Shown here one piece after another: positions 1 through 64,000 of a stretch of 64,000 bases of DNA. The notes beneath the pieces were generated by a model. It was not told the origin of the DNA. It did no database searches and saw only the letters and a program-made list of their open reading frames with translations. Source of the stretch: Patescibacteria group bacterium. GTDB taxonomy: Bacteria; Patescibacteriota; Minisyncoccia; Phycocordibacterales; CAIRYW01. Position 1 is the stretch's first letter. The number at the start of each line of letters is the position of its first letter. The DNA lies in NCBI GenBank assembly GCA_040389185.1, contig JAZKAJ010000005.1, positions 19,887 through 83,886 of the forward strand, written 5' to 3'. A program made the translations under genes and the position numbers.

Positions 1-316
1 TTGGCCAAACCTGAATAAGCATCTCCCCTTCGATATATTCATAACAATACATTTGTGGTGAATCAGATTTGAAAATGACTTTTGGTATTGATACTCCGAG
101 ATTGTTGTCATACAAAAATTCAATGATTTTCGCCTCTTTCATCAAATCATTTTCCGGTTCGAATTCTTTTATATCTCGTTCTTGTTTTACGATATATTTT
201 CCTCCATCTGAGGTTTCAATATAGTAGGCATTATTAACAGAGCCCTTTCCTTTGAGGGTGAGTGACGTGATTTCTTTGTTGAGGAGGTGAGAGATTTGGG
301 AGTGGAGAGGATTCAT
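1..316 (-). CDS. Phosphotransferase (APH/CotS-type kinase fold) family protein, N-terminal part; the CDS runs off the window start.
   Basis: The reverse-strand translation begins MNPLHSQISHLLNKEITSLTLKGKGSVNNAYYIETSDGGKYIVKQ. This matches the G-x-x-N-x-x-Y and lysine pattern of the aminoglycoside/choline kinase-like N-lobe. The ATG is at 314-316. Confidence 0.5.
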   Translation of the reverse strand, partial: MNPLHSQISHLLNKEITSLTLKGKGSVNNAYYIETSDGGKYIVKQERDIKEFEPENDLMKEAKIIEFLYDNNLGVSIPKVIFKSDSPQMYCYEYIEGEMLIQVWP

Positions 317-338
317 TGGGATTTATAATCTTTTATAT

Positions 339-1091
339 TTACTTTAATAAGTTAAATAACTGTTCATGAATCTTGGGATTCCCCCCTATAAACATTCTAT
401 CTTCATGATTTATTTCTTGATTATTAAAATTTGTAAAAATTCCCCCTGCTTCTTGAATGATAAAGCCTCCAGCAAACTCAGGAAAACTATCTTTTGTAAA
501 AGAAATAATACCATCCACTCTTCCGCAAGCTACCCAACAATAATTAATAGCAAAAGAAAAATTCTGTCTTATAACCTCAAAATTCCTTATCAGTTCTTCC
601 ACTTTAGTTATTTTTTCGCCACCCTTCCAAGCCTGTGATTGAAGAAAAATTAATTTATTTTGATTAGTTCCAACATTAATCTTCTCACTATTCAAGAAAG
701 CACCTCTGCCTTCATAAGCGGTAAACATTTCCTTTTCTGACGGATCGTAAACAGCAGAAAACACTGTTTTACTATCAACAATGTGAGCAACAACTATTCC
801 GTAATGTTTTTGTCCATTAATAAATGTGTGTGTACCACTGATTGGATCAATCACCCAAATATGCTTACTTTTTTTAAACATATCATTTTCCTCTTCAGCA
901 TAAACACAATGATCATTACCAAAAGTTACAATAATTTCCTTTAGACCTCTCTCAATCAACAGATCCTCCTCGGTTAAATCTTTTTTAGTTATACCAATAT
1001 CAGCTATATTTCCAGCTCGTTTTACGAGTCTTTCACCAGAAACTGTCATAAAGTCGAGTATTTTTTGATAATCAGGTTCTTTTGAATTCAT
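339..1091 (-). CDS. Inositol monophosphatase family protein (SuhB/IMPase-like).
   Basis: The 250-aa ORF carries the WVIDPISGT motif, comparable to the WxIDPIDGT motif characteristic of the IMPase family. Confidence 0.8.
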   Translation of the reverse strand: MNSKEPDYQKILDFMTVSGERLVKRAGNIADIGITKKDLTEEDLLIERGLKEIIVTFGNDHCVYAEEENDMFKKSKHIWVIDPISGTHTFINGQKHYGIVVAHIVDSKTVFSAVYDPSEKEMFTAYEGRGAFLNSEKINVGTNQNKLIFLQSQAWKGGEKITKVEELIRNFEVIRQNFSFAINYCWVACGRVDGIISFTKDSFPEFAGGFIIQEAGGIFTNFNNQEINHEDRMFIGGNPKIHEQLFNLLK

Positions 1092-1211
1092 ATATTAAAT
1101 GATATCACAAATACAGAGGTTCAAATATTTTTTATAAATGAAGAAGCTCGAAACTTATAGTTTCAGTATTCGATTCTCCGGCACAAGTCCCCCCAGACTT
1201 GCTTGGGGTCA

Positions 1212-1259
1212 CAATATGAAAAAACAGCCCGAATATTCTGGCTGTTTTTTCATATTGTG
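1212..1259. terminator. Perfect 20-bp-arm palindrome with flanking A/T runs, acting as a bidirectional intrinsic terminator.
   Basis: The sequence cacaatatgaaaaaacagcc-cgaatattct-ggctgttttttcatattgtg lies between two minus-strand genes. Confidence 0.6.
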
Positions 1260-1358
1260 AGCCTTCTCGTAATAGAGCCTTTCAGTTCATTGCCCAGTAA
1301 GACTTATTCGATTGTTTTTATACTATCATAATGGACCTTCTCATGCGTTATTTTTCAA

Positions 1359-1745
1359 TTATTCAATTTGATATGTAGAATATCCATCTTCTGAGAGTTT
1401 GTGTCTTTCGTCTCCATTCAATGCTGGAAAAAATACACACATCAAAACCAAATCTTCTTCATCACTTGCCGATAATTCATGTTCATCGTTTTCGGGTATA
1501 TAAAGTGTATCAGGTACGATTTCATAAGACTCGCCTTTTGATCTCACCGACCCTTTTCCCGATATACAATAACAAGCTTCTACATGATTCAAATACTGAA
1601 GTTTTGAAGTAGTTCCTTTATTCACAATTGTCTTAGTAACACTAAAAGGTAAGTTATCAGACTTTGTTAAAAATCTAGATGACTTTCCATTACCCCAATT
1701 AACAACCTTATCTTCAGGTAAATTTTTTAAATGTTTGATTATCAT
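1359..1745 (-). CDS. Ectoine synthase-like cupin (EctC family), orphan; no ectA or ectB is present in the window.
   Basis: The 128-aa ORF has HVEACYCISGKG, DEHELSAS and LVLMCVFFPALNGDERH segments that parallel conserved EctC blocks (HFEAVYCIEGEG, DEHLLRA, ACVFxPxLxGxExH). Confidence 0.6.
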   Translation of the reverse strand: MIIKHLKNLPEDKVVNWGNGKSSRFLTKSDNLPFSVTKTIVNKGTTSKLQYLNHVEACYCISGKGSVRSKGESYEIVPDTLYIPENDEHELSASDEEDLVLMCVFFPALNGDERHKLSEDGYSTYQIE

Positions 1746-1748
1746 AAA

Positions 1749-1886
1749 TTATTGAATTAATTCTTTAATATCCATATGAGTTATTTTTAACTCTTTTAGG
1801 ATACCACAAAAACCTTTTCCTTTTAGGGTGAAGTTAGTTATTTGTTTGTTGAGGAGGTGAGAGATTTGGGAGTGGAGAGGGTTCAT
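1749..1886 (-). pseudogene. Truncated 46-codon duplicate of the 5' end of the phosphotransferase gene at 1-316.
   Basis: The first ~42 nt are near-identical to the start of the gene at 316 (atgaaYcctctccactcccaaatctctcacctcctcaacaaa). The reading frame stops after 46 codons, 4 nt before the ATG of the EctC-like gene. Confidence 0.45.
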
Positions 1887-1927
1887 AGATTTAATATCAC
1901 AACGACCCTTCTCGTGTGTAAGTAAAT

Positions 1928-2590
1928 TTAATATCTACAAGCTTTAATAAAATCAATACCCATTGGTGTAAGCTCTATAAAATCATAGGTTCTTAACACT
2001 AAAGGATAATTTCCAATTGTAGTGCCACCTTTAGAGGAGGGTGTTTGACACAATCCCAATCTAAATAAATTACCCACCAGAATATCATATTCATCACCAG
2101 AAACGCCAGCAAACTTAATAACTTTTTCTTTAATTATCCCAGTTTTATCTTGTTCATCCTTTGGTTTATCTTTAACTTGGTCATAAAAGGTGTCCAATAT
2201 TTTAATTTCAAGTGGTGATAATTGCTTGAGTATATCTGGATAACCGGGCCTAATAATCGAGTTTGAATTCGGATCTGCTGCGTTTGCTAGCATTGCAGAC
2301 CAACGGTCTTTCATACCCTCATCTTCTTCAAGGGAACCGTTTTCAATTATAGGTAGTAATGTTTTCGGTAAAACCTTATTAGGAGTAATTCCTTTATTTT
2401 CTAAAAAGGATTTTGCTTTTAAAACTAGATTTATTTGATTTTTGAATCTCCAAAATTTTACTGTATCAGAAAGCATTCCACCACCTTCTTCAAGCGCAGG
2501 ATTAACCAACTGTCCTAAAAACTTCTCAGCAATTTTTGCTGATTCTTTTATTGCTGTAGTGATTGGATCTTGTGGTGTTAAATCAGACAT
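1928..2590 (-). CDS. Hypothetical protein, 220 aa, adjacent to tRNA-Glu.
   Basis: Long ORF with a coherent hydrophilic composition and no motif I can assign. A vague resemblance to Abi-alpha/DUF4393-type proteins is speculative only. Confidence 0.55.
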   Translation of the reverse strand: MSDLTPQDPITTAIKESAKIAEKFLGQLVNPALEEGGGMLSDTVKFWRFKNQINLVLKAKSFLENKGITPNKVLPKTLLPIIENGSLEEDEGMKDRWSAMLANAADPNSNSIIRPGYPDILKQLSPLEIKILDTFYDQVKDKPKDEQDKTGIIKEKVIKFAGVSGDEYDILVGNLFRLGLCQTPSSKGGTTIGNYPLVLRTYDFIELTPMGIDFIKACRY

Positions 2591-2761
2591 AAGTTACTCG
2601 CACTAGTTCTAAATCATGGTCACGAGTTACTAAGTATAATTTTTCGCTTCGCTCAAATTCTACTAAGTACTCTCGACCCCGTCTCGTTTGTCGCAAAGCG
2701 ACAAAACTGCGACCGTCATCCTCGCTCGCTCACAAAGCAGTTTGTGTGCTTTTTGCTCGTA

Positions 2762-2833
2762 TGACCCCACGGAGAATCGAACTCCGATTTAAGCATTGAG
2801 AACGCTTCGTCCTAACCGTTAGACGATGGGGCC
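2762..2833 (-). tRNA. tRNA-Glu (anticodon CUC).
   Basis: Manual cloverleaf fold: acceptor GGCCCCA/TGGGGTC, D-stem GTCT/GGAC, anticodon stem AAGCG/TGCTT, loop TTCTCAA (CTC), T-arm CGGAG-TTCGATT-CTCCG and discriminator A. No encoded CCA. Confidence 0.8.
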
Positions 2834-2884
2834 GCCAATTAACTCAAATACAATAACATTTTTTTACACGAAATCAAAGATTTA

Positions 2885-2914
2885 TTGACAATATATAATA
2901 CAAATAGTATAAAT
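2885..2914 (+). promoter_or_regulatory. Sigma70-like promoter (TTGACA, 17-nt spacer, TATAAAT).
   Basis: Consensus -35 and -10 hexamers with 17-nt spacing lie ~20 nt upstream of the ATG at 2934. Confidence 0.4.
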
Positions 2915-2933
2915 TAATTCTTATTGTACACCC

Positions 2934-3167
2934 ATGAAAATCTTCACATCCGAGGCGCGAGCCCAAATCGTCAAGTTCTACGCTGAGCACCAAAAGGGAT
3001 GGATTGTCCTCAATCATCATGACGAATTCGTCACAAAAGAGTCCCCCCATCAACCTCTGAGTGACATAGAGGTGCTCCACGCAGCCCTCGAAGCCACAGG
3101 CAAAGTTAATTATACTGAATGCAGTCCTGACGCTGCCTTGGCAATGATTTTTGGCCCCGCGGTCTAG
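2934..3167 (+). CDS. Hypothetical small protein (77 aa) in a locally higher-GC segment.
   Basis: The ORF lies downstream of a consensus promoter. The opposite-strand ORF 2874-3308 translates to Cys/Trp-rich junk. Confidence 0.35.
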   Translation: MKIFTSEARAQIVKFYAEHQKGWIVLNHHDEFVTKESPHQPLSDIEVLHAALEATGKVNYTECSPDAALAMIFGPAV

Positions 3168-3298
3168 GAGTAAAATCCTGATTTCACTTAACCCCCGAAT
3201 TGCTTTGCAATGTGGGGATTTTTTATTAAAAATCAAAAGTAAATTGGGCATTGATTTTGATTGCCATAAAGAGAGAAATAGGTATAATTCCTCCAGCC

Positions 3299-3658
3299 AT
3301 GGAAACACAATTATCAGAAGCTCTTTCGCAATGTCCGGGCGTCACAAACACCCGAATTCTCAAGACACCACCAACACCAGCACCAAACTTGGAGAGCGTG
3401 TTGAATGAAACAATTGCATTCAACTATGTTTATCCGGCATGTGAGATTCCTGCCGTTATCCACGGATGCATGCGTGCTTTAGGGTTTTGTCCACGTCAAC
3501 AACAACCAGTCTCTTTTCAGACCAGCGGCCCTGGGATTGAGGCACTTTATGCAGGAATCTTCGAAAACGATCATTTTGCATACAGGATTGCCATCTCATG
3601 GCTCGAGAAAGATGACAGACTTGCTGTCCTCCATTTGACTCAGTTGATTGAGGAATGA
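3299..3658 (+). CDS. Hypothetical protein (119 aa), higher GC, possibly leaderless.
   Basis: ATG at 3299 in the 3251-3658 frame. A TTGCCA-16nt-TATAAT promoter at 3261-3288 puts the start site ~3 nt before the ATG. A terminator follows at 3660. Confidence 0.45.
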   Translation: METQLSEALSQCPGVTNTRILKTPPTPAPNLESVLNETIAFNYVYPACEIPAVIHGCMRALGFCPRQQQPVSFQTSGPGIEALYAGIFENDHFAYRIAISWLEKDDRLAVLHLTQLIEE

Positions 3659-3659
3659 A

Positions 3660-3686
3660 ATACCGTTTAACAACGGTATTTTTTAT
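3660..3686 (+). terminator. Intrinsic terminator (ataccgtt-taac-aacggtat followed by a T-run).
   Basis: Hairpin plus T6 immediately after the stop codon at 3658. Confidence 0.6.
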
Positions 3687-3755
3687 TTGGAAAAAAAACA
3701 TATTTCATTAAATTAATTCTACAAGTAGCATTAAATCTGATATCCTTATATCCCC

Positions 3756-4034
3756 ATGAGACTTAAGCAACTACAAAAAATCATAAAAGAAATTCTTAGA
3801 AATTTGAAGACTGAACTCTTTACTCGAAAATTATTTACCGATGGAATAAAAAAATTCTTTAAAAAGATAGCTGGGGTAATTCTGATATTTTTTGGTCTTT
3901 TTGGCGCACTAATTCCTATTCCACTCGTGCCTTTTTTCTTACTTTCAATTGCAGGATTAAAACTAGTCGGGATCAAAAAAGACGAGCTCGACAAAATTAA
4001 AGGTGATATTCAAATACTTGTAAAGAAAAAATAA
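3756..4034 (+). CDS. Small membrane protein (92 aa), hypothetical.
   Basis: Basic N-terminal region followed by a hydrophobic segment GVILIFFGLFGALIPIPLVPFFLLSIAGL. Confidence 0.45.
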   Translation: MRLKQLQKIIKEILRNLKTELFTRKLFTDGIKKFFKKIAGVILIFFGLFGALIPIPLVPFFLLSIAGLKLVGIKKDELDKIKGDIQILVKKK

Positions 4035-4096
4035 AAAAACTGCTAACACCTGGGGCATTAGCAGCGACAAAGGAAAGAGCGAAATCTCAACTCAAA

Positions 4097-4474
4097 TTAA
4101 GGAGCATCCTCAATGACGGCGAATCCGTGCTGGCGAAGATGATCTACCAAATATAAGACACTCCATCCCAAGATCCGAATCTCCGAAAAATACAGACCAG
4201 GGAATGTATCATCCCGCATTTCCAGCTCTGGAGCCTCCATCAGTCCCCCGTCCTTAAACCGGTCCCAACGCTTGAGAGATTGATAGATGAGGCAGTGAAG
4301 AGCAGGTGCGGCCGCTGCTGGCTGAATATAAAGCTGAAGGATACTGCCTTTCCCTTCATAAGGGAGATACCGTGCCAACACTGGACTACCGTTTACTTGA
4401 AGTTTGTTCATAAGAGAGAGTTTTGTTTGTGCAATCCAAAAAATTATACATTTAAATCTATGACTGTCAATCAT
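4097..4474 (-). CDS. Hypothetical protein (125 aa) in a higher-GC patch.
   Basis: ORF only. GC is elevated relative to the flanks and no motif is recognised. Confidence 0.3.
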   Translation of the reverse strand: MIDSHRFKCIIFWIAQTKLSLMNKLQVNGSPVLARYLPYEGKGSILQLYIQPAAAAPALHCLIYQSLKRWDRFKDGGLMEAPELEMRDDTFPGLYFSEIRILGWSVLYLVDHLRQHGFAVIEDAP

Positions 4475-4534
4475 AAACCCGTATGGAGAAGCTAATTAAT
4501 TAGCCTCTCCATACGGGTGACAATCCATCGTCAT

Positions 4535-4690
4535 TTATTCTTCTGGTTCTCCAGGATTCTCCTCAATCCCCCTCACTTCATCGACAGACATCTCTCGTCC
4601 GCATCTGTTACATTTCAAAAATTCGGGATCATCTAATATCATTATTGATCCACACTCATCACAAATGACATCTTGAAGTATATTGTTCAT
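4535..4690 (-). CDS. Small zinc-ribbon protein (51 aa; CxxC...CxxC), downstream of murF.
   Basis: The translation is MNNILQDVICDECGSIMILDDPEFLKCNRCGREMSVDEVRGIEENPGEPEE. Not in the ORF track because it is shorter than 60 aa. Confidence 0.4.
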   Translation of the reverse strand: MNNILQDVICDECGSIMILDDPEFLKCNRCGREMSVDEVRGIEENPGEPEE

Positions 4691-4707
4691 ATTTTTAACT
4701 CCTACGA

Positions 4708-6018
4708 TTATAAGGACGAAGGGAAATATAAGTTATGACAAAAGCGTCGCACCTGTCTCACAAGTAGTTTCTCCTTTTGTTTTGGATCGAGCATTATTCT
4801 CTCTACCACTTTCTCAAGTCTCATTCCTTGAGATCCTTTTACATACACAATGTCACCTGCAGATATTTTATCTTTCATTGCCTCCCCTGTATCGATTGAA
4901 TTTTCAAATACAAAAATATTTTCTTCTTTGAATTTATTTTCAAGAAGGGCACCTTTCATTTCTTTGGCTCTGATTCCAACAAGTCCCACGATATCAAATA
5001 TCTCCGCTGCGAGAAGTCCTAGCCTATGATGTTCATCCTGAGAAAGCTTGCCGAGCTCAAGCATATCGCCTACAATCGCGATCTTCTTGCTAGTACAATT
5101 CAATCCTTTTATTGCATTAAATCCTTCTTCCATCGCTACGGGAGATGCGTTATAGGTATCATCGATAATGACTGAATCATTAATTCCAGAAATTATATTC
5201 ATTCGCCCTCGAGGAAATTCATATGAATCGAAAGACTCAACAGCTTTGAGAGGGCTGAGACCCAATGCATTTATAACTGCAAATGATGCGAGTACTGGAT
5301 AGACAAACTGATTACCATAAATATCTTCAAGTGAGACCGGGATACTTGATCCCAGAATATCAACTTTGAAGGCAATGCCTTTCACCTTTTCATTTTTGTA
5401 AATCGGTTGAATGAAGCTTGCTTTAACATCTGCCTTATCTTTGATGCTAAATGTGAGCACTTTTGCGCTTGTGAATTCTTTGAATCCCATTACATCGCTA
5501 TCATCTGCATTCAAGATGAGAGTCCCCTCGGGCTTTAGACCTCGAGCGAGATATGACTTTTCTTTGATGACTTCGGCTACTGATCGATAGTATTCAACGT
5601 GTACCGGTACACTTCCAATACGAGTAATAACTGAAATATCGGGATGAATCCATTTCATTACTTCCTCTATCTCTCCTGGATGATCTGCTCCAATCTCAAG
5701 CACAAGCCATTCTGGGTACTTTGATTTTGATACAACAAGCCAAAACGCATCGTACATATTTTTAAACCAAAGCTTATGATCACTCCAGGCATTTGGGAGT
5801 CCAAGAATTGTAAGAGGGATTCCGATATCACTATTGAAACTTTTGGCACTTTTTCGAACAAAGAAAAAAGGAGAGAGTGCGGTATATATTGCATCCTTTG
5901 TCGAAGTTTTACCTACACTTCCTGTCACCGCCACAATCTTTGGCTTGTACTTTTTGAGAACAAGTTTTGCCTCGATGGTAAGAATCTTAATGACGATTTT
6001 CTTTAATATGTTTTTCAT
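4708..6018 (-). CDS. murF: UDP-N-acetylmuramoyl-tripeptide--D-alanyl-D-alanine ligase.
   Basis: 436-aa ORF with the Mur ligase P-loop GSVGKTSTK and Mur ligase middle/C-terminal signatures, in a dcw context. Confidence 0.88.
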   Translation of the reverse strand: MKNILKKIVIKILTIEAKLVLKKYKPKIVAVTGSVGKTSTKDAIYTALSPFFFVRKSAKSFNSDIGIPLTILGLPNAWSDHKLWFKNMYDAFWLVVSKSKYPEWLVLEIGADHPGEIEEVMKWIHPDISVITRIGSVPVHVEYYRSVAEVIKEKSYLARGLKPEGTLILNADDSDVMGFKEFTSAKVLTFSIKDKADVKASFIQPIYKNEKVKGIAFKVDILGSSIPVSLEDIYGNQFVYPVLASFAVINALGLSPLKAVESFDSYEFPRGRMNIISGINDSVIIDDTYNASPVAMEEGFNAIKGLNCTSKKIAIVGDMLELGKLSQDEHHRLGLLAAEIFDIVGLVGIRAKEMKGALLENKFKEENIFVFENSIDTGEAMKDKISAGDIVYVKGSQGMRLEKVVERIMLDPKQKEKLLVRQVRRFCHNLYFPSSL

Positions 6019-6092
6019 TTGGTTTTGTATTTACTTGACTACTTGGAACTTGTTACTTGAATACTTCCAGACAGATAATTTTGTCCTCAAAA

Positions 6093-7802
6093 TTATCTGT
6101 CTGGTGATAATTCATAATAGCTTATAAGAAATTTCGAGAGATCAAAGAATGGTAACGCGAGTGTATCTGCCGCAAAAAGATTGTCAGTTCTTGGATTATA
6201 AGTGTAAAGAAAGACAATAAACTTCGGATCATAAGCTGGGAAATATCCAAAGAATGAGTGAAGGTATTTGTCACTGTAGTACCCTCCATTTGGACTTGGT
6301 ACCTGAGCTGTTCCTGTCTTTGCTGCGATTGTGTAGTGATCGTTCTTGCCCTTACCTTGAATGAGAGCTGTGTCTACCACCTCTACAAGCATCTTTGTAA
6401 CCGCCTTGCTTGTCTCCTCTTTGATTGCTCGAGGGCCTGTTGTAATATCGGTGTTTTTAAAGAATCCTCCTTTGTAATTCACCTTCTTGATAATATGAGG
6501 AGTTACTAGAGTACCACCATTGGCTATTACTGACAACGCACGGATAGTTGAGATTGCCGTGAGGGCAATTCCTTGGCCGAATGATGCTGTATAGTACTCA
6601 ACATCTCGCGGACTATCGAGGTTGCTTACAATATTTGCAGCTTCGTTTGGAAGATCAATCCCCGTCTTTTCTTTGAGACCAAACTTGCCCATATAGTCTG
6701 AAAATTGTTTATTACCGAGCTTGCTTACGACATACGACACACCCACATTCAAAGAGTCATTCAAGACCTGTTGCATTGATGTAATACCATGGGCTTTTTT
6801 GTCGTGATTCCAGATCGTCATTGTGTTTGCTTTGACATATCCAATGTCGTTGTAGGTTGATGTGGGAGTGATCACACCGGCATCAATCCCGGCAGCAATC
6901 GTAAGTGGTTTTATGATCGATCCCATTTCTCGCACATTATCAACAAGCGGATTACCAAATACCGATACATCCTTTTCTCCGCTAAAATCATTTGGATCAA
7001 ATGTTGGAACATCTGCCATCGCATAGATCTCACCTGTCTTTGGGTTCATAATGATACCACCAGTTTCTACCGAACTATACTGCGTCTGCACTTTAGCCAA
7101 AGTGTCTTCAAGTGTTGCCTGAACAGATGGCTCGATCGTCGCCACAATATCTCCTTCGAATGAATCATCCTTTGAAACAGTCTTTTGCCAGTTACGAAAT
7201 ATTTCTACGAAAAAGTTGGCATATACATCGTCTTTGTTTCGCTCGAGAACCTTGTCGTAGAACTTTTCGAGTCCATAACGTCCCGCATATTCATCACCTT
7301 TGAAGCCCAAAAATCCTAGTACGTTTGCTGCAGTTTTGCCTCCCGGGTAAAATCTCCACTGTTCTTTGTAGAGATAAACTCCTGGAATTTTCAAATTTTG
7401 GATCGCTATCGCTTTGTCTTCTGGAATTTTTTTTGTAATCTCTTCGTATGGGTCAGTTGATTTTGAAGCCTTTGCCAAAAAATCTTCAGAATCGATATCG
7501 GTGATACTTGAGATCTTTTCCAAAACCTGTTCCTTGTCTTTGAGAATTGTTGGATTGATTGCGAGAATATATCCAATTTTCAAAGTTCCTGCAGACACAA
7601 GTCCACCATCTTTATCTTCAAAGAAAATGGTGCCACGAGAAAATATTCCACCACTTTTTTTGACATATTGGTTGTCAGCAATCTCCACAAAGTCATCATG
7701 GTGTAAGACCTGGAGAAAATAGAGCTTTATAAAAAAAATAAATGCTACCAACACTATACATATTGATAGCACTCTTAGTCTTTTTATACTGTCTTTGTTC
7801 AT
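6093..7802 (-). CDS. ftsI: Penicillin-binding protein transpeptidase (FtsI/PBP3-like).
   Basis: 569-aa ORF with an N-terminal membrane anchor and transpeptidase motifs (SIIKP, SxN region, KTGTA). Positioned between ftsL and murF. Confidence 0.88.
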   Translation of the reverse strand: MNKDSIKRLRVLSICIVLVAFIFFIKLYFLQVLHHDDFVEIADNQYVKKSGGIFSRGTIFFEDKDGGLVSAGTLKIGYILAINPTILKDKEQVLEKISSITDIDSEDFLAKASKSTDPYEEITKKIPEDKAIAIQNLKIPGVYLYKEQWRFYPGGKTAANVLGFLGFKGDEYAGRYGLEKFYDKVLERNKDDVYANFFVEIFRNWQKTVSKDDSFEGDIVATIEPSVQATLEDTLAKVQTQYSSVETGGIIMNPKTGEIYAMADVPTFDPNDFSGEKDVSVFGNPLVDNVREMGSIIKPLTIAAGIDAGVITPTSTYNDIGYVKANTMTIWNHDKKAHGITSMQQVLNDSLNVGVSYVVSKLGNKQFSDYMGKFGLKEKTGIDLPNEAANIVSNLDSPRDVEYYTASFGQGIALTAISTIRALSVIANGGTLVTPHIIKKVNYKGGFFKNTDITTGPRAIKEETSKAVTKMLVEVVDTALIQGKGKNDHYTIAAKTGTAQVPSPNGGYYSDKYLHSFFGYFPAYDPKFIVFLYTYNPRTDNLFAADTLALPFFDLSKFLISYYELSPDR

Positions 7803-7912
7803 CCTGTTCGAAATAGGAAGCGCTTATCGCCTCCCAGTATATTATTTAATAATTATAAATCGTTACTTTCTAGCTTATCTTGTGCTGAAACTAAGCACTT
7901 CCGTAGTATATG
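7803..7912 (-). promoter_or_regulatory. Conserved 5' leader (ftsI copy): CATATACTACGGAAGTGCTTAG ... AAGCGCTTCCTATTTCGAACAGG-ATG.
   Basis: Matches the leader described under the 18471-18584 feature. It lies in the 190-nt gap between ftsL and ftsI. Confidence 0.4.
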
Positions 7913-7990
7913 TGAATGTAAACAGTTTATCATTGTTTTTGCTTTATTTTAATATGTTAGCTTCGAATAACTGTGGGATTTCGAACGGGA

Positions 7991-8305
7991 TTAAATTCTG
8001 TCTTTGCTTACGAATGCAGTCTGGCTGAGCCCTGCCTTTGCAACGATCACATTGTCTGCATCGACGAATCCGAGTGATCGAGCAAGTTCTGGATTAATTT
8101 TGGCTTTAATATTTAGGTATGAAAATTCCATTTCACTAAGCTTGCTTGTGACCTCACTAATTTCCTTTTCTCCTCTCTGTCTTTCGAGTGTGTTGTAGAC
8201 AGTGCTTCCAACAAGTCCAATATATGTAAATACAAGTACGCCAAGAATTCCGCCGAGGGCCCAGATCTGCTTTTGATATTTGAATTGTGTTGGCATCTTT
8301 GTCAT
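7991..8305 (-). CDS. ftsL: Cell division protein FtsL-like (single-pass membrane, coiled-coil).
   Basis: 104-aa ORF with one transmembrane helix plus a coiled coil, located between rsmH and ftsI. Confidence 0.55.
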   Translation of the reverse strand: MTKMPTQFKYQKQIWALGGILGVLVFTYIGLVGSTVYNTLERQRGEKEISEVTSKLSEMEFSYLNIKAKINPELARSLGFVDADNVIVAKAGLSQTAFVSKDRI

Positions 8306-8327
8306 ATGAAATGTACTTTTTTAATTA

Positions 8328-9227
8328 TTAATTACTTGTTTTTTGAATGATTCTAAGTTTTGCACTTCGTGCTCGTGGATTTTCTTTAAGCTCTTCTTCT
8401 CCTGCAATTATTGGCTTCTTGTTTATGAGAATTGCTTTTTCTTCACTTACCAATCCCTTTGCCCAATGTTTTACTATTCTGTCTTCAAGGCTATGGAATG
8501 ATATGACTGCGATTCTTCTTCCTACCTTTACCCTTTCGAATGCTTTCTTCAGCCCTTCTTGGAGTGCCCCAAATTCATCATTGACCGCTATTCGGATTGA
8601 CTGGAATGTTTTGGTTGCTGGATGAATCTTTTTGTTTCGAGTGAATCCTGGAACTGCGTTCCAAACAATCTCTCGAAGCTGCACTGTAGTTTTAATTGGT
8701 TCTACCTCTCTCGCTTCGACTATTGCTCGTGCGATTCGTCCCGAGAATTGTTCTTCTCCAAAACCTTTGAGAATGTCTCGCAGCGTTTCTTCTGACCATT
8801 CATTGACCACTGTCTCTGCTGTAACTTCTTTTTCATCAGAATCGTAAGCCATTTGGAGCGGTTCATCCTTTTGGAATGTAAACCCTCTTCCTGACACTTC
8901 GATCTGATCAGAACTCCAGCCAAGGTCGAACATAAAGCCATCCACTTCCTTCATTTTTGCTTTATCCAAGACCTTATCTAGATTCCTAAAGTTTGATTTG
9001 AATATCTGCACTCTGTCTCCAAATTTCGCAAGTCTCACTTTAGCTTTCTTGATTGCATCACTATCCGCATCAATACCGATTACATTAGCTTTCTTATGGT
9101 GTTCCAAAATATATTCACTGTGTCCTCCACTATTTAGTGTGCAATCAACAACAGTGTCACCGCTTTGGATTTCCAAACTTTCTACCATTTCTTTTAAAAG
9201 AACACTTTTGTGAATGTAATCTGCCAT
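8328..9227 (-). CDS. rsmH: 16S rRNA (cytosine1402-N4)-methyltransferase RsmH/MraW.
   Basis: 299-aa ORF with the N-terminal MADYIHKSVLLKE and the GGHSE motif. Lies adjacent to mraZ. Confidence 0.9.
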   Translation of the reverse strand: MADYIHKSVLLKEMVESLEIQSGDTVVDCTLNSGGHSEYILEHHKKANVIGIDADSDAIKKAKVRLAKFGDRVQIFKSNFRNLDKVLDKAKMKEVDGFMFDLGWSSDQIEVSGRGFTFQKDEPLQMAYDSDEKEVTAETVVNEWSEETLRDILKGFGEEQFSGRIARAIVEAREVEPIKTTVQLREIVWNAVPGFTRNKKIHPATKTFQSIRIAVNDEFGALQEGLKKAFERVKVGRRIAVISFHSLEDRIVKHWAKGLVSEEKAILINKKPIIAGEEELKENPRARSAKLRIIQKTSN

Positions 9228-9231
9228 AAAG

Positions 9232-9666
9232 TTAAAACGCCCCTGTCTGACTTAACTTTTCAGCCAATACATCAGCTTCTACAACCACCTTCTCTTTGTA
9301 CTCTGCCCACTTCTTGTCATTCCACATTTCAATTCTCTTGTGAACTCCAATGAATACCCCCTTGTCTTTGATCTTTGCGAATTCTCGAAGATACTCTGGG
9401 ATAAGAACTCGTCCAAGTGAATCTACCTCAAGTTCTACCGCTCCACCAAACATAAATCTGTTGAAGCCTCGAGTATCTGCTCGCAAAGAATCCATCTTCC
9501 CCATCTCGTCTGAAATCTTTTCCCATTCAGTTGTTGGATATAGGAAAAGACATCCTTCGAGACCGTATGTTGCGATAAGCTTCTTACCCACTTCTTTACG
9601 GAATTTTGAAGGAAGAGAAATTCTGTTCTTGTCGTCTATCGTGTGTGTGTATTCGCCTATTAGCAT
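9232..9666 (-). CDS. mraZ: Transcriptional regulator MraZ.
   Basis: 144-aa ORF with duplicated DUF321 halves (MLIGEYTHTIDDKNRISLP... and ...GVHKRIEMWNDKKW). First gene of the dcw cluster. Confidence 0.9.
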   Translation of the reverse strand: MLIGEYTHTIDDKNRISLPSKFRKEVGKKLIATYGLEGCLFLYPTTEWEKISDEMGKMDSLRADTRGFNRFMFGGAVELEVDSLGRVLIPEYLREFAKIKDKGVFIGVHKRIEMWNDKKWAEYKEKVVVEADVLAEKLSQTGAF

Positions 9667-9785
9667 TTGTATTTTTAAGTTTTATGAATTAGTTTTTTTT
9701 CAATTGATGAGTTTCAAAAGACAGGTCGATTTTAAAACATACAAAATTTTAAAAATATCCTTTGAAACTCACACAATTTACTCTA

Positions 9786-9890
9786 TACCACTTCATCCCA
9801 CTTATGTACTACAGTATACCACTTCATAGCAGAATCAATACAAAGTTTTCCACAATTTTCTCCTGAAATATATTCGGATATTGAAGTGGG
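9786..9890. promoter_or_regulatory. Candidate MraZ operator: direct repeats of GTGG(T/G)-containing boxes upstream of mraZ.
   Basis: The forward strand carries taccacttcat twice (9786-9796 and 9817-9827), cccactt in between, and an inverted gaagtggg at 9883-9890. MraZ is known to bind spaced TGGGN direct repeats upstream of its own gene. Confidence 0.35.
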
Positions 9891-9907
9891 TAACTGTCAA
9901 GGAAACA

Positions 9908-9940
9908 AAAAAGCACCGCGGCTACGCCGCAGTGCTTTTC
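9908..9940 (-). terminator. GC-rich hairpin terminator (agcaccgcggc-tac-gccgcagtgct plus T-run on the minus strand).
   Basis: Lies downstream of the 9967-10353 CDS. It is the sister copy of the hairpin at 55390-55422. Confidence 0.55.
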
Positions 9941-9966
9941 ACTTAACAAAACCTACTAGATTTAGA

Positions 9967-10353
9967 TCATTTTTTAAGTCTCTTTAACTCATTTTCTACA
10001 TTTGAACAAAACTCAGCATATGTCATAGCATATATGGATTTTCTTGCACCGTTTGGTTCAGCTACTTCAAGCAGTGAAGTATTATCCCCGGCAGGCAAAA
10101 TTCTACCTATAGTTTTCCCACTTCTTTGTAATGCACCTTTTAAATCTGCATCTCTGACACAGCCTCGAAGTTCTACAGGATCAGTATTCATCAGTAACTG
10201 ATTAAAAACTTGTGATTGAATTCGTTCAAGCTCACTAATCCTATCCGATGATTCGGACAGCACTTCTGTGCCCGCCACTTGAGGTTTCTCATTTCTAATT
10301 GCAATAAACTCTTTATTTGGATCTCCTCCTTGAAAAAAAATGTTTTGTTCCAT
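9967..10353 (-). CDS. Hypothetical protein (128 aa) cotranscribed downstream of lysS.
   Basis: ORF with a plausible composition and no recognisable motif. Confidence 0.5.
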   Translation of the reverse strand: MEQNIFFQGGDPNKEFIAIRNEKPQVAGTEVLSESSDRISELERIQSQVFNQLLMNTDPVELRGCVRDADLKGALQRSGKTIGRILPAGDNTSLLEVAEPNGARKSIYAMTYAEFCSNVENELKRLKK

Positions 10354-10390
10354 TTAATTATATTAAATATTAATAAATAAAATAAGGCAC

Positions 10391-11863
10391 CTAATCTGTA
10401 TTTTTTGGCTTCATAAGAGGGAAAAGCTGCGCTTCTCGAATCGGTACATCAAGCAAGAAACTAAAAAGTCGTTCTGAAAGTCCAAATCCAAATGTTGGCG
10501 GCATTCCATGCTCCATTGCTTCCACATACTCAAAGTCAGCCATCTGAGCCTCGTCGTCTCCAGCATCACGAAGCCCTTGCTGTTCCATAAATCTCGCTCG
10601 TTGATCTTGCGGATCATTAAGTTCACTGAATCCTTTGCCCATTTCACTTCCTGCGAGGATCACCTGGAATCTTTCTACTACACGCGAATCTTTTTCAGAT
10701 CTCTTGGCGAGAGGTTCAAGGTATGTTGGTACTCCAACAAGAAATCCGGGTCCCGAAAGAGTCTTTCGAATTGATTTCCAAAGAAGATCAACTCCTCGAG
10801 AAATATTAATCTCTTTTGGATCGAATGCAACTTTAGCCTCTTTGAGTTTTGCAATCAGAGTTTCATTTGTAAGACTCTCATCAAGTGCGTCAATATCAAA
10901 ATGCTTTTTCAAAATCTCACAAAAATCATACATCTCCCATTCTTTCATAAAATCAATTTCATGTCCTCGAATTGAAAACGTTGTTTTCTCAAATACTTCC
11001 GATGCAATTTTTCTATACAATTCCTTAGTCATTTCCATACCAACAGTATAGTCAGCATATGCCATATAGTACTCAAGCTGAGTATAGTCTTGTGCATGTT
11101 CTGGCGATATACCTTCGTTTCTAAAAATTCTTCCAATCTCAAATGTTCGAGGAAGTCCCGCGACCATCAGTCTCTTTTGCCAGAGCTCACCGCAAGAAAT
11201 TCGAAGATACACATCGATGTCGAGTGCATTATGATGTGTAGCAAAAGGTCGAGCATCAGCACCACCTGTGGTATTTTCAAGTACTGGAGTTTCTACCTCT
11301 ATAAAATTTTTCTCCAAAAGATATTCTCGAATGACGTTCCAAAATTTTGATCTTTTTCTGAATCTGTCTGCCAATTCTTCATTCATCAAAATATCCAAAT
11401 ATCTTTTTCGAAGTTTATCTTCTTCATCTGTAAGTCCATGCCATTTTTCTGGAAGTGGAAGGAGTGATTTCGAAAGCATTGTCCAAGAAGATACTTGAAC
11501 TGTCTTCTGTCCTGTTCGAGTAAGAAATACTGGACCTGTAACCTCTACAAAGTCTCCAATGTCCACTGTGTCTCCAAAGAGTGTAAACGCATCGAGATTA
11601 GCATCATCTTTTTTGAAAAGTCCCTGGAATCGTCCTGTACCATCAAAGAGATCAAAGAAAATAAGCGCTCCCTGTCCCCGAAGTGACATTACTCGTCCAG
11701 AAATTGTGATTGGAGTTGCATCAGCCACCAATGTGTCAAAGGCATTTTGAGCCTCAATATTTGTATGAGTTCGCTTTGACTGCGCAGGGTATGGATTAAT
11801 CCCCTTTTCTTTGAGTTTATTTAGTTTGTCTAATCGGACCTGTCGGATTTCGTCTAATGCCAT
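10391..11863 (-). CDS. lysS: Lysyl-tRNA synthetase, class II.
   Basis: 490-aa ORF with an N-terminal OB anticodon-binding domain and class II motifs 1-3 (e.g. FRNEG, GGADARPF-like, GLGxDR-like). Confidence 0.92.
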   Translation of the reverse strand: MALDEIRQVRLDKLNKLKEKGINPYPAQSKRTHTNIEAQNAFDTLVADATPITISGRVMSLRGQGALIFFDLFDGTGRFQGLFKKDDANLDAFTLFGDTVDIGDFVEVTGPVFLTRTGQKTVQVSSWTMLSKSLLPLPEKWHGLTDEEDKLRKRYLDILMNEELADRFRKRSKFWNVIREYLLEKNFIEVETPVLENTTGGADARPFATHHNALDIDVYLRISCGELWQKRLMVAGLPRTFEIGRIFRNEGISPEHAQDYTQLEYYMAYADYTVGMEMTKELYRKIASEVFEKTTFSIRGHEIDFMKEWEMYDFCEILKKHFDIDALDESLTNETLIAKLKEAKVAFDPKEINISRGVDLLWKSIRKTLSGPGFLVGVPTYLEPLAKRSEKDSRVVERFQVILAGSEMGKGFSELNDPQDQRARFMEQQGLRDAGDDEAQMADFEYVEAMEHGMPPTFGFGLSERLFSFLLDVPIREAQLFPLMKPKNTD

Positions 11864-11999
11864 AAGTCTATATAAATATTGATATTATAGTATGTAGTAT
11901 ATAGTATTGAGGATTAAATACAAAATGGACTATTGACTTAATCGTTTATACACGTAGGCTTTAAATCAGCGCACATTCAATTTACCCCCCCACACACAC

Positions 12000-12467
12000 A
12001 TGACGACTCTCAACCCGAATGATGATAAGGCAACTTTGTGTACACAATGGTCTCCAAGTGTTCGCTTCGAGATCCCGCATGAAGGAATTGGCCACGAATA
12101 CAGAGGAAGGCTAACTGAGCTTTTCAAAAGATTCCTCGGACAACTATCGCCCAAAGGATCAAACGTGCATGCGTTAAGGAATCAGAATCCTTCGCCACCT
12201 CATGAATCAGAAGCTCTTGAATGTTTCCACATCGATGAGACATATCATCGTGATGGCTTCATGATTACATGGTACGACGGAAAGCACTCACTAACCGAGC
12301 AAGGCCTCCGCATGCACGACCATCTGCACAAAGGCCAAACAGTTGAACTCATCTACATGGTCGCAGAGAGATTCGAACGATTCCTTCAAGATCAAGAGAT
12401 CAATTATAAAAGGTTTGGTCTTCAAAATGGCTCTGAACAAGAAACGGAGCAAAAGACTCTGTGGTAA
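12000..12467 (+). CDS. Hypothetical His-rich protein (155 aa), locally higher GC.
   Basis: ORF bounded by a terminator. A C7(AC)5 simple repeat directly precedes the ATG. Confidence 0.45.
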   Translation: MTTLNPNDDKATLCTQWSPSVRFEIPHEGIGHEYRGRLTELFKRFLGQLSPKGSNVHALRNQNPSPPHESEALECFHIDETYHRDGFMITWYDGKHSLTEQGLRMHDHLHKGQTVELIYMVAERFERFLQDQEINYKRFGLQNGSEQETEQKTLW

Positions 12468-12475
12468 AAATTACA

Positions 12476-12509
12476 AAACGAATTACAGAAATATGTAATT
12501 CGTTTTTTT
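12476..12509 (+). terminator. Intrinsic terminator (aaacgaattaca-gaaatat-tgtaattcgttt plus T7).
   Basis: Perfect hairpin followed by a T-run, placed after the 12000-12467 CDS and after greA on the other strand. Confidence 0.6.
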
Positions 12510-12545
12510 ATTACATTACAAAACAACAGCCGCTTTTGTTTATTT

Positions 12546-13013
12546 TTATTTTACGTCAACTATCTCATAGCTCGCTTTTCCTTTTGGAGTGACGATATCA
12601 AATTTGTCCCCTTTTTTCTTGCCCATTATAGCAATACCGATTGGTGAGTGATTTGAAATCTTACCTTTAAGAATATCTGCTTCTTCAGATCCTACCACCT
12701 GATATGTTTTAGATTCTTTGTCTCCAGATTTTTTTACTACAACAGTAGATCCAATTGTGACCGCTCCTCCATGATGAGCTTGCATAACAACCGCATTCTT
12801 CAAAATATTTTCAAGTTTACTTACTCGCTCTTCTACTTCTGCCTGCATTTCTCGTGCTTCCTGATATTCAGCATTTTCTGCGAGGTCTCCCATAGATTTG
12901 GCATACTCCAAACTATCAGCAACTTCTCGTCGCTTTACTCTTTTAAGATTGTCCAACTCTGCCTCAAGTTCGGCAAGTTTTTCTTTTGTTAAATACTCTT
13001 TTTCGTCTGACAT
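12546..13013 (-). CDS. greA: Transcription elongation factor GreA.
   Basis: 155-aa ORF with an N-terminal coiled coil (LTKEKLAELEAELDNLK) and a C-terminal FKBP-like domain. Confidence 0.9.
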   Translation of the reverse strand: MSDEKEYLTKEKLAELEAELDNLKRVKRREVADSLEYAKSMGDLAENAEYQEAREMQAEVEERVSKLENILKNAVVMQAHHGGAVTIGSTVVVKKSGDKESKTYQVVGSEEADILKGKISNHSPIGIAIMGKKKGDKFDIVTPKGKASYEIVDVK

Positions 13014-13136
13014 AAGGTTTTATGTATTATTGACAATGTTTAAAATGCGTAGCAATTTTAGCATTTTAAAGATAAGAAGTAAAGAAATAAAAAGGACTCC
13101 AACAAATGATTTGCTGAAGATCCTATTGATTCAAGC

Positions 13137-13358
13137 CTACGGGCTATTTTTGGGATTCGATCCCGTGGTGATCGTAATTTTGTGTTTATCGCTGAAGAAC
13201 GGGGGCTTCTTTGCACGAGAATCGCGCAGTGCAGGCAGAGCCTTCTGTGGCCCGACGTAGCCGTCGGAATTACAGATTTGGTTCACAGACGATGAGGAGG
13301 AACGACAGCTCGTGAATGAGAAACTCATGAGCGACAGTAGGACAAGCAGTGTTTTCAT
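13137..13358 (-). CDS. Small putative secreted peptide or lipoprotein-like protein (73 aa).
   Basis: Begins MKTLLVLLSLMSFSFTSC..., signal-peptide-like. Higher GC. Lies directly downstream of mrdA. Confidence 0.3.
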   Translation of the reverse strand: MKTLLVLLSLMSFSFTSCRSSSSSVNQICNSDGYVGPQKALPALRDSRAKKPPFFSDKHKITITTGSNPKNSP

Positions 13359-13418
13359 AATGCGGGGACGCCCTGTGGCTAAACCGAATACTACAGTGAA
13401 GATAAAGAATGTCAACAA

Positions 13419-15113
13419 CTACTTCACATACTCCGACTGATTATCTCGGACCGCACTTAAAGTGTCTGACATAGCACGCATGGCACTTACTTTGTATGTT
13501 GTTGGTCCATTTTCAAGCACGAGAGCAAACACATATTTTGGATCTTTGTATGGAAAGAATCCTTCAACCCAAGAATTGACTTTTGCTTTTGCACTTCCTA
13601 GTTCTGCCGTTCCCGTCTTTGCAGCAATTTCAACTCCCGGAATATTGAGTGCAATCGCAGTTTGCTCTGTAACCGCCATCCTCATTCCCTCTTTTACAAT
13701 TTTATAATTCTTGGCATCAATATCTGTCACAGGAGTAGTTTTGCCCTGCTCACCTTTTATAATTGTAGGTTCAACGATTGTTCCCTCTGTTGCGATTCCT
13801 GACATTGCTCGCACCACCTGAAGCGGAGTCACCTGCCAGCCATACTGACCGATCGTGGTGTGATATGTATCTCCTACTCGCCAATCTTCTCCATCAAATG
13901 TATCCTTTTTCCACTGCGGTGTTGGTATTGTCCCTGCCGACGCATCAAAAAATCCATCTGTCGAAACTCCAAATAAGAATTTGGAAATGTATTCATCCAT
14001 CTTTGTAATTCCGAGTCCTTTCTGTCCTTCAAATCCACCTCCAGTAATATAAAAATAAACATCAGATGAGACCGCGATCGCTTTTCGAAGATCCACAGAT
14101 CCTTGATTCTTCCAGTCTTTAAATACCGACGGGTGAGCTGGATCATATGGATTTGGAAGAGAAATAAATCCATGTGTAAGGATTTGCTTCAATGGATCAA
14201 TAATATTTTCCTGCAATATTCCAAGCGCAATAAACGGCTTTACGATAGATCCTGGCGCATAAAGCCCAGAGGTCACTCGATCCAAAAACGGCTGTTTTTT
14301 GCTATTTAAATATTCATTTATTTTTGCCTTATCGCTTCCATCTGTCATGATATTGCTGTCGTAATCAGGATATGACGCAGTCGCCAATATTTCGCCTGTG
14401 TGAGCATCCATGATGACACCAGCACCCCCAGAGAATCCCGAATTCTCAACCGCAGAGGCGATCTGCTTGTACAATTCCGCATTAACATCAGCATCGATCG
14501 ATAGATTTATTTTTTCTCCATTTTGAGGCGGTTCGAGAGTGCTTTGACTTTCCACTGCCCCTTTTACACTCACCTCTGTGAGCTTGGCACCATTAACTCC
14601 CGCAAGTTTATCGTCAAAATATTTTTCAACTCCGTCTTGCCCCAAAATACTAAAACTATAAAAATTACCCTTTGAATCCTGTCCTGGGTATTTTACATAA
14701 CCTAGTAGATGCGAGAGTCCGCTTCCAGTGAGGTATGAACGCTTATCAAATTCATCGCCATCTTTTTCTTCATTCCATGCAATATTTTTATCGTTCCTAT
14801 CTGCAACGATTCCACGGTGTGCAAAGATCACTTCTTTTTGAAGATTGTTATTTGTTGCTTTTGAGACGTAAAAATCACTATTTACCACCTGCAAATTTAA
14901 AGCGCGATAAATAAAAAAAATCGCGATGAGTACAAATAGATACTTAAGACTTCCAAGAGAAAATTTTGAGATCGGCGTTTCAATGCGTCCTTCAAACTGA
15001 TCTCGGTTGAATGATGGGAGATTGGATGAATCAAGAAAAATCTCATCAGGGTTTACTGATTTCTTTGATCTCTTCTGCCTTTTTTTGAATTTGCGAAATA
15101 ATTGATGAAACAT
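13419..15113 (-). CDS. mrdA: Penicillin-binding protein 2 (elongasome transpeptidase).
   Basis: 564-aa ORF with SIVKP and KTGTAE transpeptidase motifs, immediately downstream of mreBCD. Confidence 0.85.
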   Translation of the reverse strand: MFHQLFRKFKKRQKRSKKSVNPDEIFLDSSNLPSFNRDQFEGRIETPISKFSLGSLKYLFVLIAIFFIYRALNLQVVNSDFYVSKATNNNLQKEVIFAHRGIVADRNDKNIAWNEEKDGDEFDKRSYLTGSGLSHLLGYVKYPGQDSKGNFYSFSILGQDGVEKYFDDKLAGVNGAKLTEVSVKGAVESQSTLEPPQNGEKINLSIDADVNAELYKQIASAVENSGFSGGAGVIMDAHTGEILATASYPDYDSNIMTDGSDKAKINEYLNSKKQPFLDRVTSGLYAPGSIVKPFIALGILQENIIDPLKQILTHGFISLPNPYDPAHPSVFKDWKNQGSVDLRKAIAVSSDVYFYITGGGFEGQKGLGITKMDEYISKFLFGVSTDGFFDASAGTIPTPQWKKDTFDGEDWRVGDTYHTTIGQYGWQVTPLQVVRAMSGIATEGTIVEPTIIKGEQGKTTPVTDIDAKNYKIVKEGMRMAVTEQTAIALNIPGVEIAAKTGTAELGSAKAKVNSWVEGFFPYKDPKYVFALVLENGPTTYKVSAMRAMSDTLSAVRDNQSEYVK

Positions 15114-15133
15114 TCAGTAGAAATAAGTGGTGA

Positions 15134-15379
15134 TTAGAGTTTAATATACGGCTTAATGAGGAGAATAATACCATACAAAGTTACTGCAGAAATAGTAAAC
15201 AGATTTGTCTCTACAAATGACCCTGGAATACCGTACAAAAGATCAAATAAAAACCCATAAAAAACTATCTCTATGAAGTCAAAGAATAACGACACCACTA
15301 TGGCAACAATAATAGTGCACCAAAATGGAAGAAGGAAAAAACTAAGAAGTACAAGTATATTGGCGAAGATTCTGTACAT
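15134..15379 (-). CDS. mreD: Rod shape-determining protein MreD-like (small polytopic membrane protein).
   Basis: 81-aa very hydrophobic ORF positioned between mreC and mrdA. Confidence 0.5.
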   Translation of the reverse strand: MYRIFANILVLLSFFLLPFWCTIIVAIVVSLFFDFIEIVFYGFLFDLLYGIPGSFVETNLFTISAVTLYGIILLIKPYIKL

Positions 15380-15380
15380 T

Positions 15381-16169
15381 TTATTTTGAGATAGTTACTT
15401 CAGTAATCTGATTTGGATTAACGGGCAATGTAAAAAGCAACCTCTTGAATCCTTCAGCTTGTTTGTCCTCTATAACTGAAACAACTCCAAACACTTTGCT
15501 TTTGATGGATGGCAAGATGAGCGCATCGCCAACCTTAACCTCAACACCTTGAGGAACCAAGGATTCAAAAAATCCACCACCCAACCCTTTTGTATCTATT
15601 TTTATTTTTGCTCCTGAAAGAGTGCCTCCGAATTCATTTCCTGGAGAAGAAAATAACTCTGCTTTAGAAAAATCAGAACCCGTCTCGACGATCTTACCTA
15701 TAACAAGATTACCGTAATAGACCCTATCTTCTACAATTACACCCTGATCTAATCCCGCATCAAGTATAAAGGTATCAAATGGTGTTTCCCCTGGTTTTGA
15801 TTTTACGATCGCAAGGATTCCTTTGTTGCTTGATTTGGTAGTTGATGCATTATCTTTTCGACCAAGCTCAAATTTAAGACTTTGATTTTCATTATAGAGA
15901 ACTTCTCTGTCAGCATTTAAAGCGGTGAGTTTAAGTAACTCCGCCTGTAGATTCGTATTTTCTGAAAGAAGTTCTGCATCTGTCCGGAAACTACTTGGCA
16001 CCACTACATCAAAAACACTTTTAAACCACGACCCCATTGCAAGAACGGTTTTGGCAATAAATCCACGAGCAAAAAAACCAAGTATGAGACAACAGACCAA
16101 AGCAACAAAAAATTTCCTAAAGGGATGTCTATTTCTTTTTTTAGCGTGTAAAAGGTAACTCATCTTCAT
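15381..16169 (-). CDS. mreC: Rod shape-determining protein MreC.
   Basis: 262-aa ORF with an N-terminal transmembrane segment, a coiled coil and a C-terminal beta-rich domain (GDxLxTSG-like segment GDALILPS). Located after mreB. Confidence 0.8.
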   Translation of the reverse strand: MKMSYLLHAKKRNRHPFRKFFVALVCCLILGFFARGFIAKTVLAMGSWFKSVFDVVVPSSFRTDAELLSENTNLQAELLKLTALNADREVLYNENQSLKFELGRKDNASTTKSSNKGILAIVKSKPGETPFDTFILDAGLDQGVIVEDRVYYGNLVIGKIVETGSDFSKAELFSSPGNEFGGTLSGAKIKIDTKGLGGGFFESLVPQGVEVKVGDALILPSIKSKVFGVVSVIEDKQAEGFKRLLFTLPVNPNQITEVTISK

Positions 16170-17205
16170 TTTTAATTAGTGCATCTTGATATGCATCGAT
16201 ATCATTTAGAATTATTCCCGTTCCTCGCACAACAGCCGTGAGAGGATCCTCAGCAACGTGAACCGGGATCTTCAACACCTCTTCAAGAAGCTCTTTCATT
16301 CCGCGAATAAGTGCACCACCGCCGGCGAGATGTAGGCCTCGATGCATAATGTCAGAAATGACTTCTGGCGGCGTAATCTCGATCACTTCCTTGATAGCTT
16401 CAATAAGAGCATTGATAGATCCTGCAATTGCATCTCGTACATCTGATTCAGTAATTACCACCTCTCTTGGCAAGCCCGTAATAAGATCTCGTCCGCGGAC
16501 CGCCATCTCTCCACCAGAATCAGTTTCAAGTACACTTCCAATATTTATTTTGATATCTTCCGCAGTTTTTTCTCCGATAAGAATCTTTAATTCATTTTTT
16601 AAAAACTGTGTGATATCGTTGTTGAGTTTATCACCCGCGATTTTGATATTTCGAGAGTGCACAATTCCACCGAGAGAAATGATTGCGATGTCAGTAGTCC
16701 CTCCACCGATATCCACTATCATATTGCCCACTGGATCATTAATAGGAATTCCGATTCCGATCGCTGCCGCCATTGGCTCTTCTACGATGTGAACTTCTCG
16801 TGCACCAGCATTAACTGTCGCATCTCGAACGGCACGTCTTTCGACATTTGTAATACCTGACGGAACACCAACGACTACTCGAGGACCGAGCATTCTTTTG
16901 TTATCCCCTTCTGCACGATTGATGAGATATGACATCATTTCTTCTGTCACTTCAAAATCAGAGATCACACCATCAACAATTGGTCGAATAGCCACAATGT
17001 GTCCCGGAGTCTTGCCGAGCATGTCCTTCGCCTGACTTCCTACTGCAACGACCTGACCAGTTTTTTGGTTAACTGCCACAACAGATGGTTCACGCACCAC
17101 GATTCCCTTACCCTCTACATAGACGAGCGTGTTTGCAGTACCGAGATCAATCCCGATATCGTTTGAAAACATTGCGTAGAATTTTTGTAGAAATTTAAGT
17201 GCCAT
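16141..17205 (-). CDS. mreB: Rod shape-determining protein MreB (actin homologue).
   Basis: Carries DLGTANTLVYV and the actin-fold phosphate-1/2 motifs. The likely start is the internal Met at 17172 (MFSNDIGIDLGT). Confidence 0.92.
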   Translation of the reverse strand: MALKFLQKFYAMFSNDIGIDLGTANTLVYVEGKGIVVREPSVVAVNQKTGQVVAVGSQAKDMLGKTPGHIVAIRPIVDGVISDFEVTEEMMSYLINRAEGDNKRMLGPRVVVGVPSGITNVERRAVRDATVNAGAREVHIVEEPMAAAIGIGIPINDPVGNMIVDIGGGTTDIAIISLGGIVHSRNIKIAGDKLNNDITQFLKNELKILIGEKTAEDIKINIGSVLETDSGGEMAVRGRDLITGLPREVVITESDVRDAIAGSINALIEAIKEVIEITPPEVISDIMHRGLHLAGGGALIRGMKELLEEVLKIPVHVAEDPLTAVVRGTGIILNDIDAYQDALIKNEDELPFTR

Positions 17206-17213
17206 TTATGTAT

Positions 17214-18470
17214 TTATTTTAAGATATTTAATATTTCCTCCTTGCTTCTACCTGTCGTTTCGCTCGTAATTCTGTTTGAATATTCGAGCTGACCTTTTTC
17301 TTCTGTTTTCTTACTTATTACAATCCGATGTGGAATACCGATAAGGTCTGCATCTGCAAACTTTTCTCCCGCTCGAGCATCTCTATCGTCAAACAAGACT
17401 TCAATACCTTTTGAAATTAATTCTTCATAAAGGTCTATTGCTTTTTGCTTTAACATTTCATCTCCTTGAGAAAGTTCTACGAGATGCACCTTAAATGGTG
17501 ATACAGATTCCGGCCAGATCATTCCTTTTTCAGTTGCAAGGACCTCAACAATTGTTCCCATAAGGCGACCGATTCCGATTCCATAGCTTCCCATAAATAC
17601 TGGTTTTGATTCTCCATTCTCGTCAACATATGTGAGACCGAGTGGTTCAGAAAAACGAGTTCCAAGTGTAAAGATATTTCCGACTTCCACAGTTTTCTTT
17701 TCAATCACATTGTCACCCACTTTCAAATCTTTTTTAACCTCATCTGTATACACCTCTTTGTTTATTGCCTCCTTCTTTTCACCACTATCAATATTGTGAT
17801 AAATAACGTCTTCACCAGCATCGGTTTCAGTCTGAAATTCGTGCGAAAACTTGGCAAATACACCCCCAGAAGCAAATGTATAATACGTTTTTTCTCCAAG
17901 ACCCACTTTATTAAATATATTCCAGTATGCTTCTTTTACTTTTTCATAAAACTTCAAATGTTGTTCTTCGTTTCTAGAAAAAGAATAAAGATCTTTCATT
18001 AAAAACTCTCTCCCACGCAAGATTCCAGACTTTGCCCGTGTTTCATTTCTAAATTTTGTTTGAAATTGGTATGCAGACCTTGGGAGATCTTTGTACGATC
18101 GAATGTGGTCTTTCATTATTTCCGTGATTGGTTCTTCATGCGTGAAGCCGAGACCAAGCTCTGTATCATTTTTGAGTTTTGTTTTAAACCAGTTGTCCAC
18201 TACAGCATCATCCCATCGATTAGTTTTTTCCCAAAGTTCTTTTGACTGGAGAGATGCGAGAGAGATTTCCTGACCCCCAATCATATTCATTTCATATCGG
18301 ACAACTTGCTCTATTTTTTTCATTACACGAAGTCCCAATGGTAATACAGAATAAACTCCGGCCATATCTTTATGGACGAATCCGGCACGAATAAGGAGTT
18401 GAGCGTTCTTTGCAACCTCGTCTTTTGGCGCTTCAAAACGCGTTTTGGTGAAAAGATGTGTTTGTTTCAT
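17214..18470 (-). CDS. proS: Prolyl-tRNA synthetase (short, about 418 aa).
   Basis: Class II aaRS motifs and a C-terminal anticodon-binding domain. The ORF track starts at GTG 18500, but the ATG at 18468-18470 (MKQTHLFTKTRF) sits behind the conserved leader and is the more likely start. Confidence 0.88.
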   Translation of the reverse strand: MKQTHLFTKTRFEAPKDEVAKNAQLLIRAGFVHKDMAGVYSVLPLGLRVMKKIEQVVRYEMNMIGGQEISLASLQSKELWEKTNRWDDAVVDNWFKTKLKNDTELGLGFTHEEPITEIMKDHIRSYKDLPRSAYQFQTKFRNETRAKSGILRGREFLMKDLYSFSRNEEQHLKFYEKVKEAYWNIFNKVGLGEKTYYTFASGGVFAKFSHEFQTETDAGEDVIYHNIDSGEKKEAINKEVYTDEVKKDLKVGDNVIEKKTVEVGNIFTLGTRFSEPLGLTYVDENGESKPVFMGSYGIGIGRLMGTIVEVLATEKGMIWPESVSPFKVHLVELSQGDEMLKQKAIDLYEELISKGIEVLFDDRDARAGEKFADADLIGIPHRIVISKKTEEKGQLEYSNRITSETTGRSKEEILNILK

Positions 18471-18584
18471 CCCGTTCGAGATAGGAGGCGCTTTTGACAC
18501 GCTTGATATCAGTATTAATTAGTAAAATCGTAATTGCGTATATAAATATTATATTTTCTTTCCTAAGCGCTTCCGTAGTTTATG
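18471..18584 (-). promoter_or_regulatory. Conserved 5' leader (proS copy): upstream box CATAAACTACGGAAGCGCTTAGG and start-proximal box AAGCGCCTCCTATCTCGAACGGG-ATG.
   Basis: Near-identical boxes with the same ~110-nt spacing occur upstream of ftsI at 7803-7912. The two boxes are mutually complementary (GGAAGCGCTT / AAGCGCYTCC). Confidence 0.4.
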
Positions 18585-18882
18585 TATATACAACATGAAT
18601 CATTCCGCGTTTCGAGATAATCACCTTAAGTATGATTACCTAACTAAGCAATCTCGAACGGGATTCATTCGAGTATTCTACCATATTATTAAAATATTTT
18701 TTAGCGACGTAAAACGAGCAAAGAGAAAGTGTACCCACTTCCTCTTTCGAGTCGAGGAGCTAATATGGATCCTTATCTCGATTAAAGTCAATCAGGTATG
18801 AAGGATAACTAGAGCCGATTCCGCGAGAATATCTAAAGCAAGCTCAAGATCCTCTTTTCTTTCTTTACAAATCCTATATTTT

Positions 18883-19215
18883 GTGACATTGTGTAATAAA
18901 CGAACGGAGGCAAGTATCATGACTAAGAAAATGATAAGGGAGCTCGTTAAGTACCTTGACGGCGAAGCTAGAAAAGAGAGCAAGGAGTTTGGATATCCAC
19001 CTTCAAAAAAGGAACTGAAGCGTCTAATTCAAAATGATGCTGAACTCGCCGAAAACACTCTGGCATTGCACCTTAAAGATATTTTGACTGAAATTAATTT
19101 GATCGGCTTATTCTGGTCCTTAGATGGACACGACTATGCCAATCAAGCGAGAGTTCTGCTCAAACATCTTTGCGAGAAATGGAGGGTAACCCCTCAGCGA
19201 AGAAAAATTCGCTAA
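18883..19215 (+). CDS. Hypothetical protein (about 98-110 aa).
   Basis: ORF only. An alternative start is MTKKMIREL at 18919. Confidence 0.4.
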   Translation: MTLCNKRTEASIMTKKMIRELVKYLDGEARKESKEFGYPPSKKELKRLIQNDAELAENTLALHLKDILTEINLIGLFWSLDGHDYANQARVLLKHLCEKWRVTPQRRKIR

Positions 19216-19340
19216 CATCAACAATGACTCCAGCACATGAAGTGTGGGGGTCATTTTTTACTCAGTACCATAATTTCTCCGAAATTTTGGTGCTGGATTC
19301 ATTGACAAAATCTGCTTAAAATTGTATAGTATAAGGAATC

Positions 19341-19601
19341 ATGAATACCGCCCTAACTACCCTGATTGCATGGCTTCCGTTCTTTTTCAAACTATGGTTT
19401 GTTTCTGGAATAATCACTTTCTTCTTGCGAATCTCACAGAGTGGCAAAAAGCGTGAAGAAATGATCGAAAGATCAAGACTTCTTCGCGAGACTGAGTGGG
19501 TCCATACTTTCGAATTTATCTTTTTTTTCTTCTATGGGTTAGCGGGTTTGATTCACACAATCAAAAACCTCTTGTCCAAGTCAGACGAAGACGGGGTTTA
19601 A
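19341..19601 (+). CDS. Small membrane protein (86 aa), hypothetical.
   Basis: Two hydrophobic helices. Followed by a terminator at 19620-19653. Confidence 0.45.
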   Translation: MNTALTTLIAWLPFFFKLWFVSGIITFFLRISQSGKKREEMIERSRLLRETEWVHTFEFIFFFFYGLAGLIHTIKNLLSKSDEDGV

Positions 19602-19619
19602 ATTTCTAACAAAAACCAA

Positions 19620-19653
19620 GTTCCCAATCGCACAAGTGATGGGAACTTTTTTA
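19620..19653 (+). terminator. Intrinsic terminator (gttcccaatcgcacaagtgatgggaac plus T6).
   Basis: Hairpin plus T-run lying after the 19341-19601 CDS. Confidence 0.6.
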
Positions 19654-19704
19654 TTTAATAAAAAAGCTATTTGTAATTTTCTGCACGACCGTGTGGAAAA
19701 TTAC

Positions 19705-19744
19705 ACATACAACATTTGTCACGGCCGTGACAAATGTTGTATGT
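19705..19744. repeat. Perfect 19-bp-arm palindrome (acatacaacatttgtcacg-gc-cgtgacaaatgttgtatgt) followed by T5.
   Basis: Read directly from the sequence. Lies between convergent genes. Confidence 0.6.
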
Positions 19745-19761
19745 TTTTGGCATCAAATCTA

Positions 19762-19792
19762 AATGCGTCGCACCCTTTGGGTGCGACGCATT
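19762..19792. repeat. GC-rich palindromic hairpin aatgcgtcgcaccc-ttt-gggtgcgacgcatt; an identical copy lies at 47641-47671.
   Basis: The 31-32 nt exact repeat occurs at two distant loci, both at convergent gene ends. Confidence 0.6.
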
Positions 19793-19836
19793 CTTTTGGA
19801 TCTCCCAACAATCTCACCAACTTTCACAATCTCCTA

Positions 19837-20925
19837 CTAAAAAAGTTTCACCACATCCGAAATAGTCACAGTGAGCATAAGGATCATGAGAAGTCCGAAA
19901 CCAACGAGATTGAGAGTATTGGCTATGACAGGTTTGATTTGTCGTCTTATGATTGCTTCTATAGCAACAAAAAGTAGTCGTCCTCCATCGAGCGCTGGAA
20001 ATGGTAAAAGATTGATCACTGCCAGATTCAAAGAAATGATCGCAATAAATGAAAAGAGTGTCGACGCGCCAAATTCTCTTGCTTGATTCAAATATCCTGC
20101 GATTCCTATTGGCCCTGAAACATCTTGGAGATTTGCATGAAGTACAAATGCGCTTCCAAAGAATTTCAAAGTTCCAACCATTGTCGCATTAAACATATGA
20201 TAAGTAGATTTTGCACCCTCAAGAAGCGCCGCAAAGAACCCGAGTTTTGTATTTTCAATATCTGCCATCTGTACTCCGATAACATAAGCTCCGTTCGGAG
20301 CTGCTTTTGCCATAACGCTTGTTGTCGCTTTCTCAGTTCCTCGGATATATGAAAGTACAACAGGTAGTCCTTTTGATTCCGTGACAACTTCTTTTATTTT
20401 TTCTGCACTGATTTTCGCATCCGTAGTTGTTGATACAGTTTTTTGTGAAGAGGTAATATCTGTAATAAGGTCTCCTGATTTTAGTCCAACCGCTTCTGCA
20501 GGAGAACCCTTGATGACATCAGTCACAAATACATAATTGCCAGATGACACATTTGAAGCCTGTGGAGCACCAATCATAAAACTTGCTGAAAGCAGTATCC
20601 AAGCAAAAAAAATATTCATGACAATTCCCGCAACTAAAATCGCAGCCTGAATATGTCGAGGTTTGTTGATAAAGCTTCTTGCTTTGTCCGGTCCATCCAT
20701 TGAGTCTTCATCAGGATTCTCTCCAAAGATCTTCACGTACCCCCCAAATGGAATGAGATTGATTGCGTATGTTGTCTCGCCATATTTTTTGGCGTAGATT
20801 CTTGGGGGAAATCCAATTGCGAATTCATCAACTCGGACTCCAGATTTCTTGGCAACCAAAAAATGCCCAAGTTCGTGGACGAAAACCAATATTGAAATAA
20901 CAAGAATGAGTGTAATGAACGACAT
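19837..20925 (-). CDS. rseP: Regulated intramembrane protease RseP (site-2 protease, M50 with PDZ).
   Basis: 362-aa ORF with the HELGHF zinc motif near the N-terminus, a PDZ region and the C-terminal LLPxxxLDGG motif. Confidence 0.88.
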   Translation of the reverse strand: MSFITLILVISILVFVHELGHFLVAKKSGVRVDEFAIGFPPRIYAKKYGETTYAINLIPFGGYVKIFGENPDEDSMDGPDKARSFINKPRHIQAAILVAGIVMNIFFAWILLSASFMIGAPQASNVSSGNYVFVTDVIKGSPAEAVGLKSGDLITDITSSQKTVSTTTDAKISAEKIKEVVTESKGLPVVLSYIRGTEKATTSVMAKAAPNGAYVIGVQMADIENTKLGFFAALLEGAKSTYHMFNATMVGTLKFFGSAFVLHANLQDVSGPIGIAGYLNQAREFGASTLFSFIAIISLNLAVINLLPFPALDGGRLLFVAIEAIIRRQIKPVIANTLNLVGFGLLMILMLTVTISDVVKLF

Positions 20926-20928
20926 GTA

Positions 20929-21477
20929 TTAGTTCATTATTTCTTCTTCTTTTTTAACTGTGAGCATTTCGAGTTTATCTGTTCCCTCCTTGATGAGTTT
21001 GTCTACTTCTGCCTTTGCTCGCATAACTTCGTCTTCACTCATCTCACTTTCTTTTTTCTTGTTGCTTAGATCATCATTCACACTGTTTCGCTCTTGTCTT
21101 AGAGTTACTTTTGCATCTTCAAGTTTACTCTTTGCAATCTTTACGAAGTTTCCTCTTGATTCTGTTGTAAGTGGTGGGAATGATACCCGGATACCCTTGT
21201 CATCCACAGAAACAGAAAGACCAGTGTTTGAAATGAGAATTGCCTTTTCGATTCCTTTGATATTTGAAGAATCCCAAGGTAATACTCGAAGTGTTCGAGG
21301 ATCTTCGATAGAGACGTTTGCTACCTGATTGACTGGCATCTGTGATCCGTACACCTCAACAAACACACCATCAAGCATTGCCGGTGTTGCTCGTCCTGTA
21401 CGAATCTGACTAAACTCTTTTACGAGCCATTCTTCCGTGTCTTTTATTTTGTTTTTGAAATCTGAAAAGTTATACAT
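20929..21477 (-). CDS. frr: Ribosome recycling factor.
   Basis: 182-aa ORF with the typical RRF length and conserved segments (VRTGRA-like IRTGRATPAMLD and a C-terminal coiled coil). Confidence 0.92.
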   Translation of the reverse strand: MYNFSDFKNKIKDTEEWLVKEFSQIRTGRATPAMLDGVFVEVYGSQMPVNQVANVSIEDPRTLRVLPWDSSNIKGIEKAILISNTGLSVSVDDKGIRVSFPPLTTESRGNFVKIAKSKLEDAKVTLRQERNSVNDDLSNKKKESEMSEDEVMRAKAEVDKLIKEGTDKLEMLTVKKEEEIMN

Positions 21478-21569
21478 GGTGGAATTTGGATTATAGATTA
21501 TAGATTATAGATTTTTGAATAATTACGTATACAATTATAGCTTAAAATGAAGGTAAATACAAAAAAAAT

Positions 21570-21599
21570 AGCGCCGTCTCGATAAATCGAGACGGCGCT
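21570..21599 (-). terminator. Perfect palindrome agcgccgtctcgat-aa-atcgagacggcgct preceded by A8 (so T8 on the minus strand).
   Basis: Lies downstream of the minus-strand CDS 21608-22219. Confidence 0.6.
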
Positions 21600-21607
21600 G
21601 AGGAGTC

Positions 21608-22219
21608 TTAAGCAACTGCCGCCACATAAGTGTCATCAATCACATCACCTACCCAACAATGAAATTGATTCCATCCATGCCGAGTACGCTCAAGAACATG
21701 AACACGCCACTCATTATGGCCAATGCGAAATTTTGAGTCACCAAAGACCACAAAACGAACACTTGGATCATCAGGCATGAGATGAGAGTTTTCTGGCTGG
21801 TGGTAAAAAAGCATAGCCTCTTCTCCAAGATTTTTCACACCATCTTCCTGTGCAGCAGAGATTAACTGATCATAAATCCAACTGCCCACAGCTGGAACAG
21901 GTCTAGCGATTTTAAGGGGTCCATAGATCTTGGATAGCCCTACTTTAAGAAGTAAACTTTTCATCGCTTCCTTCATTTCAGTACGTCTTTTTTCATTACC
22001 AAATCTGATCACTTCTGCAGCTTGACCCATGAACTCCAAAAGTAGATTGAGTTGTTGAGGAGTTTCGAGTGGTAATTGCCCTATCATCCTAAATGCATGC
22101 TGAGCATGCTCCCATCCGAGTGTTTTCGTTGACATAGTGTTTGCTATGGTTGCGCTGACCGTAAGGGCAGCCTTGTTGTTTTGTAGACCGTAGCGACGTA
22201 GTGTCACCACAGATTTCAA
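21608..22219 (-). CDS. Hypothetical protein (203 aa), higher GC than the flanks.
   Basis: ORF bounded by strong hairpins on both sides. No motif recognised. Confidence 0.45.
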   Translation of the reverse strand: MKSVVTLRRYGLQNNKAALTVSATIANTMSTKTLGWEHAQHAFRMIGQLPLETPQQLNLLLEFMGQAAEVIRFGNEKRRTEMKEAMKSLLLKVGLSKIYGPLKIARPVPAVGSWIYDQLISAAQEDGVKNLGEEAMLFYHQPENSHLMPDDPSVRFVVFGDSKFRIGHNEWRVHVLERTRHGWNQFHCWVGDVIDDTYVAAVA

Positions 22220-22307
22220 TCTTCAAAAAAGACTCAAATCTGCGGTGAACTTTCTCATATATTCAAGGAACGTGATTCTGAGAATTAAAACACAAATTTT
22301 AATATTT

Positions 22308-22342
22308 AACAAGCATCGTCGCCTTTGGCGACGATGCTTGTT
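22308..22342. repeat. Palindromic hairpin aacaagcatcgtcgcc-tttg-gcgacgatgcttgtt (16-bp arms).
   Basis: It shares the gtcgc-tttg-gcgac core with hairpins at 2696-2717 and 19762-19792, and the aagcatcg...cgatgctt arms with the hairpin at 29600-29626. Confidence 0.55.
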
Positions 22343-22360
22343 AAATTTGTATTTTGTTAT

Positions 22361-23023
22361 TTACAAAGCTAGGACCACACTCTCCAAAAGAATCTTTACT
22401 GATGATGATTTGTCTTCAAGATAGTCGAGCGCTTTCGCGGTAGCTTTGAGAGCAACGAGATTATTACCCTTTTCCCCTTTCTTCACCTTCTCTTCAAGAA
22501 AATAATGAATACCTAAAAGAAATTGTTTTATTGTTTGTTTGTTACCCCCATCTTTATAATCCTTAACCATCTTTTCAATCTCTTTTAGTTTCTCCCCGAC
22601 TGACATTTTCATAAAACCATCCACATTTACCACCTCCACTTCTTTTTTGTTTTTATATATTGAAAGTCTTGAGCGTAGTGTCGGCAGAAGTCCATCTGCA
22701 GTATAGGTGTTTAAAACAAATTTGAGCTGCGGACTCGGGTCTTCAAAAATTTTGAGGAATGCATTCTGCGCATCATTCGTAATCGAATCAAAACTAAAGA
22801 CGATTATTTTCTTCTCATTTTGAACTGGTGCACCAAGTGACATTTCAATAACATTTCGTGCATCCTCAATTCCAAACTTTTGATATGCAAGGAAAAATAT
22901 ATCAGGATTACCATCCACAAGAAGTCCTACATCCGTAAGACCTGATTTGATCAAGTCTAAAGAAGCTATAGGCTCCCCTTCAACAAGAATCGCATGATGA
23001 GAATTTAAAATTTTACTGAGCAT
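22361..23023 (-). CDS. holB: DNA polymerase III delta-prime-like clamp-loader subunit, short form.
   Basis: 220-aa ORF with an LPTLRSRL sensor-2-like (T-x-x-SRC type) motif. No Walker A is present. Confidence 0.45.
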   Translation of the reverse strand: MLSKILNSHHAILVEGEPIASLDLIKSGLTDVGLLVDGNPDIFFLAYQKFGIEDARNVIEMSLGAPVQNEKKIIVFSFDSITNDAQNAFLKIFEDPSPQLKFVLNTYTADGLLPTLRSRLSIYKNKKEVEVVNVDGFMKMSVGEKLKEIEKMVKDYKDGGNKQTIKQFLLGIHYFLEEKVKKGEKGNNLVALKATAKALDYLEDKSSSVKILLESVVLAL

Positions 23024-23099
23024 CGATTTTAAATTTTATAAAAATGAATTCAACTGTCTGATTTTGAAATTAAAAATTACAAAATTAAAAATTTGATTT

Positions 23100-24113
23100 C
23101 TAACGCTTAGAAATCACAGTCTTCTTATAAGTCTCGAGGTGTTCGAGCGCAATTCCTGTTCCCATCGCCACACAAAAAAGTGCATTCTCTGCAAGTTTCG
23201 CCTTCACGCCCGTTCGTCTAAATACGAGTTCTGGAAGATTTCGAAGTTGGGACGACCCGCCAGTCATAGTGATTCCCTGATCGATAATATCTGATGCGAG
23301 TTCTGGTGGAGTTTCTTGGAGTACATCCTTGATCGCCTGAATCATTTCTCGAAGTTCTTTGGCTATTGCTCGCACAATTTCATTAGTCTTCACCTCAACA
23401 GATCGCGGGAGTCCTGAAAGGCAGTCTCGTCCTTTGACAGACATCACAAGCTCTTCGTCCATTGGTATCGCGGAGCCAACACCGATCTTGATATCTTCTG
23501 CAGTCTTGTCTCCAACCATAAGGTTGTAGTGTTTTTTCATGTAGTCGATGATACCAGCATCAATTCTGTTACCAGCACATTTGACCGATGTAGAAGCCAC
23601 AATTCCTCCAAGCGAGATCACTGCGACATCTGTCGTTCCTCCTCCTACATCAACAATCATGTGTCCAAGTGGTTCTTGAATAGAAATACCTGCACCGATC
23701 GCGGCCAAGATTGGCTCCTTCACCACGAATGCATTTTTGGCACCTGCTTTGACCGCAGCTTCGATTACTGCTCGTCTTTCTGTTGAAGTCACTCCAGCTG
23801 GAACCGAGATCATCACCTCAGGACGGATAAAATTCCATTTGCCCAAAGCTTTTGAAATATAGTACCGAAGCATCGCTTCAGTCACACGATAGTCAGCGAT
23901 AACCCCATCTTTCATCGGGCGATATGCGATAATATTGTCTGGAGTTTTTCCAATCATCTCTTTCGCTTCATTACCTACTGCCAAAATCTTGTTCTCTGAT
24001 TCAGAAACTGCAACAACAGAGGGTTCATTCAAAACAATTCCACGGCCAGGTACAAATACGAGCGTATTTGCTGTTCCAAGATCGATCCCTAATTTTCGAG
24101 TAAAAAATGACAT
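23100..24113 (-). CDS. Second MreB/Mbl-like actin homologue.
   Basis: 337-aa ORF with LGIDLGTANTLVFV and DVGGGTTD motifs. It is a paralog of the mreB at 16141-17205. Confidence 0.88.
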   Translation of the reverse strand: MSFFTRKLGIDLGTANTLVFVPGRGIVLNEPSVVAVSESENKILAVGNEAKEMIGKTPDNIIAYRPMKDGVIADYRVTEAMLRYYISKALGKWNFIRPEVMISVPAGVTSTERRAVIEAAVKAGAKNAFVVKEPILAAIGAGISIQEPLGHMIVDVGGGTTDVAVISLGGIVASTSVKCAGNRIDAGIIDYMKKHYNLMVGDKTAEDIKIGVGSAIPMDEELVMSVKGRDCLSGLPRSVEVKTNEIVRAIAKELREMIQAIKDVLQETPPELASDIIDQGITMTGGSSQLRNLPELVFRRTGVKAKLAENALFCVAMGTGIALEHLETYKKTVISKR

Positions 24114-24159
24114 AGATAGAGTATATATTGGAAAAACAAATTATGCTATACTTTTCCAA

Positions 24160-25491
24160 ATGCAGAAAAAAGCACTAAAAACCGAAGAGTCTCCAAAAAC
24201 TCTAGACTTCACCATCGAAGGTGGACACAAACTCAAGGGTGAAATCGAGATCAAAAAGTCCAAAAATGCGAGTGTTGCTGTCCTTTGTGCTTCTCTTTTG
24301 AACGCAGGCACAACAACTCTAAAAAAAATTCCCAAAATCGAAGAGGTTTTCCGGATACTTGAAGTCTTTGAAAGTATTGGAGTAAAAACAGAATGGCAAG
24401 GTGACGATCTCGTCATAAATGTCGGCAAAATAAATCTCAAAAACATAAACAGGGATTCTGCAGAGAAAACTCGAACAGTCATTATGATGATTGGACCTCT
24501 CATTCATTTATTCAAAAAATTTGAGATCCCAAATGCTGGAGGGTGTAAACTCGGAAGTCGAATCGTCTCTCCACATTTTTATGCACTTGAGAATTTTGGT
24601 GTAACAATTAAAACAGAATCTGAAAAATACATAATCAAAAACAAAAAGCTAATCCCTAGTGAGTTCATATTATACGAAATGGGAGATACAGTGACAGAAA
24701 ATGCACTTATGGCAGCGTCAAAAATCGATGGGATTTCAAGCATAAAATTTGCATCTTCAAACTATATGGTGCAGGACCTGTGTCATTTCCTTGAGGCACT
24801 AGGTGTTCGAATAGATGGTATAGGCACATCAACACTTGTGATCCACGGAGTCAAAGAGATTAATAAAGATATCACTTTTGAAATCAGTGAAGACCCTATT
24901 GAGGCAATGTTCTTCCTCACATCAGCTATTGTTACAAAATCAACAATTACAATCAAAAAGTGTCCCATAGACTTTCTGCTTCTTGAACTTTTGAAACTCA
25001 AAAAAATGGGATTTAAATATTCTACATCAGAAATTTACAAGGGCGAGAATGGTTTTGTAAATCTTATCGATATCAAGACTTTCCCATCAACACTCACAGC
25101 CCTTCCAGAAAAAATACACTCAATTCCATATCCAGGTATCAATATGGATAACCTTCCCTTCTTTGCAGTCATTGCAACCCAAGCCAAAGGTGAGACTTTT
25201 ATTCATGACTGGGTATACGAGAATCGTGCAATCTATTACACAGAACTTCAAAAGCTTGGAGCGGACGTACTCCTTGCCGATCCACATCGTGTATACATCA
25301 AAGGCGAGACTCCACTTAAAGCCGCAGATATCGTCACTCCTCCTGCACTTCGACCGGCTGCAATCATTCTTATTGGAATGCTCGGTGCAAAAGGCACATC
25401 AATACTTCGAAATGTCTATTCAATCAGCCGAGGATATGAAGACCTTGCTGAAAGACTCAATAAACTAGGAGCGAAGATTTCAGTGAATTAA
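24160..25491 (+). CDS. murA: UDP-N-acetylglucosamine 1-carboxyvinyltransferase.
   Basis: EPSP-synthase-like fold with the active-site loop PNAGGCKLGSRI and an N-terminal LKGEIEIKKSKNASVA segment. The upstream ORF extension 23935-24159 overlaps mreB2 and is rejected, leaving the ATG at 24160. Confidence 0.88.
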   Translation: MQKKALKTEESPKTLDFTIEGGHKLKGEIEIKKSKNASVAVLCASLLNAGTTTLKKIPKIEEVFRILEVFESIGVKTEWQGDDLVINVGKINLKNINRDSAEKTRTVIMMIGPLIHLFKKFEIPNAGGCKLGSRIVSPHFYALENFGVTIKTESEKYIIKNKKLIPSEFILYEMGDTVTENALMAASKIDGISSIKFASSNYMVQDLCHFLEALGVRIDGIGTSTLVIHGVKEINKDITFEISEDPIEAMFFLTSAIVTKSTITIKKCPIDFLLLELLKLKKMGFKYSTSEIYKGENGFVNLIDIKTFPSTLTALPEKIHSIPYPGINMDNLPFFAVIATQAKGETFIHDWVYENRAIYYTELQKLGADVLLADPHRVYIKGETPLKAADIVTPPALRPAAIILIGMLGAKGTSILRNVYSISRGYEDLAERLNKLGAKISVN

Positions 25492-25552
25492 GCCTACTCA
25501 ATTGAATATAGGCAAGATTCGTCACAACAGGTAATCTGCTATAATTCTCAAC

Positions 25553-27448
25553 ATGAGACTCCTATCCATAGTCCCCATAGCTCGAGGCATCCGTAAGGAG
25601 ACGCTTACCTATTTTTCAACCAAAGATATCGCCGCGGGCTCTTTGGTGACCATTCCCCTTCGTAAAAAGGAGGTACCTGGGATTGTACTCGAATCACTCG
25701 ATGCAATGCAGAACAAATCCGCGATCAAGGATATGAAATTCACCATCAAAAAGATTGTTGATTTTGATAACAAGGTGTCACTCCCAGAATTTCTCATGAA
25801 TGCAGCAGAGAAGATATCCACACTCTCTGCCACAAGTATTGGAAGCACACTCGCATCCCTCGTGCCAAAGATCTGTTTTGAAAATCCAAAAATATTCTTT
25901 AAAAGAGAAGCTGACGGAGCCAAACACAGAATCGGAAGAGAGGTCTCAAGCGAAGTGCTCGCAATACAGCTTCACAACGAAGCTCGAATGGATACTTACC
26001 GAAGCCTTATCAGAGAATCATTTGCGAAGAAAAAATCAATTGCAATCATCTGTCCTACTATCGAGAGAATTAGTGAGATGAAAGAACTGCTCTCAAAAGG
26101 AATCACCGAATACACAGTCACACTTCATAATCCAAACTCAAAGAAAAATCTGGAAGAATTTTCTAAATCCATAAATACTGAAAAGCATGCGGAACTTTTT
26201 ATTGGAACCTCTTATATACTTTCGCTCCTTAATCATTCTGTAGGCACAATTATTCTTGAAGAAGAATCTTCGCTTTTTTACAAAAACAAAAAAAGACCTT
26301 TTCTTGATACAAGGACAAGCGCTAAGGAAATCTCAAAAGAACTGGGCACGCGTCTCATATTCGGCGACAAGCTCTTGAGTGTTCAAACACTTGCAGAAAT
26401 ACGAGAAGGTAGAATCGTTGAATATGCCAGAATTGAAAAGAGGACCGCTCGCAAGATCCAAACACTTCTTGTGGACACTAAACCAAAAGAAGGTGAGAAA
26501 AAGAAGTTTTCAACCTTGAGCTCTGATCTCCGCGAAATGATCGAATACGGAATAAAGAGCAACAAAAAGATTCTCATTTATGCAACACGAAGAGGAGTAG
26601 CATCTCAAACGGTTTGCAATGATTGTGGCACGAGTGTGCTTTGTAATATATGCGAAAGTCCATTTGTCCTCCATACCATACGAGATAAAAGAATATTTAT
26701 TTGTCACCATTGCGGCAAAACCAAAGATGCTGATGAGAATTGTAAGATATGCCATAGCTGGAACTTTGTCCCACTTGGTATCGGTATCGAAAAGATAGAA
26801 GAAGAAATTAAAGGAATCGAAGGCGCGAATGTTATCCGGATAGACAGCGATAATTCAAAGACAACAAAAGAAATCAAAAATAAAATGGAGACATTTTATA
26901 AAACTGGAAATGTCCTTGTGACAACAGATCTTGGAATTCGATATCTTGAGGATTATTCTGTCGATTTCTCTGCTATCACTTCGCTCGACAGTCTCTTGTC
27001 ACTTCCTGATTTTCGAACAAGCGAGCGAATAATGCACATTATTCTCGATCTCAAATCGAAAACCAAAGACATGATACTTATCCAAGCTCGAAATCTTAAA
27101 AATAAGGTCATCGAACAAGCGCTTTCGGGGGACTTGGAAGGTTTTGCAAACGAAGAGATTAAAGCCCGAGAAACATTTGGATATGCACCATTTAAGCATA
27201 TTATTAAACTTTCAATTGAAGGCAAAAAAGATCAGATCAAACTCGATGCGGAGCAAATAATCACAAAGATTAAAAAATATAATCCTGTTATTTTCCCTGC
27301 GTTCATCAAATCAAGAAACAAGAATATTATTCTAAATATTATTATGAAACTTGGAAAGGAAGAATGGCCGAACAAAGAGCTTTTGGATACCCTACTTACG
27401 TTCCCGCCAAACGTGAAGATTGATGCGAGCCCTGCGAGTCTATTGTAA
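25553..27448 (+). CDS. priA: Primosomal protein N' (PriA)-like.
   Basis: 631-aa ORF with a PriA-type N-terminal 3'-DNA-binding domain and a CxxC...CxxC...CxxC...C zinc module. A canonical Walker A is not evident. Confidence 0.65.
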   Translation: MRLLSIVPIARGIRKETLTYFSTKDIAAGSLVTIPLRKKEVPGIVLESLDAMQNKSAIKDMKFTIKKIVDFDNKVSLPEFLMNAAEKISTLSATSIGSTLASLVPKICFENPKIFFKREADGAKHRIGREVSSEVLAIQLHNEARMDTYRSLIRESFAKKKSIAIICPTIERISEMKELLSKGITEYTVTLHNPNSKKNLEEFSKSINTEKHAELFIGTSYILSLLNHSVGTIILEEESSLFYKNKKRPFLDTRTSAKEISKELGTRLIFGDKLLSVQTLAEIREGRIVEYARIEKRTARKIQTLLVDTKPKEGEKKKFSTLSSDLREMIEYGIKSNKKILIYATRRGVASQTVCNDCGTSVLCNICESPFVLHTIRDKRIFICHHCGKTKDADENCKICHSWNFVPLGIGIEKIEEEIKGIEGANVIRIDSDNSKTTKEIKNKMETFYKTGNVLVTTDLGIRYLEDYSVDFSAITSLDSLLSLPDFRTSERIMHIILDLKSKTKDMILIQARNLKNKVIEQALSGDLEGFANEEIKARETFGYAPFKHIIKLSIEGKKDQIKLDAEQIITKIKKYNPVIFPAFIKSRNKNIILNIIMKLGKEEWPNKELLDTLLTFPPNVKIDASPASLL

Positions 27449-27494
27449 TAAATAAAATACACAACACCCGAAGGTGTTATGTATTTTATTTTGA

Positions 27495-28406
27495 TTAATG
27501 ACTATCAATTGTGCCTCCATGCCCCCTCAAGAAATCCACATAACTCATTTCTTTCTTTCCTTCTGGGATCACTTTTTTTATCTCAAGCTTTCCTTCTAGA
27601 AGATCCGCATCAGTAATCTTAACTCGAATATCCTTGTCGTGATGTTTTACAAAAAAATATGTTCCAGGCCAATCTTCATATGCTCTAATTTTCAAAAGGT
27701 TTTTGTAAGGATCGTCACTTAGATCCAAAAGTCCATGCTTTTTTTCGATCATTGAAGAATATGTCGCATCTTTATGATCCTGGACTTTTGGAGTAATAGT
27801 TCCATCCACCCACTTCGGTAGAGCTTCTGCAAGAAGCTTCCCACCCTCAGCTGAAAGAATTTCATAGAGTTCACTTTTCTTCGGCACCCATTTCTCTATT
27901 GCCACCTCTCTTTGGGCAATGATTGGCCCATGATCCATCTCATCGTCAAGAAGCATCACAGTCACCCCGATCCTGTTTTTCATATCGTTTAGGATTGCAG
28001 TCTCGATTGGAGAAGGTCCACGCAGAGCTGGTAAAAGCGAAGGGTGCAAGTTCAAGATTCCTTTTGGAAAAACATCAAGGAGAGAATGTGGGATCATTTC
28101 ACCATAAGACACAAGAATTCCAACATTTGCTCCAACTTTTTTTATTTCACCAAATAATTCTGAACTTTTTATATCTTCGGGTGTCAGATATTCTACTTTG
28201 TTTTCTATTGCCCAAACTTTGACCGGAGATGGCACGAGCTTCAGATGTCTCCCCTGTGGCTTATCGGGTTGAGTGATAATGAGGTTCGGCATATATCCTG
28301 CATCTCGAAGAGAATTCAAAGACGCCACAGAGATTGGCGAGCTGCCAAAGAATACAAAAGAATTTTGAGGATTTATAGGCTCGCTTTGTTGTGAGTTTTC
28401 GTTCAT
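27495..28406 (-). CDS. fmt: Methionyl-tRNA formyltransferase.
   Basis: 303-aa ORF with an N-terminal formyltransferase domain (FFGS..., HPSLLP) and a C-terminal beta-barrel. Located next to def. Confidence 0.9.
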   Translation of the reverse strand: MNENSQQSEPINPQNSFVFFGSSPISVASLNSLRDAGYMPNLIITQPDKPQGRHLKLVPSPVKVWAIENKVEYLTPEDIKSSELFGEIKKVGANVGILVSYGEMIPHSLLDVFPKGILNLHPSLLPALRGPSPIETAILNDMKNRIGVTVMLLDDEMDHGPIIAQREVAIEKWVPKKSELYEILSAEGGKLLAEALPKWVDGTITPKVQDHKDATYSSMIEKKHGLLDLSDDPYKNLLKIRAYEDWPGTYFFVKHHDKDIRVKITDADLLEGKLEIKKVIPEGKKEMSYVDFLRGHGGTIDSH

Positions 28407-28435
28407 TTATTTTATTTAAATTTTGAGAAAGAATA

Positions 28436-28963
28436 CTAATCGTTCTTCGGTGGCAAGTTTACAATATCTTTTGCTTTGTCTATAAACAGCACTGCGTCGA
28501 GATGGTCCGTCTCATGTTGAAATATCTGCGCTAATAATCCTGACGCTCCACGCTTGAATTTCTTACCGTTTTCATCATATGCTTCGATCGAGGCTTTCTT
28601 TGATCGCTTCACTTTTCCATAGAGATATCGGACAGAAAGACAGCCTTCATCCATTTCTTCTTTATTGCGAGAAAGTTTTGTAATGATTGGATTTATGAAT
28701 ACAATATCATCTGCAATTGGCGTTGATTTATTCTCTTCATAATCCCCTGTTCCAATATCAAATGCGCGTCCAGACACGACAAAGATTCGAAGAGACTCAC
28801 CAATTTGAGGCGCAGCAATAGCCACTCCATCATCTTGTGAAAGGAGTGCTTTTTTCATATCCAAAATTACTTTCTGGATCTTTTTACTTCCAATCTCCTG
28901 AATTGGCACTTCTTTTGCCTTTTCACGGAGCACTTTGTGACCATTTTGAACGATTGCTACCAT
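28436..28963 (-). CDS. def: Peptide deformylase.
   Basis: 175-aa ORF with the three PDF motifs GVAIAAPQIG, EGCLS and HETDHL. Confidence 0.92.
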   Translation of the reverse strand: MVAIVQNGHKVLREKAKEVPIQEIGSKKIQKVILDMKKALLSQDDGVAIAAPQIGESLRIFVVSGRAFDIGTGDYEENKSTPIADDIVFINPIITKLSRNKEEMDEGCLSVRYLYGKVKRSKKASIEAYDENGKKFKRGASGLLAQIFQHETDHLDAVLFIDKAKDIVNLPPKND

Positions 28964-29122
28964 GTTCCACAGTATAAAGTAAAAAGTTAAAAGTATAAAG
29001 TGAGTCAGAATTTCAAATTTTGATTCACTTTACAAAATCAATATTATATATTTATATTACATTGAACAAAAAGCTCTTTTACACTCATACAGATGAGGAG
29101 AGTTTTCCATCCCATATAAATT

Positions 29123-29542
29123 ATGTTACACATTGCAGACCATCTTCCATATACACATTCAGCACTCAAAGCAGAGCTGGAACAAGCTGAAGCCCACCTA
29201 AAACTTGTTAAGGAAGCCTTAGAAAAATTTGAGGCAGCCGAATGCACCTTCACAGGTGAACTGACCCCTAAAGGTCAGAAAGTGGAATTCGAGGTCGTGT
29301 GCCCCCAAGAAAATCCTGCCCACTCACAAGGTAAAGCTTGGGGAAATAACCTGGCGAGGTGTGTGAATCAAGCTTCTGAAATGTCAGGTCGCAACGGACC
29401 GTTCTGTGCATTCCTGAATGTTGATGACGCATCAATCGCAATCAGCAAGTACGATTTCTCTAATCTGGAATTCCAGGATCACGAAAAAAACGGGCGGGTT
29501 TGTTGGACCAAAACGGTCCGGAAAAATATCTGGCTCACCTGA
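29123..29542 (+). CDS. Hypothetical protein (139 aa), higher GC.
   Basis: ORF followed by two hairpin terminators. No motif recognised. Confidence 0.45.
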   Translation: MLHIADHLPYTHSALKAELEQAEAHLKLVKEALEKFEAAECTFTGELTPKGQKVEFEVVCPQENPAHSQGKAWGNNLARCVNQASEMSGRNGPFCAFLNVDDASIAISKYDFSNLEFQDHEKNGRVCWTKTVRKNIWLT

Positions 29543-29557
29543 GTGCAAAATCAACAT

Positions 29558-29626
29558 CGCCGAATCCAGATTGGATTCGGCGGTTTTTTATTTATAAATA
29601 AGCATCGCAGCGAAGCTGCGATGCTT
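29558..29626. terminator. Two tandem hairpins: cgccgaatccagattggattcggcg plus T-run, then aagcatcgcagc-gaa-gctgcgatgctt.
   Basis: They sit between convergent genes. The second hairpin belongs to the aagcatcg...cgatgctt family. Confidence 0.6.
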
Positions 29627-29665
29627 ATTATCTTTCTCTTTTCACTAATCACTTTTAACTCCTTC

Positions 29666-30031
29666 TTACTTCGTATTCTTCTTTATTATCGCCTTAATCT
29701 TCTGCTTCCCCTTCTTTAACATATCTCTTCCCTTTTTATTTGCCTTTGTTACTTCCGTCACAATTTCATCTTTTACCGCATCAATAGATTTGTAGAGATC
29801 ATCAGTTGTCGCTTCTGCTCGGAATTTATGATCACCATATTCAAGATTGATTTCAGCACGAAAAATGTCTCCTTTTTTATGATGTTTTGTCGTTTGTCCG
29901 AGCTCCACCCTTGCTATAGCATCTTCTGTCTTTTTCACGAATTTCTCGATTCCAAGAATTTTCTTTTCCAAATAATCCTTTACCGCATCTGTCATTTCCA
30001 AACCGTTTGATTTGATGTGTCTTTTTATCAT
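29666..30031 (-). CDS. hpf: Ribosome hibernation promoting factor (S30EA/RaiA family).
   Basis: 121-aa ORF starting MIKRHIKSNGLEMTDAVKDYLEKK..., matching the conserved N-terminus of the family. Confidence 0.85.
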   Translation of the reverse strand: MIKRHIKSNGLEMTDAVKDYLEKKILGIEKFVKKTEDAIARVELGQTTKHHKKGDIFRAEINLEYGDHKFRAEATTDDLYKSIDAVKDEIVTEVTKANKKGRDMLKKGKQKIKAIIKKNTK

Positions 30032-30107
30032 ATATAATTTTCAATTAAACTGATAATAATCCGACAGATATATTATACCATTATTTTAGTTTTGAAACTT
30101 TGACTTT

Positions 30108-30500
30108 TTGTGTAATCTGGTAGTATGCAATCAAATGTTCACCCTGCACCTTTCAGAAACTGACCTTAAGTGGTCCATCGTGTTCTGCTCAAAGAACATA
30201 GCTATCCAATCGGCTCCCGGACTGATTATTGTCCCTGAGAATCAATACACAAACAAACTTGCAAAACTCCTCAAAACCTACCCGGACGATTGCTCGCCTA
30301 TCTTTGAGGTATACAGCTCGCTCCTTAACCAAAAAATTGAACAATATGGGACCATACCAAAACTGATTGAGTCAATGGATACAAAAAGTTCGAGCAGAGT
30401 CATGAGTCTCATTGGATTTGAGGATTTAAATCATAAAGAGACGATACTTGGATCGCTCGAGACAATGCTTAAGGCAAAAAACGAACATAAATCTTCGTAA
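30108..30500 (+). CDS. Hypothetical protein (130 aa).
   Basis: ORF followed by the terminator ccgcccctcaaaaggcgg plus T-run at 30524-30548. Confidence 0.4.
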   Translation: MCNLVVCNQMFTLHLSETDLKWSIVFCSKNIAIQSAPGLIIVPENQYTNKLAKLLKTYPDDCSPIFEVYSSLLNQKIEQYGTIPKLIESMDTKSSSRVMSLIGFEDLNHKETILGSLETMLKAKNEHKSS

Positions 30501-30545
30501 ATCAGCATTCCTCAACCTTTACACCGCCCCTCAAAAGGCGGTTTT

Positions 30546-30791
30546 TTATATATTTAATGTATCCTGAATCCCGATTATCTCGATATGCTTATTTGGGGTT
30601 GTTTGTCCTTTGATTATTCTTATACTTTTTGCCTGGGGGAATTTTTCTTTCATGATTTCAATCACTCTCAGATTAGCTTCACCTCTTTTTGCTTCTGCAC
30701 GAATATAAAGTTCAAACTTGCCAGATTTTGTTTCTACCAACTCTTCTTTACGACTTTTGGGAAATACCTTCAAACGAATCATCATATCCAT
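30546..30791 (-). CDS. DUF167/YggU family protein.
   Basis: The translation MDMMIRLKVFPKSRKEELVE...ELYIRAEAKRGEANLRVIEIMKEKF... parallels the YggU pattern (L.V.V.P.A....AxPxxGxANxxL). Start chosen at the internal Met. Confidence 0.55.
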   Translation of the reverse strand: MDMMIRLKVFPKSRKEELVETKSGKFELYIRAEAKRGEANLRVIEIMKEKFPQAKSIRIIKGQTTPNKHIEIIGIQDTLNI

Positions 30792-30857
30792 TATTATAAC
30801 ATGGCAAGTTTTGACAAAGTGCACCAGAATAATAAATGATGTTATAATCATTCCAAT

Positions 30858-31295
30858 ATGATTTCAAAAGTTAAAAGAAAAATTGGTTTTACCTGCGGAG
30901 CAATGGATCTCTTTCATGCGGGACACTATTTGATGCTCGCAGAGATCAGACCTCAATGTGAATATCTCATTGTTGGTCTTCATACTGACCCAAGTATAGA
31001 TAGACCAGAAAAACACAAACCAATCCAAACAGTCGAAGAGCGTCTCATACAACTTAAAGGCTGTAAATATATTGACGAAATAATTATCTACGATACCGAA
31101 GAGGATTTATACCAACTTCTCAAAGAATTGAATCCGGATGTTCGATTTATGGGCGAAGACTGGAAGGACAAACCAAACTATTCGAGAGACTTGTTGCCAG
31201 ACATCGAAGTTATATACAACAGTCGCTGCCACGATTTCTCAAGCTCTAATCTCCGAGCAAGAATTGTTGAAAGAGAATCTAAGGAAAATAAATAA
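30858..31295 (+). CDS. Cytidylyltransferase-like nucleotidyltransferase (TagD/HldE domain II-like).
   Basis: 145-aa ORF with GAMDLFHAGH (HxGH) and Rossmann-like nucleotidyltransferase architecture. Confidence 0.75.
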   Translation: MISKVKRKIGFTCGAMDLFHAGHYLMLAEIRPQCEYLIVGLHTDPSIDRPEKHKPIQTVEERLIQLKGCKYIDEIIIYDTEEDLYQLLKELNPDVRFMGEDWKDKPNYSRDLLPDIEVIYNSRCHDFSSSNLRARIVERESKENK

Positions 31296-31444
31296 GTGTC
31301 TACAATTTGAGGTTTAGAATTTTTAAAGACATAGACAGTTTCTATATATTGACATTTCTACATTTTGATGTAATATCTGAGGCCGTGATGCGGCGCAATT
31401 TTTGCCGTATCGAAACTATAACGCTCATTCCACTCACCACCCAT

Positions 31445-31918
31445 ATGGCCACCAACATCGAAGAAATCAACGGAAAATTGGCAGAGGTCTTGGAGACCAT
31501 TGTATCCCAGATGAATGACGGGAAAAACCAACTCGCCTCATCCACACTCCAACGTGTTCTCGACGTCTCACGTAAGAACTCGATGCGGGTCGTGGGCATG
31601 GGTAGTCAACTCGGGATCCATATCATCCTGGCAATCAAGCCGGCGGGAGGCAAATACCTGAAATGGTCAGAGGTTCCCCTGAAGGATCAGGCGCTTCTGC
31701 TTGCAGAGCTCCAGATGTACAGCCCAATCATCAAAGAAGCACTGGGTCTGCCGGACGATTGGGGGATCTCAATCATGAAGGCTGATCAGAATTCCGCACG
31801 CCGTGAAGACTTCCACATCCACCTTACGTTCTCGCCATCACGGCCTGAGCTCGAAGAGATGGGTCTGCAACTGAACCCATTCGTCGATCCACGTATCGGC
31901 CCCCTCGACAAAGAGTGA
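31445..31918 (+). CDS. Hypothetical protein (about 157 aa), higher GC.
   Basis: Internal ATG at 31445. Contains an FHIHLTF histidine-rich segment of uncertain meaning. A terminator lies at 31939-31973. Confidence 0.4.
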   Translation: MATNIEEINGKLAEVLETIVSQMNDGKNQLASSTLQRVLDVSRKNSMRVVGMGSQLGIHIILAIKPAGGKYLKWSEVPLKDQALLLAELQMYSPIIKEALGLPDDWGISIMKADQNSARREDFHIHLTFSPSRPELEEMGLQLNPFVDPRIGPLDKE

Positions 31919-32015
31919 TCAACCAGTTCATCTGGTCCAAAGCGCACAGCAGTTCCCTGCTATGCGCTTTTTTATTTTATTTTTTTGCAAAACTGACTTT
32001 TTGAGCTTTTATATT

Positions 32016-32498
32016 TCACTTATCCAACTTCCCCATCACCTTCAAAATTCTACCCACCGTTTTCCAGGTACGAGTTGTGATTTGTTTGCCGTACTTTTTC
32101 TCAGCACCTCGCATAAAGTCGGGAGTCTTCCCTTCTGTTAATTTAATCACTGTACATAATTCCTTTTTTCTATCTTTAAAAAAAGTAACAACAAGATAAT
32201 TTGGTTTCTTGTCTTCAATATTTATGAACGGATCTTTTTTTACTATTTTCTTCAACTCTCCTTCACTTCGAATGATTACATCTCGCTTAAAACCAAGTTC
32301 TTTCTCCATGATTTTCTCTAGACTTGTTTCAAGTTTCGTTATGTCTTTTGTATCACTTTGAAATACAATATTTCCACTTGCAATCACTGGTGTTACATTT
32401 TGAAGCTTCAACATCTCAAACACAGCCTTAAGACTTGTTCCTTTCATATTAGGATTTGTAGGCATAATGCCACGAATCAGTGCAACGTAGGTGGTCAT
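32016..32498 (-). CDS. DUF1697 family protein.
   Basis: N-terminal MTTYVALIRGI... matches the characteristic YVALLRGIN start of the family. Confidence 0.65.
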   Translation of the reverse strand: MTTYVALIRGIMPTNPNMKGTSLKAVFEMLKLQNVTPVIASGNIVFQSDTKDITKLETSLEKIMEKELGFKRDVIIRSEGELKKIVKKDPFINIEDKKPNYLVVTFFKDRKKELCTVIKLTEGKTPDFMRGAEKKYGKQITTRTWKTVGRILKVMGKLDK

Positions 32499-32502
32499 AA
32501 CA

Positions 32503-32874
32503 TTATTTTTTAGCTTTACTTTTCATTACTTTAAGACTCGCCTTCGTAAGCTTCTTTACTAGAGTTATTGGAATTTTTTTATTCAAAGGAAAAATCACGA
32601 TTGCTTTTGTAGTAGCATATTGAGCAAGCTCCACTTTGTGATCTTGTATCACCGGAGGACGGACATGCAGCCTCACACAATCTTTTTTAAAACTAAACCA
32701 AACAAACATTCCATCATAATCATATCCTTCATAAGAATATCCAGGCATCTGGAAGTAATCGGTCCGTTCTGTTGCGCCGGGTGTAGCCGCTTTTATTGCG
32801 GTCCGAATTTTAATTAAAATTTCCCGGATTTCTTTTGGCGCACTTTTTATATATTTGTCAGTATTATTTTCCAT
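32503..32874 (-). CDS. DUF1801 (YdhG-like) family protein.
   Basis: 123-aa ORF. The DKYIKSAPKEIREILIKIRTAIKAATPGATE pattern is typical of DUF1801. Confidence 0.6.
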   Translation of the reverse strand: MENNTDKYIKSAPKEIREILIKIRTAIKAATPGATERTDYFQMPGYSYEGYDYDGMFVWFSFKKDCVRLHVRPPVIQDHKVELAQYATTKAIVIFPLNKKIPITLVKKLTKASLKVMKSKAKK

Positions 32875-32885
32875 TTTTTCTAAAT

Positions 32886-33314
32886 TTATTTAAGAGTAGA
32901 AAATTGAATTATCCATTCAATACCATACACATCTCTAAACATCCCAGCATATGTACCCCAAGGACTCTCACCTATCGGACCTTCGACTTCCCCTCCGTCT
33001 GATAAACTGTTAAATAATTTATCAGCTTCTTCTTTGCTGTCTGCGTTCACTAAAATTTTACTTCTATTTTCTCTCTCATTTACTTTCCCCATAAATTCTG
33101 GAACATCATTACCTATCAAAAGATTATTCGCACCAATAGGCAAAGCAATATATATAATTTTATTTTCTTCATTTGCTGCAACTTTGAATTCAGCGCTTGC
33201 CAAATCTTTAAAACGTATCACTTTTGTAAATTCTGTCCCGAACACTGATTTATAAAATGTAAATGCATCAAAGGCATTGCCGTTGAAGTTAATCCAAGGA
33301 TTTATTGTTGTCAT
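32886..33314 (-). CDS. VOC-superfamily protein, PhnB/3-demethylubiquinone methyltransferase-like.
   Basis: 142-aa ORF, with N-terminal TINPWINFNGNAFDAFTFYKSVFG and a C-terminal GWTYAGMFRDVYGIEW segment. Confidence 0.7.
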   Translation of the reverse strand: MTTINPWINFNGNAFDAFTFYKSVFGTEFTKVIRFKDLASAEFKVAANEENKIIYIALPIGANNLLIGNDVPEFMGKVNERENRSKILVNADSKEEADKLFNSLSDGGEVEGPIGESPWGTYAGMFRDVYGIEWIIQFSTLK

Positions 33315-33605
33315 TATGTAATTATATATATCATAGTAAATTTCTTCAAATTTTCGACTCTTGCAATAATATTTACTTATTGCAGATTTCGTGTTTTAAT
33401 TATATAAATTGTTAGGAATGGCATGTCGCCATTCCCCATATAAACACACACCATGAAAGGAGGGGCAGATGTCCTCGACAAAAAATTGGGATAATAAGGT
33501 TTTGATTCTGAGCACAGGAGGATATATCCCTCTTGCAATCGGCGGATGGAGTCATCCTGAAGAAGTCAATAGGCTTCATACACTGCATGGCTCATCCTCG
33601 CGGTA

Positions 33606-34094
33606 ATGCTCCTGATCTCATCACGGGCACAAGGTCATGCTGGATGGAAGCTGTTGACAGGTTTTGCTATTGGAAATTTCTCAATGCTTATCTTCGGTTT
33701 CTGCCTTACTGGCACAACCTTCAACTTGGGAGATGCGGAAAAGGTTGTGCTCTACGGTCTCACCACAACAATCGTGACATGGGTTGCGTGGAGCGGGTTC
33801 AAGAAGAAGGGCAATCCTCGCATCCTTTTCCTTGGAGGTATTGCGACAGATGTACTGTCTTATTATCCGCAAGTGAAGCAATACCTATTGCCTCACGATC
33901 CACCAAGCCTCTGGCTCATCACCGGATGGTCTATGTGGATTGCAGCTGCAGCGATTACACTCTTCAATGTTGAAAAGCTTTTCCTGAAGATTAAGCTAGC
34001 TCCAAAAGATCGGCTGAAGTTTATCGAGGAGTCGGCGTATACCCTCGAAAACATCTTCTTCATGGTTGTGACTGTTATTATCATGACCCATTAG
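33606..34094 (+). CDS. Hypothetical membrane protein (at most 162 aa), higher GC.
   Basis: Hydrophobic multi-helix frame, preferred over the overlapping Cys/Trp-rich frame 33533-33973. Terminator at 34110-34147. Confidence 0.35.
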   Translation: MLLISSRAQGHAGWKLLTGFAIGNFSMLIFGFCLTGTTFNLGDAEKVVLYGLTTTIVTWVAWSGFKKKGNPRILFLGGIATDVLSYYPQVKQYLLPHDPPSLWLITGWSMWIAAAAITLFNVEKLFLKIKLAPKDRLKFIEESAYTLENIFFMVVTVIIMTH

Positions 34095-34161
34095 ACCCAT
34101 CACCACGAGGAAGACCCGTCCTCATTCAAGGTGACGGGTCTTCTTTTATATTTTATCTAAA

Positions 34162-34593
34162 CTATAAGTTTTTATTCGCTACCTCTTTCTGATAATTCAT
34201 CATCCATTCTACCCCATATTTATCAGTCACCACTCCAAACACCCCACCCCAAAACTGCATTTCTGGTGCCATAAAAACTTCACCGCCCTCTGAAATTTTT
34301 GAGAAAAAATCTTGAAGTTGTTCTTCACTCTCGCAGTTTAAGGACATTCCAACATTGTCTCCAATAATTGCTTTGTCCTGCATCATATCCATACCCACAA
34401 AAGTTACATGTTCACTTTTGAGTATTGAATGCATCAGATTATTTTGCTTATCTTCCGGCATATCTTTTGACATTGGACTATCTTTTACCGTCATTGTTTC
34501 AAGTTCGCCACCAAAAATTCCTTTATAAAAATTCATTCCTTCTGTTCCTTTGTTGTCATTAAAACGTATAAATGGTGTAAGCATAATATTCAC
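34162..34593 (-). CDS. VOC-superfamily protein, PhnB-like paralog.
   Basis: 143-aa ORF with the same architecture as 32886-33314 (NFYKGIFGG...WGGVFGVVTDKYGVEW). Confidence 0.7.
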   Translation of the reverse strand: MNIMLTPFIRFNDNKGTEGMNFYKGIFGGELETMTVKDSPMSKDMPEDKQNNLMHSILKSEHVTFVGMDMMQDKAIIGDNVGMSLNCESEEQLQDFFSKISEGGEVFMAPEMQFWGGVFGVVTDKYGVEWMMNYQKEVANKNL

Positions 34594-34797
34594 GTAATTT
34601 ATAATACATATATTCTATATGATGTTACCTATTGTAGCCAGTTGAAAATGGTATCGTGCTCCGACTCGTGGATAAAGTTCGCACCTATTTTAGGAATACG
34701 AGTGAGTATATTTATATACCAAAATTGAAATAATTTATATAAAAAAGAAACCGCCCGCAAGAAGCGAACGGCTTCAGGCGGGCGTAGAGGCAGAAGA

Positions 34798-35085
34798 TCA
34801 CCGATAATCATAGTTTACCCACAGCAAATTGTTATCGCTGTCACGAATAGCTTTGATGGATCCATAGCGCCAATAAAAAGGCGCGTCTCCCGAAAAAAGT
34901 TGGATGGCGCCCATTGATTGCCGGATCCTGCCATTTGCAACGTGAGCAAAGTCACCATCCAGAACGACACCAGTCGGCAATCCTTCTCTTACCGCGTTGG
35001 GTGTTAATTCGACAGAGAATCCTCCGTCGTGACCCCAATTTCCATCAGGATTTTGAAAAGTTTTGACATCATTATCAGCTTGCAT
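34798..35085 (-). CDS. Hypothetical small protein (95 aa), higher GC.
   Basis: ORF with a downstream hairpin terminator (ccgcccgc...gcgggcgg plus T-run). Confidence 0.4.
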   Translation of the reverse strand: MQADNDVKTFQNPDGNWGHDGGFSVELTPNAVREGLPTGVVLDGDFAHVANGRIRQSMGAIQLFSGDAPFYWRYGSIKAIRDSDNNLLWVNYDYR

Positions 35086-35431
35086 GTTTGTGGTCTCCTT
35101 TTGTTAGAACTGTTCAAAGTGAACTTATCACGTTTTTGTGATATGTCAATAATATTGTTATGGTTTAATGCTCGGAATCACAAATAAATTAGTGCGGGTT
35201 CTAATTCCAACCAAGGTAACAAAAAATCACCTTGATAAACAAAGTGATTTTTAGTTGCTCCCCGGTAGGGAATCTTTCGTTACACGAACAGTACACCTTT
35301 TGGATAATTTGCTTCTTAAAATCGCAAATTATGCTCAAAAGGTTTTCGATCCCTACACGCAAGTGCCCCGCACTTGCTCGGCTGGAGCACAAAAAGAAAA
35401 AACACCTATTATAGGTGTTTTTTCTTTTTGT

Positions 35432-35775
35432 GCTCCCCCGGTAGGGATCGAACCTACGACCAATCGATTACATTTATCCTAAAATTACTTAAAGGGATGG
35501 ACTATATCATATCCGTATTCTAAATTTCTTTAGAGTTTAGGACCGAGGCGCTTCGTTCCAAATATTATTTAGAACTACTCCGTTAAGGATAGTCTCTGAA
35601 CCTTCTCCGATTTACACCAGAGCTTGGCTGCTGATTGCCCTTTGTATTGCTACAAATAAGGTTTCCAGCAATTCACCTCGTTTTTCAAACTATCATTTCG
35701 ATAGAAAGCTGCAAACAGTATCATTTTTAATGATGACGCTGACAGTCGATTGCTCTACCGCTGAGCTACAGGGGA
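35432..35775 (-). tRNA. Intron-containing tRNA. Exons are 35742-35775 (5') and 35432-35469 (3'). The anticodon is most consistent with GUU (Asn).
   Basis: The exons fold as acceptor TCCCCTG/CGGGGGA, D-arm GCTC-AGCGGTA-GAGC, anticodon stem ATCGA/TCGAT, variable loop TGGTC, T-arm GTAGG-TTCGATC-CCTAC and discriminator G. The loop is CUGU|UAA when spliced at the U.G pair. Confidence 0.75.
35470..35741 (-). ncRNA. Group I self-splicing intron (272 nt) in the tRNA anticodon loop.
   Basis: Canonical core elements are present: P AAUUGCUGGAAAC, Q GCAAUCAGCAGCC, R GGUUCAGAGACUAUCC and S GAUAUGAUAUAGUCCAUCC. The 5' exon ends in U, with a GCAG internal guide that can form P1, and the intron ends in G. 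Confidence 0.8.
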
Positions 35776-36144
35776 ATATTACTCTATCTTTTTGATCATT
35801 ATTTTCATACTGATCAAAATAAATCTGGCAAATAAATTGTCGATTAACAGTCTCGTCACAGATAATTTTCCGCTGAAAATTTCTGCGACCCCACCTCACG
35901 CCATCGCGTTCCGGTCTTGCGGTTGGGTCCCTATCCCAACCTCACTCCACCGCTCTTCTACAGGGGAATACTATGTTTTATCAAACATATCTGATTACTA
36001 ATTATAATAACCAGAATTTGTCTTATAACAACAATTTTTGCTCTACCGCTCCGCTACAGGGGAATACTCGGAACATAGTATCAAAAAAGTAGCTTTTTGC
36101 AAAGGATTAGATAGAACCATATTGCCCTAAGAAAGAAGCCGGGG

Positions 36145-37353
36145 TTATTTTTCGAGAAGTGTTAGCAATGCGTCTAAAGCATCTTCACAACCTTTCGAAT
36201 CCGGATTCACTGCCCTGACCTGGCGAAGCATCTTATCAATCGCATTATCTATCTCAGTCCATTTTGCTTGATTCATTGGCCTTAATTTTGCCTCTGCATT
36301 GTCCCATTCATACTCAAGATCAGAAACACGGGTCTTCGCACCAGAGAGATCACCTGCCGCCACAAACGCGCGCGTATCCTCAGTGATTTTTTTAAAGGTT
36401 GAAAGATCTCCTAATGGCAAAATTGTCGTGGCTGCAGTTGAAGATTCAACCGAAGAATTAATACTAGGGTGATTTGATATTTTGAGTGAATCCTGTCTCC
36501 AAACATATGCAGATATTCCCACAATAAGAAAGATAAGAACAGTTGCAATCGTTTGCTTAATCACCTTTCCCTCTTCCATCCCATCTTCTTTAGTATTTGC
36601 AATTTCAATGACATCTCGTTTAGTAAATGAAAGGAAGATAACAAGTCCAATAATACCAAAGATAAATAAAATACTTGTCATTGTTGCCCCGAGACCTAAT
36701 CCACCATATCTTGAAGGTTGAGAGAGATAATCCCCTATTGATGCCCCGAGTGGACGAGTCATTATATAGATAATCCAAAATGACAATACAGAATTCAGCC
36801 CAGCTCTACGACTGAGGGATGCCAAAAGAATTATAACTGCAACAATAATACCTGTTGTTAAGTAACCAAGACCTAAACTTTCTGCCATCAGATCCCCAGT
36901 AGCTGTACCAAGCGCAAATGTAAAAAGAATAGTAAGCCAGTAAAAAGACTCTCTTCGTTTTGTAAAGATTGAATGTATAGAAAGAGTCTTTTCAGATCGA
37001 TACCACAAAATAAATGTGAGGGCAAGAAGAATGCTAAATAATATGGTACTTGTCTCAAGCGGTACACCTATACTGTCTGTAAGATTATCTGTCACAAGTG
37101 TTCCAAACACACTAATGAATGCGGCAGTGAGCCAATAAACTCCTGGAATATATTTTGAGGCTTTGAACTGAAAGAAAAGTGCCGCCACAAGCAAAATTCC
37201 CATAATAATTGAAGTACCCGTGAGACCAATATTCAAATTAATATTCAAGAAATCAGCAAAAGTTTCCCCAACAGTAGTACACAGTACTTTAATGATCCAA
37301 AAATAAAGAGTGATCTCAGGAACCTTATTTAGTATTTTTTTTATTTCATTCAT
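36145..37353 (-). CDS. DUF347-repeat membrane protein (COG4705-like).
   Basis: 402-aa ORF with four tandem repeats of an aromatic-W...G-x-x-x-D motif in transmembrane pairs (LYFWIIKVLCTTVGETFADFL, VYWLTAAFISVFGTLVTDNL, FYWLTILFTFALGTATGDLM, SFWIIYIMTRPLGASIGDYL), plus a C-terminal soluble domain. Confidence 0.6.
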   Translation of the reverse strand: MNEIKKILNKVPEITLYFWIIKVLCTTVGETFADFLNINLNIGLTGTSIIMGILLVAALFFQFKASKYIPGVYWLTAAFISVFGTLVTDNLTDSIGVPLETSTILFSILLALTFILWYRSEKTLSIHSIFTKRRESFYWLTILFTFALGTATGDLMAESLGLGYLTTGIIVAVIILLASLSRRAGLNSVLSFWIIYIMTRPLGASIGDYLSQPSRYGGLGLGATMTSILFIFGIIGLVIFLSFTKRDVIEIANTKEDGMEEGKVIKQTIATVLIFLIVGISAYVWRQDSLKISNHPSINSSVESSTAATTILPLGDLSTFKKITEDTRAFVAAGDLSGAKTRVSDLEYEWDNAEAKLRPMNQAKWTEIDNAIDKMLRQVRAVNPDSKGCEDALDALLTLLEK

Positions 37354-37418
37354 AAACAGTAGTGTAACATTATATTATTATTGATGCAGAGTTACATGCC
37401 CATCTCTAATGGTAAGTT

Positions 37419-38192
37419 TTATTTAATACTTTCAATTGCGGCACGTACTGCAGCACACATCGCCTTCACTCGGCATTCAAGAGGAAAATCAGAAGAAGTC
37501 TCCAGGGTATAATTAACCGCTTTTTTCTTTTCAAAAAGATAGAGCGCCTCTGGCCAATGTTTTAGTGCATGGAGATCGGTCGGTACGCCAATAATTCCAT
37601 TTACCGCAGGGTACCCATCAATTTCTGAAGAATCATCAATTGGAAAAATTGATCTCACGCTTTCTAATATGTGATTTGCAACTGATTGGTTTCCCTGGTG
37701 TAATGCCTCGTACAAATAGAATCCTTTTGCACCCCAATCTTCATGAAGACATAAAGTGAGATCGTAATTCGGAGAAAGATCTAGCCATTCTACATGGGCA
37801 CAAATGAGAGATGTCTTGCAGTGATAATAATCTCTATTCAGATCAACACAGTCCTCATTCTCTCTTGTATTATTTTTAAATCCAGAAACATTAAGACAAG
37901 GAAAAATGTGAAATTCAATATTTTCTGGCCATGTATTTTTCTTTAATAGTTCTAAAATAGCCAAAGGCCCCGCAGGTTCATCACCATGAATACCGGCTGA
38001 AATGTATACTCTTTTCAGAGGCTCCTGAAATTGTTTTTTGAAAACAATTAATTCTTTTTCATTTGGGACAGGTATTTTTTCAACTATCCAACCAAACTGT
38101 ATCGCAGCCTCAGTACAGTTATCCAAAACACAATCAATATCTATTGTCTCACCGCAATAGCGGTCTTGATTGATATTTAGCTTTTTTGTCAT
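37419..38192 (-). CDS. Succinylglutamate desuccinylase / aspartoacylase family (M14-like zinc hydrolase).
   Basis: 257-aa ORF with the GIHGDEPAG motif typical of the AstE/AspA family. Confidence 0.7.
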   Translation of the reverse strand: MTKKLNINQDRYCGETIDIDCVLDNCTEAAIQFGWIVEKIPVPNEKELIVFKKQFQEPLKRVYISAGIHGDEPAGPLAILELLKKNTWPENIEFHIFPCLNVSGFKNNTRENEDCVDLNRDYYHCKTSLICAHVEWLDLSPNYDLTLCLHEDWGAKGFYLYEALHQGNQSVANHILESVRSIFPIDDSSEIDGYPAVNGIIGVPTDLHALKHWPEALYLFEKKKAVNYTLETSSDFPLECRVKAMCAAVRAAIESIK

Positions 38193-38286
38193 GATTTGTA
38201 TTATAATCTTGATTTATAGAAGGGCAATAGCATATAACAAGAAACAATCTTGGTAATTCTTAGCCACTTCATCCGTCTACTTATTC

Positions 38287-38730
38287 ATGTATTTAGTCAA
38301 AAACAAAGGCTCCCAAAATCCGATACTCCGATATCTTGTTGCAGGGCCGCTCATCTGGCTTATGATCGTTCCCATTATAGCTGCAGATATTCTTGTCGAA
38401 ATTTATCATCGCATCTGTTTCCCTATTTATGGCATACGATTGGTCAAACGCTCACAGTATATTCGCATCGTAGACAGAGCCAAACTCCCCTACCTCACAT
38501 GGTCAGAAAAAATAGGATGTGCTTATTGTGGGTACATGAATGGATGGCTTCACTATGCATCAGTTATTGCAGGCAGAACGGAAAATTATTTTTGTGCAAT
38601 AAGTCATCTTGAAGCTCGAGGTTATGTTCCATCCGAGCATGAAAAATCATTTATCAAATATGGTGATGGTAGCGCACTCAAAAAAAGATATGCAAATCAT
38701 GAATTAAAATATGGTAAAGAGATAGAGTAA
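38287..38730 (+). CDS. Hypothetical protein (147 aa) with an N-terminal membrane segment and a Cys cluster.
   Basis: ORF only. Contains CAYCGYMNGW and a further Cys. Confidence 0.45.
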   Translation: MYLVKNKGSQNPILRYLVAGPLIWLMIVPIIAADILVEIYHRICFPIYGIRLVKRSQYIRIVDRAKLPYLTWSEKIGCAYCGYMNGWLHYASVIAGRTENYFCAISHLEARGYVPSEHEKSFIKYGDGSALKKRYANHELKYGKEIE

Positions 38731-38788
38731 ACACATTTAATATGTAATTTGTTCCACCTCTCTCCGTCATCTATATTGTAACTCTTTA

Positions 38789-38852
38789 ATTCCAACGAGC
38801 GAGGAGCGCGTGAACGAGTACTCTCGTACACAGCGTCCGAGTCGAAGTTGGA
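38789..38852. repeat. 64-nt structured repeat element L (ttccaacgagcgagg...gaacgagtactctcgtac...gttggaa), a short version.
   Basis: It has terminal inverted repeats ttccaac/gttggaa and an internal palindrome. A longer related copy in inverted orientation lies at 39881-40098. Confidence 0.5.
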
Positions 38853-38891
38853 ACAAAGGGTATTTACCCTTTATTAAATAATCAATCTATT

Positions 38892-39047
38892 ATGTTATTA
38901 CAACTTCTCGTGGTTATTGTCGTCCTCTGGGTCATTTATGCGTATCTACTTCCCCTTTTGCCAGAAAAAATAAGGACTCCTGTTCAAATCGTGTTGGTAG
39001 TGATCGTAATTGTCTGGCTACTTCGACTTGCGGGACTTGGATTTTAA
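38892..39047 (+). CDS. Small hydrophobic membrane peptide (51 aa).
   Basis: The translation is MLLQLLVVIVVLWVIYAYLLPLLPEKIRTPVQIVLVVIVIVWLLRLAGLGF. Too short for the ORF track. A terminator lies at 39068-39100. Confidence 0.35.
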   Translation: MLLQLLVVIVVLWVIYAYLLPLLPEKIRTPVQIVLVVIVIVWLLRLAGLGF

Positions 39048-39179
39048 TTCCTTTATACAAGTCAACAAAGAAATGTCCGCTCGCGGGCATTTTCTTTTGC
39101 AAATTTTCTGTAATCTTTCTAGCGATTTCCCGTCGTATATTATATATTAATTGAGTTTTTATTAATTAATTTTTATATC

Positions 39180-39575
39180 ATGAACAAAAATAAAGTTGTG
39201 CATTTTGAGATCGTCGCTATAGACCCACAAAGGGCCATCGAATTTTATACAAAAGTCTTTGGGTGGGAATTCAAGAAATGGGAAGGAGGAGAAATGGATT
39301 ATTGGATGGTTTTAACTGTACCCCAAAACACCCCAGGTGCCATTAATGGAGGACTTCGAAAGGAAATGGAAACAGATATTAAAGAACGTACAAAAAGTGT
39401 GAATGCTTTTGTGAGTATCATAGCCGTCGAATCCATTGATGATATTTTGAAGGGTATAGAAGAAAATGGTGGAGAGATAATGCAGCCAAAAATGAAAATT
39501 GAAAAAATGGGATGGCTCGCGTATTGCTATGATACAGAAGGCAATATGATAGGAATAATGGAACCCGATATGTAA
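39180..39575 (+). CDS. VOC family protein (glyoxalase/bleomycin-resistance fold).
   Basis: 131-aa ORF with VHFEIVAIDPQRAIEFYTKVFGWEF... and a C-terminal GWLAYCYDTEGNMIGIME segment. Confidence 0.7.
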   Translation: MNKNKVVHFEIVAIDPQRAIEFYTKVFGWEFKKWEGGEMDYWMVLTVPQNTPGAINGGLRKEMETDIKERTKSVNAFVSIIAVESIDDILKGIEENGGEIMQPKMKIEKMGWLAYCYDTEGNMIGIMEPDM

Positions 39576-39615
39576 TTTCTATATAATATATTTATTATTA
39601 AATAATCTATTCTCT

Positions 39616-39807
39616 ATGACAAAGACAACTTATCTCACTATTGTATCTATAATATTCTTTATAGTAGGTGTCGTTCATATTATAAGAATAATAAATGGAG
39701 CAGCAATAAACATTGAAGGTTTTGAGGTGCCAATGATTGCAAGCTGGATCGGCGCAATAGTAGCTCTCTTTCTCTCCTATCAAGGAACTCAATTAAGAAA
39801 TAAATAA
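39616..39807 (+). CDS. Small membrane protein (63 aa).
   Basis: Two hydrophobic helices. Terminator hairpin at 39805-39835. Confidence 0.4.
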   Translation: MTKTTYLTIVSIIFFIVGVVHIIRIINGAAINIEGFEVPMIASWIGAIVALFLSYQGTQLRNK

Positions 39808-39880
39808 AGGGCCGCAGAGCGGGGCCCTTTATTCCAACTCGACATTGTTTTCTTATGAGCAAAGCGAATTAGAAAACAAG

Positions 39881-40098
39881 AAGTACTCTTGTGGCGTAAG
39901 AGTACTCGTTCCACGCTTTCCTTACAGGAACTGTGTCGTAGATATTTTTCTTATGAAAAATTCTACCACCCTGACTCGCACCGTCGTGCTCCGTCTCTAA
40001 ATTCTTCCAAGTATTCAGAATTCAGCCTTTTGGATTGAGTACAATCTCAAAAGTCTTCTAAAGCTCCATGCATTCGCTTTTCACCTCGCTCGTTGGAA
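39881..40098. repeat. 218-nt structured repeat element R, the long inverted copy related to the element at 38789-38852.
   Basis: Its reverse complement starts ttccaacgagcgagg and ends ...tggaacgagtactcttacgccacaagagtactt. It contains a 9-bp palindrome agtactctt/aagagtact. Confidence 0.5.
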
Positions 40099-40168
40099 AT
40101 AACATAGTAAAAAAACAAATCACTACCTCTTGAGGTAGTGATTTGTTTTTATTATGTTATAAACTATC

Positions 40169-40399
40169 TTACTTTGTTGTTGCTTGTCCAGAGGTTCCAT
40201 CTCCCCCTCCACTTGGAAGCTTCACATTTACATCGAGACTGCCTGCATTGTTCTGTGGTGCTGCAGGTGCTTGTGCTCTCATTCGCGGAAACCCATACAT
40301 AAAGAAGAGTGCTCCAAGAACAATAACTACTATTAATACCACTACTGCTCCCATACCGCCGCCATCTCCGTTCCCTGGATTATTAACTATTGTTGTCAT
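40169..40399 (-). CDS. Small Gly/Pro-rich membrane protein (76 aa), higher GC.
   Basis: ORF with one transmembrane helix. A strong palindromic terminator at 40109-40150 lies downstream. Confidence 0.4.
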   Translation of the reverse strand: MTTIVNNPGNGDGGGMGAVVVLIVVIVLGALFFMYGFPRMRAQAPAAPQNNAGSLDVNVKLPSGGGDGTSGQATTK

Positions 40400-40607
40400 A
40401 AAAAATTAGAATTAGCTTATTAATTTCTCCCATACTATAAGACGAAGTGTAAACTTAATTATTACCATAAATTATTAATTTAAAGCTTTTTAAGTAATCA
40501 AAATTTAGAATGATGATAAGTAAATTAGAAAATTATACTCCCGCATGAGCACGGGCAGGGAATTATTTTTTTGACAAAAGGCTCTCAAAATGAGATTGTG
40601 TGTCTAG

Positions 40608-41084
40608 ATGAAAACACACCAAGCAAGCAAAACCAGCTTTTTTCAAAGATATGAGCAGGCTTATATCTCAAGGCAGATTAAGAATCCTGATAAAGGAAGT
40701 AATTTTGAAATAGCATCACGCTACTTCAGATGGCTTCCAGAGTATTTGCTAATCCAGCTTCTCAAAATTGCAAAATACGACGGTATTCTGTTTTATGAGA
40801 ATGATCAAATTATCGGCCACATCTTCTACCAAAAACATCCGGAAGGATGGAAAGTGTTCTCGGTGCATGTTTCAGACAACCTTCGCGGAAAAGGATACGG
40901 CCAAAAAATGATCTCAACATTCCTCATCACTGCTCACAATCAAGGTTTGAAGAGAGTCAGGATTGGCGCCGGAGGGAGTGTTACCCTAGAGCACATCTGC
41001 ACAAAAGTCATTTCTGGCGGACTTACACTCCCCTTCAAAGTAAGGAGAGGTGATACTACTGGGTGGCTCAATTTTGTTCAATAA
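40608..41084 (+). CDS. GNAT family N-acetyltransferase.
   Basis: 158-aa ORF with the acetyl-CoA binding motif VHVSDNLRGKGYGQKMI (R/Q-x-x-G-x-G/A). Confidence 0.78.
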   Translation: MKTHQASKTSFFQRYEQAYISRQIKNPDKGSNFEIASRYFRWLPEYLLIQLLKIAKYDGILFYENDQIIGHIFYQKHPEGWKVFSVHVSDNLRGKGYGQKMISTFLITAHNQGLKRVRIGAGGSVTLEHICTKVISGGLTLPFKVRRGDTTGWLNFVQ

Positions 41085-41150
41085 CGGAGTTAAGGACAAC
41101 ATCACAAAGGCTTCATCATATGCGACAGCATGTAATGAAGTTTTTTTTAT

Positions 41151-41669
41151 TTACATTACAATCTCACTTTGAAAGATACTTTTAAGAGCGTCTTTGATCT
41201 CTTTGTCTTCTCCCATATAAAACACAATCACTTTTTCATTGCTGTAGAGGTGAACATCTTTCTTCCAAGAACCATATTCTGTTTTTGAGCTTTTCTTGAA
41301 TGCTTCCTCGTCAGTTATCAAAGCGTCAATGTTGTCATATTCATATACCTTTATATTGCTATGAGCGAGCGTAATCATCTTTCCTTCAACCGTAAAGAAT
41401 GCTCTTGTGTTGTTCGCTACCACTTCAGGATTTAAACGGAGCTGCTTTAAACTATCAACAAGATCATTTGTGCCTGGACCAATATTTTTAACTGGATTTT
41501 GTCCTAAGATATTACTCCCCAATGTATCAGCAAGCGCAGTGGTGTTTGAGAATAAACCAGATTGAAAGAAGTGAAAAAATGAAGTAATTACCCAAAGAAG
41601 ACTGAGACCTAAGATGAGGAGGTGTTTAGTGTGACTTTTCATATATCTCTGCATTGTGACGGTTTCCAT
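41151..41669 (-). CDS. Hypothetical secreted or membrane-anchored protein (172 aa).
   Basis: N-terminal signal anchor (HLLILGLSLLWVITSFF). No motif recognised. Confidence 0.5.
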   Translation of the reverse strand: METVTMQRYMKSHTKHLLILGLSLLWVITSFFHFFQSGLFSNTTALADTLGSNILGQNPVKNIGPGTNDLVDSLKQLRLNPEVVANNTRAFFTVEGKMITLAHSNIKVYEYDNIDALITDEEAFKKSSKTEYGSWKKDVHLYSNEKVIVFYMGEDKEIKDALKSIFQSEIVM

Positions 41670-41790
41670 ACTAATGATGTCGTTTCAAAATGAAAAATAT
41701 TACACAATACCCATAGTAAAGATGGTGAGAAACTGGAATTATAATTAAAATTAAGGTACAATGTCCTTATAATCGTTAAATTAAATTTTT

Positions 41791-41931
41791 ATGGCAAAAA
41801 GAACAGGATCAATAAGCAGACTCACAACTTTGAGTCTCAAAGGGCCTCGAAAGACAAAAAAGAGACTCGCAATCAAGAAAGCAAAGATTGCAAAGAAGAC
41901 TGCAAACAAGAGATACAATAAAGGTAAATAA
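41791..41931 (+). CDS. Small highly basic protein (46 aa), possibly ribosomal-protein-like.
   Basis: The translation is MAKRTGSISRLTTLSLKGPRKTKKRLAIKKAKIAKKTANKRYNKGK. It is followed immediately by a 23-bp-arm palindromic terminator. Confidence 0.35.
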   Translation: MAKRTGSISRLTTLSLKGPRKTKKRLAIKKAKIAKKTANKRYNKGK

Positions 41932-41980
41932 TCTCAAAATAAAAAACCCCTCGAAAGAGGGGGTTTTTTATTTTGAGATT
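41930..41980. terminator. Very long perfect palindrome (aatctcaaaataaaaaacccctc-gaaa-gagggggttttttattttgagatt) acting as a bidirectional terminator.
   Basis: Read directly from the sequence. Lies between convergent small genes. Confidence 0.65.
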
Positions 41981-41985
41981 ATGTC

Positions 41986-42165
41986 TTATTTTGTCTTCGC
42001 CTTTACTTCTCCTTCTGTCTTTGCCTTTCCTAGAATACAGTACATTCCTGTTCCGCAAACAGGACACTTTCCTTTCATAGCCTTTCGTCCATTCTTCATT
42101 TCTACCTCTTTTGCCTCTGACATTTCCTGTTTTGCCTTACATTTAACACAATATGCTGTTGCCAT
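41986..42165 (-). CDS. Small C4 zinc-ribbon protein (59 aa).
   Basis: The translation is MATAYCVKCKAKQEMSEAKEVEMKNGRKAMKGKCPVCGTGMYCILGKAKTEGEVKAKTK. Start taken at the internal Met of the 41986-42225 ORF. Confidence 0.45.
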   Translation of the reverse strand: MATAYCVKCKAKQEMSEAKEVEMKNGRKAMKGKCPVCGTGMYCILGKAKTEGEVKAKTK

Positions 42166-42564
42166 AGTTATAAATTTAATTTCTAATGTATTTACTATAG
42201 CATATAATGCAATTTTAATACACAACTGTCCACAGAGGAGACTAAATGCCTGTCATAACATTGTTCAAGCATCGTCTTAATAATTAAGTCGAGTCGACGA
42301 ATTTAGTATTTATTAATATTAATAACTTACATAATTTTATGTCACAAAAAAGAAATGACGGTGATGACCAAGATCCATCAACAGAGCCAAAAAAACCAGA
42401 ACAGGATAACGAGACTCCTCACCCAACTCCTTGGGGTGCAGGACCAGATACTGAATAAGTAAACAATCTTTAGGTTCAGAAAAATACCCGATGCCGTAGG
42501 CATCGGGTATTTTGACATATTTTGCATACACGGTATTCTGTATGTATATAAATAATTTAAATAT

Positions 42565-44223
42565 ATGACCAAGCGAAATGCTCTTATCTCAGTTTCAGAC
42601 AAAGAAAACATTGTAGAATTTGCCAAAAGATTAATCGCACTCGATTTCAATGTCATAGCCTCAGGAGGAACAGCAAAACTCCTTGAATCAAGCGGAGTCA
42701 GAGTCACAAGCACCGCAGAAGTCATTAATATCTATGCGCGAGACATTCTGAAGAAAAATAATATAAAAATAACTCCAGAAATTGAGCATTCACTAGGTGG
42801 TGCAATCCTTGATCATCGTGTAGTTACCCTTTCACGCGAGATCCATGGCGGAATTCTTGCTCGAAAAGATCACATGGAAGAACTCTCAAAACTAATGATT
42901 CCGTGGATCGACCTTGTTTGCGTTGATTTCTACCCTTTTGAAAAGACAATCGCAAAACCAGGCATCACTATGTATGAAGCGATCGAACAAGATGATGTGG
43001 GGGGACCAACAATGATCCATTCAGCTGCCAAGGGAGCTCAAGAAGGTCGTATAGTTATAAGTGATCCAAAAGATCGTGACATAGTATTAGCACTTCTCGA
43101 ACAAAGTTCAGATCACGATCTCACACAAGAAAAGAAAAACGAACTCGCATCCAAAGCGGATTATATTGTCAGCCGTTATTGTATGATGGTCTCCACATAC
43201 AGAAGCGACAGAAATTTTGTGGGAATGTTCGGAGAAAAAGTCGCAGCATGTAAATACGGCGAGAATGCACACCAGACTCCAGCAGCACTGTATTCAAATG
43301 GAAGTAATGACCCACTTGCTCTCGATCAATTCGTCGTTGTTGAAGGAATGCTTCCAAGTTACAACAATTATTGTGATATTTATCGAATGACTCAGATCGC
43401 AACACATATTGCAGGAGCATTCGATAAAAACACAAAGAAAGTTCCATTTATGGCAATTGGAGTAAAGCACGGCAATCCTTGTGGCACAGCGATTGGCACA
43501 AATCCAAAACAAGTCTTGAAAAAAATGATGTCGGGAGATCCACTTTCAATATTCGGTGGACTCGTCATGACCAACTTCCCCATTGATGAAAAACTTGTGA
43601 GTGAACTTTCTGGCCGCATGCTTGATGGAATCATTGCCCCAGCATTTTCAAATGATGCGATCGAAAAATTGAAAAGAAAGGGTAACAAATGCCGATTTGT
43701 AGTGAACAAAGAACTATCAAAACTCTCAATTAAAAGTATCGACACTGCACCGTACTTTAGATATGTTCGTGGAGGATTCCTTGAACAGCCAAACTATACT
43801 TTTGTTATAGATCTCAAAGCACCTGAAATAAAACAATATGGAAAGATCTCACAGAGCCAAAAGAATGATCTCCTTCTTGCGTGGGCAATTGGATCTACCT
43901 CAAACAGCAACACAATTTCAATTGTTAAAAATGGTCAGCTGATTGGAAACGGTGTAGGTCAGCAGGACCGAGTAGGTGCAGCTAAACTCGCGCTCGAAAG
44001 AGCAAAGAGATCAAAGCACACACTCGCAGGCGCAAGTGCATTTAGCGACTCATTCTTCCCTTTCCCAGATGCACCAGAAGTACTCATAAAAGCCGGTATC
44101 AAAACGATCCTCAGTACAAGCGGTTCAGTGAAAGATGACCTCACGATCACTTTATGCCAGAAAAAAGGAACAGGTCTTATAATGATCCCCGACTCACTTG
44201 GACGAGGTTTTTTTGGGCACTAG
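42565..44223 (+). CDS. purH: Bifunctional AICAR transformylase / IMP cyclohydrolase.
   Basis: 552-aa ORF with an N-terminal MGS-like IMPCH domain (ALISVSDKENIVEFAKRL...ASGGTAK) and a C-terminal AICARFT domain. Confidence 0.88.
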   Translation: MTKRNALISVSDKENIVEFAKRLIALDFNVIASGGTAKLLESSGVRVTSTAEVINIYARDILKKNNIKITPEIEHSLGGAILDHRVVTLSREIHGGILARKDHMEELSKLMIPWIDLVCVDFYPFEKTIAKPGITMYEAIEQDDVGGPTMIHSAAKGAQEGRIVISDPKDRDIVLALLEQSSDHDLTQEKKNELASKADYIVSRYCMMVSTYRSDRNFVGMFGEKVAACKYGENAHQTPAALYSNGSNDPLALDQFVVVEGMLPSYNNYCDIYRMTQIATHIAGAFDKNTKKVPFMAIGVKHGNPCGTAIGTNPKQVLKKMMSGDPLSIFGGLVMTNFPIDEKLVSELSGRMLDGIIAPAFSNDAIEKLKRKGNKCRFVVNKELSKLSIKSIDTAPYFRYVRGGFLEQPNYTFVIDLKAPEIKQYGKISQSQKNDLLLAWAIGSTSNSNTISIVKNGQLIGNGVGQQDRVGAAKLALERAKRSKHTLAGASAFSDSFFPFPDAPEVLIKAGIKTILSTSGSVKDDLTITLCQKKGTGLIMIPDSLGRGFFGH

Positions 44224-44272
44224 AAGTGAAGTAGCGAATCTACCAAAATAATTCAGAAGTTAGACTTCTGAA

Positions 44273-45841
44273 TTATTTTGATATTGGTAATGTAATAGTG
44301 AAGACGCTTCCAAGATCTTTACCTTCTGATTCAGCAATTATATTTCCGCCGTGCTTCTTGAAGATATTTTTTGCAATAAATAGTCCAATACCCATTCCTT
44401 CTGTATCTGTATTTTGAGCATCATGGCTTCTAAAAAATTTTGTAAAAATTAAAGGCAGATCTTCCTTTTGGATACCGATACCTCTGTCTCTGAAAATTAT
44501 TTTTGCTTCGTGTCCCTGTACTTTTAGGCTAATACTGATTTTCCCTAGATTAGGAGTATACAAAACTGCGTTGTCGAGAATAATCTGAAGAGCAAATTCT
44601 AAACGCTCTTTGTCCACCATAGAAAACACAGGATTATCAGGATACGAAGTAGAGAGATCAATATGCTTATCTTCAAATTGCTTCATATTATTGAGAACAA
44701 TATGCCGAAGAAGCTCAGAAATATCCTGTTCTTTGAATTGATATGCGTATTTATTTGATTCTGATTTCTCAAGATCAACAAGAAGATCAGTGAGTGAGTT
44801 CAGTCTTTCACAAGCAATCTGCACTTCACCAATAATCTTTTTTCTTTGTTCGTCGGTATTTTTTTCGACGAGAAGATTTTCCATAGACCACTTTATATAA
44901 GTAAGTGGCGTACGGAATTTATGAGTGATGACAGTAACAAATTCATATTTGAGCATGTCCACTTCCCTGATCTTTCTCCAAACAAGAATCCCAAGCACAA
45001 CAACAACACCACCACTTAAAAAAGGTATCAAAAGTGGAGGAAAATCCTTGATGTGGGCTACCAAAAAATTGTTTACACTATTAACAAAGATAAGTGCAAT
45101 CCCCACACCCACGACACCTACAGAATACAAAAAAGCCTTTTTCGCCACCACCCTGACATCCAAAAGTTCAAAACTTAAAAAAGAATACGCAAAAGGAATC
45201 GTGTAGAGCCCACAAAATATCGCATAAACAGGATCAATTGGAATATCAAAGACAAGAAGAAAGGCTGTTGAGCCGAGCGTATATCCATAGAGAAATCCAA
45301 TAAACATATATTTAGCACGATTCTTCTCAATATTATTTGAGCCCACATAGCAGCGCCATAAATCATATACATTATAAAGTGAACAAAGAAGGAAAAAAAT
45401 ATTAAAGATAATAAACCCTGGCCCAGGCACATAATAATATGGGAGATAAAGTTTGGAATGAGGTATACCCAAAAACATTTCTGGGTTTATGAGAAAATAG
45501 ACAAACAAAAGCATTCCAATTAAGTATGTCGCATAGAGCACAACCTTTCTCTCGATTGTTTTTTGTCCAAATACCTCGTAAACAAAATGGATACTGAAAA
45601 TTACAATAAATATATCAGAGAGGAGAAACATAAAATCATTTCGAGCACTTATTGCATTCGAAGCATTGATCCCCAAGAGATGACCTATATAGTAAGCAAC
45701 GACAGAAATAGTAAGAAGAAAAAATAAAATATGCGAGACTTTTCGATGTGCCTTAAAAAGAACAAAGATTCCCAAAAGAAGAATTATTGAGGTGCAAAAT
45801 ATTCCAGCTATATTTATAGTAAGCAGCTCCGGGTGTAACAT
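44273..45841 (-). CDS. Sensor histidine kinase (polytopic membrane sensor, HisKA plus HATPase_c).
   Basis: 522-aa ORF with about 7 N-terminal transmembrane helices, an H-box ITHKFRTPLT and N/G1/G2 boxes (DRGIGI, GMGIGL). No cognate response regulator is nearby. Confidence 0.82.
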   Translation of the reverse strand: MLHPELLTINIAGIFCTSIILLLGIFVLFKAHRKVSHILFFLLTISVVAYYIGHLLGINASNAISARNDFMFLLSDIFIVIFSIHFVYEVFGQKTIERKVVLYATYLIGMLLFVYFLINPEMFLGIPHSKLYLPYYYVPGPGFIIFNIFFLLCSLYNVYDLWRCYVGSNNIEKNRAKYMFIGFLYGYTLGSTAFLLVFDIPIDPVYAIFCGLYTIPFAYSFLSFELLDVRVVAKKAFLYSVGVVGVGIALIFVNSVNNFLVAHIKDFPPLLIPFLSGGVVVVLGILVWRKIREVDMLKYEFVTVITHKFRTPLTYIKWSMENLLVEKNTDEQRKKIIGEVQIACERLNSLTDLLVDLEKSESNKYAYQFKEQDISELLRHIVLNNMKQFEDKHIDLSTSYPDNPVFSMVDKERLEFALQIILDNAVLYTPNLGKISISLKVQGHEAKIIFRDRGIGIQKEDLPLIFTKFFRSHDAQNTDTEGMGIGLFIAKNIFKKHGGNIIAESEGKDLGSVFTITLPISK

Positions 45842-45955
45842 AGTTCGTTCTAATTATAGCAACTAGGATAACGCTCGTCGAGAATGGGTTTCCTACAATA
45901 CTCTAGCTCCTCATGACACAAACTTCTCTATACAAATATATGATACAATATAGCA

Positions 45956-46816
45956 ATGGAAGATTTTCTTTCTCTACATATAGCACGGCCCTATGTCTAC
46001 ACGATCCTTATTGTGGGACTCTGTGCTATTACATATGGATACACTACAATCTTGGATGAAAAAAGTAATATTGAAGTGAAACTTTTCAATACTAATATTG
46101 AACTCTCTCAAGCCCAAACCCAAAGCGCGTATTTTCAATCCCTCCTCGATGCAAAAGAAAATGAAAAATTAGCTCTCCAGGATACTGTCGAAGATTTCTC
46201 AAATCAGGTTGCAACACTCGAAAAGATCAGAGACACAGACAAGGAGCTTCTTCAAAAATACTCAAAAGTATATTTCTTGAATGAAAACTATACTCCGAAA
46301 GACATAGAGGAAATTTCTTCGATCTATCTTACTCCAAATTCTAAACCACTTGAGCTCGATGCCAATGTTCTCCCATTTTTGAAAAGAATGATCAGGGCAT
46401 CAATCAAAGCTAACAATCCCATCCAAGTTGTCTCGGCTTACAGATCATTTGGAACACAGGAAAATTTGAAGACCGCATACAAAGCAACCTTCGGTTCTGG
46501 CGCAAATGCGTTTTCTGCAGACCAAGGATATTCCGAACACCAACTCGGTACAACAGTTGATCTTACAACACCTATTCTTCAAAATACTTTCGTGTCTTTT
46601 GAGGACACACCTGCGTTCAAATGGTTAGAAGACCATGCGCAAGAATATGGATTTACACTCTCCTACCCAAAGGGTAATAAATATTATGTCTATGAACCAT
46701 GGCATTGGAGATTTGTTGGAGTAGAGCTTGCAACAAAACTTCACGATGAGAATATACACTTTTATGATATGGATCAAAGAGAGATTGATACATATCTTCT
46801 GAAAATATTTGATTAA
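45956..46816 (+). CDS. D-alanyl-D-alanine carboxypeptidase family (VanY / peptidase M15B).
   Basis: 286-aa ORF with SAYRSFGTQ, SEHQLGTTVDL and EPWHWRFVG motifs, plus an N-terminal transmembrane anchor. Confidence 0.75.
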   Translation: MEDFLSLHIARPYVYTILIVGLCAITYGYTTILDEKSNIEVKLFNTNIELSQAQTQSAYFQSLLDAKENEKLALQDTVEDFSNQVATLEKIRDTDKELLQKYSKVYFLNENYTPKDIEEISSIYLTPNSKPLELDANVLPFLKRMIRASIKANNPIQVVSAYRSFGTQENLKTAYKATFGSGANAFSADQGYSEHQLGTTVDLTTPILQNTFVSFEDTPAFKWLEDHAQEYGFTLSYPKGNKYYVYEPWHWRFVGVELATKLHDENIHFYDMDQREIDTYLLKIFD

Positions 46817-46875
46817 AGCCTATTGAGTTCTCTCAATAAGTTGAGTATTTTACGCATATAATCTATAATCCAAAC

Positions 46876-47592
46876 ATGATACTACTTATTAGTTTGGGAG
46901 CAAGTGCCGCCACCTATTTAGGAGGGCTGATTGCTTTACGATTCAAAGACCGACTCCATCTCATTTTAGGGTTTTCTGCAGGAGCAGTTATTGGCGTTGC
47001 ATTCTTTGACCTTATGCCTGAGGCACTTGGGTTGACATCACAATATTTCACCACTCCAACTACCCTCTCAATTGTTGCGCTCGGATTTATTTCGTACATG
47101 ATTCTTGATCGATCAATAGCTCTGCATAGTCATACCGATGAAGACAGTTGCAACAAGCATCGAAGTAATATCGGTGCAGGCAGTCTTTCAATACATAGCT
47201 TTCTTGATGGAGTGGCTATTGGAGTCGCATTTCAGGTTGGGACCGCAGTTGGAACTATTGTTGCAGTTGCAGTGCTTGTGCATGATTTTTCTGATGGAAT
47301 GAATACAGTCAACATGATCCTAAAAAATAACGGCGACAGAATGAGAGCACTCAAATGGCTAAGTATTGATGCGATAGCTCCAATACTTGGCGTTATCTCC
47401 ACTCTTTTTTTTACTCTCGAAGAAAGTGTACTTGGAATCATTCTCGCCCTATTCTCTGGATTCTTTCTCTATATTGGAGCAAGCGATCTATTACCAGAAA
47501 GCCACCACGGACACAGTACAATGTGGACTACGGTAGCAACAGTAGTTGGAACATCAATACTTTTTGTTGCTATAAAATTGGCAGGAATATAG
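46876..47592 (+). CDS. zupT: ZIP family metal transporter (ZupT-like).
   Basis: 238-aa ORF with about 8 transmembrane helices, HDFSDG and HHGH motifs. Confidence 0.85.
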   Translation: MILLISLGASAATYLGGLIALRFKDRLHLILGFSAGAVIGVAFFDLMPEALGLTSQYFTTPTTLSIVALGFISYMILDRSIALHSHTDEDSCNKHRSNIGAGSLSIHSFLDGVAIGVAFQVGTAVGTIVAVAVLVHDFSDGMNTVNMILKNNGDRMRALKWLSIDAIAPILGVISTLFFTLEESVLGIILALFSGFFLYIGASDLLPESHHGHSTMWTTVATVVGTSILFVAIKLAGI

Positions 47593-47640
47593 AGAAACAG
47601 TATTTGGTATGTAGTATATTGTATATAGTATAAATTAAAA

Positions 47641-47671
47641 TGCGTCGCACCCTTTGGGTGCGACGCATTTT
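47641..47671. repeat. Second exact copy of the hairpin aatgcgtcgcaccc-ttt-gggtgcgacgcatt, flanked by imperfect AT-rich inverted repeats.
   Basis: Identical to the copy at 19762-19792. It sits between convergent genes. Confidence 0.6.
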
Positions 47672-47711
47672 ATACTACATACAATATACCAAATACTATA
47701 TACAATTTGTA

Positions 47712-47912
47712 CTACTTCGTATCACAACACTTGCAATTTGCTTTGTGTGTGAAAATCTCATAGATCGCTGAAAGCCCTACGAGGACGTAAATCACTCGAG
47801 AAACGACAGCATCCATACCGCCAAAAAGCTGTCCAACATCCCAACCTGCAAGTCCTACAAGAAGCCAGTTAAGGCCTCCAATGACAAGAAGGATAAAAGT
47901 TAATTTGTGCAT
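47712..47912 (-). CDS. DUF378 family small membrane protein.
   Basis: 66-aa ORF whose sequence FILLVIGGLNWLLVGLAGWDVGQLFGG matches the DUF378 pattern. Confidence 0.65.
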   Translation of the reverse strand: MHKLTFILLVIGGLNWLLVGLAGWDVGQLFGGMDAVVSRVIYVLVGLSAIYEIFTHKANCKCCDTK

Positions 47913-48027
47913 AAATAAAAAAATAATTGTTTCTAAATCGACCCTACCTTGTACTACATTATACCCTCAATTTAAAAATCATTTTCTACTTATCAACATA
48001 CACAAACACTGATACAATGTAGTACAC

Positions 48028-48195
48028 ATGGGATCAAAACCACTTATTTGGATAGGAATGTTTATTGGTGGCACCGTCGGGGGATTCGTCCCGATGCTCT
48101 GGGGTGATAGTAGCTTTTCTTTCTCTGGGATCTTTTTTAATGCAGTGGGCGCAATAATTGGAATATATGTTGCTTATAGAATATCAGACAATTAG
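48028..48195 (+). CDS. Small membrane protein (55 aa).
   Basis: The translation is MGSKPLIWIGMFIGGTVGGFVPMLWGDSSFSFSGIFFNAVGAIIGIYVAYRISDN. Too short for the ORF track. Confidence 0.35.
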   Translation: MGSKPLIWIGMFIGGTVGGFVPMLWGDSSFSFSGIFFNAVGAIIGIYVAYRISDN

Positions 48196-48210
48196 TGATT
48201 AAATTAATAT

Positions 48211-48573
48211 ATGCACAAAATAAACAAATTCTTTTTTAGTCTAAAATGCGCAACAAAGGGAATTAAAACAGTTCTAAAAGAAGAACAGAATTTTCAAATA
48301 GAGATTATTATTGCGCTATTCACAATATTACTTGGTATCTTTTTGAATATAAGCAACATAGAAATGGCAATCATTATTATTTCTATAATCATTGTTCTAA
48401 CGGCAGAAATAGTAAATACCGCAATTGAAGATCTTTGTGACAAAATAGAACCTCATCATGACAGTATTATAGGAAAGATCAAAGATATTATGGCAGGCTT
48501 TGTACTTATTACATCAATTGGAACTGTGGTTGTAGGACTCATAATATTCCTTCCAAAGATATCAGTATTTTAA
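48211..48573 (+). CDS. dgkA: Diacylglycerol kinase family protein (DgkA / undecaprenol kinase-like).
   Basis: 120-aa three-helix ORF with an EIVNTAIE motif (compare ELxNSAIE in DgkA). Confidence 0.75.
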   Translation: MHKINKFFFSLKCATKGIKTVLKEEQNFQIEIIIALFTILLGIFLNISNIEMAIIIISIIIVLTAEIVNTAIEDLCDKIEPHHDSIIGKIKDIMAGFVLITSIGTVVVGLIIFLPKISVF

Positions 48574-48592
48574 TTCTGAATATAAAAGTTAT

Positions 48593-49540
48593 ATGAAATT
48601 ATTGGGCCATATTCTGAGGATAATAATCATGACAACAATTGTCGGCGCAATTCTCTATCATTTCAATACCCAATTTCAAACCGCCATTGATCAAAAGTAC
48701 GAGTGGCTCTTCCCTTGCAAAACAGCTATTACCTATTCAGTTGGCATTGTCGATCCAAAATTTGGTATTTCAACAGATCAATTTTTGAGTGCAATCAAGA
48801 TTGGAGAAAAAACGTGGGAAGATGCCTTAAATGGCAAGAAGCTCTTTGAATACGTACCCGAAGGCGGCAAAGTAAGCGTTAACTTAATTTACGACACTCG
48901 ACAATCTGCAACGGACAAATTAAAAAAACTTGGCTATGTCATAAATGACGACAAGGCAAGTTTCAATGACCTCAAAACAAAATATGATGCACTAAGCAAA
49001 TCATTCAATCAAACAAAAGCACAAATAACGAGCGATATTAATGACCTAAAACGAGATCAAGCTGCTTATGAAAAGGAAGTGGCTTATTGGAATAGCAAAG
49101 GTGGTGCGCCGAAAGAAGATTATGCAAAACTGCAGAAAGAAAAAAATGATTTAAACAACAGAGCAGACAGTATAAACCAAAGACAAGAGACGCTTAATCA
49201 ATCTGTTGACACTATCAATTCATTAGGTACGGTTTTAAATGAGCAGATCAGTACGCTTAATCTCGATGTAGACAAATATAATAATAACCAAGAGACTCTA
49301 GGTGATGAATTTGATCAGGGTGAGTACGTGCTTGACCAGAGTGGTCGAACTATCAATATCTATCAATTTGATAATATGGCAAAACTCGAACGAGTACTTA
49401 CCCATGAATTAGGCCACGCATTAGGACTTGAGCACAATGATGACCCAAAATCAGTGATGTACAAACTAAACCAAGGAACCACACTCACACTTTCAGCAGA
49501 AGATATTTCATCACTCAAAGCTGTTTGTCGCACCCTCTAA
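48593..49540 (+). CDS. Membrane-anchored zinc metalloprotease with a matrixin-like (M10, metzincin) HExxHxxGxxH motif.
   Basis: 315-aa ORF with an N-terminal transmembrane helix, a central coiled coil and C-terminal VLTHELGHALGLEHNDDPKSVMY. Confidence 0.7.
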   Translation: MKLLGHILRIIIMTTIVGAILYHFNTQFQTAIDQKYEWLFPCKTAITYSVGIVDPKFGISTDQFLSAIKIGEKTWEDALNGKKLFEYVPEGGKVSVNLIYDTRQSATDKLKKLGYVINDDKASFNDLKTKYDALSKSFNQTKAQITSDINDLKRDQAAYEKEVAYWNSKGGAPKEDYAKLQKEKNDLNNRADSINQRQETLNQSVDTINSLGTVLNEQISTLNLDVDKYNNNQETLGDEFDQGEYVLDQSGRTINIYQFDNMAKLERVLTHELGHALGLEHNDDPKSVMYKLNQGTTLTLSAEDISSLKAVCRTL

Positions 49541-49705
49541 AGTTTTATCTATTGAAAAGTTTGTCGAACAAACTTTTCTTGCTCTGCAATATAACCAATC
49601 TTAGAACATTGTTTTTATGCTCTATATACACAACAACTTAAATCTTACTTTGAAAAACAAGGTTATATTGCAGAGCGATAGATAAAATTTTCTAGGGTAA
49701 AAAAT

Positions 49706-50488
49706 CTAAACAATAAAAAAGTAGAACAACACAGCAATCAATATTCGATATACTCCGAATACAATAAAATCATGCTTCTTTACAAATGAGAGGAATCCTT
49801 TGATCGCAATTATTGCGACAATATAAGAAACAATAAATCCAACAAAGAGTGCCCCGAGATTGCCGCCATGAATAAGCGCGTCTTTGTTCTTTAGAATATC
49901 CAACCCTGTTGCTGCGCACATCGTAGGTACCGCAAGAAGAAATGAGAATTCTGCAATCGCCGTACGACTAATCCCCTGCATCATACCTCCCACAATTGTC
50001 GCTGCAGAACGAGATACACCAGGAACGAATGCAACACACTGACAGAGACCAATAATAAAAGATTGTTTTATAGAAATTGAATCACTTCCCTTCTCTACTT
50101 TCTTTTTATTATAAAGTTCAAAAATAATGAGAAGTATTCCCCCAATAAAAAGTGCCCAGAGTACAATTGATATGTCTCCTAGATATTCCTTTACTCGCTT
50201 GTATACCAAAAGTCCAATGACCGCGGTCGGCAGGAATCCAACAAAAAGTTTTTTTAAAATTTCAATATTAAAGAATGATTTAAAATAAAGAGTCACCACA
50301 GCCAGAATTGCTCCAAGCTGAATGATAATCTCAAAACTTTTTACAAAATCAGTTTGTTCAAGATGAAGAATTTTTGCACCCAAGATAAGATGTGCTGTAG
50401 AAGACACGGGCAGAAATTCTGTAATTCCTTCAATAATTCCCAAGATTGTTGCATCAAATATATTCATAGAATAGTAGTATAAAGTCAA
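49706..50488 (-). CDS. uppP: Undecaprenyl-diphosphate phosphatase (BacA/UppP).
   Basis: 260-aa ORF with the conserved N-terminal ILGIIEGITEFLPVSSTAHL and a polytopic membrane topology. Confidence 0.9.
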   Translation of the reverse strand: MTLYYYSMNIFDATILGIIEGITEFLPVSSTAHLILGAKILHLEQTDFVKSFEIIIQLGAILAVVTLYFKSFFNIEILKKLFVGFLPTAVIGLLVYKRVKEYLGDISIVLWALFIGGILLIIFELYNKKKVEKGSDSISIKQSFIIGLCQCVAFVPGVSRSAATIVGGMMQGISRTAIAEFSFLLAVPTMCAATGLDILKNKDALIHGGNLGALFVGFIVSYIVAIIAIKGFLSFVKKHDFIVFGVYRILIAVLFYFFIV

Positions 50489-50600
50489 AAGTCAAAAGTG
50501 ACAACAGCTGTTGATACCGAGAGGGAGAAAGCGAAAAGCTAAATGCACCGTAACACATGGACTTTATACTCCCTACTATGTACGATATACTAGAACCACA

Positions 50601-51875
50601 ATGGAACATTTATTTGTATCTCTTTTTCAAACCCATCTCGACACATTCAAGCATTTTGGATACTGGATAATATTACTCGTTACCTATATAGAATCAGTAC
50701 CACTTTTGGGAATGCTTATTCCAGGACAAACAATTATCATTCTCGCTGGGTTTATGGTGAAGCTTCATTTCTTTGGTTTTTGGATCACAATCGCAGTCAC
50801 AACGTTAGGTGCTGTGCTCGGTGATCTCACGGGCTTTTATCTTGGACATACATATGGTCACCATTTCACCGCTGCAGAAAAAAAATTTTATATCAAAAGA
50901 GAACAGTTCGAAAAGACCAAACATCTTATCGCTACACACCCATTCAAAGCAATCTTCTTTGGAAGACTTCATTCATTAACACGGACTCTCACACCGTTTG
51001 CTGGGGGTGCAAGCAACATAAGCCTCAGTAAATTTCTTTCTATAGATATTCTCTCATCTTTTGTTTGGGCCTTCCTTTCAATACTTATCGGATTTATATT
51101 TGGCAAAAGTTTTGAAAAGGCATCAGCATTTCTGGGCAGCTTTATTCTTGTTGCCACATTTATCACCGTTTGTATCATCTTAGCCGTAAATTATGCAAAA
51201 AAGAAAAACATAAAGCTCGCAAAGATTGATGTTTTTATGTTCATTACTTCAACCGTAACGATCTATTTATTTGGACTTATTGCTCGAGACCTGGTAACAG
51301 GACATCTATTTACTATTTTTGATCAACATATATACATGCTTCGACACATAATTGAAACTCCTCTTATGACAACAATCATGCTTATGTTCAGCACACTTGG
51401 TAACGCTCTCTTTATGACATCCCTCGCTCTGCTCTTCATACTCTTTCTTGTAAGCAAAAAACAATACAGACACGCACTGCTTTCTTCATCAATCTTGATT
51501 GCAGGACTCGGAGCTGTTGAATTCTTAAAGATACATTATGCACGAATCAGACCCCTTGGAATCATAAATGTGGATGGTAATAGCTTCCCGAGCGGACACA
51601 TGGCAATGTCAATGATGCTTGCAATTCTCGTCTCTTATATAAGTCTCCGGCACTTGAAACCAATTATAAAGAGAAGAGCTCTTTTGACCCTTGTTTACAC
51701 AACATCGCTTGTAATTGGCTTTTCGAGGATATATCTTGGGGTTCACTGGGCATCGGATGTCTTGGCAGGACTTCTCTTTGGGATATTCTTCGCAACATTT
51801 GGTATAGTGGTATTTAATGGAATTTCGTTTATTATAAGTGTAGGCAAAAAGAAGCATGAGATACCATTACCTTAA
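50601..51875 (+). CDS. Fusion protein: DedA (SNARE-associated/TVP38) membrane domain plus a PAP2-superfamily phosphatase domain.
   Basis: The N-terminal half is DedA-like (GMLIPGQTIIILAGF...). The C-terminal half carries PAP2 motifs KIHYARIRP, PSGH and SRIYLGVHWASD. Start taken at ATG 50601 within ORF 50511-51875. Confidence 0.78.
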   Translation: MEHLFVSLFQTHLDTFKHFGYWIILLVTYIESVPLLGMLIPGQTIIILAGFMVKLHFFGFWITIAVTTLGAVLGDLTGFYLGHTYGHHFTAAEKKFYIKREQFEKTKHLIATHPFKAIFFGRLHSLTRTLTPFAGGASNISLSKFLSIDILSSFVWAFLSILIGFIFGKSFEKASAFLGSFILVATFITVCIILAVNYAKKKNIKLAKIDVFMFITSTVTIYLFGLIARDLVTGHLFTIFDQHIYMLRHIIETPLMTTIMLMFSTLGNALFMTSLALLFILFLVSKKQYRHALLSSSILIAGLGAVEFLKIHYARIRPLGIINVDGNSFPSGHMAMSMMLAILVSYISLRHLKPIIKRRALLTLVYTTSLVIGFSRIYLGVHWASDVLAGLLFGIFFATFGIVVFNGISFIISVGKKKHEIPLP

Positions 51876-51929
51876 AAAGGTAAATCTCAATAAACAAACA
51901 CCAAATTACAAACAAAATACAATAACAAT

Positions 51930-53174
51930 ATGAAAAAAGATTATATTCCATCAAAGAAAATATTAGAAAACTACGCAAAGGTTCTTGTAAACTTTGCACT
52001 TAATAGTGGAAAAGGAGTTCAGAAAGGAGAAACGGTATATCTCACAGTAAACGAATATGCACGACCAATGTATGTCGAGCTCTACAAAGCGATCATCAAG
52101 CGAGGTGGTAATGTTATCACAAACTACATTCCAGATGACAAAGAAACATATGACAAAGCAAATTCGAATGTCTCTCGGCTCTTCTATGAACTCGCAAGCG
52201 ACACACAGCTCTCCTACTTCCCTTCTAAATATATGAAAGGCCTTATCGATGAGATCGATCACTCGATCTACATCATTTCTGATACCAACAAACATATCTT
52301 GAAAGGTATTGATCCAAAGAAAATTATGGCGCGAGGCAAGGCATTTAAACCATATATGGATTGGAGAAACCACAAGGAGAATCAAGGCAAGTTCACCTGG
52401 ACTCTTGCTCTTTATGGAACACCTGCAATGGCCAAGGAAGCAAAAATGAGTCTCAAAGAATATTGGGCACAAATCATCAAGGCATGTTTTCTTGATAAAA
52501 AAGATCCAATTGCAGAATGGAAAAAAACATACAAATACATCGACAAAGCTGAGAACAAATTAAATTCAATGCCGATTGAAAAACTTCACGTCAAAGGGCC
52601 TGATGCGGATCTCTGGGTACATCTCGGCGAAAAGAAAAAATGGAAAAGTGGAAGCGGACGAAACATTCCATCATTTGAGATCTTTACTTCTCCAGACTGG
52701 AGAGGAACTAACGGATGGATTAGATTCTCAGAACCTCTCTACCGATATGGCAATCTCATCACAGGCATCGAACTTTGGTTTAAAGACGGAAAGGTTATAA
52801 AGAGTAAAGCAACACAAAACGAAAAGGTTTTGAAACAAATGATTGCAACAGAGAATGCAGACAAGATCGGCGAATACTCACTCACAGATACGAGGTTCTC
52901 TCGGATCACAAAGTTCATGGCAGAAACCCTCTTTGATGAAAACGTAGGTGGCAAATACGGCAACACTCACCTTGCACTCGGTAACGCATACCATGACTGC
53001 TATACAGGTGATGCATCACAAATGACTACAGAAGATTGGGAGGAGCTAGGATTTAATTCTTCATCAGTTCACACAGACATCGTCTCCACAACACCTCGAA
53101 CAGTAACTGCATATATGAAAGATGGAACAAGTGAAGTGATCTATAAGGATGGATATTTTACTTTCTTGAAATAA
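51930..53174 (+). CDS. ampS: Aminopeptidase, M29 family (AmpS/PepS/aminopeptidase T-like).
   Basis: 414-aa ORF with an N-terminal YAKVLVNFALNSGKGVQKGETVYLT segment and overall M29 length. Confidence 0.82.
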   Translation: MKKDYIPSKKILENYAKVLVNFALNSGKGVQKGETVYLTVNEYARPMYVELYKAIIKRGGNVITNYIPDDKETYDKANSNVSRLFYELASDTQLSYFPSKYMKGLIDEIDHSIYIISDTNKHILKGIDPKKIMARGKAFKPYMDWRNHKENQGKFTWTLALYGTPAMAKEAKMSLKEYWAQIIKACFLDKKDPIAEWKKTYKYIDKAENKLNSMPIEKLHVKGPDADLWVHLGEKKKWKSGSGRNIPSFEIFTSPDWRGTNGWIRFSEPLYRYGNLITGIELWFKDGKVIKSKATQNEKVLKQMIATENADKIGEYSLTDTRFSRITKFMAETLFDENVGGKYGNTHLALGNAYHDCYTGDASQMTTEDWEELGFNSSSVHTDIVSTTPRTVTAYMKDGTSEVIYKDGYFTFLK

Positions 53175-53181
53175 ATTAAAA

Positions 53182-53898
53182 GTGAAATCTTGGAACTCAA
53201 AACAAATTAAACAACATGAGCTTGCGGGAGAAAAACTTGGACTCATCAAAGATGAATTCAGAGACTTTGTTGTAGAGAAAATAAAGTCAAAGAAAGATAT
53301 CTTTGAAAAAGACTGTGTTGAATTCATCAAAAAATCCTATAAAAAACACGGACTTATTTGTGAGGACAAAAAGGAATTCGCGATTGTTGCGTTTGGAGTC
53401 AATACAAAGGAAGTTCACTATTTCTTTAAAGGTGAAGGATTAAAATTGGTTTCTGAGACTTTAATTCTCCTTGATATCTGGGTACGACTCGACCAAAAAA
53501 CAGCTCCTTACGCAGACACAACATTTATGTTTTACTTCGGTAAAAGAATACCAAAAGAAATTCAAAAGACTTGGGAAGTACTCGTAAAATCTCGAGATAA
53601 TGCAATCAGTTATATAAAAAAGGAAATCAAAAAAGGACGAACGCCGCGAGGACTGGATATAGACCGTGAAGCACATGACCACATAGGAAGCAATGGATAT
53701 TCACATGCGATCAAGCACACAATTGGCCATTCTCTCGGATTTGATTCCCCTCACGGCAAACTTCCTGGAATTAATTGGAGAGAATATTCGCAGATCTTAC
53801 AGAATGTTGGATATACCATTGAACCTGGAATGTATCTCAAAGATTTTGGAATGCGGACAGAATTGGATTTTTATATAAATGAGAAAATGAGATGGTGA
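53182..53898 (+). CDS. M24-like pita-bread fold metallopeptidase domain protein.
   Basis: 238-aa ORF with HTIGHSLG...EPGMY segments resembling the M24 metal-ligand motifs. Confidence 0.5.
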   Translation: MKSWNSKQIKQHELAGEKLGLIKDEFRDFVVEKIKSKKDIFEKDCVEFIKKSYKKHGLICEDKKEFAIVAFGVNTKEVHYFFKGEGLKLVSETLILLDIWVRLDQKTAPYADTTFMFYFGKRIPKEIQKTWEVLVKSRDNAISYIKKEIKKGRTPRGLDIDREAHDHIGSNGYSHAIKHTIGHSLGFDSPHGKLPGINWREYSQILQNVGYTIEPGMYLKDFGMRTELDFYINEKMRW

Positions 53899-53970
53899 TT
53901 ACAACACCGATACAGAAGGAAATAGAAATTATCCAATAAAAATAGTGAGCAGGATTAGTGCTCACCGAGG

Positions 53971-54492
53971 CTATGAGTGAAGAATCGAGCAAAGAACTGA
54001 AGTCGGAATTTTTCCTCCACAACGATTTGCGATTACGAGCATTAGTTCCAAATCTTTGGCGGATATTTCCTTAGGCAGTGCTCCCACTAAAGCACCATTA
54101 ACAACATATCTTACCAAACTTACCATCGCTTTATCAGCAAGTGTCTGTAATGCTGTTCGCTCAGAATTAGTAACCGTAACTGAGAATCGGCTAACTCCCT
54201 CACCCAGTTTTGGACGCCCTCTTTTAGCCCCCTCCTGAACAGGGTTAGCCTCCAGAGGTGTCACAATCCGTTGCATTTTCCTAAAAATAAGAGCTCGTAT
54301 TTTGTGCTTACGAACATATTCTTCACTCCAAAAACATGTAGCAGTCCTTTCCGAAATCCCGACTTTTTTTGCCAAAGCAATTTGGGTAATGCCAGACTCC
54401 TTCAGCAATCTCATCACTCGCACCTGCTCTTCAGCTAATTCAGGTTTAATTTTCATTTCAATAATTGTTGTTGATTCAAAATCCTTATCCAA
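53971..54492 (-). CDS. HTH DNA-binding protein (173 aa), higher GC; possibly a transposase OrfA-like remnant.
   Basis: Helix-turn-helix LLKESGITQIALAKKVGISERTA near the N-terminus. No catalytic transposase domain is present. GC is elevated relative to the flanks. Confidence 0.45.
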   Translation of the reverse strand: MDKDFESTTIIEMKIKPELAEEQVRVMRLLKESGITQIALAKKVGISERTATCFWSEEYVRKHKIRALIFRKMQRIVTPLEANPVQEGAKRGRPKLGEGVSRFSVTVTNSERTALQTLADKAMVSLVRYVVNGALVGALPKEISAKDLELMLVIANRCGGKIPTSVLCSILHS

Positions 54493-54643
54493 GCTTCATA
54501 CTAATCACAAACCCACAGAACTCTATTTCCCAACACCTTATCTCCAAAAACCCAATAAAATTAATCCATATTATTATAAACTGACGAATATTTTAGTCGT
54601 CAATATTTGTAAATGGGAAGCAGATGTGTTAATATCGAAATAT

Positions 54644-55390
54644 ATGAAATTAACAAAAATACTATCAACATTTAATCTAACCAAAAAGGAACTCTCTATT
54701 TTTGAGACCATTCTCATGCTCAAAGAAGTTAGAGTTGGACGGCTTGCCAAAGAATGCTCTATTCCCCGCCAGACCCTATACTACATTTTAGATAAATTTC
54801 AGAATCTTGAACTTGTAACAGAGACAAGGATTGGCAGGGTCAAATTGTATCGAACATCAATCGAAATTATAGAGAAGGCGTTGAAGCTTCGACAGGAATC
54901 AATAATCAATGCGATTGAAGATTTTAAAATTGAAAAGAAAAAAATAAAATCAAAAGAAGTTGAAAATATTAATCCAAAGATTGCAATCTATAGAGGAAAG
55001 CCAGGTATCTCATACATCCTAAACGAGATGACCAAAACATATGAGAGAAGCAAATACAAAACTTTTCGAGCATATACAATGAGTCAGTTTAAAGAAGGTT
55101 TTGAAGAGGAGTTTAAAAAGTTTATCATTGCAAGAAACAAAGCAGGTGTGGAGTCTAAAATTTTTGTGCCGAAGCAAACGAACTTTGAGAATATTATGGG
55201 GTACAACAAGTTGGGGCGTGAGTTTAAAGTTTTGGACATGGAAGACTACGGCTGTGCTTTATATATTGTTGGTAACAAAACATACCTGGTGTCATACAGA
55301 GACAACGAAGGATTTATAATCGAGAATCAGAATCTTGCACTCTTTCTTAAAGAAATATTTGAGATACATTGGAAGAATATCAAAAATTAA
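54644..55390 (+). CDS. TrmB-like HTH transcriptional regulator (248 aa).
   Basis: The internal ATG at 54644 avoids overlap with 53971-54492. The N-terminal LSIFETILMLKEVRVGRLAKECSIPRQTLYYILDKF is a winged-helix of TrmB type. Confidence 0.5.
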   Translation: MKLTKILSTFNLTKKELSIFETILMLKEVRVGRLAKECSIPRQTLYYILDKFQNLELVTETRIGRVKLYRTSIEIIEKALKLRQESIINAIEDFKIEKKKIKSKEVENINPKIAIYRGKPGISYILNEMTKTYERSKYKTFRAYTMSQFKEGFEEEFKKFIIARNKAGVESKIFVPKQTNFENIMGYNKLGREFKVLDMEDYGCALYIVGNKTYLVSYRDNEGFIIENQNLALFLKEIFEIHWKNIKN

Positions 55391-55422
55391 ACAGCACCGC
55401 GCCTACGGCGCGATGCTGTTTG
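55390..55422 (+). terminator. GC-rich hairpin terminator (agcaccgcgcc-tac-ggcgcgatgct).
   Basis: Sister copy of the hairpin at 9908-9940. Confidence 0.55.
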
Positions 55423-55560
55423 TATTCCCTCACTACTCCACCCCTTACAACGCATCACTATTACTTATCCCAACTAAATCCATCCCGGTAGCAAAACCTT
55501 CACATCGCTTATATTGTGAAAAAATTTCCTTAGCTGGGTTTGCTACGGGACAGGTTTCAA

Positions 55561-56544
55561 CTACTTATCCCAGGTGAAACCGTTCCCAAAATGTCCGTAC
55601 TTTGCAGTCTCTCGGAATTGTGGTTTTCGAAGCCCGAGTAATTCGATAATTGCTTTTGGTTTCAAATCATATCCTTTTATCTCTTCTTGCATTCCATCAA
55701 TATCCACTACTGCCATAAGCGGCTCTGCAACACCAATTGCATACGCGATGTGTACGAACACCTCTTTTGCATCTCGCGCTTTCAAATAGTCACACGCAAT
55801 TCTTCGTGCCATATATGCTGCACTTCGATCAACTTTAGTTGCATCTTTTCCAGAAAAACATCCACCTCCAACAGGAATATTTGGTCCGTAGTTATCTACA
55901 GCAAGCTTTCGCCCTGTAAGTCCCGTGTCCGCAGTGAATCCTCCAATAGTCCATTCTCCGTTCGGATTTTGCATCCAAACCTTTTGTAACTCTTCCCAAG
56001 TTCCATTGAAATGCGGAAGGATTTCTTCTTTCATACACTTCTCAAGAGTCACATCAGACTGATCTCCTGATGTACAAAGTGAAGTGAGAACTTTGACCAC
56101 CTTCCCGTCATTTACCGTCACCTGACTTTTTCCATCGTGTCGTCCCATAGCCTTTGCAAGCTTTCGCGCGAGCACAACTTCAAGAGGAAGCATTTCTGGA
56201 GTCTCATTACATGCATAGCCCACCATAATCCCCTGATCTCCTGCCCCATCTTGATCAACTCCGTGACCGATTTCTGGACTTTGTTCTACCACGTTCACAT
56301 TCACCCCTATTGAGTCATTGTTGCCACAATCTCGGTATACATCCTGGGCGATCTGTCGCATATTTACATATGTCTTTGTAGTGAGTTCTCCTGTGATTGA
56401 TATGATCCCATGTCCACCCATAGTTTCGATAGCTACTCGGCTTGCAGGATCGTCCTTGAGACATGCATCTAAGATTGCATCTGATATCTGGTCACAGATC
56501 TTGTCTGGATGACCTACTGCTACGGCTTCTGCTGTTCTTAACAT
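55561..56544 (-). CDS. metK: S-adenosylmethionine synthetase.
   Basis: 327-aa ORF with GHPDKICDQISD, GAGDQG and GGGCFSGKD signatures. It is shorter than typical MetK. Confidence 0.9.
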   Translation of the reverse strand: MLRTAEAVAVGHPDKICDQISDAILDACLKDDPASRVAIETMGGHGIISITGELTTKTYVNMRQIAQDVYRDCGNNDSIGVNVNVVEQSPEIGHGVDQDGAGDQGIMVGYACNETPEMLPLEVVLARKLAKAMGRHDGKSQVTVNDGKVVKVLTSLCTSGDQSDVTLEKCMKEEILPHFNGTWEELQKVWMQNPNGEWTIGGFTADTGLTGRKLAVDNYGPNIPVGGGCFSGKDATKVDRSAAYMARRIACDYLKARDAKEVFVHIAYAIGVAEPLMAVVDIDGMQEEIKGYDLKPKAIIELLGLRKPQFRETAKYGHFGNGFTWDK

Positions 56545-56586
56545 AAATTTATTAAATGATTAATAATGAATAATTAAATACAGATA

Positions 56587-56765
56587 GTAAAAATCTTTCC
56601 CAAAGAGGAAAGATTTTTACTGAAATTATCTTTCCCTGCCCTTGTGAGATTCTTTTGAATCGCAACTAGGGCCGTGAGGGTTGGGAGCACTTTATAAGCC
56701 AAAGGGCGAACAAGTTGCTGTGCGGATCAATGGGCCAATTCCCTCCCCGCTCTCTTGATACTATT
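56587..56765 (-). ncRNA. SAM-I (S-box) riboswitch with a terminator/antiterminator expression platform in the metK leader.
   Basis: The minus-strand RNA AUCAAGAGAGCGGGGAGGGAAUUGGCCCAUUGAUCCGCACAGCAAC matches the SAM-I core (AUCAAGAGAGGUGGAGGGACUGGCCCGAUGAAACCCGGCAACC in B. subtilis yitJ). It is followed by a GUAAAAAUCUUUCC...GGAAAGAUUUUUAC terminator with an alternative GGGAAAGAU antiterminator strand. Confidence 0.78.
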
Positions 56766-56791
56766 CGATTGTGATACTATTATACTCACAT

Positions 56792-57175
56792 ATGGACAAA
56801 ATTCAAACTACAAAAAAAGTGCTTGTTTTTGGTACTTTTGATCTTCTTCATCCGGGGCACTTTTATTTCTTAAACGAAGCTAAAAAGCTAGGAGAGCTTT
56901 ACGTATCAGTTTCCTCAGATGAAAGTGCAATACAGAGAAAAGGTAAAAATCCAATTCACAACATGACAGAGAGAGTAGGAGCGATCAAAAAATTAAATAT
57001 TGCGGTGGATGTTTTGGAAGGAGACAAGACCCTTAACGAATGGTCTGTACTCAAAATAGTTAATCCGGATATTATTGTACTAGGACATGATCAATATGGA
57101 CTGAAGACTGCTTTGCTAGACATTCAAAGTAAATACAGATTCGATATCAAAGTAATGAATAAATATGAAAAATAA
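56792..57175 (+). CDS. Cytidylyltransferase-like nucleotidyltransferase (RibL/FAD synthetase-like).
   Basis: ORF of about 127 aa with a GTFDLLHPGH (HxGH) motif. Confidence 0.65.
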   Translation: MDKIQTTKKVLVFGTFDLLHPGHFYFLNEAKKLGELYVSVSSDESAIQRKGKNPIHNMTERVGAIKKLNIAVDVLEGDKTLNEWSVLKIVNPDIIVLGHDQYGLKTALLDIQSKYRFDIKVMNKYEK

Positions 57176-57635
57176 ATCAAAAATAATAAATCAAAAATCA
57201 AGAATTTGTGTTTATTGTACTATCCCTGAAATAAAGGCTCGTACTATCGTAGAAAATAAACTCGCTTGGGCTTTCCCTACTAATATCCCGATTGTCCCAG
57301 GACACATTCTTATTTCACCTAAACGATGTGTGGCCAAGTTTGAAGATATGACAAAGAAGGAAGTTGAAGCTGTTTTTAATTTGCTTTACAAATTAAAAAC
57401 AACTTTGAAGGTCTCGTTCAAAGCGACCGGCTTTAACTATGCTTGGAATGAAGGAGAGCTCGCTGGTCAATCTGTCCCCCACTTTCACCTCCACGTTTTA
57501 CCACGTAAGGCAGGAGATACTGGAATCACAAAATATGAACCTCGGGAATTTTTATACAGGCCAGGCAGTCGTGAAGCATCCCCAGAAAAGGAACTTTTAA
57601 AAGTGACAAAGCTTATTAAAAATAATTTGAAATAA
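57165..57635 (+). CDS. HIT family hydrolase.
   Basis: 156-aa ORF with the histidine triad HFHLHVLPR. Confidence 0.85.
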   Translation: MKNKSKIINQKSRICVYCTIPEIKARTIVENKLAWAFPTNIPIVPGHILISPKRCVAKFEDMTKKEVEAVFNLLYKLKTTLKVSFKATGFNYAWNEGELAGQSVPHFHLHVLPRKAGDTGITKYEPREFLYRPGSREASPEKELLKVTKLIKNNLK

Positions 57636-57636
57636 T

Positions 57637-58182
57637 ATGGCTCAGGAAATAGAAACAAAAGTATTAGATATTCACAAAGATCATATCATTTCAAAGTTAA
57701 AAGATCTGGGAGCAAAAGAAAAAGGAGCAAGGACCAAACTTACTGTCGATTGGTTTAGAAAAATAGGTATTACTGAAGGCCAAGATCCGTGGTATCTCAG
57801 AATTCGATCTTACGACGACAATAAACACGAGGTGACATGGAAAGCAAAATCAGTTATAGAGGGCAATATCAGAAAGCATAAAGAAATTAATTTTATGATC
57901 GAAGAGCCAAAACAACTCAAGGATTTATTTGAAGAGATCGAACTTGAAAATTATGCCCACCAAGAAAAATATCGCACGTCTTTTACTCTTAAAGACTGGC
58001 AATTTGATATAGACGAATATCCAGGCATGCCTGCATTTATTGAGATTGAAGGTCAAAGTGAAGAACACATAAACGAGGCGATGGAACTACTTGATATTAA
58101 AGATAACAAAACTTGGACAGACGGTGAAAGAACTTTGGTTCAGGATGTTTATGGTCTTGATTGGTACAAAATGAAATTCTAA
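57637..58182 (+). CDS. CYTH domain protein (triphosphate tunnel metalloenzyme; CyaB/ThTPase-like).
   Basis: 181-aa ORF with an N-terminal EIETKVL (ExExK) motif and length typical of CYTH. Confidence 0.7.
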   Translation: MAQEIETKVLDIHKDHIISKLKDLGAKEKGARTKLTVDWFRKIGITEGQDPWYLRIRSYDDNKHEVTWKAKSVIEGNIRKHKEINFMIEEPKQLKDLFEEIELENYAHQEKYRTSFTLKDWQFDIDEYPGMPAFIEIEGQSEEHINEAMELLDIKDNKTWTDGERTLVQDVYGLDWYKMKF

Positions 58183-58772
58183 TGAATTACCTCGATCCAA
58201 AATTTATCATTGAAGCATTGGGACTTGTGGGAATATTTTCTCTTATATTTGCTGAGTCAGGGCTTTTCTTTGGATTCTTTCTTCCTGGGGACACACTTCT
58301 CTTTACCGCGGGACTGCTCGCCTCACAAAATCTCTTATCTCTCCCTCCTCTCCTTGTTGGAGGAATCTTGTTTGCAATTCTCGGAGATAATGTGGGATAT
58401 TTGTTTGGCAAAAAGATAGGACCGAAACTATTTACTAGAGAACACTCTTTTTTTTGGAACAAAGATCACATAGAAAAGTCACATAAATTCTTTGAAAAAT
58501 ACGGTAAAAAGGCGATCATTCTCGCACGATTTATGCCTATCGTGCGAACATTTACCCCAATCCTTGCCGGAGTTGGAACTATGGAATATAAGACATTTCT
58601 TCGATACAATATTGTAGGAGGAATATTATGGGTTTCTGGACTTACTTTGTGTGGATATTTCTTTGGCAAAATAATACCGGATCCAGATAAATACTTACTC
58701 CCTATCATATTACTCATCACAATAGTTTCTCTACTTCCTGCATTAAAAGAATTTATAAATAGAAAGAAATAA
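58182..58772 (+). CDS. DedA family membrane protein.
   Basis: The ATG at 58182 overlaps the upstream stop (TAATG). FAESGLFFGFFLPGDTLLFTAGLLA is the DedA core. Confidence 0.82.
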   Translation: MNYLDPKFIIEALGLVGIFSLIFAESGLFFGFFLPGDTLLFTAGLLASQNLLSLPPLLVGGILFAILGDNVGYLFGKKIGPKLFTREHSFFWNKDHIEKSHKFFEKYGKKAIILARFMPIVRTFTPILAGVGTMEYKTFLRYNIVGGILWVSGLTLCGYFFGKIIPDPDKYLLPIILLITIVSLLPALKEFINRKK

Positions 58773-58773
58773 T

Positions 58774-59274
58774 ATGGATACATTAAAAAATATAGTCGGT
58801 GAATTCAAGGCATTTGCAATGCGAGGAAATGTGATCGACCTTGCTGTGGGTGTTATTGTCGGGGGGGCATTCGGCAAGATCACCACTTCACTCGTAACCG
58901 ATATCTTCAATCCGATCCTTGGTATCATTGTTGGTAAAATAGATTTTGCCAACCTTTTCTTTGCACTCGATTTCAAAAGTTATCCTACAGTAGAAGCGGC
59001 AAAAGCAGCAGGAGTAACGACAATAAACTATGGACTATTCATAAACGCTGTCATCGATTTCCTTCTCGTTTCCTTTGCGGTATTTATTATGATCCGCGAG
59101 ATCAACAAATTAAAGCGACGAGAAGATCAGAAAGGAACAACAGAAGATCCAGACACAAAGAAATGTCCTTATTGTGTATCGACCGTCTCAGTATGCGCTA
59201 CTAAGTGCCCGTTCTGTACAAGTGAGTTACCTCAAGATCCAAAGGAAGAAAAACAAGACAAATTAAACAAATAA
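58774..59274 (+). CDS. mscL: Large-conductance mechanosensitive channel MscL with a C-terminal Cys4 zinc-ribbon extension.
   Basis: The N-terminus EFKAFAMRGNVIDLAVGVIVGGAFGKI is MscL. The C-terminal 35 aa read CPYCVSTVSVCATKCPFCTSEL. Confidence 0.85.
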   Translation: MDTLKNIVGEFKAFAMRGNVIDLAVGVIVGGAFGKITTSLVTDIFNPILGIIVGKIDFANLFFALDFKSYPTVEAAKAAGVTTINYGLFINAVIDFLLVSFAVFIMIREINKLKRREDQKGTTEDPDTKKCPYCVSTVSVCATKCPFCTSELPQDPKEEKQDKLNK

Positions 59275-59312
59275 AAAAACGGCTCACCTTTGGGTGTGCC
59301 GTTTTTTTATTT
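59275..59312 (+). terminator. Intrinsic terminator (acggctcacc-tttg-ggtgtgccgt plus T7).
   Basis: Hairpin plus T-run after mscL. It has the loop flavour of the cacc-ttt-ggtg family. Confidence 0.55.
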
Positions 59313-59976
59313 ATTTTTGAACAATTCTTCCATCATCAAGCCTTACGATTCTCTCAGCCATTCTACCGTATTCTTCTTCGTGAGTAACCATAATAATAGT
59401 TTGTCCTGCTTTGTGAAGTTCTTTGAATATTTCCATTACCTTGTTTGAAGATTCGTGATCAAGGTTTGCAGTTGGTTCATCGGCAAACAGGATTTTTGGC
59501 TTATGTGCTACCGCTCGAGAAATGGAAACCCGCTGCTGTTCACCTCCCGAAAGCTGACTCGGAAGACTATTTATTTTTTTACCAAGTCCAATTCGCTCGA
59601 GCGAAGCTGTCGCCATCTCATAAGCTTTCGCTTTTGAAAGTTTCTGCATAAGAAGAGGTAGAGCGACGTTCTCAAGAGCGGTCAAATCTGGAAGAAGAGC
59701 GTAATCTTGGAAAACATATCCGAGCTCATTCAAACGGAACTGTCCCTTCTCGTCTTGAGTCATTCCTTTCGTATTTACATCATTCAATATTATTTCTCCA
59801 GCCGTAGGCTCATCCAATAGAGACATCTGATACATAAACGTCGACTTTCCTGCTCCACTTCTACCCATGATCGCAATAAACTCCCCACTCTCAGCCCGAA
59901 AATCAATACCCTTCAACACCGTAGTCTGTTTATCTCCGTCTATAAATGTTTTTACCAATCCTTTAGTTTGTATCAT
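59311..59976 (-). CDS. ABC transporter ATP-binding protein (MacB/LolD-type).
   Basis: 221-aa ORF with Walker [10 protein letters not shown], signature LSGGEQQR and Walker B ILFADEPT. Confidence 0.9.
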
Positions 59977-59986
59977 ATAGTTTAAA

Positions 59987-61228
59987 TTATCTTCCTAAGA
60001 TAGCATCGAGTGTATTCTTACGAACGATCATTCTCGCTGGAATGTATCCTGCAATGAGTGTTGCAAAAATAAGAAGTCCTATTCGAATACTTGTCCCCGA
60101 TACTGTCGCCACGAGTATTCCATCACTAAATGGGAAATCAATAGGGTGCGCATCAATAAATGGAACCAAGAATCCATAGAGGATCAAAAGCCCAATGAAT
60201 GATCCGCAGATTGCATAGAACATCGACTGGAATACGTATGATATTTCGATAACATTTCCATGAATTCCAATCCCCTTCATAATACCGATGAATTTTCTAC
60301 GAGTGATCGCATTGATAAAGATCACAATAAATATTGTGATTGATGCCACAACAAGTCCAATGGAACTTATCATATTACCCAAAAGTGCGAATGTATCTTT
60401 GATGTCTTTGAGGAATTTTGGCTGAGCATCTTCGTATGTTTGAATCTTTGCATATTTATTTGCCCCCGCTTTTATCAAAGCCTCTTTTACAACGATCGGA
60501 TCTGCCCCATCCTTGAGCTTGATCGCAATATCATCAACATTATAGTCATCTCGCCCGATAAGCTCTCGAAGTTGTTTTTCAGGTAAATAGACGCGAGTAC
60601 TCACTTCGTTAACCTTACTCTTCACAATCCCCTTCACAGTCATTTCTCTTGTAATACCATTTACTGTAATACGAATTTTGTCTCCCGCCTTTACATTAAG
60701 TGCGGTAAATCCCGCCGCTTCAACCGGACTGTATTTTTTTACAAATAATGAACCAATCATCACCTGATCAAAGTCATCAGCATTCAAATAACTTCCTTCA
60801 ACAACAAATTTAGATATTCCAGTTAGTTTATTTTCTGTATCCGGATCAATACCTGTAAAGACAACACCGGACACCTCTTTGTCTGTGACTTTTGTATTTT
60901 CTTTGAAATTCGCTTCAATTGTCCCTGCTTCAGAGTATCGTGGAGAATACATCTCCATCTCTGGCAATGATTTGATCATTTCTATAATATTACTCGTATT
61001 TTCGATATACTCTTTTTTGTCCGGAGTACTGAGGAGTACATCGCTCGTATAGTACTGCCTCTCAGCTTTAATAGATGATTCAATAAGTCCCACAAGCACA
61101 CCTGACACAACAGTAAGATTCAGAAATGTAAGCACCATCACAAAAATAATAAGACCCGTAGTCCACTTGCTTGCACGTCTGACTTGCCTATTGGCCAAGA
61201 AAAATCCAATTTTGATATGGTCCATCAT
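59987..61228 (-). CDS. ABC transporter permease, FtsX/MacB-type (four-TM helix plus periplasmic domain).
   Basis: 413-aa ORF with an N-terminal transmembrane helix, a large extracytoplasmic domain and three C-terminal transmembrane helices. Confidence 0.82.
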   Translation of the reverse strand: MMDHIKIGFFLANRQVRRASKWTTGLIIFVMVLTFLNLTVVSGVLVGLIESSIKAERQYYTSDVLLSTPDKKEYIENTSNIIEMIKSLPEMEMYSPRYSEAGTIEANFKENTKVTDKEVSGVVFTGIDPDTENKLTGISKFVVEGSYLNADDFDQVMIGSLFVKKYSPVEAAGFTALNVKAGDKIRITVNGITREMTVKGIVKSKVNEVSTRVYLPEKQLRELIGRDDYNVDDIAIKLKDGADPIVVKEALIKAGANKYAKIQTYEDAQPKFLKDIKDTFALLGNMISSIGLVVASITIFIVIFINAITRRKFIGIMKGIGIHGNVIEISYVFQSMFYAICGSFIGLLILYGFLVPFIDAHPIDFPFSDGILVATVSGTSIRIGLLIFATLIAGYIPARMIVRKNTLDAILGR

Positions 61229-61249
61229 AATAATTAATTTGATTAGAAC

Positions 61250-61402
61250 TTACGCATTCGCAAAATTTCTAAATATTTTTGAAACAGGATTCGCAGGCGT
61301 ATGAAATATACGACGGAGAATCATGTTGAAAAAAGATGACGAAATTTTGCGAACCTGCAAGGCGAATGAAAATGCCTGATAATATTTGTTGTTCATTTTC
61401 AT
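61250..61402 (-). CDS. Candidate 50-aa basic small ORF between the adaptor and permease genes.
   Basis: The translation is MKMNNKYYQAFSFALQVRKISSSFFNMILRRIFHTPANPVSKIFRNFANA. It begins 12 nt after the adaptor stop. The DNA contains inverted repeats (attcgcaaaattt / aaattttgcgaa), so a regulatory RNA is an alternative. Confidence 0.25.
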   Translation of the reverse strand: MKMNNKYYQAFSFALQVRKISSSFFNMILRRIFHTPANPVSKIFRNFANA

Positions 61403-61414
61403 GAGTGAGTAGTT

Positions 61415-62866
61415 CTAATTTGTTGGAGGGTTAAGAAGAATAATATCTCCCTCATTAAGACCACTTAATACTTCCACATTTCCTTTTCCATCTTTAATTC
61501 CTAAATTCACTTCTGTTTTGACTGGATTGTCTTTTGTTTTGAGATAAACATAATATTTGTCTGCATCTGTCACAATTGATCTCTCACCAACAGAAATAAT
61601 TCCACTTTTCTTTTGTGTTTCGATAGTTACATCTCCTGTAAGGCCTGAAATAATTCGAGGGTCAGCTGTTACAAAATTTAATTCTAATTTGTAATTTGAC
61701 ACCCCATCTTTGAGAGTCTCTGCTGGATCAATATGTGTTACCACCGCATCGAAAGATGCATCAGGATACGCATCGAGAGTCACCTTTGCTTTGTTTCCCA
61801 GATTAACACCAGGGATACTTATCTCTGGAATATACACTTCTACTTGAAGTCCACTACTTATGAGAGCAGATACTTTTGTATGCGCAGCAACAGACTCACC
61901 CACCTTTGCATCTTGGAGAGAAAGCGTCCCATCAAATGGCGCATAGATGATCGTCTTTGCGATCTGTGCATCATAAGTTCTTACATTGGCTTCCTTGGAC
62001 GATACCTTGGCTTGCTGTATTGATATATCTGAAACAGATCCGCGAAGCTTATCCTCGTAAGTTGTGAGATCAGAAAGAGTCGTATTAATATTTGATCTCG
62101 CGAGTGCCACATCAGCTCTGTATTCTGAGATCATTGAGTTTGTTAAAACATTTGATTCCTCAAATGAATTCACTGCAGGCGCAACAATATCAAGAAACAT
62201 CTTTACTTTCTGAATATATTTCTTCGCATCTGTAAGTTTTTGATTGGAGTAATTATTTACATTGAGAGAGTTGGCCAATATGCCAAAATTTTGAAGATCT
62301 GTCTCGATCTGCTCTCTGCTATCATTTATTTTTGTCTTAGTACTGAAATAATCGTAAAAAGTATATTTTATTTCGGGACCGGTACGCGGATTCTCAAAGA
62401 ATTGATCAACTTTGTTATGAACAGCATCATCCGCTGTCGTATAGGCATCAGCTATCGCGTTTATCGCCTGTTCTTTGTTTATGGATACATCTGAACTTGA
62501 CTCATTGTTTGTGATTCTCGAGAGTTCTGCTTTTGCACCCTCCAAGTCCGCTTCTGCGACATCTCGTTGTGCTATGAGGTCAGATGAGTTGAGGGCCGCT
62601 ATCATTTCACCACTTCTTACCTTGTCACCTACATTTTTGTAAACAGCGGCAACAGTACCGCCTGTTTCAAATGACAGATCAACATTATTCACCGCAATCA
62701 CCTTACCTGATACGCTCACAACCTTTGTAAAGTCACCCTTTGAAATACTCACCGTCTCACTTGCTCCTGATTTACCCTTAAATACCAATACAGAAATGAT
62801 AATAACAAGGGCGACAATCACTAAAATACCCACTTTGCTTTTGAGGAATGTTTTTATTTTTTGCAT
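61415..62866 (-). CDS. Periplasmic adaptor (HlyD/MacA-type membrane fusion protein) with an extended coiled coil.
   Basis: 483-aa ORF with an N-terminal transmembrane anchor, a biotinyl/lipoyl-like half-domain, a long alpha-hairpin and a C-terminal beta-barrel. Confidence 0.78.
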   Translation of the reverse strand: MQKIKTFLKSKVGILVIVALVIIISVLVFKGKSGASETVSISKGDFTKVVSVSGKVIAVNNVDLSFETGGTVAAVYKNVGDKVRSGEMIAALNSSDLIAQRDVAEADLEGAKAELSRITNNESSSDVSINKEQAINAIADAYTTADDAVHNKVDQFFENPRTGPEIKYTFYDYFSTKTKINDSREQIETDLQNFGILANSLNVNNYSNQKLTDAKKYIQKVKMFLDIVAPAVNSFEESNVLTNSMISEYRADVALARSNINTTLSDLTTYEDKLRGSVSDISIQQAKVSSKEANVRTYDAQIAKTIIYAPFDGTLSLQDAKVGESVAAHTKVSALISSGLQVEVYIPEISIPGVNLGNKAKVTLDAYPDASFDAVVTHIDPAETLKDGVSNYKLELNFVTADPRIISGLTGDVTIETQKKSGIISVGERSIVTDADKYYVYLKTKDNPVKTEVNLGIKDGKGNVEVLSGLNEGDIILLNPPTN

Positions 62867-63040
62867 AGCCGTAATTATACCAAAAAACTTTGCTTTTTGC
62901 TATCTTTTATGCTTTAATGTTCCTTGTCCGCAGAGGCGGATTTTTTGTTTATCTCGTAGTATGTTTGGTCAAGAATACCGAACATAGTGCAAGGTAAATT
63001 TAAAAAACACTTATTATTCAACAGTTAATTGATTAAGTTT

Positions 63041-64000
63041 ATGAACAACACAGAAATTCGAAATATTGCGATTATTGCTCACGTGGACCACGGAAAGACG
63101 ACTCTTACCGATGCCCTGATGAAGCAAACTGGTGCAAACGCCGGTGATGTATCAATGGACTCAAACGCCCTCGAACAGGAACGAGGTATTACTATCTACG
63201 CCAAAAACACTTCTATCCGATACAAGGATACAAAGATCAACATCGTGGATACACCAGGACACGCTGACTTCGGTTCAGAAGTAGAGCGAGTGCTCCGATC
63301 TATTGACTGTGTGCTTCTTGTTGTTGATGCTCAGGAAGGACCAATGCCACAGACACGATTCGTACTCAAGAAATCTCTCGAGCTCGGTCTTAAACCTATT
63401 GTTGTCATCAACAAGATCGACAAGCCAGCTGCAAACCCGGCCAAAGCTCACGATGAAGTTTTGGAACTTTTCCTCGACCTCGGAGCAAACGACGAACAGT
63501 GCAACTTTCCTACTGTATATGCTATCGGACGAGAAGGAGTTGCAATGAAGCATCTTGAAGACGCGCGAGTAGATCTCTCACCACTTTTGGATGTTGTACT
63601 CGAACATGTTCCAGTTGCAAACACAAAAGATGATGTACCACTTCGAGCACAAGCTTTCAACCTTGCATACGATAACTTCCTAGGACGTATGGCGATCTGC
63701 CGAATGTACGAAGGTACAATCAAAGATGGTCAGACAGTAACAGTGAAGAAACAATCAGGTGAAGTAAAAACTGGACGACTTACAAAACTCTACACATTCG
63801 AAGGTATTGCAAAGAAAGAAGTTGCAGAAGCTCACTCAGGTGACATCATGATGATCGCTGGTATTCCTGATATTTATATTGGAGATACTATTTGTTTCGA
63901 TGCATCTCAAGAATCTCTTCCATCAATTAATGTTGATGAGCCAACTATCGCTCTCGACTTCATTGTTAACGATTCACCATTCGCAGGTAAAGAAGGAAAG
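63041..64000 (+). CDS. typA: Translational GTPase TypA/BipA, N-terminal 320 aa; the CDS continues beyond the window.
   Basis: N-terminus [29 protein letters not shown] with G1-G4 motifs and BipA-like domain II. Confidence 0.9.

Follow-up and report, generated by a model that had tools for sequence, protein, structure and literature searches.

Correia/NEMIS elements in Neisseria and ERIC/IRU elements in enterobacteria are bacterial MITEs that are co-transcribed with neighbouring genes, and Correia elements duplicate TA. At the level of RNA, the unmasking of a start codon couples translation, for example in the MS2 coat-replicase pair and at many operon junctions, and CaMV uses a sORF followed by a hairpin for its ribosome shunt. 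Here, we describe two related leaders in a 64,000-nt stretch of DNA (the window), which its ProS and FtsI sequences place in a Patescibacteria (Paceibacteria-like) MAG. One leader lies upstream of ftsI in the dcw cluster and the other upstream of the proS-mreBCD-mrdA unit, and an earlier sequence-only reading had taken their shared boxes for a regulatory RNA or a transcription-factor site coordinating the cell-wall and elongasome operons. We conclude that both leaders probably belong to a MITE-like family of small palindromic insertions that are non-autonomous and duplicate the start codon as their target, and not to a cell-wall regulon. This conclusion draws on the anatomy of the unit, its dispersal to unrelated genes, the empty orthologous sites in relatives, the host-derived flanking repeats and the uniform orientation of the copies.

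Anatomy of the ftsI and proS leaders

The two boxes of the sequence-only reading were found at their places on the minus strand in front of both genes (Table 1). Box B, CATA(T/A)ACTACGGAAG(T/C)GCTTAG, has a 17-nt core with two matches in the window, compared with 0.12 expected, and box C, AAGCGC(T/C)TCCTAT(T/C)TCGAAC(A/G)GG, directly adjoins the ATG at 7802 and at 18470. The boxes are complementary (GGAAGYGCUU with AAGCGCYUCC), as had been noticed, and this helix is formed in the MFE folds of both leaders. Other details of the earlier description need correction. The spacing is not identical, with leaders of 110 and 114 nt and B-to-C gaps of 65 and 69 nt, and the interior is not unrelated, since the units are 56% identical overall and contain alignable islands such as ACGATTT and TAATTAATA. 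Still, the boxes are conserved much better than the element interior. The box difference that was thought to preserve pairing does so as a U.G pair in the ftsI copy, but a second difference leaves an A.C mismatch in the proS copy.

We also found a third box, AATCCCGTTCGARAT, which had been overlooked and which lies at 7978-7992 and 18651-18665, ~180 nt upstream of each ATG. It is the reverse complement of ATYTCGAACRGGAT, the half of box C nearer the ATG, and the composite inverted-repeat pattern matches only these two loci in the window, compared with 0.00 expected. Each unit is ~190 nt long and is bounded by 14-nt terminal inverted repeats (TIRs), ATCCCGTTCGARAT ... ATYTCGAACGGGAT. Boxes B and C5' form a second, internal complementary pair, in which each box has most of a 12-nt palindrome and contains the 8-bp palindrome AAGCGCTT, while TTCGAA is found in the arms. 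A hairpin with the same palindromic 12-mer occurs elsewhere, at 2679-2700 of L030, one of the related loci described below.

Table 1. Genes and element features of the window, in window coordinates
Feature	Position	Strand	Remark
mraZ	9232-9666	minus	
rsmH	8328-9227	minus	
ftsL-like ORF, 104 aa	7991-8305	minus	
ftsI	6093-7802	minus	neighbour murF also on the minus strand
proS, mreB, mreC, mrdA	proS ATG at 18470	minus	
ftsI copy: type-1 repeat, ~188 nt (TCCCG...CAGG)	7803-7991	minus	between ftsL-like stop codon and ftsI ATG
ftsI copy: 5' arm (box A) ATCCCGTTCGAAAT	7978-7991	minus	pairs with 7801-7814 in MFE fold; its first A closes the ftsL-like stop codon TAA (7993-7991)
ftsI copy: box B CATATACTACGGAAGTGCTTAG	7891-7912	minus	has most of palindrome GGAAGCGCTTCC
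ftsI copy: box C5' AAGCGCTTCC	7816-7825	minus	partner of box B, one U.G pair
ftsI copy: 3' arm (box C3') ATTTCGAACAGGAT	7801-7814	minus	one C.A mismatch to 5' arm; last two bases are A and T of the ftsI start codon
ftsI copy: ATGAA, 3' copy of flanking direct repeat	7798-7802	minus	ftsI start codon plus two bases; 5' counterpart at 7991-7995 degenerate (TTTAA)
proS copy: extended -10 promoter TGGTAGAAT	18675-18683	minus	6 nt upstream of upstream ATGAA
proS copy: upstream ATGAA, 5' direct-repeat copy	18664-18668	minus	displaced original start position
proS copy: type-2 repeat, ~193 nt	18471-18664	minus	between leaderless-type proS promoter and proS ATG
proS copy: 5' arm (box A) ATCCCGTTCGAGAT	18651-18664	minus	
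proS copy: box B CATAAACTACGGAAGCGCTTAG	18563-18584	minus	
proS copy: box C5' AAGCGCCTCC	18484-18493	minus	one A.C mismatch to box B
proS copy: 3' arm (box C3') ATCTCGAACGGGAT	18469-18482	minus	perfect complement of 5' arm; ends in A and T of the proS start codon
proS copy: ATGAA, 3' direct-repeat copy	18466-18470	minus	true proS start (ATG 18470-18468)
GTG chosen by the ORF track	18498-18500	minus	inside the inserted element, not the proS start

In the window, a Shine-Dalgarno-like motif was found at just 2 of the 62 ORFs, and a TGnTAnnnT box 5-8 nt before the ATG is common, which is a leaderless-type arrangement. Many genes of this genome appear to be leaderless. The earlier remark that ftsI and proS have no Shine-Dalgarno sequence is true, but because the motif is so rare in the window, its absence is a property of the genome and not of these two genes. 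The earlier reading was also right in starting proS at ATG 18470 instead of GTG 18500, in that the alignments to ProS profiles and homologues begin at residue 1, and the database annotation of an identical 418-aa ProS agrees with this start. The upstream ATGAA at proS opens a 10-codon uORF at 18636-18668 (MNPVRDCLVR, then stop). The 6-nt distance from the promoter to this upstream repeat equals the spacing of leaderless genes.

Dispersed copies, flanking repeats and empty sites

We found the element at 10 loci in all, a count that rests on contig fragments. Eight of them carry long copies, which comprise the two in the window, two in GTDB MAGs (L013 and L027) and four on contigs of one metagenome (L028-L031). 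The genome-collection scan gave 21 matches, of which two, L013 and L027, were real; the other 19 arose by chance in GC-rich coding DNA. The L013 copy is located between the stop codon of a lexA-like gene and the ATG of a dinB-like gene, and the L027 copy between an ABC ATPase stop codon and an ABC-2 permease ATG, while the metagenome copies precede genes for an AI-2E transporter (L028), engB (L029), lexA (L030) and a secreted protein (L031). Short (type-3) relatives were found at proS in L001, where a 106-nt copy has the same arms without the B or C5' boxes, and as a tandem pair at the leaderless start of a priA-like gene in L039. The copies range from 105 to 195 nt in length, and the downstream genes, with ftsI and proS among them, have no common function. 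At least two of the loci (L013 and L039) belong to a single assembly, GCA_964577785.1. A blastn search of plasmids and phages gave no match to the element, and a scan of viral contigs gave 0 matches.

The long copies fall into two types. Type 1 consists of the window ftsI copy, L013, L027, L028, L029 and L030, which are mutually 71-84% identical; the ftsI-site copy shows the same range against the five copies on other genomes and contigs, with an nhmmer E value of 5e-55. Type 2 consists of the window proS copy and the L031 copy, which are 87% identical although the latter precedes an unrelated gene, and identity between the two types is only 52-56%. Consequently, each window copy resembles copies from other genomes more than it resembles the second copy in its own genome, and as judged from these comparisons the window carries two diverged subfamilies of the repeat family.

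The flanks of the copies carry the signature of an insertion at the start codon. Perfect direct repeats of 5-6 bp were found around 6 of the 10 copies, and these repeats begin with the host ATG and track the second codon of the host gene. ATGAA is found on both sides of the window proS copy and of the L027, L029 and L031 copies, and ATGAGA on both sides of L039. ATGGA forms the outer flanks at L030, a locus with a mini-remnant ahead of the full copy. The middle repeat of both tandem arrays has decayed from ATG to ATT. The remaining four copies lack a clean direct repeat; two of them are off by 1-2 bases (ftsI with TTTAA/ATGAA and L028 with TTGAA/ATGAA) and two, L013 and L001, are irregular. 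We considered whether ATGAA could be borne by the element itself, as an IS200/605-like target with a matching right end, and rejected this on the basis of L030, which has ATGGA on both outer flanks, and of L039 with its ATGAGA.

All copies seen end exactly at the start codon of a gene; the search patterns needed neither an ORF nor the final G of this codon. Across 232 kb of related DNA, AACGGGATG was confined to true gene starts that are abutted by the element. The orientation relative to the gene is identical at 10 of 10 loci, with a probability of ~0.002 if orientation were random. On the upstream side, two arrangements were observed. At the leaderless genes (proS, L029, L031 and L039), a promoter lies 6 nt before the upstream repeat copy, while at the operon junctions (ftsI, L027 and L013) the stop codon of the upstream gene overlaps or abuts the 5' arm.

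The orthologous sites in relatives are mostly empty. The ftsI site lacks the element in all five close-relative loci (L032-L036; FtsI 78-83% identical at the amino acid level), and the ftsL-ftsI gap there is only 14-22 nt. In L032 and L034, an extended -10 box lies within this gap, at a distance of 7 nt from the ATG, and the ftsI gene of L032 natively begins with ATGAAC. The proS site is empty in five of six relatives, L002 (81% amino acid identity), L004, L005, L039 and L040, and these empty sites carry a TGnTAnAAT box 6-7 nt from the ATG. The sixth relative, L001 (83% amino acid identity), is the one with the short type-3 copy at proS. L036 and L039 are in the same assembly as L013, and L035 is from the same sample as L028-L031, indicating that genomes or samples that carry the family still lack the element at ftsI or proS. 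The ftsI locus of the window is not a simple insertion, however, because the 18-nt spacer seen in L032 is missing there. The internal dcw promoter implied by the sequence-only reading is a mixed case: it is plausible directly before ftsI in relatives, where TGnTAnAAT lies 7 nt before the ATG, but in the window the spacer is gone. Taken as a family, the copies show the features of a MITE, namely small size, no coding capacity, TIRs, target duplication, dispersed copies and both filled and empty sites.

Predicted RNA fold and competing explanations

In the MFE folds of 10 of 10 copies, the two arms pair with each other, the first two arm bases being paired to the A and U of the AUG, and the B:C pairing is present in 9 of 10. 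Fold z-scores against dinucleotide-preserving shuffles ranged from -2.8 to -4.5 for three leaders, with -3.6 and -2.8 for the window copies. Across eight copies, 97% of the arm cells are paired. In the helix alignment, which holds only 8 sequences, 95% of the cells are paired, 16 of the 25 pairs are invariant and one is compensatory, and the shuffles were not exceeded; several C.A or A.C breaks occur among the predicted pairs. Between types 1 and 2, the arms show one compensatory change, A-U to G-C, and the type-3 arms change in concert, with GTTAGAAAA pairing with TTTTCTAAC. A gathering scan of the window against Rfam 15, and scans of both loci at E<=10, returned only noise, with no T-box, riboswitch or ribozyme.

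The element could possibly supply an outward promoter. In the ftsI copy, the promoter scan called TATACT in box B as a -10 with ATGATA 17 nt upstream, and ATGA(T/C)A-17 nt-TATACT is kept at box B in 5 of 6 type-1 copies, while type 2 does not conserve the spacing. In type-3 copies, a TATAAT or GATAAT box precedes the ATG by 31-50 nt. We judged a leaderless promoter at the 3' end of the element unlikely, in that TATTTC or TATCTC lies 7 nt before the ATG without the -7 T.

Several other identities were tried and rejected. A small protein across box B (M-I-N-x-L-H-x-H-I-L-R-K-R-L...) has a frame open in all six type-1 copies, but its third codon positions show no excess of variation, all three frames have the same ratio of synonymous to non-synonymous changes and the type-2 copy L031 has no start; a profile of this ORF found no relatives among 5.8 billion proteins. 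Integron attC sites, tRNA-like structures and intrinsic terminators do not fit the sequences, with no hit from ARAGORN and no terminator predicted inside the element. As for a cognate transposase, no second arm pair flanking an ORF was found in ~275 kb of related DNA. A RAYT/Y1 transposase was rejected as the mobiliser: the only transposase-like gene in the related sequences, a Y1/RAYT-like one in L034/L035, has the palindromic CAACTCCGCTAGGTCGGACCTAGCGGAGTTG on its flanks, a sequence unlike boxes A, B and C, and it has no homologue in the window.

With these observations, the explanations can be weighed. The presence of the same boxes before two morphogenesis-related units in one genome, together with a stable predicted structure that sequesters the AUG, is what a dedicated cis-regulatory leader co-regulating dcw (ftsI) and proS-mreBCD-mrdA would look like, whether as a riboswitch-like RNA or as a 5' clamp. 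We regard such a leader as hardly credible. The boxes are missing at both orthologous sites in the closest relatives and stand before DNA-repair, transporter, GTPase and replication genes elsewhere; the window copies belong to different subfamilies, Rfam has no match, and the absence of Shine-Dalgarno sequences is genome-wide. The regulon idea had itself staked its case on the boxes recurring upstream of orthologous genes in relatives, where they are absent, and by that measure it is refuted. Very improbable, too, are paired operators, in which the palindromes AAGCGCTT (B and C5') and TTCGAA (arms) would bind a dimeric protein that loops ~75-180 bp over the start codon. This idea has in its favour the shared 8-bp palindrome and the further 12-mer hairpin in L030, but there is no candidate regulator, the gene set is heterogeneous, the sites always travel as one unit with flanking duplications, and any binder is as likely to be a transposase or a nucleoid protein as a regulator.

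A portable expression module, spread by recombination and not by classical transposition, would serve the downstream gene through its RNA or an internal promoter, for instance by coupling translation through a hairpin, by providing an outward promoter or by being processed to yield a near-leaderless mRNA again. We consider it unlikely, even though it accounts for the sense orientation and exact ATG-abutting position at 10 of 10 loci, for the invariance of boxes A, B and C across subfamilies that are ~55% identical overall, and for the fact that the essential ftsI and proS must still be expressed through the element. The coordinated arm changes noted above could be counted for the module, but such concerted changes are equally expected for TIRs recognised by a transposase. 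Similarly, the promoter-like motif in five of six type-1 copies and the type-3 boxes speak for it, while the lack of conserved spacing in type 2 speaks against it. The minimal covariation, with its single compensatory pair, its mismatch breaks and its failure to exceed the shuffle control, the absence of a shared function among the downstream genes, and the host-derived direct repeats and tandem re-insertion, which are signs of DNA insertion, argue against the module. The MITE-like insertion family has weak points of its own. The failure to find an autonomous partner in the related DNA, the four copies with imperfect flanks, the missing spacer at ftsI and the far stronger conservation of the boxes than of the interior all count against it. 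A transposon with symmetric TIRs is expected in either orientation and at intergenic ATGRR sites other than starts, and the start-only location is unexplained. The finding of one orientation at true starts in 10 of 10 loci implies either special targeting, which is unexplained, or strong selection, and the element may then have a selected function for the host.

Proposed mechanism and comparison with known elements

In the mechanism that we propose for the insertion family, insertion would duplicate the ATG and the next 2-3 bases at the start codon of a gene. One repeat copy would be left behind, either at the old promoter-proximal position, as at leaderless proS, or over the upstream stop codon, as at the ftsL-ftsI junction, while the other copy would become the working start codon. 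The element would be co-transcribed, and judging from the predicted fold, its arms may fold into a long hairpin, in which the A and U of the AUG are paired and the old junction (a stop codon or a 5'-terminal AUG) comes to lie beside the new AUG. A ribosome terminating at the 5' repeat, or starting from it as in the proS uORF, could then melt the 5' arm and free the AUG, and this unmasking would preserve translational coupling.

A more specific version of this mechanism, which seems to us conceivable but rather doubtful, is a start-codon-homing element adapted to leaderless hosts without Shine-Dalgarno sequences. Such an element would recognise the ATG/+1 position, at leaderless genes perhaps via the melted open complex of the promoter, and would duplicate the start codon. 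The hairpin in its RNA would loop itself out, and translation would become coupled or near-leaderless again once the ribosome unmasks the AUG or the hairpin is cleaved at its base. If this is true, the insertion would be self-neutralising and tolerable before essential genes such as ftsI and proS.

Upstream boxes shared within one small genome can be mobile DNA and not a regulon. Reading the two leaders as elements corrects the start of proS and would explain why two essential genes have long structured leaders in a genome whose starts are otherwise apparently leaderless or unstructured. It is unusual that a family is seen only exactly at starts, always facing one way, more than once at the same sites and before essential genes, and that it persists in streamlined genomes expected to purge junk. 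The family may offer a handle on two poorly understood matters, translation initiation without Shine-Dalgarno sequences and the persistence of mobile DNA in the ~1 Mb genomes of Patescibacteria, and should the hairpin indeed keep coupling intact or give rise to leaderless mRNA again, it would represent a new way to tolerate insertion.

In the literature on MITEs in Patescibacteria and on start-codon-targeting MITEs, we found no description of such a family. In its RNA, the element would resemble the MS2 coupling and the CaMV shunt, in that a stop codon or short uORF lies directly 5' of a stable helix that holds the next AUG; this likeness comes from the modelled fold, and we claim no membership. 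The element also resembles putative mobile promoters, since an upstream block of ~100-200 nt is reused before unrelated genes and some copies have good gene-facing -10 boxes. In contrast to those, it has clear inverted-repeat ends and a start-codon duplication, and its promoter activity is only putative.

Like REP/REPIN sequences (RAYT, Y1) and the PATEs derived from IS200/IS605, the element is short, palindromic, hairpin-forming and non-autonomous, and like PATEs it sits in a fixed orientation beside a short specific sequence. REPs differ in being 20-40 nt long with a GTAG head and in usually lying downstream of genes. IS200/IS605 elements have neither TIRs nor a target duplication, whereas the ends here are complementary, and unlike in PATEs the flanking repeat stands at either end and follows the host codon (ATGAA, ATGGA or ATGAGA).

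The closest likeness in kind is to Correia/NEMIS and ERIC/IRU, which share with the element a length of ~100-200 bp, the lack of coding sequence, TIRs that give the transcript a long hairpin, short target duplications, dispersal over non-homologous loci and presence/absence polymorphism between relatives. Those elements lie within transcription units and can carry promoters or RNase III sites. The element described here has no sequence similarity to them, no cognate transposase is known for it, and its host is a Shine-Dalgarno-poor Patescibacterium with apparently leaderless genes. Its 5-6 bp duplication begins with the host ATG, compared with the TA of Correia, and all copies abut a start codon in one orientation, with repeated or tandem hits at the same start codon. 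Three features thus set the family apart from these MITEs: a 5-6-bp duplication anchored on the ATG, a location strictly at start codons in a fixed orientation, and repeated hits at the same start codons.

Short and partial copies of the element in relatives

The priA-like gene of L039, a relative with an empty proS site, has two short relatives of the element (~105-110 nt each) lying in tandem between the TGCTATAAT promoter and its ATG. Their arms read TCCCGTTAGAAAA and TTTTCTAACGGGA, the first copy has a 6-nt insertion in its 3' arm, and ATGAGA is found at both flanks of the pair. In L027, one of the element-bearing GTDB MAG sequences, the element upstream of the AI-2E transporter gene is of type 3 (short) and consists of its 3' half alone. 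It is homologous to the corresponding half of the L001 copy at proS, contains GGGTATAAT ~50 nt upstream of the ATG and terminates in TTTTCTAAACGGG directly before it, whereas the orthologous gene in the metagenome sequence L028 has a full type-1 (long) copy in its place.

At lexA in L030, from the same metagenome sample as L028, a 32-nt mini-remnant (TCCTGTTCGAAAG...TTTCTGAGGGAT) is located directly 5' of a full type-1 copy. The 5' flank here also repeats ~12 nt from the 5' part of the lexA coding sequence (AAAGACAAAATA). Between lexA and dinB, there is a tight hairpin, AAAGCGCTTCCG-loop-CGGAAGCGCTTT, whose palindrome is that of the element boxes B and C5'.

Coordinates of the features described
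Feature	Sequence	Position	Strand
Tandem short copies	L039	4220-4450	-
Type-3 half-element	L027	2047-2112	-
Mini-remnant region at lexA	L030	3860-3905	-
lexA-dinB hairpin	L030	2679-2700	
Y1 transposase gene	L034/L035	6436-7095	
ftsI	window	6093-7802	
Promoter-like signal	window	7763-7790	+
Terminator-like hairpin	window	7740-7774	-
proS	window	17214-18470	
Intron-split tRNA gene	window	35432-35830	-
tRNA exons	window	roughly 35739-35830 and 35432-35470	-
RF00028 match	window	35478-35738	

Possible expression signals and an intron-split tRNA gene in the window

Only 2 of the 62 window ORFs of at least 120 aa have an SD-like motif ahead of the start. An extended -10 (TGnTAnnnT) lies 5-8 nt upstream of the ATG in many window genes, which suggests that leaderless mRNAs are widespread in this Patescibacterium. 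The ftsI 5' coding region holds an antisense promoter-like signal (TTGATA-16 nt-TATACT) directed into the element and, just within the gene on the sense strand, a terminator-like hairpin; either one may have arisen by chance in such AT-rich sequence. Elsewhere, a tRNA gene, not called by ARAGORN, is split within its anticodon-loop region by a group I intron (Rfam RF00028, 69.5 bits), with the T-arm GTAGGTTCGATCCCTAC recognisable.

An unrelated transposase gene and the affiliation of the relatives

In L034 and L035, both with an empty ftsI site, a Y1 (IS200-like/RAYT-like) transposase gene, absent from the 64-kb window, separates the Asp/Asn-tRNA ligase gene from mraZ and has the palindrome CAACTCCGCTAGGTCGGACCTAGCGGAGTTG on either side. 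This gene and its palindromes are unrelated to the start-codon element.

Compared with the window, the L033/L040 and L036/L039 contigs show 78-83% identity in FtsI but only 67-68% in ProS, while the closest ProS proteins (81-83%) are on other contigs. This gap may reflect uneven divergence or proS exchange. The 'uncultured Candidatus Saccharibacteria' label of the two element-bearing GTDB MAGs (L013, L027) looks doubtful because the FtsI, the ProS and the order of genes (proS-mreBCD-mrdA ... mraZ-rsmH-ftsL-ftsI) in both closely resemble those of the window's Paceibacteria-like lineage.

Follow-up and report, generated by a model that had tools for sequence, protein, structure and literature searches.

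tRNA-Asn fragments and covarying RNA modules around an intron-containing tRNA-Asn gene of Patescibacteria

Introduction

Partial tRNA genes lying beside intact ones are routinely dismissed as integration scars or annotation noise. The window considered here, a stretch of 64,000 nucleotides from a Patescibacteria group bacterium (contig JAZKAJ010000005.1, positions 19,887 to 83,886 of the forward strand; SRR26324622 includes a contig identical to this one), contains an intron-bearing tRNA-Asn gene surrounded by degenerate copies of both of its ends, and the question is what these copies are. A preliminary description of the sequence had taken them for scars of repeated recombination at this tRNA. 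Here they appear to mark conserved folded RNAs. We propose, giving the proposal an even chance, that the tRNA-derived fragments are the end pieces of structured RNAs, members of a modular family which arose from old partial duplications of tRNA-Asn and has been retained by selection. The Patescibacteria are a huge and poorly understood branch with tiny genomes, in which any non-coding element that has been kept probably matters. The modules, if functional, would represent a new family of tRNA-mimic RNAs and an unrecognised layer in the making or controlling of tRNA-Asn.

The tRNA-Asn gene and its immediate surroundings

The central gene, on the minus strand, is a tRNA-Asn(GUU) interrupted by a group I intron of 271 nt without an ORF (35471..35741), which the Rfam search matches to RF00028 with 69.5 bits at 35738-35478. 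The 5' exon (35742..35775) ends in CUGU and the 3' exon (35433..35470) runs through the discriminator G, the CCA not being encoded. On the window ARAGORN does not detect the split tRNA-Asn, its sole call being a tRNA-Glu, with no tmRNA; the spliced exon sequence is called as tRNA-Asn(gtt). As a side observation, mobile group I introns that carry HNH endonucleases often reside in the tRNA-Asn gene of Patescibacteria.

On the 5' side the gene is preceded by a minus-strand spacer (35776..35839) with a hairpin at 35790-35819 (inverted repeat I4), which closes in AAUAU right before the tRNA 5' end, and this layout of a hairpin plus (A)AUAU stands upstream of tRNA-Asn in most loci. At the 3' end there is a perfect hairpin (35384..35436; inverted repeat I1) with 26-nt, 100% complementary arms in the order A-run, stem, U-run, the outer 7 bp of which are made by the tRNA end GGAGCAC pairing with the start of the trailer, GUGCUCC. 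From its sequence this hairpin looks like a two-way terminator, and the same design is present in L069, L095, L060, L056 and L084, these being other Patescibacteria tRNA-Asn loci in our own numbering.

The pieces upstream of the gene

Following the minus strand, a T-run is succeeded by a promoter-like extended -10 element (TGATACTAT, 36075..36083), as read from the sequence, with a predicted start near 36068, about 5 nt ahead of the outermost tRNA copy; a T-run plus TGnTAnnAT motif is also found upstream of the tRNA-Asn unit in many other loci. The output of a simple promoter/terminator scan contained neither the extended -10 nor the AU-rich hairpins and is uninformative in this respect.

The outermost piece, copy A (36038..36063), corresponds to tRNA-Asn positions 1-26, of which 24 are identical, and its D-stem has been destroyed by the change of GCTC to GCGG, as had been pointed out before. 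The best explanation is that a duplicated leader has left it as a stump; a counterpart in the diverged form TCCCCAGTAGCGGGGCGGTGGGATGAG stands at the same place in L090, the closest relative found. The spacer between copies A and B (35968..36037) contains a hairpin and is kept in L090; in a side-by-side reading it is similar to the sequence immediately ahead of the true tRNA of L072, ACAAATTCTG-hairpin-CAGATATGTTTGATAA. Copy B (35945..35967; 19 of 24 positions identical) is a mimic of the 5' acceptor strand and D-loop, UCCCCUGUAG-AAGA-GCGGUGGAG, and is predicted to fold on itself as a helix, H0, the pairs of which are invariant across loci and hence outside the reach of covariation. Copy B would be the 5' hairpin of a structured leader of about 130 nt.

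The body of this leader is a domain that we call type II (35854..35944), made up of hairpin 1, then a short stem around an inner GC hairpin, and lastly a long AU-rich hairpin with GUGAC at its end; it scores 101 bits with our model R2, in the training set of which this sequence itself stands. Folded alone, the GC-rich stretch after copy B gives a z-score of only -2.1; the weight was carried by comparative evidence. The leader is completed by a spliced-form remnant of the anticodon stem-loop, GACUGUUAAUCGA (35840..35852, an exact 13-mer), missed by the preliminary description: this copy of the anticodon loop (GACTGTTAATCGA, 35852-35840) covers mature tRNA positions 29-41 across the exon-exon junction, and in L063 AUCGACUGUUAAUCAAU occupies the equivalent position.

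Alignment to the exons shows that all of the previously listed pseudo-tRNA pieces, upstream and downstream, are present and far beyond chance; the pattern CCCCTGTAGNNNAGCGGTRGAG, for instance, occurs 3 times in the window against an expectation of 0.00 from 100 shuffles. Outside 35256-36063 the window contains no tRNA-Asn-like stretch longer than 10 nt.

The trailer

The first part of the trailer (35360..35383, minus strand) reads AGCC-GAG followed by a hairpin 1 of the form CAAGUGC-GGG-GCACUUG, which stands alone in the MFE fold, and the same GAG-hairpin unit is found in all trailers and leaders. There follows the inverted T-arm GUAGGGAUCGAA (35345..35356; repeat I3), which is, in 12 of 12 positions, the reverse complement of 35441-35452 and thus of the T-loop plus the 3' strand of the T-stem of the tRNA. 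The core of the second kind of domain, type I (35272..35344), consists of stem 2 (ACCUUUUG/CAAAAGGU with an inner hairpin), GUAC and a hairpin 3 with a UGUAA loop, and is succeeded by the 3' copy GAUUCCCUACCGGGGAGCA (35256..35274; family D2; exact 12-mer at 35271-35260), which repeats, in sense orientation, the 3' strands of the T-stem and of the acceptor. In the predicted fold the type-I domain sits in a three-way junction, the closing helix of which has the inverted T-arm as its 5' strand and the 3' copy as its 3' strand.

The acceptor-like part of the 3' copy forms only ~4-7 bp in the window trailer, judging from the sequence and the fold. It is imperfect in the window (one G is missing) and in L095 and has disappeared from L084; drift rather than need may be at work, a point which speaks against our proposal of retention by selection. 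At its far end the trailer meets a second hairpin (35218..35256; inverted repeat I2) with 17-bp arms and flanking A- and U-runs, terminator-like in appearance, which would close the unit ahead of the promoter of the next gene. The two hairpins that had been reported beside the 3' pieces, 35384-35436 and 35218-35256, are both real.

Recurrence in other Patescibacteria and the question of integration scars

The leader motif TCCCCTRTAG(N2-5)GCGGTGGAGT lies at -155 to -210 from tRNA-Asn in 10 further loci (L059, L063, L072, L082, L083, L089, L090, L091, L092 and L095), which have both the leader 5' mimic and the derived GCGGTGGAGT; in at least 9 other loci the leader keeps a common distance of -185 to -210 from the tRNA. 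The changes from GGTAGAGC to GGTGGAGT are common to all 11 tabulated leaders (10 distinct sequences), found under different candidate-phylum names. In L089, L090 and L092 the tRNA downstream of the leader is intact and intronless, so that the leader is independent of the intron. On the trailer side, antisense T-loop pieces occur at +69 to +85 in L056, L060, L069, L075, L088 and L095 (+77 in the window), each agreeing with the T-loop form, GAUC or GAAUC, that its own tRNA has, and sense 3' copies occur at +149 to +169 in L060, L075 and L095 (+161 in the window). Leaders without trailers and trailers without leaders both exist. Of the sampled tRNA-Asn loci of the intron type, only about one in four has a module of any kind, a scarcity which again counts against our proposal.

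The preliminary description had suggested that the pieces are integrase att-site remnants, that is, scars left by repeated integration and excision of islands at tRNA-Asn. Fragments of tRNA genes often stem from integrative elements, such events being a common source of them (PMC9897764), and tRNA-Asn is a classical island target elsewhere, for example of ICEKp1 (PMC13023037); fragments of that origin resemble ours in being partial copies beside an intact gene, with a direct 3' repeat downstream. Small accessory genes lie on both sides of the locus, about 700 nt including one gene have been inserted in L084 between the tRNA and its old degenerate 3' end, and L063 matches L095 without a difference through the last base of the tRNA, beyond which the two are unrelated, a matching far flank not having been found. 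Insertion or replacement of flanks exactly at the tRNA 3' end indicates that recombination has shaped these loci too, and this has to be set against our proposal of selected modules.

Nevertheless, Pfam searches found no cognate integrase, transposase or recombinase in 33 window ORFs, which are part of those in the window, and none in ORFs behind the trailers of L095, L075, L060, L056, L088, L069 and L084, the stretch covered being 1.5-6 kb in six loci. Neither an 18-mer search allowing up to 3 mismatches nor blastn-short revealed a distal att repeat elsewhere in the 64 kb; the only sense 3' copy is the one 161 nt downstream, with just a terminator and a folded RNA, and no element, between the repeats. 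The upstream 5' fragments, the antisense piece, the fixed offsets and the covarying helices described below are also left unexplained by integration, and integrases that target the 3' end are not known to leave 5' fragments upstream of a tRNA. Moreover, related genomes carry the pieces at the same offsets free of any element: L090, the contig of which ends within the tRNA, retains both A and B, and the trailer pieces recur in L095, L075 and L060. We consider an origin as att-site remnants very improbable.

Covariation of the helices and the question of decay

Occurrence of the fragments in identical, element-free positions had been held in advance to favour a tandem array of tRNAs that decayed, and the part of this view that concerns origin has support: all pieces lie collinearly on the tRNA strand, the leader holds the 5' acceptor, D-loop and anticodon arm in tRNA order, and the start-to-start spacings of the pieces in the window are 96 and 192 nt. 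A derivation from tRNA-Asn by partial duplication, likewise proposed earlier, is supported. What fails is the decay, since the pieces sit in helices that covary across distant lineages.

A covariance model, R1, built solely from the leaders of five other genomes, matches the window trailer at 35272-35361 with 40.2 bits (E = 6e-8, 473 kb searched), and it matches other trailers in L075 (47.5 bits), L084 (24 bits) and L095 (19 bits), which shows that leaders and trailers are one family. For type I, 95.1% of the cells are paired in eight other loci as against 63.3% in shuffles and 34-53% in slid controls, and 20 of 21 pairs have double changes; for type II (alignment A6), 95.7% are paired as against 84.8% in shuffles, with 12 double-change pairs against 6.7 in shuffles, a number reached in none of 500 shuffles, and 0-2 in slid controls, the alignments in question being small (8 and 5 sequences) and one of them fitted to the model. 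A plain MAFFT alignment of leaders and trailers (A1) was structurally poor and was replaced by a model-guided one. The compensatory changes exceed both shuffled and slid controls, as is generally asked of a conserved structured RNA, and the helices, read on the tRNA strand, contain 25 G-U pairs against 4 A-C cells.

Were the pieces the neutral remains of an old tandem tRNA-Asn array, such helices in the intervening sequence would be hard to explain, as would the carrying over of the structure model between leader and trailer and the derived GGTGGAGT in every leader. The same applies to the level of conservation, window 36105-35742 being 82% identical to L090 over 385 nt, which is coding-like, the better-conserved coding genes showing 70-86%. 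That the pieces are simply decaying is, in our judgement, scarcely credible.

A stand-alone copy and the question of mobility

A third copy, missed by the preliminary description, lies far from any tRNA at 39872..40100 on the minus strand, where model R2 gives 62.5 bits (E = 7e-11) at 39934-40024. A promoter-like TTTTTTTACTATGTT and then UUCCAACGAG come first; hairpin 1 and stem 2 follow, then a nested type-II domain, after which hairpin 3, again with a UGUAA loop, leads to a terminator-like hairpin. The MFE z-score of this copy is -4.9 and it has no match in Rfam. There are two kinds of domain, of which type II sits either in a tRNA-like 5' half or inside type I, and which are found before, after and away from tRNA-Asn. 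The nesting of type II within the type-I scaffold looks like insertion behaviour, and is as such a further difficulty for our proposal.

One may accordingly ask whether the domains, and type II in particular, are miniature mobile or insertion elements, selfish insertions which target tRNA-Asn genes and each other; we think this unlikely, though worth weighing. Type II is found at tRNA position 26 in leaders and, in the third copy, at the GUAC junction of type I, the L059 leader and the L075 trailer share an identical hairpin 1, and the divergence of L063 and L095 at the last tRNA base would fit insertion equally. The three copies of the window lie within 4.8 kb, in a gene-variable stretch missing from L090. 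Antisense and sense copies of one tRNA 3' sequence bound the trailer as terminal inverted repeats bound a MITE, and it could be, with a similarly small probability, that the tRNA-like arms are terminal inverted repeats or duplicated target sequence.

On the other hand, no transposase, integrase or reverse transcriptase was found nearby, in the 33 window ORFs or the ORFs behind the trailers listed above, and a clean empty site was not found. Each strong type-I match in the 473 kb of Patescibacteria loci plus the window adjoins tRNA-Asn, and the 473 kb contain no other significant type-I match, the sample being biased to tRNA-Asn loci. The viral contigs searched yielded no module: with R1, 301 kb of them bearing similar tRNA-Asn genes gave nothing at E < 1, the 5' pattern retrieved only complete phage-borne tRNA genes (mostly tRNA-Asn) and zero fragments, and the domain patterns gave chance matches only, which the model rejected. 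Finally, the offsets are conserved across lineages, and covarying helices and the G-U asymmetry are what one expects of an RNA under selection.

Possible transcription and function

If the fragments are ends of selected RNA modules, as we propose, the minus-strand unit would begin with the promoter, continue through copy A, left over from a duplicated leader, and the spacer, and enter the leader, in which the copy B mimic, the type-II domain of ~90 nt and the intronless anticodon-arm remnant would follow each other. There would then come the tRNA-Asn with its group I intron, the long hairpin terminator, the trailer and the second terminator, the trailer consisting of hairpin 1 and the three-way junction that holds the type-I domain and is closed by a T-stem-like helix in which the 3' copy pairs with the inverted T-arm. 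The third copy (39.9-40.1 kb) would be expressed under its own promoter-like and terminator-like signals. We infer that the modules are RNAs of the tRNA strand, made in one transcript with tRNA-Asn or, as the third copy would be, on their own, and that their tRNA-like ends act as closing helices and probably as cut sites at which RNase P and RNase Z free the modules; transcription past the first terminator and this processing are guesses. We take them tentatively for co-transcribed tRNA-mimic RNA modules.

The first ~20 bases of the trailer might alternatively pair with the last ~20 nt of the tRNA, to which they are complementary, across the terminator, giving two competing folds of the precursor. 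From this one could construct a purely cis-acting control, in which the 5' mimic and the 3' antisense compete with the acceptor stem and hold the precursor inactive until release, the domains serving as sensor. In the MFE folds of the window, L095, L069 and L060 the trailer does reach over the terminator and pair with the 3' strand of the acceptor, the trailer start tracks the T-loop variant of its own tRNA, and the downstream sense copy could serve as an anti-antisense. Such control is nonetheless improbable: the third copy occurs by itself with no tRNA anywhere near, the trailer sits behind a strong terminator-like hairpin, leaders and trailers occur without each other, and neither a ligand nor a protein partner can be named.

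Returning to RNA modules as such, we entertain, with slightly less than even confidence, an undescribed modular RNA family of Patescibacteria built on tRNA-Asn scaffolds, which would be either a tRNA mimic acting on tRNA-Asn maturation or on a tRNA-binding protein, or else a small insertion element in structured RNA genes.

Relation to known systems

Rfam 15 was searched both at its gathering threshold and with E values of up to 10, the queries being the locus, L086, the third copy and 15 related loci. Leaders, trailers and the third copy stayed unmatched; only the intron and the tRNAs were returned, the other low-stringency matches being generic long hairpins.

One comparable group is that of the tRNA-like and tRNA-derived structured RNAs (PMC8127992, PMC8457004), in which, as here, acceptor and T-arm sequences are joined to a foreign folded domain, the trailer being closed by acceptor- and T-stem-like helices. 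The modules differ from them in lacking an ARAGORN tmRNA call and an Rfam match, and in that the trailer is devoid of an anticodon arm and the leader of a 3' acceptor strand. Examples of such RNAs are the tRNA-like domain of tmRNA, bacterial YrlA, viral tRNA-like structures and mascRNA. An assignment to tmRNA or a related tRNA-like domain RNA was dismissed, ARAGORN finding tRNA-Glu only and the acceptor-like pairing being so short; so was a permuted or split tRNA, the halves of which would fail to make a complete tRNA.

Functional spacers of tRNA precursors, of which the E. coli 3'ETS-leuZ sponge is an example, are short and pair with sRNAs. They share with the modules the placing of structured RNA in a tRNA leader or trailer and a possible release by tRNA-processing enzymes, but here the folds are of 90-130 nt, have several helices, consist partly of tRNA sequence and include a stand-alone copy. 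MITEs and REPIN-like repeats are alike in their inverted ends around a short non-coding core, their nesting and their several copies in a variable region, and unlike in that no dispersal in 473 kb and no target-site duplication were identified here and that covariation and G-U asymmetry are of the RNA type. An integron cassette array was set aside, the gene spacers being too short.

T-box leaders are comparable as structured leader RNAs tied to one tRNA identity, yet the present leader precedes a tRNA gene, rather than a gene for an aminoacyl-tRNA synthetase or amino-acid metabolism, and a trailer copy follows the terminator; a T-box was rejected for want of an Rfam match and of a conserved Asn codon (AAC), none being noticed by eye in the internal loops of stem 2. 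Three smaller motifs were considered on inspection of the sequences and discarded as well: a hammerhead-like core in the tip of stem 2, where the flanking strands pair together and leave no cleavage strand; a K-turn in the inner loop of type II, which is 3x2 instead of 5x2; and an anticodon loop in hairpin 3, where positions 32 and 38 covary as a pair and so make a pentaloop. For surveys of Patescibacteria genomes and metatranscriptomes, the two covariance models and the motifs TCCCCTRTAG-N3/4-GCGGTGGAGT and AAGGTGTAC-N6-TGTAA provide ready handles.

An interrupted tRNA-Asn gene and the pieces around it

The central tRNA gene of the locus lies on the minus strand; ARAGORN does not detect it in the window, and Rfam places a group I intron at 35738-35478 (69.5 bits). 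In minus-strand reading the 5' exon (35775-35742) ends in CUGU and is followed by an intron of 271 nt (35471-35741) and by the 3' exon (35470-35433); the joined exons form a 73-nt tRNA, called as tRNA-Asn(gtt) by ARAGORN; it has a U1-A72 pair and G as discriminator, and its CCA is not encoded. tRNA-Asn is not known as one of the classical hosts of introns in bacterial tRNAs. A species-level scan (one genome per species) for the 5' half of this tRNA with a base other than T after CUGU yielded 49 loci in which tRNA-Asn(GUU) is interrupted after CUGU, nearly all assigned by their record titles to Patescibacteria (CPR), including Saccharibacteria, Paceibacterota, Nomurabacteria, Kaiserbacteria, Vogelbacteria and others. 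In loci with an identified 3' exon the insertion measures 243-601 nt, with clusters at ~243-300 and 510-600 nt, and since a group I intron is found by Rfam in all scanned loci of this set, interrupted tRNA-Asn is common in Patescibacteria. The literature makes passing mention of such introns in tRNAs of CPR bacteria (PMC8172020). An HNH endonuclease ORF (Pfam HNH) is present in the sole long intron checked (L050 3951-4307; L numbers denote related loci or contigs from other genomes and metagenomes). Logan contig SRR26324622_377943 (L001), identical to the window, stops in the 5' exon at approximately window position 35748, consistent with strains of that sample differing there, for example in presence or absence of the intron.

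All the tRNA pieces listed in the preliminary description are present in the window. Upstream, on the minus strand, copy A (36063-36038) matches tRNA positions 1-26 in 24 of 26 bases and copy B (35967-35945) matches the tRNA in 19 of 24; a single pattern that fits copies A and B as well as the real gene has three occurrences in the window, as against none in 100 shuffles. Downstream lie a perfect hairpin with 26-nt arms that takes in the last bases of the tRNA (35384-35436), an inverted T-arm piece (35345-35356, 12/12 matching), a sense 3' copy on the minus strand that includes an exact 12-mer (35274-35256) and a second hairpin (35218-35256). To these we can add an exact 13-nt copy of the spliced anticodon loop (35852-35840, minus strand) in the leader, the structured module upstream of the gene. 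This copy crosses the exon junction, which argues that the ancestor of the leader was an intronless tRNA-Asn, and 35840-35852 is a potential, unoccupied intron-homing site. No further stretch longer than 10 nt that resembles this tRNA occurs anywhere in the 64-kb window.

A conserved leader of single ancestry

The motif TCCCCTRTAG(N2-5)GCGGTGGAGT, which in the window (copy B) stands at -192 relative to tRNA-Asn, recurs 155-210 nt upstream of tRNA-Asn in L059, L063, L072, L082, L083, L089, L090, L091, L092 and L095, of which L089-L092 and L095 were added by a metagenome scan with this motif. All leaders with the motif depart from the real tRNA in the same two changes (GGTAGAGC to GGTGGAGT), which implies a single ancestor rather than repeated fresh duplications. 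In L089, L090 and L092 the leader is directly followed by an intact intronless tRNA, and is thus independent of the intron.

The order of elements is a tRNA mimic, a hairpin, one of two folded domains, and a hairpin derived from the anticodon arm. In the hairpin behind the mimic the stem sequence is wholly different among loci, pairing being always kept. The mimic itself is predicted to self-pair, UCCCCUGU with GCGGUGGA, on invariant columns, and the A-to-G change shared by the leaders creates one of these pairs. The type-II domain is found in the leaders of the window, L090, L072, L063 and L092. With an RNAalifold structure on a plain MAFFT alignment, 95.7% of its cells are paired compared with 84.8% in shuffles, and 12 pairs show double changes against 6.7 expected, a level reached by none of 500 shuffles; slid controls gave 0-2 such pairs.

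Serial partial duplication, the other origin proposed for the fragments in the preliminary description, fits well only at copy A. The close relative L090 (70-86% identity over genes mapping to window 41.7-56.2 kb, 82% over 385 nt of leader) carries copy A at the identical position, where the T-run/TGATACTAT motif likewise precedes it, but its sequence has diverged and resembles B; side by side, the spacer from copy A to copy B resembles the segment preceding the real tRNA in L072. On the simplest reading of these sequences, copy A would be the remnant of a tandem leader duplication whose first copy then lost its inner part. In L050 and L068 the leader contains tRNA-Asn sequence of another kind: a fragment made up of the T-arm and the acceptor 3' part (CATAGGTTCGAATCCTATTCGGGGAGCA) stands between the promoter and the real tRNA-Asn just downstream.

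The trailer and the type-I domain

Beyond the terminator hairpin, in the structured module that we call the trailer, the reverse complement of the T-loop and T-stem of the locus's own tRNA recurs at +69 to +85 in L056, L060, L069, L075, L088 and L095 (+77 in the window), accompanied in three of these six loci by a sense 3'-end copy at +149 to +169 (+161 in the window). The antisense piece tracks the T-loop variant, GAUC or GAAUC, of its own tRNA. The two arms enclose the type-I domain, consisting of stem 2, a GUAC junction and a UGUAA-loop hairpin, which is also the leader core in L082, L083, L089, L091 and L059. A covariance model (R1) built solely from these five leaders recovers the window trailer (40.2 bits, E = 6e-8 over 473 kb) and those of L075 (47.5 bits), L084 (24 bits) and L095 (19 bits), and has no hit with E < 1 across 301 kb of viral contigs bearing similar tRNA-Asn genes. 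In a model-guided alignment of eight sequences, 95.1% of cells pair as against 63.3% in shuffles, 20 of 21 pairs show double changes, and pairing falls to 34-53% when partners are slid. On the tRNA strand, 25 G-U pairs and 4 A-C cells are counted in the helices of the two domains, an asymmetry that suggests an RNA transcribed in this sense.

The window, L095 and L069 share one layout in their MFE folds. A long hairpin runs from the acceptor 3' strand of the tRNA across the terminator to the first trailer bases; hairpin 1 follows, and after it comes a three-way junction with a T-stem-like closing helix. In the window fold this helix pairs GUAGGGAUC with GAUUCCCUAC, so that the inverted T-arm piece and the 3' copy would be the two strands of a single helix.

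The motif GGTTCGA(A/G), seen ~60-70 nt after tRNA-Asn in many loci (e.g. L044, L078, L082) and sometimes twice, looks like the conserved C-terminus (…VRT*) of opposite-strand small genes rather than a tRNA piece.

A stand-alone copy and the nature of the modules

A covariance model of the type-II domain (R2) identifies a further match, absent from the preliminary description, at 39934-40024 on the minus strand (62.5 bits, E = 7e-11), ~4 kb from the tRNA-Asn locus. The 230 nt around this match (40100-39872; MFE z = -4.9, without an Rfam match) begin after a terminator with TTTTTTTACTATGTT, which closely resembles the promoter motif of the tRNA locus, and continue with UUCCAACGAG, hairpin 1, stem 2, the type-II domain in the usual GUAC site, hairpin 3 (UGUAA loop) and a terminator-like hairpin. 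This layout indicates that a stand-alone unit also belongs to the family and that type II can nest in the type-I scaffold; 39872-40100 is thus a candidate stand-alone structured RNA, paralogous to the tRNA-flanking modules and with its own promoter-like and terminator-like signals.

Such nesting, together with the inverted ends, favours the main rival explanation, in which the domains, type II above all, would be insertion elements of small size; against it stand the RNA-type covariation and the failure to find a mobility gene or any dispersal within the sequence searched. We favour instead a scheme in which old tRNA-Asn duplicates gained folded domains and were then retained. Their tRNA-derived ends would by now act as closing helices and probably also offer the tRNA-processing enzymes a handle, so that the modules could be excised from the tRNA-Asn precursor or, for the third copy, made alone. 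The first ~20 trailer bases would have two alternative partners, the 3' end of the tRNA and the sense copy within the trailer, giving two folds of the precursor. Neither Rfam 15 nor the open-access literature searched describes these modules.

The type-II core (CGGAGCGCGACGGCGCGAG plus hairpin) also occurs at L086 4646-4728 (minus), L078 940-1022 (plus) and L085 5195-5273 (plus), at the tip of ~170-nt hairpins with roughly 45-nt arms. In L086 and L078 these hairpins share the strand of tRNA-Asn and lie ~4.2 kb upstream of the gene; they may represent another related RNA.

Recombination at the tRNA end and the gene neighbourhood

Fragments of tRNA genes are usually ascribed to integrated elements (PMC9897764), and integrase att-site remnants had been suggested here. 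Against this, no integrase or transposase occurs among the 33 window ORFs scanned against Pfam, and no integrase downstream of the trailers of L095, L075, L060, L056, L088, L069 and L084. The larger scanned window ORFs are mostly core chromosomal (mraW, two mreB, mreC, fmt, def, metK and a Mur ligase). The tRNA end is nevertheless a recombination hot spot. In L084 (~1990-2650, minus) an insertion of ~700 nt with one gene separates the tRNA from a degenerate old 3' end, after which the terminator hairpin and trailer still follow. L063 (3746) and L095 (1729) are 100% identical over 1729 nt up to the last tRNA-Asn base and unrelated beyond, reflecting either a strain-level replacement of the flank precisely where the tRNA ends or a join made in assembly. 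Insertions thus happen beside the modules, which does not imply that the modules are their scars.

Small accessory genes flank the window locus on either side (~29-35 kb and 36-41.7 kb); L090 lacks the upstream block. A glyoxalase-family gene (window 32886-33327) has 73-77% DNA identity to genes in L046, L050 and L062 that lie a few kb from tRNA-Asn. Finally, a LOOT RNA (Rfam RF03000, 84 bits) lies at 5774-5897 (-) in the MAG locus L082, ~3 kb downstream of tRNA-Asn.

Follow-up and report, generated by a model that had tools for sequence, protein, structure and literature searches.

A Patescibacteria tRNA-Asn(GUU) gene interrupted in its anticodon by a group I intron of predicted subgroup IA architecture

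The window considered here, a stretch of 64,000 nt of DNA taken at its full length, carries on its minus strand a tRNA gene that is broken within the anticodon, raising the questions of which tRNA its two halves encode, what kind of element divides them and how ordinary such a division is. In all likelihood, the locus is a tRNA-Asn(GUU) gene of a member of the Patescibacteria (Parcubacteria/Paceibacteria, Taylorbacteria-like) that is split between U35 and U36 by a 271-nt ribozyme of subgroup IA lacking an endonuclease.

When run in default mode on the whole window, ARAGORN reports only a tRNA-Glu(CUC) at 2762-2833 and misses the tRNA-Asn gene, and neither the default nor the intron mode detects a second tRNA-Asn within the window. 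In intron mode, a split tRNA is placed at 35432-35775. The gene, its exons and the repeat at its 3′ end are as follows.

35433..35775, minus strand: interrupted tRNA-Asn(GUU) gene, from U1 to the discriminator G73 (sequence; ARAGORN)
35742..35775, minus strand: 5′ exon, 34 nt, with 3′ end CUGU (sequence; ARAGORN)
35433..35470, minus strand: 3′ exon, 38 nt, beginning UAAUCGAU (sequence; ARAGORN; homologs)
35384..35436, no strand assigned: perfect 26-nt inverted repeat that begins within the last 4 nt of the tRNA (arms 100% complementary)

Read on the minus strand from 35775, the 5′ exon (UCCCCUG-UA-GCUC-AGCGGUA-GAGC-A-AUCGA-CUGU) supplies the acceptor strand UCCCCUG, the D-arm, the anticodon stem strand AUCGA and four loop bases, C32, U33, G34 and U35. 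The 3′ exon (UAA-UCGAU-UGGUC-GUAGG-UUCGAUC-CCUAC-CGGGGGA-G) supplies U36, A37 and A38, the anticodon stem strand UCGAU, the variable loop, the T-arm, the acceptor strand CGGGGGA and G73 at 35433; since G73 is followed by CAC, no CCA is encoded. Joined in silico, the exons are recognized by ARAGORN as a tRNA-Asn(GTT) of 73 nt with a mismatch-free cloverleaf, a U1-A72 pair and G73. A BLAST comparison of the spliced tRNA with E. coli returned prophage and plasmid tRNA-Ile and tRNA-Lys genes (76-88%), organisms too distant to be informative, and the isotype was therefore assessed against uninterrupted tRNAs in CPR loci. Among 36 of these, the nearest to the spliced product is their only tRNA-Asn, at 81% identity, in agreement with the anticodon GUU (Asn) and discriminator G73 read by an earlier note made from the sequence alone. 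Genuine tRNA-Thr genes in the CPR loci begin with GCCG and are 65-69% identical to the spliced product. The inverted repeat shows an A-tract/U-tract arrangement and probably terminates transcription of the tRNA, possibly in both directions; a simple terminator scan downstream of the tRNA flagged nothing, this repeat included.

The sequence between the exons is bounded as follows.

35471..35741, minus strand: group I intron, 271 nt, of predicted subgroup IA architecture and without an ORF (RF00028; fold; covariation)
35471, minus strand: terminal guanosine (omega-G), the last intron nucleotide (invariant in an 88-sequence alignment and followed by an invariant UAA)

A search with the Rfam group I intron model RF00028, which the earlier note had called for, gives a minus-strand match at 35738..35478 that spans the full model (1-253) and scores 69.5 bits (E=1.4e-15), above the gathering threshold of 50. 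The classical P, Q, R and S elements are all present (AAUUGCUGG, AAUCAGCAGCC, GUUCAGAGACUA and GAUAUAGUCC, respectively), and a pattern combining a tRNA D-arm with P7 matches the window once and none of 100 shuffles. The proposal that a minus-strand tRNA is split here by a group I intron is thus borne out by both the Rfam score and the four elements. The intron ends in AAAUG (AUAAAUG), and only one boundary combines a U at position -1, an omega-G and a 7-nt loop, namely that at anticodon positions 35/36, which gives the loop CUGU/UAA. An exon U precedes the 5′ site and the intron has a terminal G, which places the insertion between anticodon positions 35 and 36. This U.G/terminal-G junction had been chosen previously on the same grounds, and it is invariant across the 88 aligned sequences, where the exon end CUGU occurs in 88/88 and the ends CUGU, ...G and UAA are common to the window and 87 distinct homologous loci. 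The insertion had likewise been positioned correctly, although its length is 271 nt rather than the 272 nt first given. We infer that the window intron splices, and does so at exactly this junction, by homology with relatives about 70-75% identical to it and with two introns at the same site, a Saccharimonadia tRNA-Asn intron and a Patescibacteria tRNA-Asp intron, for which splicing in vitro and sequenced junctions have been published.

The longest sense-strand ORF lying wholly within the intron encodes 24 aa. A 68-aa GTG ORF (35693..35899) that runs from upstream across the exon into the first 49 nt of the intron is taken to be a chance ORF, and the intron therefore contains no homing endonuclease gene, as had been stated on first reading.

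On the basis of the sequence and the Rfam alignment, a P1-P9 structure was drawn by hand; it comprises the elements listed below.

35709..35712, minus strand: internal guide sequence GCAG, intron nt 30-33 (partner of exon C32-U35 in P1)
35714..35740, minus strand: P1 extension hairpin, intron nt 2-28, AUCAUU/AAUGAU (MFE fold)
35690..35704, minus strand: P2 hairpin CUAUC-GAAAU-GAUAG, intron nt 38-52 (MFE fold; per-sequence folding)
35674..35680, minus strand: P3 5′ strand, intron nt 62-68, CGAGGUG (pairs with 35544-35550)
35629..35670, minus strand: P4-P5-P5a domain, intron nt 72-113, with a GCAA tetraloop in L5a (RF00028; MFE fold)
35601..35627, minus strand: P6-P6a hairpin, intron nt 115-141 (MFE fold)
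35590..35596, minus strand: P7 5′ strand, the R element, intron nt 146-152, GAGACUA with A147 bulged (pairs with 35499-35504)
35579..35589, minus strand: P7.1 hairpin UCC-UUAAC-GGA, intron nt 153-163 (MFE fold; covariation)
35555..35575, minus strand: P7.2 hairpin, 9 bp, intron nt 167-187 (MFE fold)
35544..35550, minus strand: P3 3′ strand, intron nt 192-198, CGCCUCG (covariation)
35511..35543, minus strand: P8 hairpin, intron nt 199-231, with a GAAA loop (local fold of the segment)
35499..35504, minus strand: P7 3′ strand, intron nt 238-243, the UAUAGUC core of the S element GAUAUAGUCC (invariant columns)
35478..35495, minus strand: P9 hairpin, intron nt 247-264, with a GUAA tetraloop in L9 (covariation)

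The core helices P3 to P8 are all represented, and with them the P3/P7 pseudoknot. The P4-P5-P5a domain holds the classical P and Q elements, and P1 presents a U35.G30 wobble at the 5′ splice site. Nucleotides U27, U28 and G26 of the intron could alternatively pair with A37, A38 and U39 of the 3′ exon to form a weak, three-pair P10. The helix formed by 35590..35596 and 35499-35504 (P7) is, by what is established for group I introns, the guanosine-binding helix. The unconstrained MFE fold of the intron (-67.2 kcal/mol, z-score -2.88) independently recovers P2, P3, P4, P5/P5a, P6/P6a, P7.1 and P7.2, and departs from the hand-drawn structure in its pairing 3′ of P3. Two hairpins, P7.1 and P7.2, between the 5′ strand of P7 and the 3′ strand of P3 are the hallmark of subgroup IA, and judged by their presence the window intron is of subgroup IA architecture.

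Comparative evidence for this structure comes from a MAFFT alignment of 88 sequences, consisting of the window and 87 distinct homologous tRNA-Asn introns from other genomes. In the named structure 90.8% of cells are paired, compared with 79.2% in shuffles, and double-sided changes number 587, compared with 212; neither value is reached in any of 500 shuffles. Sliding the 3′ partners by one to three columns lowers the pairing to 31-42%. Compensatory changes are found in P3, P4, P5, P7.1 and P9, and there are no varying pairs in P6 or P7. P3 is paired in 98.5% of cases across the 88 sequences, with changes on both sides in 4/7 pairs, and the figure for P4 is 98%, its U-A/G-C/A-U changes being compensatory; P5 also covaries. 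The base pairs of P6 are invariant and its distal part forms a hairpin in 87/88 sequences, while the six pairs of P7 (6/6) are invariant in 88/88. P7.1 is 95.8% paired and all three of its pairs (3/3) show compensatory changes (e.g., UCUC/GAGA and UUCC/GGAA); two hairpins lie between P7 and the 3′ strand of P3 in 70/88 homologs, and the P8 region is a single hairpin in 85/88. P9 is 89.6% paired, with both-side changes in 6/7 pairs, and in the window its stem has two U x U mismatches.

The exon bases CUGU and the guide GCAG form C-G, U-A, G-C and U.G pairs in 88/88 sequences, and covariation is seen in the pair beside the guide, which joins intron nt 1 to the base 5′ of the guide G (GC 24, AU 20, UA 8, CG 5). 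At this place, adjoining the splice-site wobble, the window has a C x U mismatch; 19 of the aligned sequences, the window included, are unpaired there. The P1 extension differs in length among homologs. P2 is only 39% paired on the MAFFT alignment because the 5-nt loop of the window shifts the register; when the region is folded singly it forms one hairpin in 88/88 sequences, with a GNRA tetraloop in 78/88, and the GAAAU pentaloop that the window has in L2 is unique among the 88. Across the 94 columns with a conservation of 90% or more among homologs the window shows no deviation, and its P1, P3, P4, P6 and P7 are perfect. Its own deviations, i.e. the C x U beside the wobble, the L2 pentaloop and the two U x U mismatches in P9, are all peripheral.

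How widely such introns occur was addressed with a scan of species-representative genomes for a tRNA D-arm followed, after 135-165 nt, by GTTCAGAGACTA, which found at least 119 loci in species-level genomes. The matches listed are almost all from Patescibacteria (Saccharimonadia, Paceibacteria, Magasanikbacteria, Doudnabacteria, Collierbacteria and others), and nearly all of them have UCC...GGA-G exons with CUGU before the intron and G/UAA after it, as expected of tRNA-Asn interrupted at 35/36; a few among the matches listed are instead tRNA-Asp(GUC) genes interrupted at 35/36, tRNA-Phe genes or tRNAs with a CAU anticodon. Among the 87 homologs listed, the nearest relatives of the window intron are about 74% identical to it.

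The earlier note had not recognized the isoacceptor and position among known bacterial tRNA group I introns; both have in fact been published. Group I introns at 35/36 of tRNA-Asn(GUU) as well as tRNA-Asp(GUC), enriched in Patescibacteria, have been described (Nakagawa, Amikura, Omae and Suzuki, mSystems 2026, PMC13011429; preprint of July 2025, bioRxiv 10.1101/2025.07.03.662931), and the tRNA-Asn(GUU) type at 35/36 is the characteristic tRNA intron of the phylum, with 15 cases in 95 complete genomes (Nakagawa et al., 2026). Subgroup IA accounts for 25/28 introns at 35/36, whereas subgroup IC, to which 81% of bacterial tRNA introns belong, includes none of those from Patescibacteria; most of the latter lack endonuclease genes, and their average length is 257 nt (Nakagawa et al., 2026). 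Self-splicing in vitro has been demonstrated for a Saccharimonadia tRNA-Asn intron (GCA_016700035.1) and a Patescibacteria tRNA-Asp intron (GCA_001029755.1), with sequencing of the ligated junctions, and an omega-G to C mutant stalls after the first step (Nakagawa et al., 2026). According to the same authors, the type was first listed, as ‘Asn.4Ug’, in the tFind preprint (Williams, 2020, 10.1101/2020.01.27.920355), which raised the number of known classes from four to 21.

Aligned with the Paceibacteria tRNA-Asn intron of GCA_016699245.1 and with that of GCA_016700035.1, the window is collinear and has every core element in register; the mean column identity of this three-way alignment with sequences from Table S3 of the published study is 76%. 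The window intron shares with the class its phylum, tRNA, anticodon, insertion site, P7.1/P7.2, size class and lack of an endonuclease gene, and differs from it in nothing of kind. Its own traits are an identity of about 74% to its nearest relative, the GAAAU in P2 and the two U x U mismatches in P9. The class was published in 2025-2026 together with splicing experiments, and the window case is therefore an ordinary one; it is a routine member, probably a functional one, of an experimentally validated class.

Other tRNA introns resemble it less closely. The classical examples are those of cyanobacterial and plastid tRNA-Leu(UAA) at 34/35, of tRNA-fMet at 33/34, and of Agrobacterium tRNA-Arg(CCU) and Azoarcus tRNA-Ile(CAU) at 36/37. 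Like these, the window intron is a group I ribozyme of the anticodon loop with a P1 formed from loop bases, a U before the splice site and a terminal G, and most classical bacterial tRNA group I introns also lack an endonuclease. However, the classical introns are of subgroup IC3, without P7.1/P7.2 and at other positions and in other isoacceptors, whereas the window intron lies at 35/36 and has P7.1/P7.2. Membership of the classical IC3 tRNA introns was accordingly set aside, on the site at 35/36 and the presence of P7.1/P7.2.

Phage and organellar introns of subgroup IA (e.g., T4 td/nrdB) have P7.1/P7.2 between P7 and the 3′ strand of P3, together with conserved R and S elements; they interrupt protein-coding or rRNA genes and often contain endonuclease ORFs. 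The window intron shares P7.1/P7.2 and the R and S elements GUUCAGAGACUA and GAUAUAGUCC with this group but, unlike its members, interrupts the anticodon of a tRNA and lacks an ORF. The protein-spliced tRNA introns of archaea and eukaryotes are short, are usually located at 37/38, are flanked by a bulge-helix-bulge motif and are cut by a splicing endonuclease. A bulge-helix-bulge intron was considered for the window and rejected, the length of 271 nt, the position at 35/36 and the RF00028 match setting the element apart.

The host can be placed through a neighboring gene. The LysRS encoded in the window has an identity of 100% to an NCBI entry, ‘MAG: lysine--tRNA ligase [Patescibacteria group bacterium]’, and of 96% to a protein from Candidatus Taylorbacteria, and the other named top matches are all from Parcubacteria, Paceibacteria or Minisyncoccia; since all are CPR, the host is a CPR bacterium. 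The neighboring genes encode a DUF347 membrane protein, an AstE/AspA-like protein, glyoxalase-fold proteins, LysRS, ProRS, PBP2, PriA and PurH, and those around the tRNA-Asn locus are ordinary bacterial genes. Neither a megablast search of the surrounding 12 kb, run against phage records, nor the pattern scan applied to viral contigs (0 hits) found a match, and neither lends support to a phage origin.

Three other readings of the locus have been weighed, the first of which concerns only the history of the element and would leave its nature unchanged. It holds that homing or reverse splicing brought the intron in recently as a mobile element, and that it is not a long-standing part of the gene passed down vertically. 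That some Patescibacteria tRNA-Asn introns at 35/36 carry HNH endonuclease genes (Nakagawa et al., 2026) and that CPR classes very far apart share the identical insertion site would both suit recent mobility. The window copy, however, has no ORF, horizontal transfer of these introns is infrequent (Nakagawa et al., 2026), and the nearest of the 87 homologs listed is only about 74% identical, so that there is no sign of recent transfer; such an origin is considered very unlikely.

Even less probable is that the intron is decaying and splicing-deficient, leaving a tRNA pseudogene while a separate, intact tRNA-Asn serves translation. The three peripheral deviations of the window copy (the unique L2 pentaloop, the two U x U in P9 and the C x U by the splice site) could be seen as decay, and a Logan contig matching this sequence breaks off inside the 5′ exon, which could mean that another sequence in the sample shares the exon. 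The break is equally explained by related strains in a metagenome that share the exon and not the intron; locus L010, for example, is identical over 38 nt and diverges thereafter. Decay is difficult to reconcile with the intactness of 94/94 highly conserved columns, with the perfect P1, P3, P4, P6 and P7, with a tRNA cloverleaf free of mismatches and with the finding of no second tRNA-Asn within the window.

There is next to no chance that the gene is a tRNA-Thr(GGU) with its intron one nucleotide further 5′ (CUG/U...U/GUAA), as ARAGORN -i calls it both on the region and on the whole window (tRNA-Thr(ggt), 271-nt intron at 33/34), for although the resulting loop CUGGUAA also has 7 nt, this boundary would put a G before the 5′ site and a U as the last intron base, breaking both group I rules where the U.G wobble and terminal G of the Asn boundary are invariant in 88/88 sequences, the tRNA body (U1-A72, G73) is nearest to a real tRNA-Asn (81%) and not to the tRNA-Thr genes with their GCCG start (65-69%), and the call resembles the ARAGORN/tFind miscalls of this class as Thr(UGU), by a two-base shift, that were disproved by sequencing of spliced products (Nakagawa et al., 2026).

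For the favored reading, a tRNA-Asn(GUU) gene split at 35/36 by a subgroup IA ribozyme, the course of expression can be proposed from the structure and from the behavior of the class. The gene would yield a single precursor transcript, probably terminated by the inverted repeat that starts within the final 4 nt of the tRNA. The intron would fold into a P1-P9 core with P7.1/P7.2, the loop bases C32-U35 and the internal guide GCAG forming P1, in which the U35.G wobble lies at the splice site. The phosphodiester following U35 would then be attacked by a free guanosine bound in P7, after which the terminal G (35471) would replace this guanosine in the P7 site and the 3′-OH of U35 would attack the bond following 35471. 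CUGU would thereby be ligated to UAA, restoring the 7-nt loop CUGUUAA, and the 3′ end of the tRNA would be completed by the CCA-adding enzyme.

As one more example of a validated class, the window intron raises no new question. The reduced genome of the host may contain no tRNA-Asn gene besides the interrupted one and, if so, guanosine-dependent splicing would link how much tRNA-Asn is supplied to growth state or to the guanine-nucleotide pool, an idea of splicing as an RNA-level valve that has been raised as speculation (Nakagawa et al., 2026). Alternatively, with its unusual L2 pentaloop and the mismatches in P9, the intron may depend on a host protein chaperone. That it is more than a tolerated passenger in either of these ways, as a valve on tRNA-Asn supply or through reliance on a chaperone, is nevertheless improbable. 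With regard to the family, the detection of at least 119 genomes here suggests that the class greatly exceeds in size the 15 tRNA-Asn cases reported from 95 complete genomes. For the organism, the value of the finding is largely one of annotation: the gene is missed by ARAGORN in default mode and called tRNA-Thr in intron mode, and the genome would consequently seem to be without a tRNA-Asn and be scored as less complete. Manual annotation is needed in such cases, and recognition of the intron recovers an essential gene.

Just 2 nt separate P7 from the 3′ strand of P3 (P3′) in the tRNA-Asn introns of two Candidatus Collierbacteria loci (L006 and L092 of the scan of species-representative genomes), so P7.1 and P7.2, the hairpins between these strands that are a hallmark of subgroup IA, are absent. 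About 15 Saccharimonadia loci among the matches listed (e.g. L005, L017 and L036) have one hairpin there, with a conserved GAGCCYAACAAUAAU loop. The structure by which subgroup IA is defined thus varies within the class. Large insertions are found in two other homologs: in L102 (165-578) about 150 nt separate P7.2 from P3′, and in L076 (860-1221) P7.2 itself is extended by about 80 nt.

The position of L2, the loop of P2, is occupied in 78 of the 88 aligned sequences by a GNRA tetraloop, which presumably makes a tertiary contact. In the window intron (P2, 35690-35704) L2 is a GAAAU pentaloop, the only case of this type among the 88 aligned sequences, the window and 87 homologs from the matches listed. 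In a Candidatus Saccharimonadales MAG (L037, 5914-6270) the exons are of tRNA-Asn type and CUGU ends the 5′ exon, but the 3′ exon UAA is preceded by AAGCA, so that the omega-G is missing from its expected place. The copy could be inactive, its 3′ splice site could be shifted, or the sequence could be misassembled.

The 3′ end of the window tRNA does not encode CCA, G73 being followed directly by CAC, and 3′ trimming and CCA addition are therefore required. The tRNA overlaps a downstream repeat and lies within 7 kb of three glyoxalase-fold genes, and the window also holds purH:
35384-35436, perfect 26-nt inverted repeat with a 1-nt spacer between its arms, starting within the tRNA's final 4 nt (G70-G73)
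32886-33314, 34162-34593 and 39180-39575, three glyoxalase/bleomycin-resistance-fold paralogs
42565-44223, full-length purH

The repeat has an A-tract and a U-tract as arms, flanking CACCUAU/AUAGGUG, an arrangement that resembles an intrinsic terminator acting in both directions; a simple scan for terminators did not pick it out. For a Patescibacteria genome, the glyoxalase-fold trio and purH are a rather large complement of accessory and biosynthetic genes.

The sole other assembly with the neighbouring DUF347 gene is a Logan contig (SRR26324622; L001), which ends at window position 35748, inside the tRNA 5′ exon and 6 nt short of the exon-intron boundary. This break is likely to reflect a branch in the assembly graph, where related strains have the exon in common and differ beyond it, without a shared intron. 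At the same point, L010 is identical to the window over 38 nt and divergent thereafter.

The scan that matched the tRNA-Asn introns also turned up tRNAs of other kinds with a group I intron:
L074 (5212-5640), Bacteroidales MAG, intron in a CAU-anticodon tRNA adjoining an intact tRNA-Arg(CCU)
L023, intron in tRNA-Phe(GAA)
L031, Chloroflexota MAG, intron in a CAU tRNA
L032 and L067, introns in tRNA-Asp(GUC) at site 35/36

The L074 locus also carries an uninterrupted tRNA-Asn. Introns in tRNA-Asn itself were found in MAGs labelled ‘uncultured Gammaproteobacteria’ (L018, L034, L043, L052, L058, L082, L084, L099, L101 and L104). These introns group together with introns from Magasanikbacteria and further CPR lineages. 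Either the MAGs are taxonomically mislabelled, or introns of this class occur outside Patescibacteria more often than has been reported.
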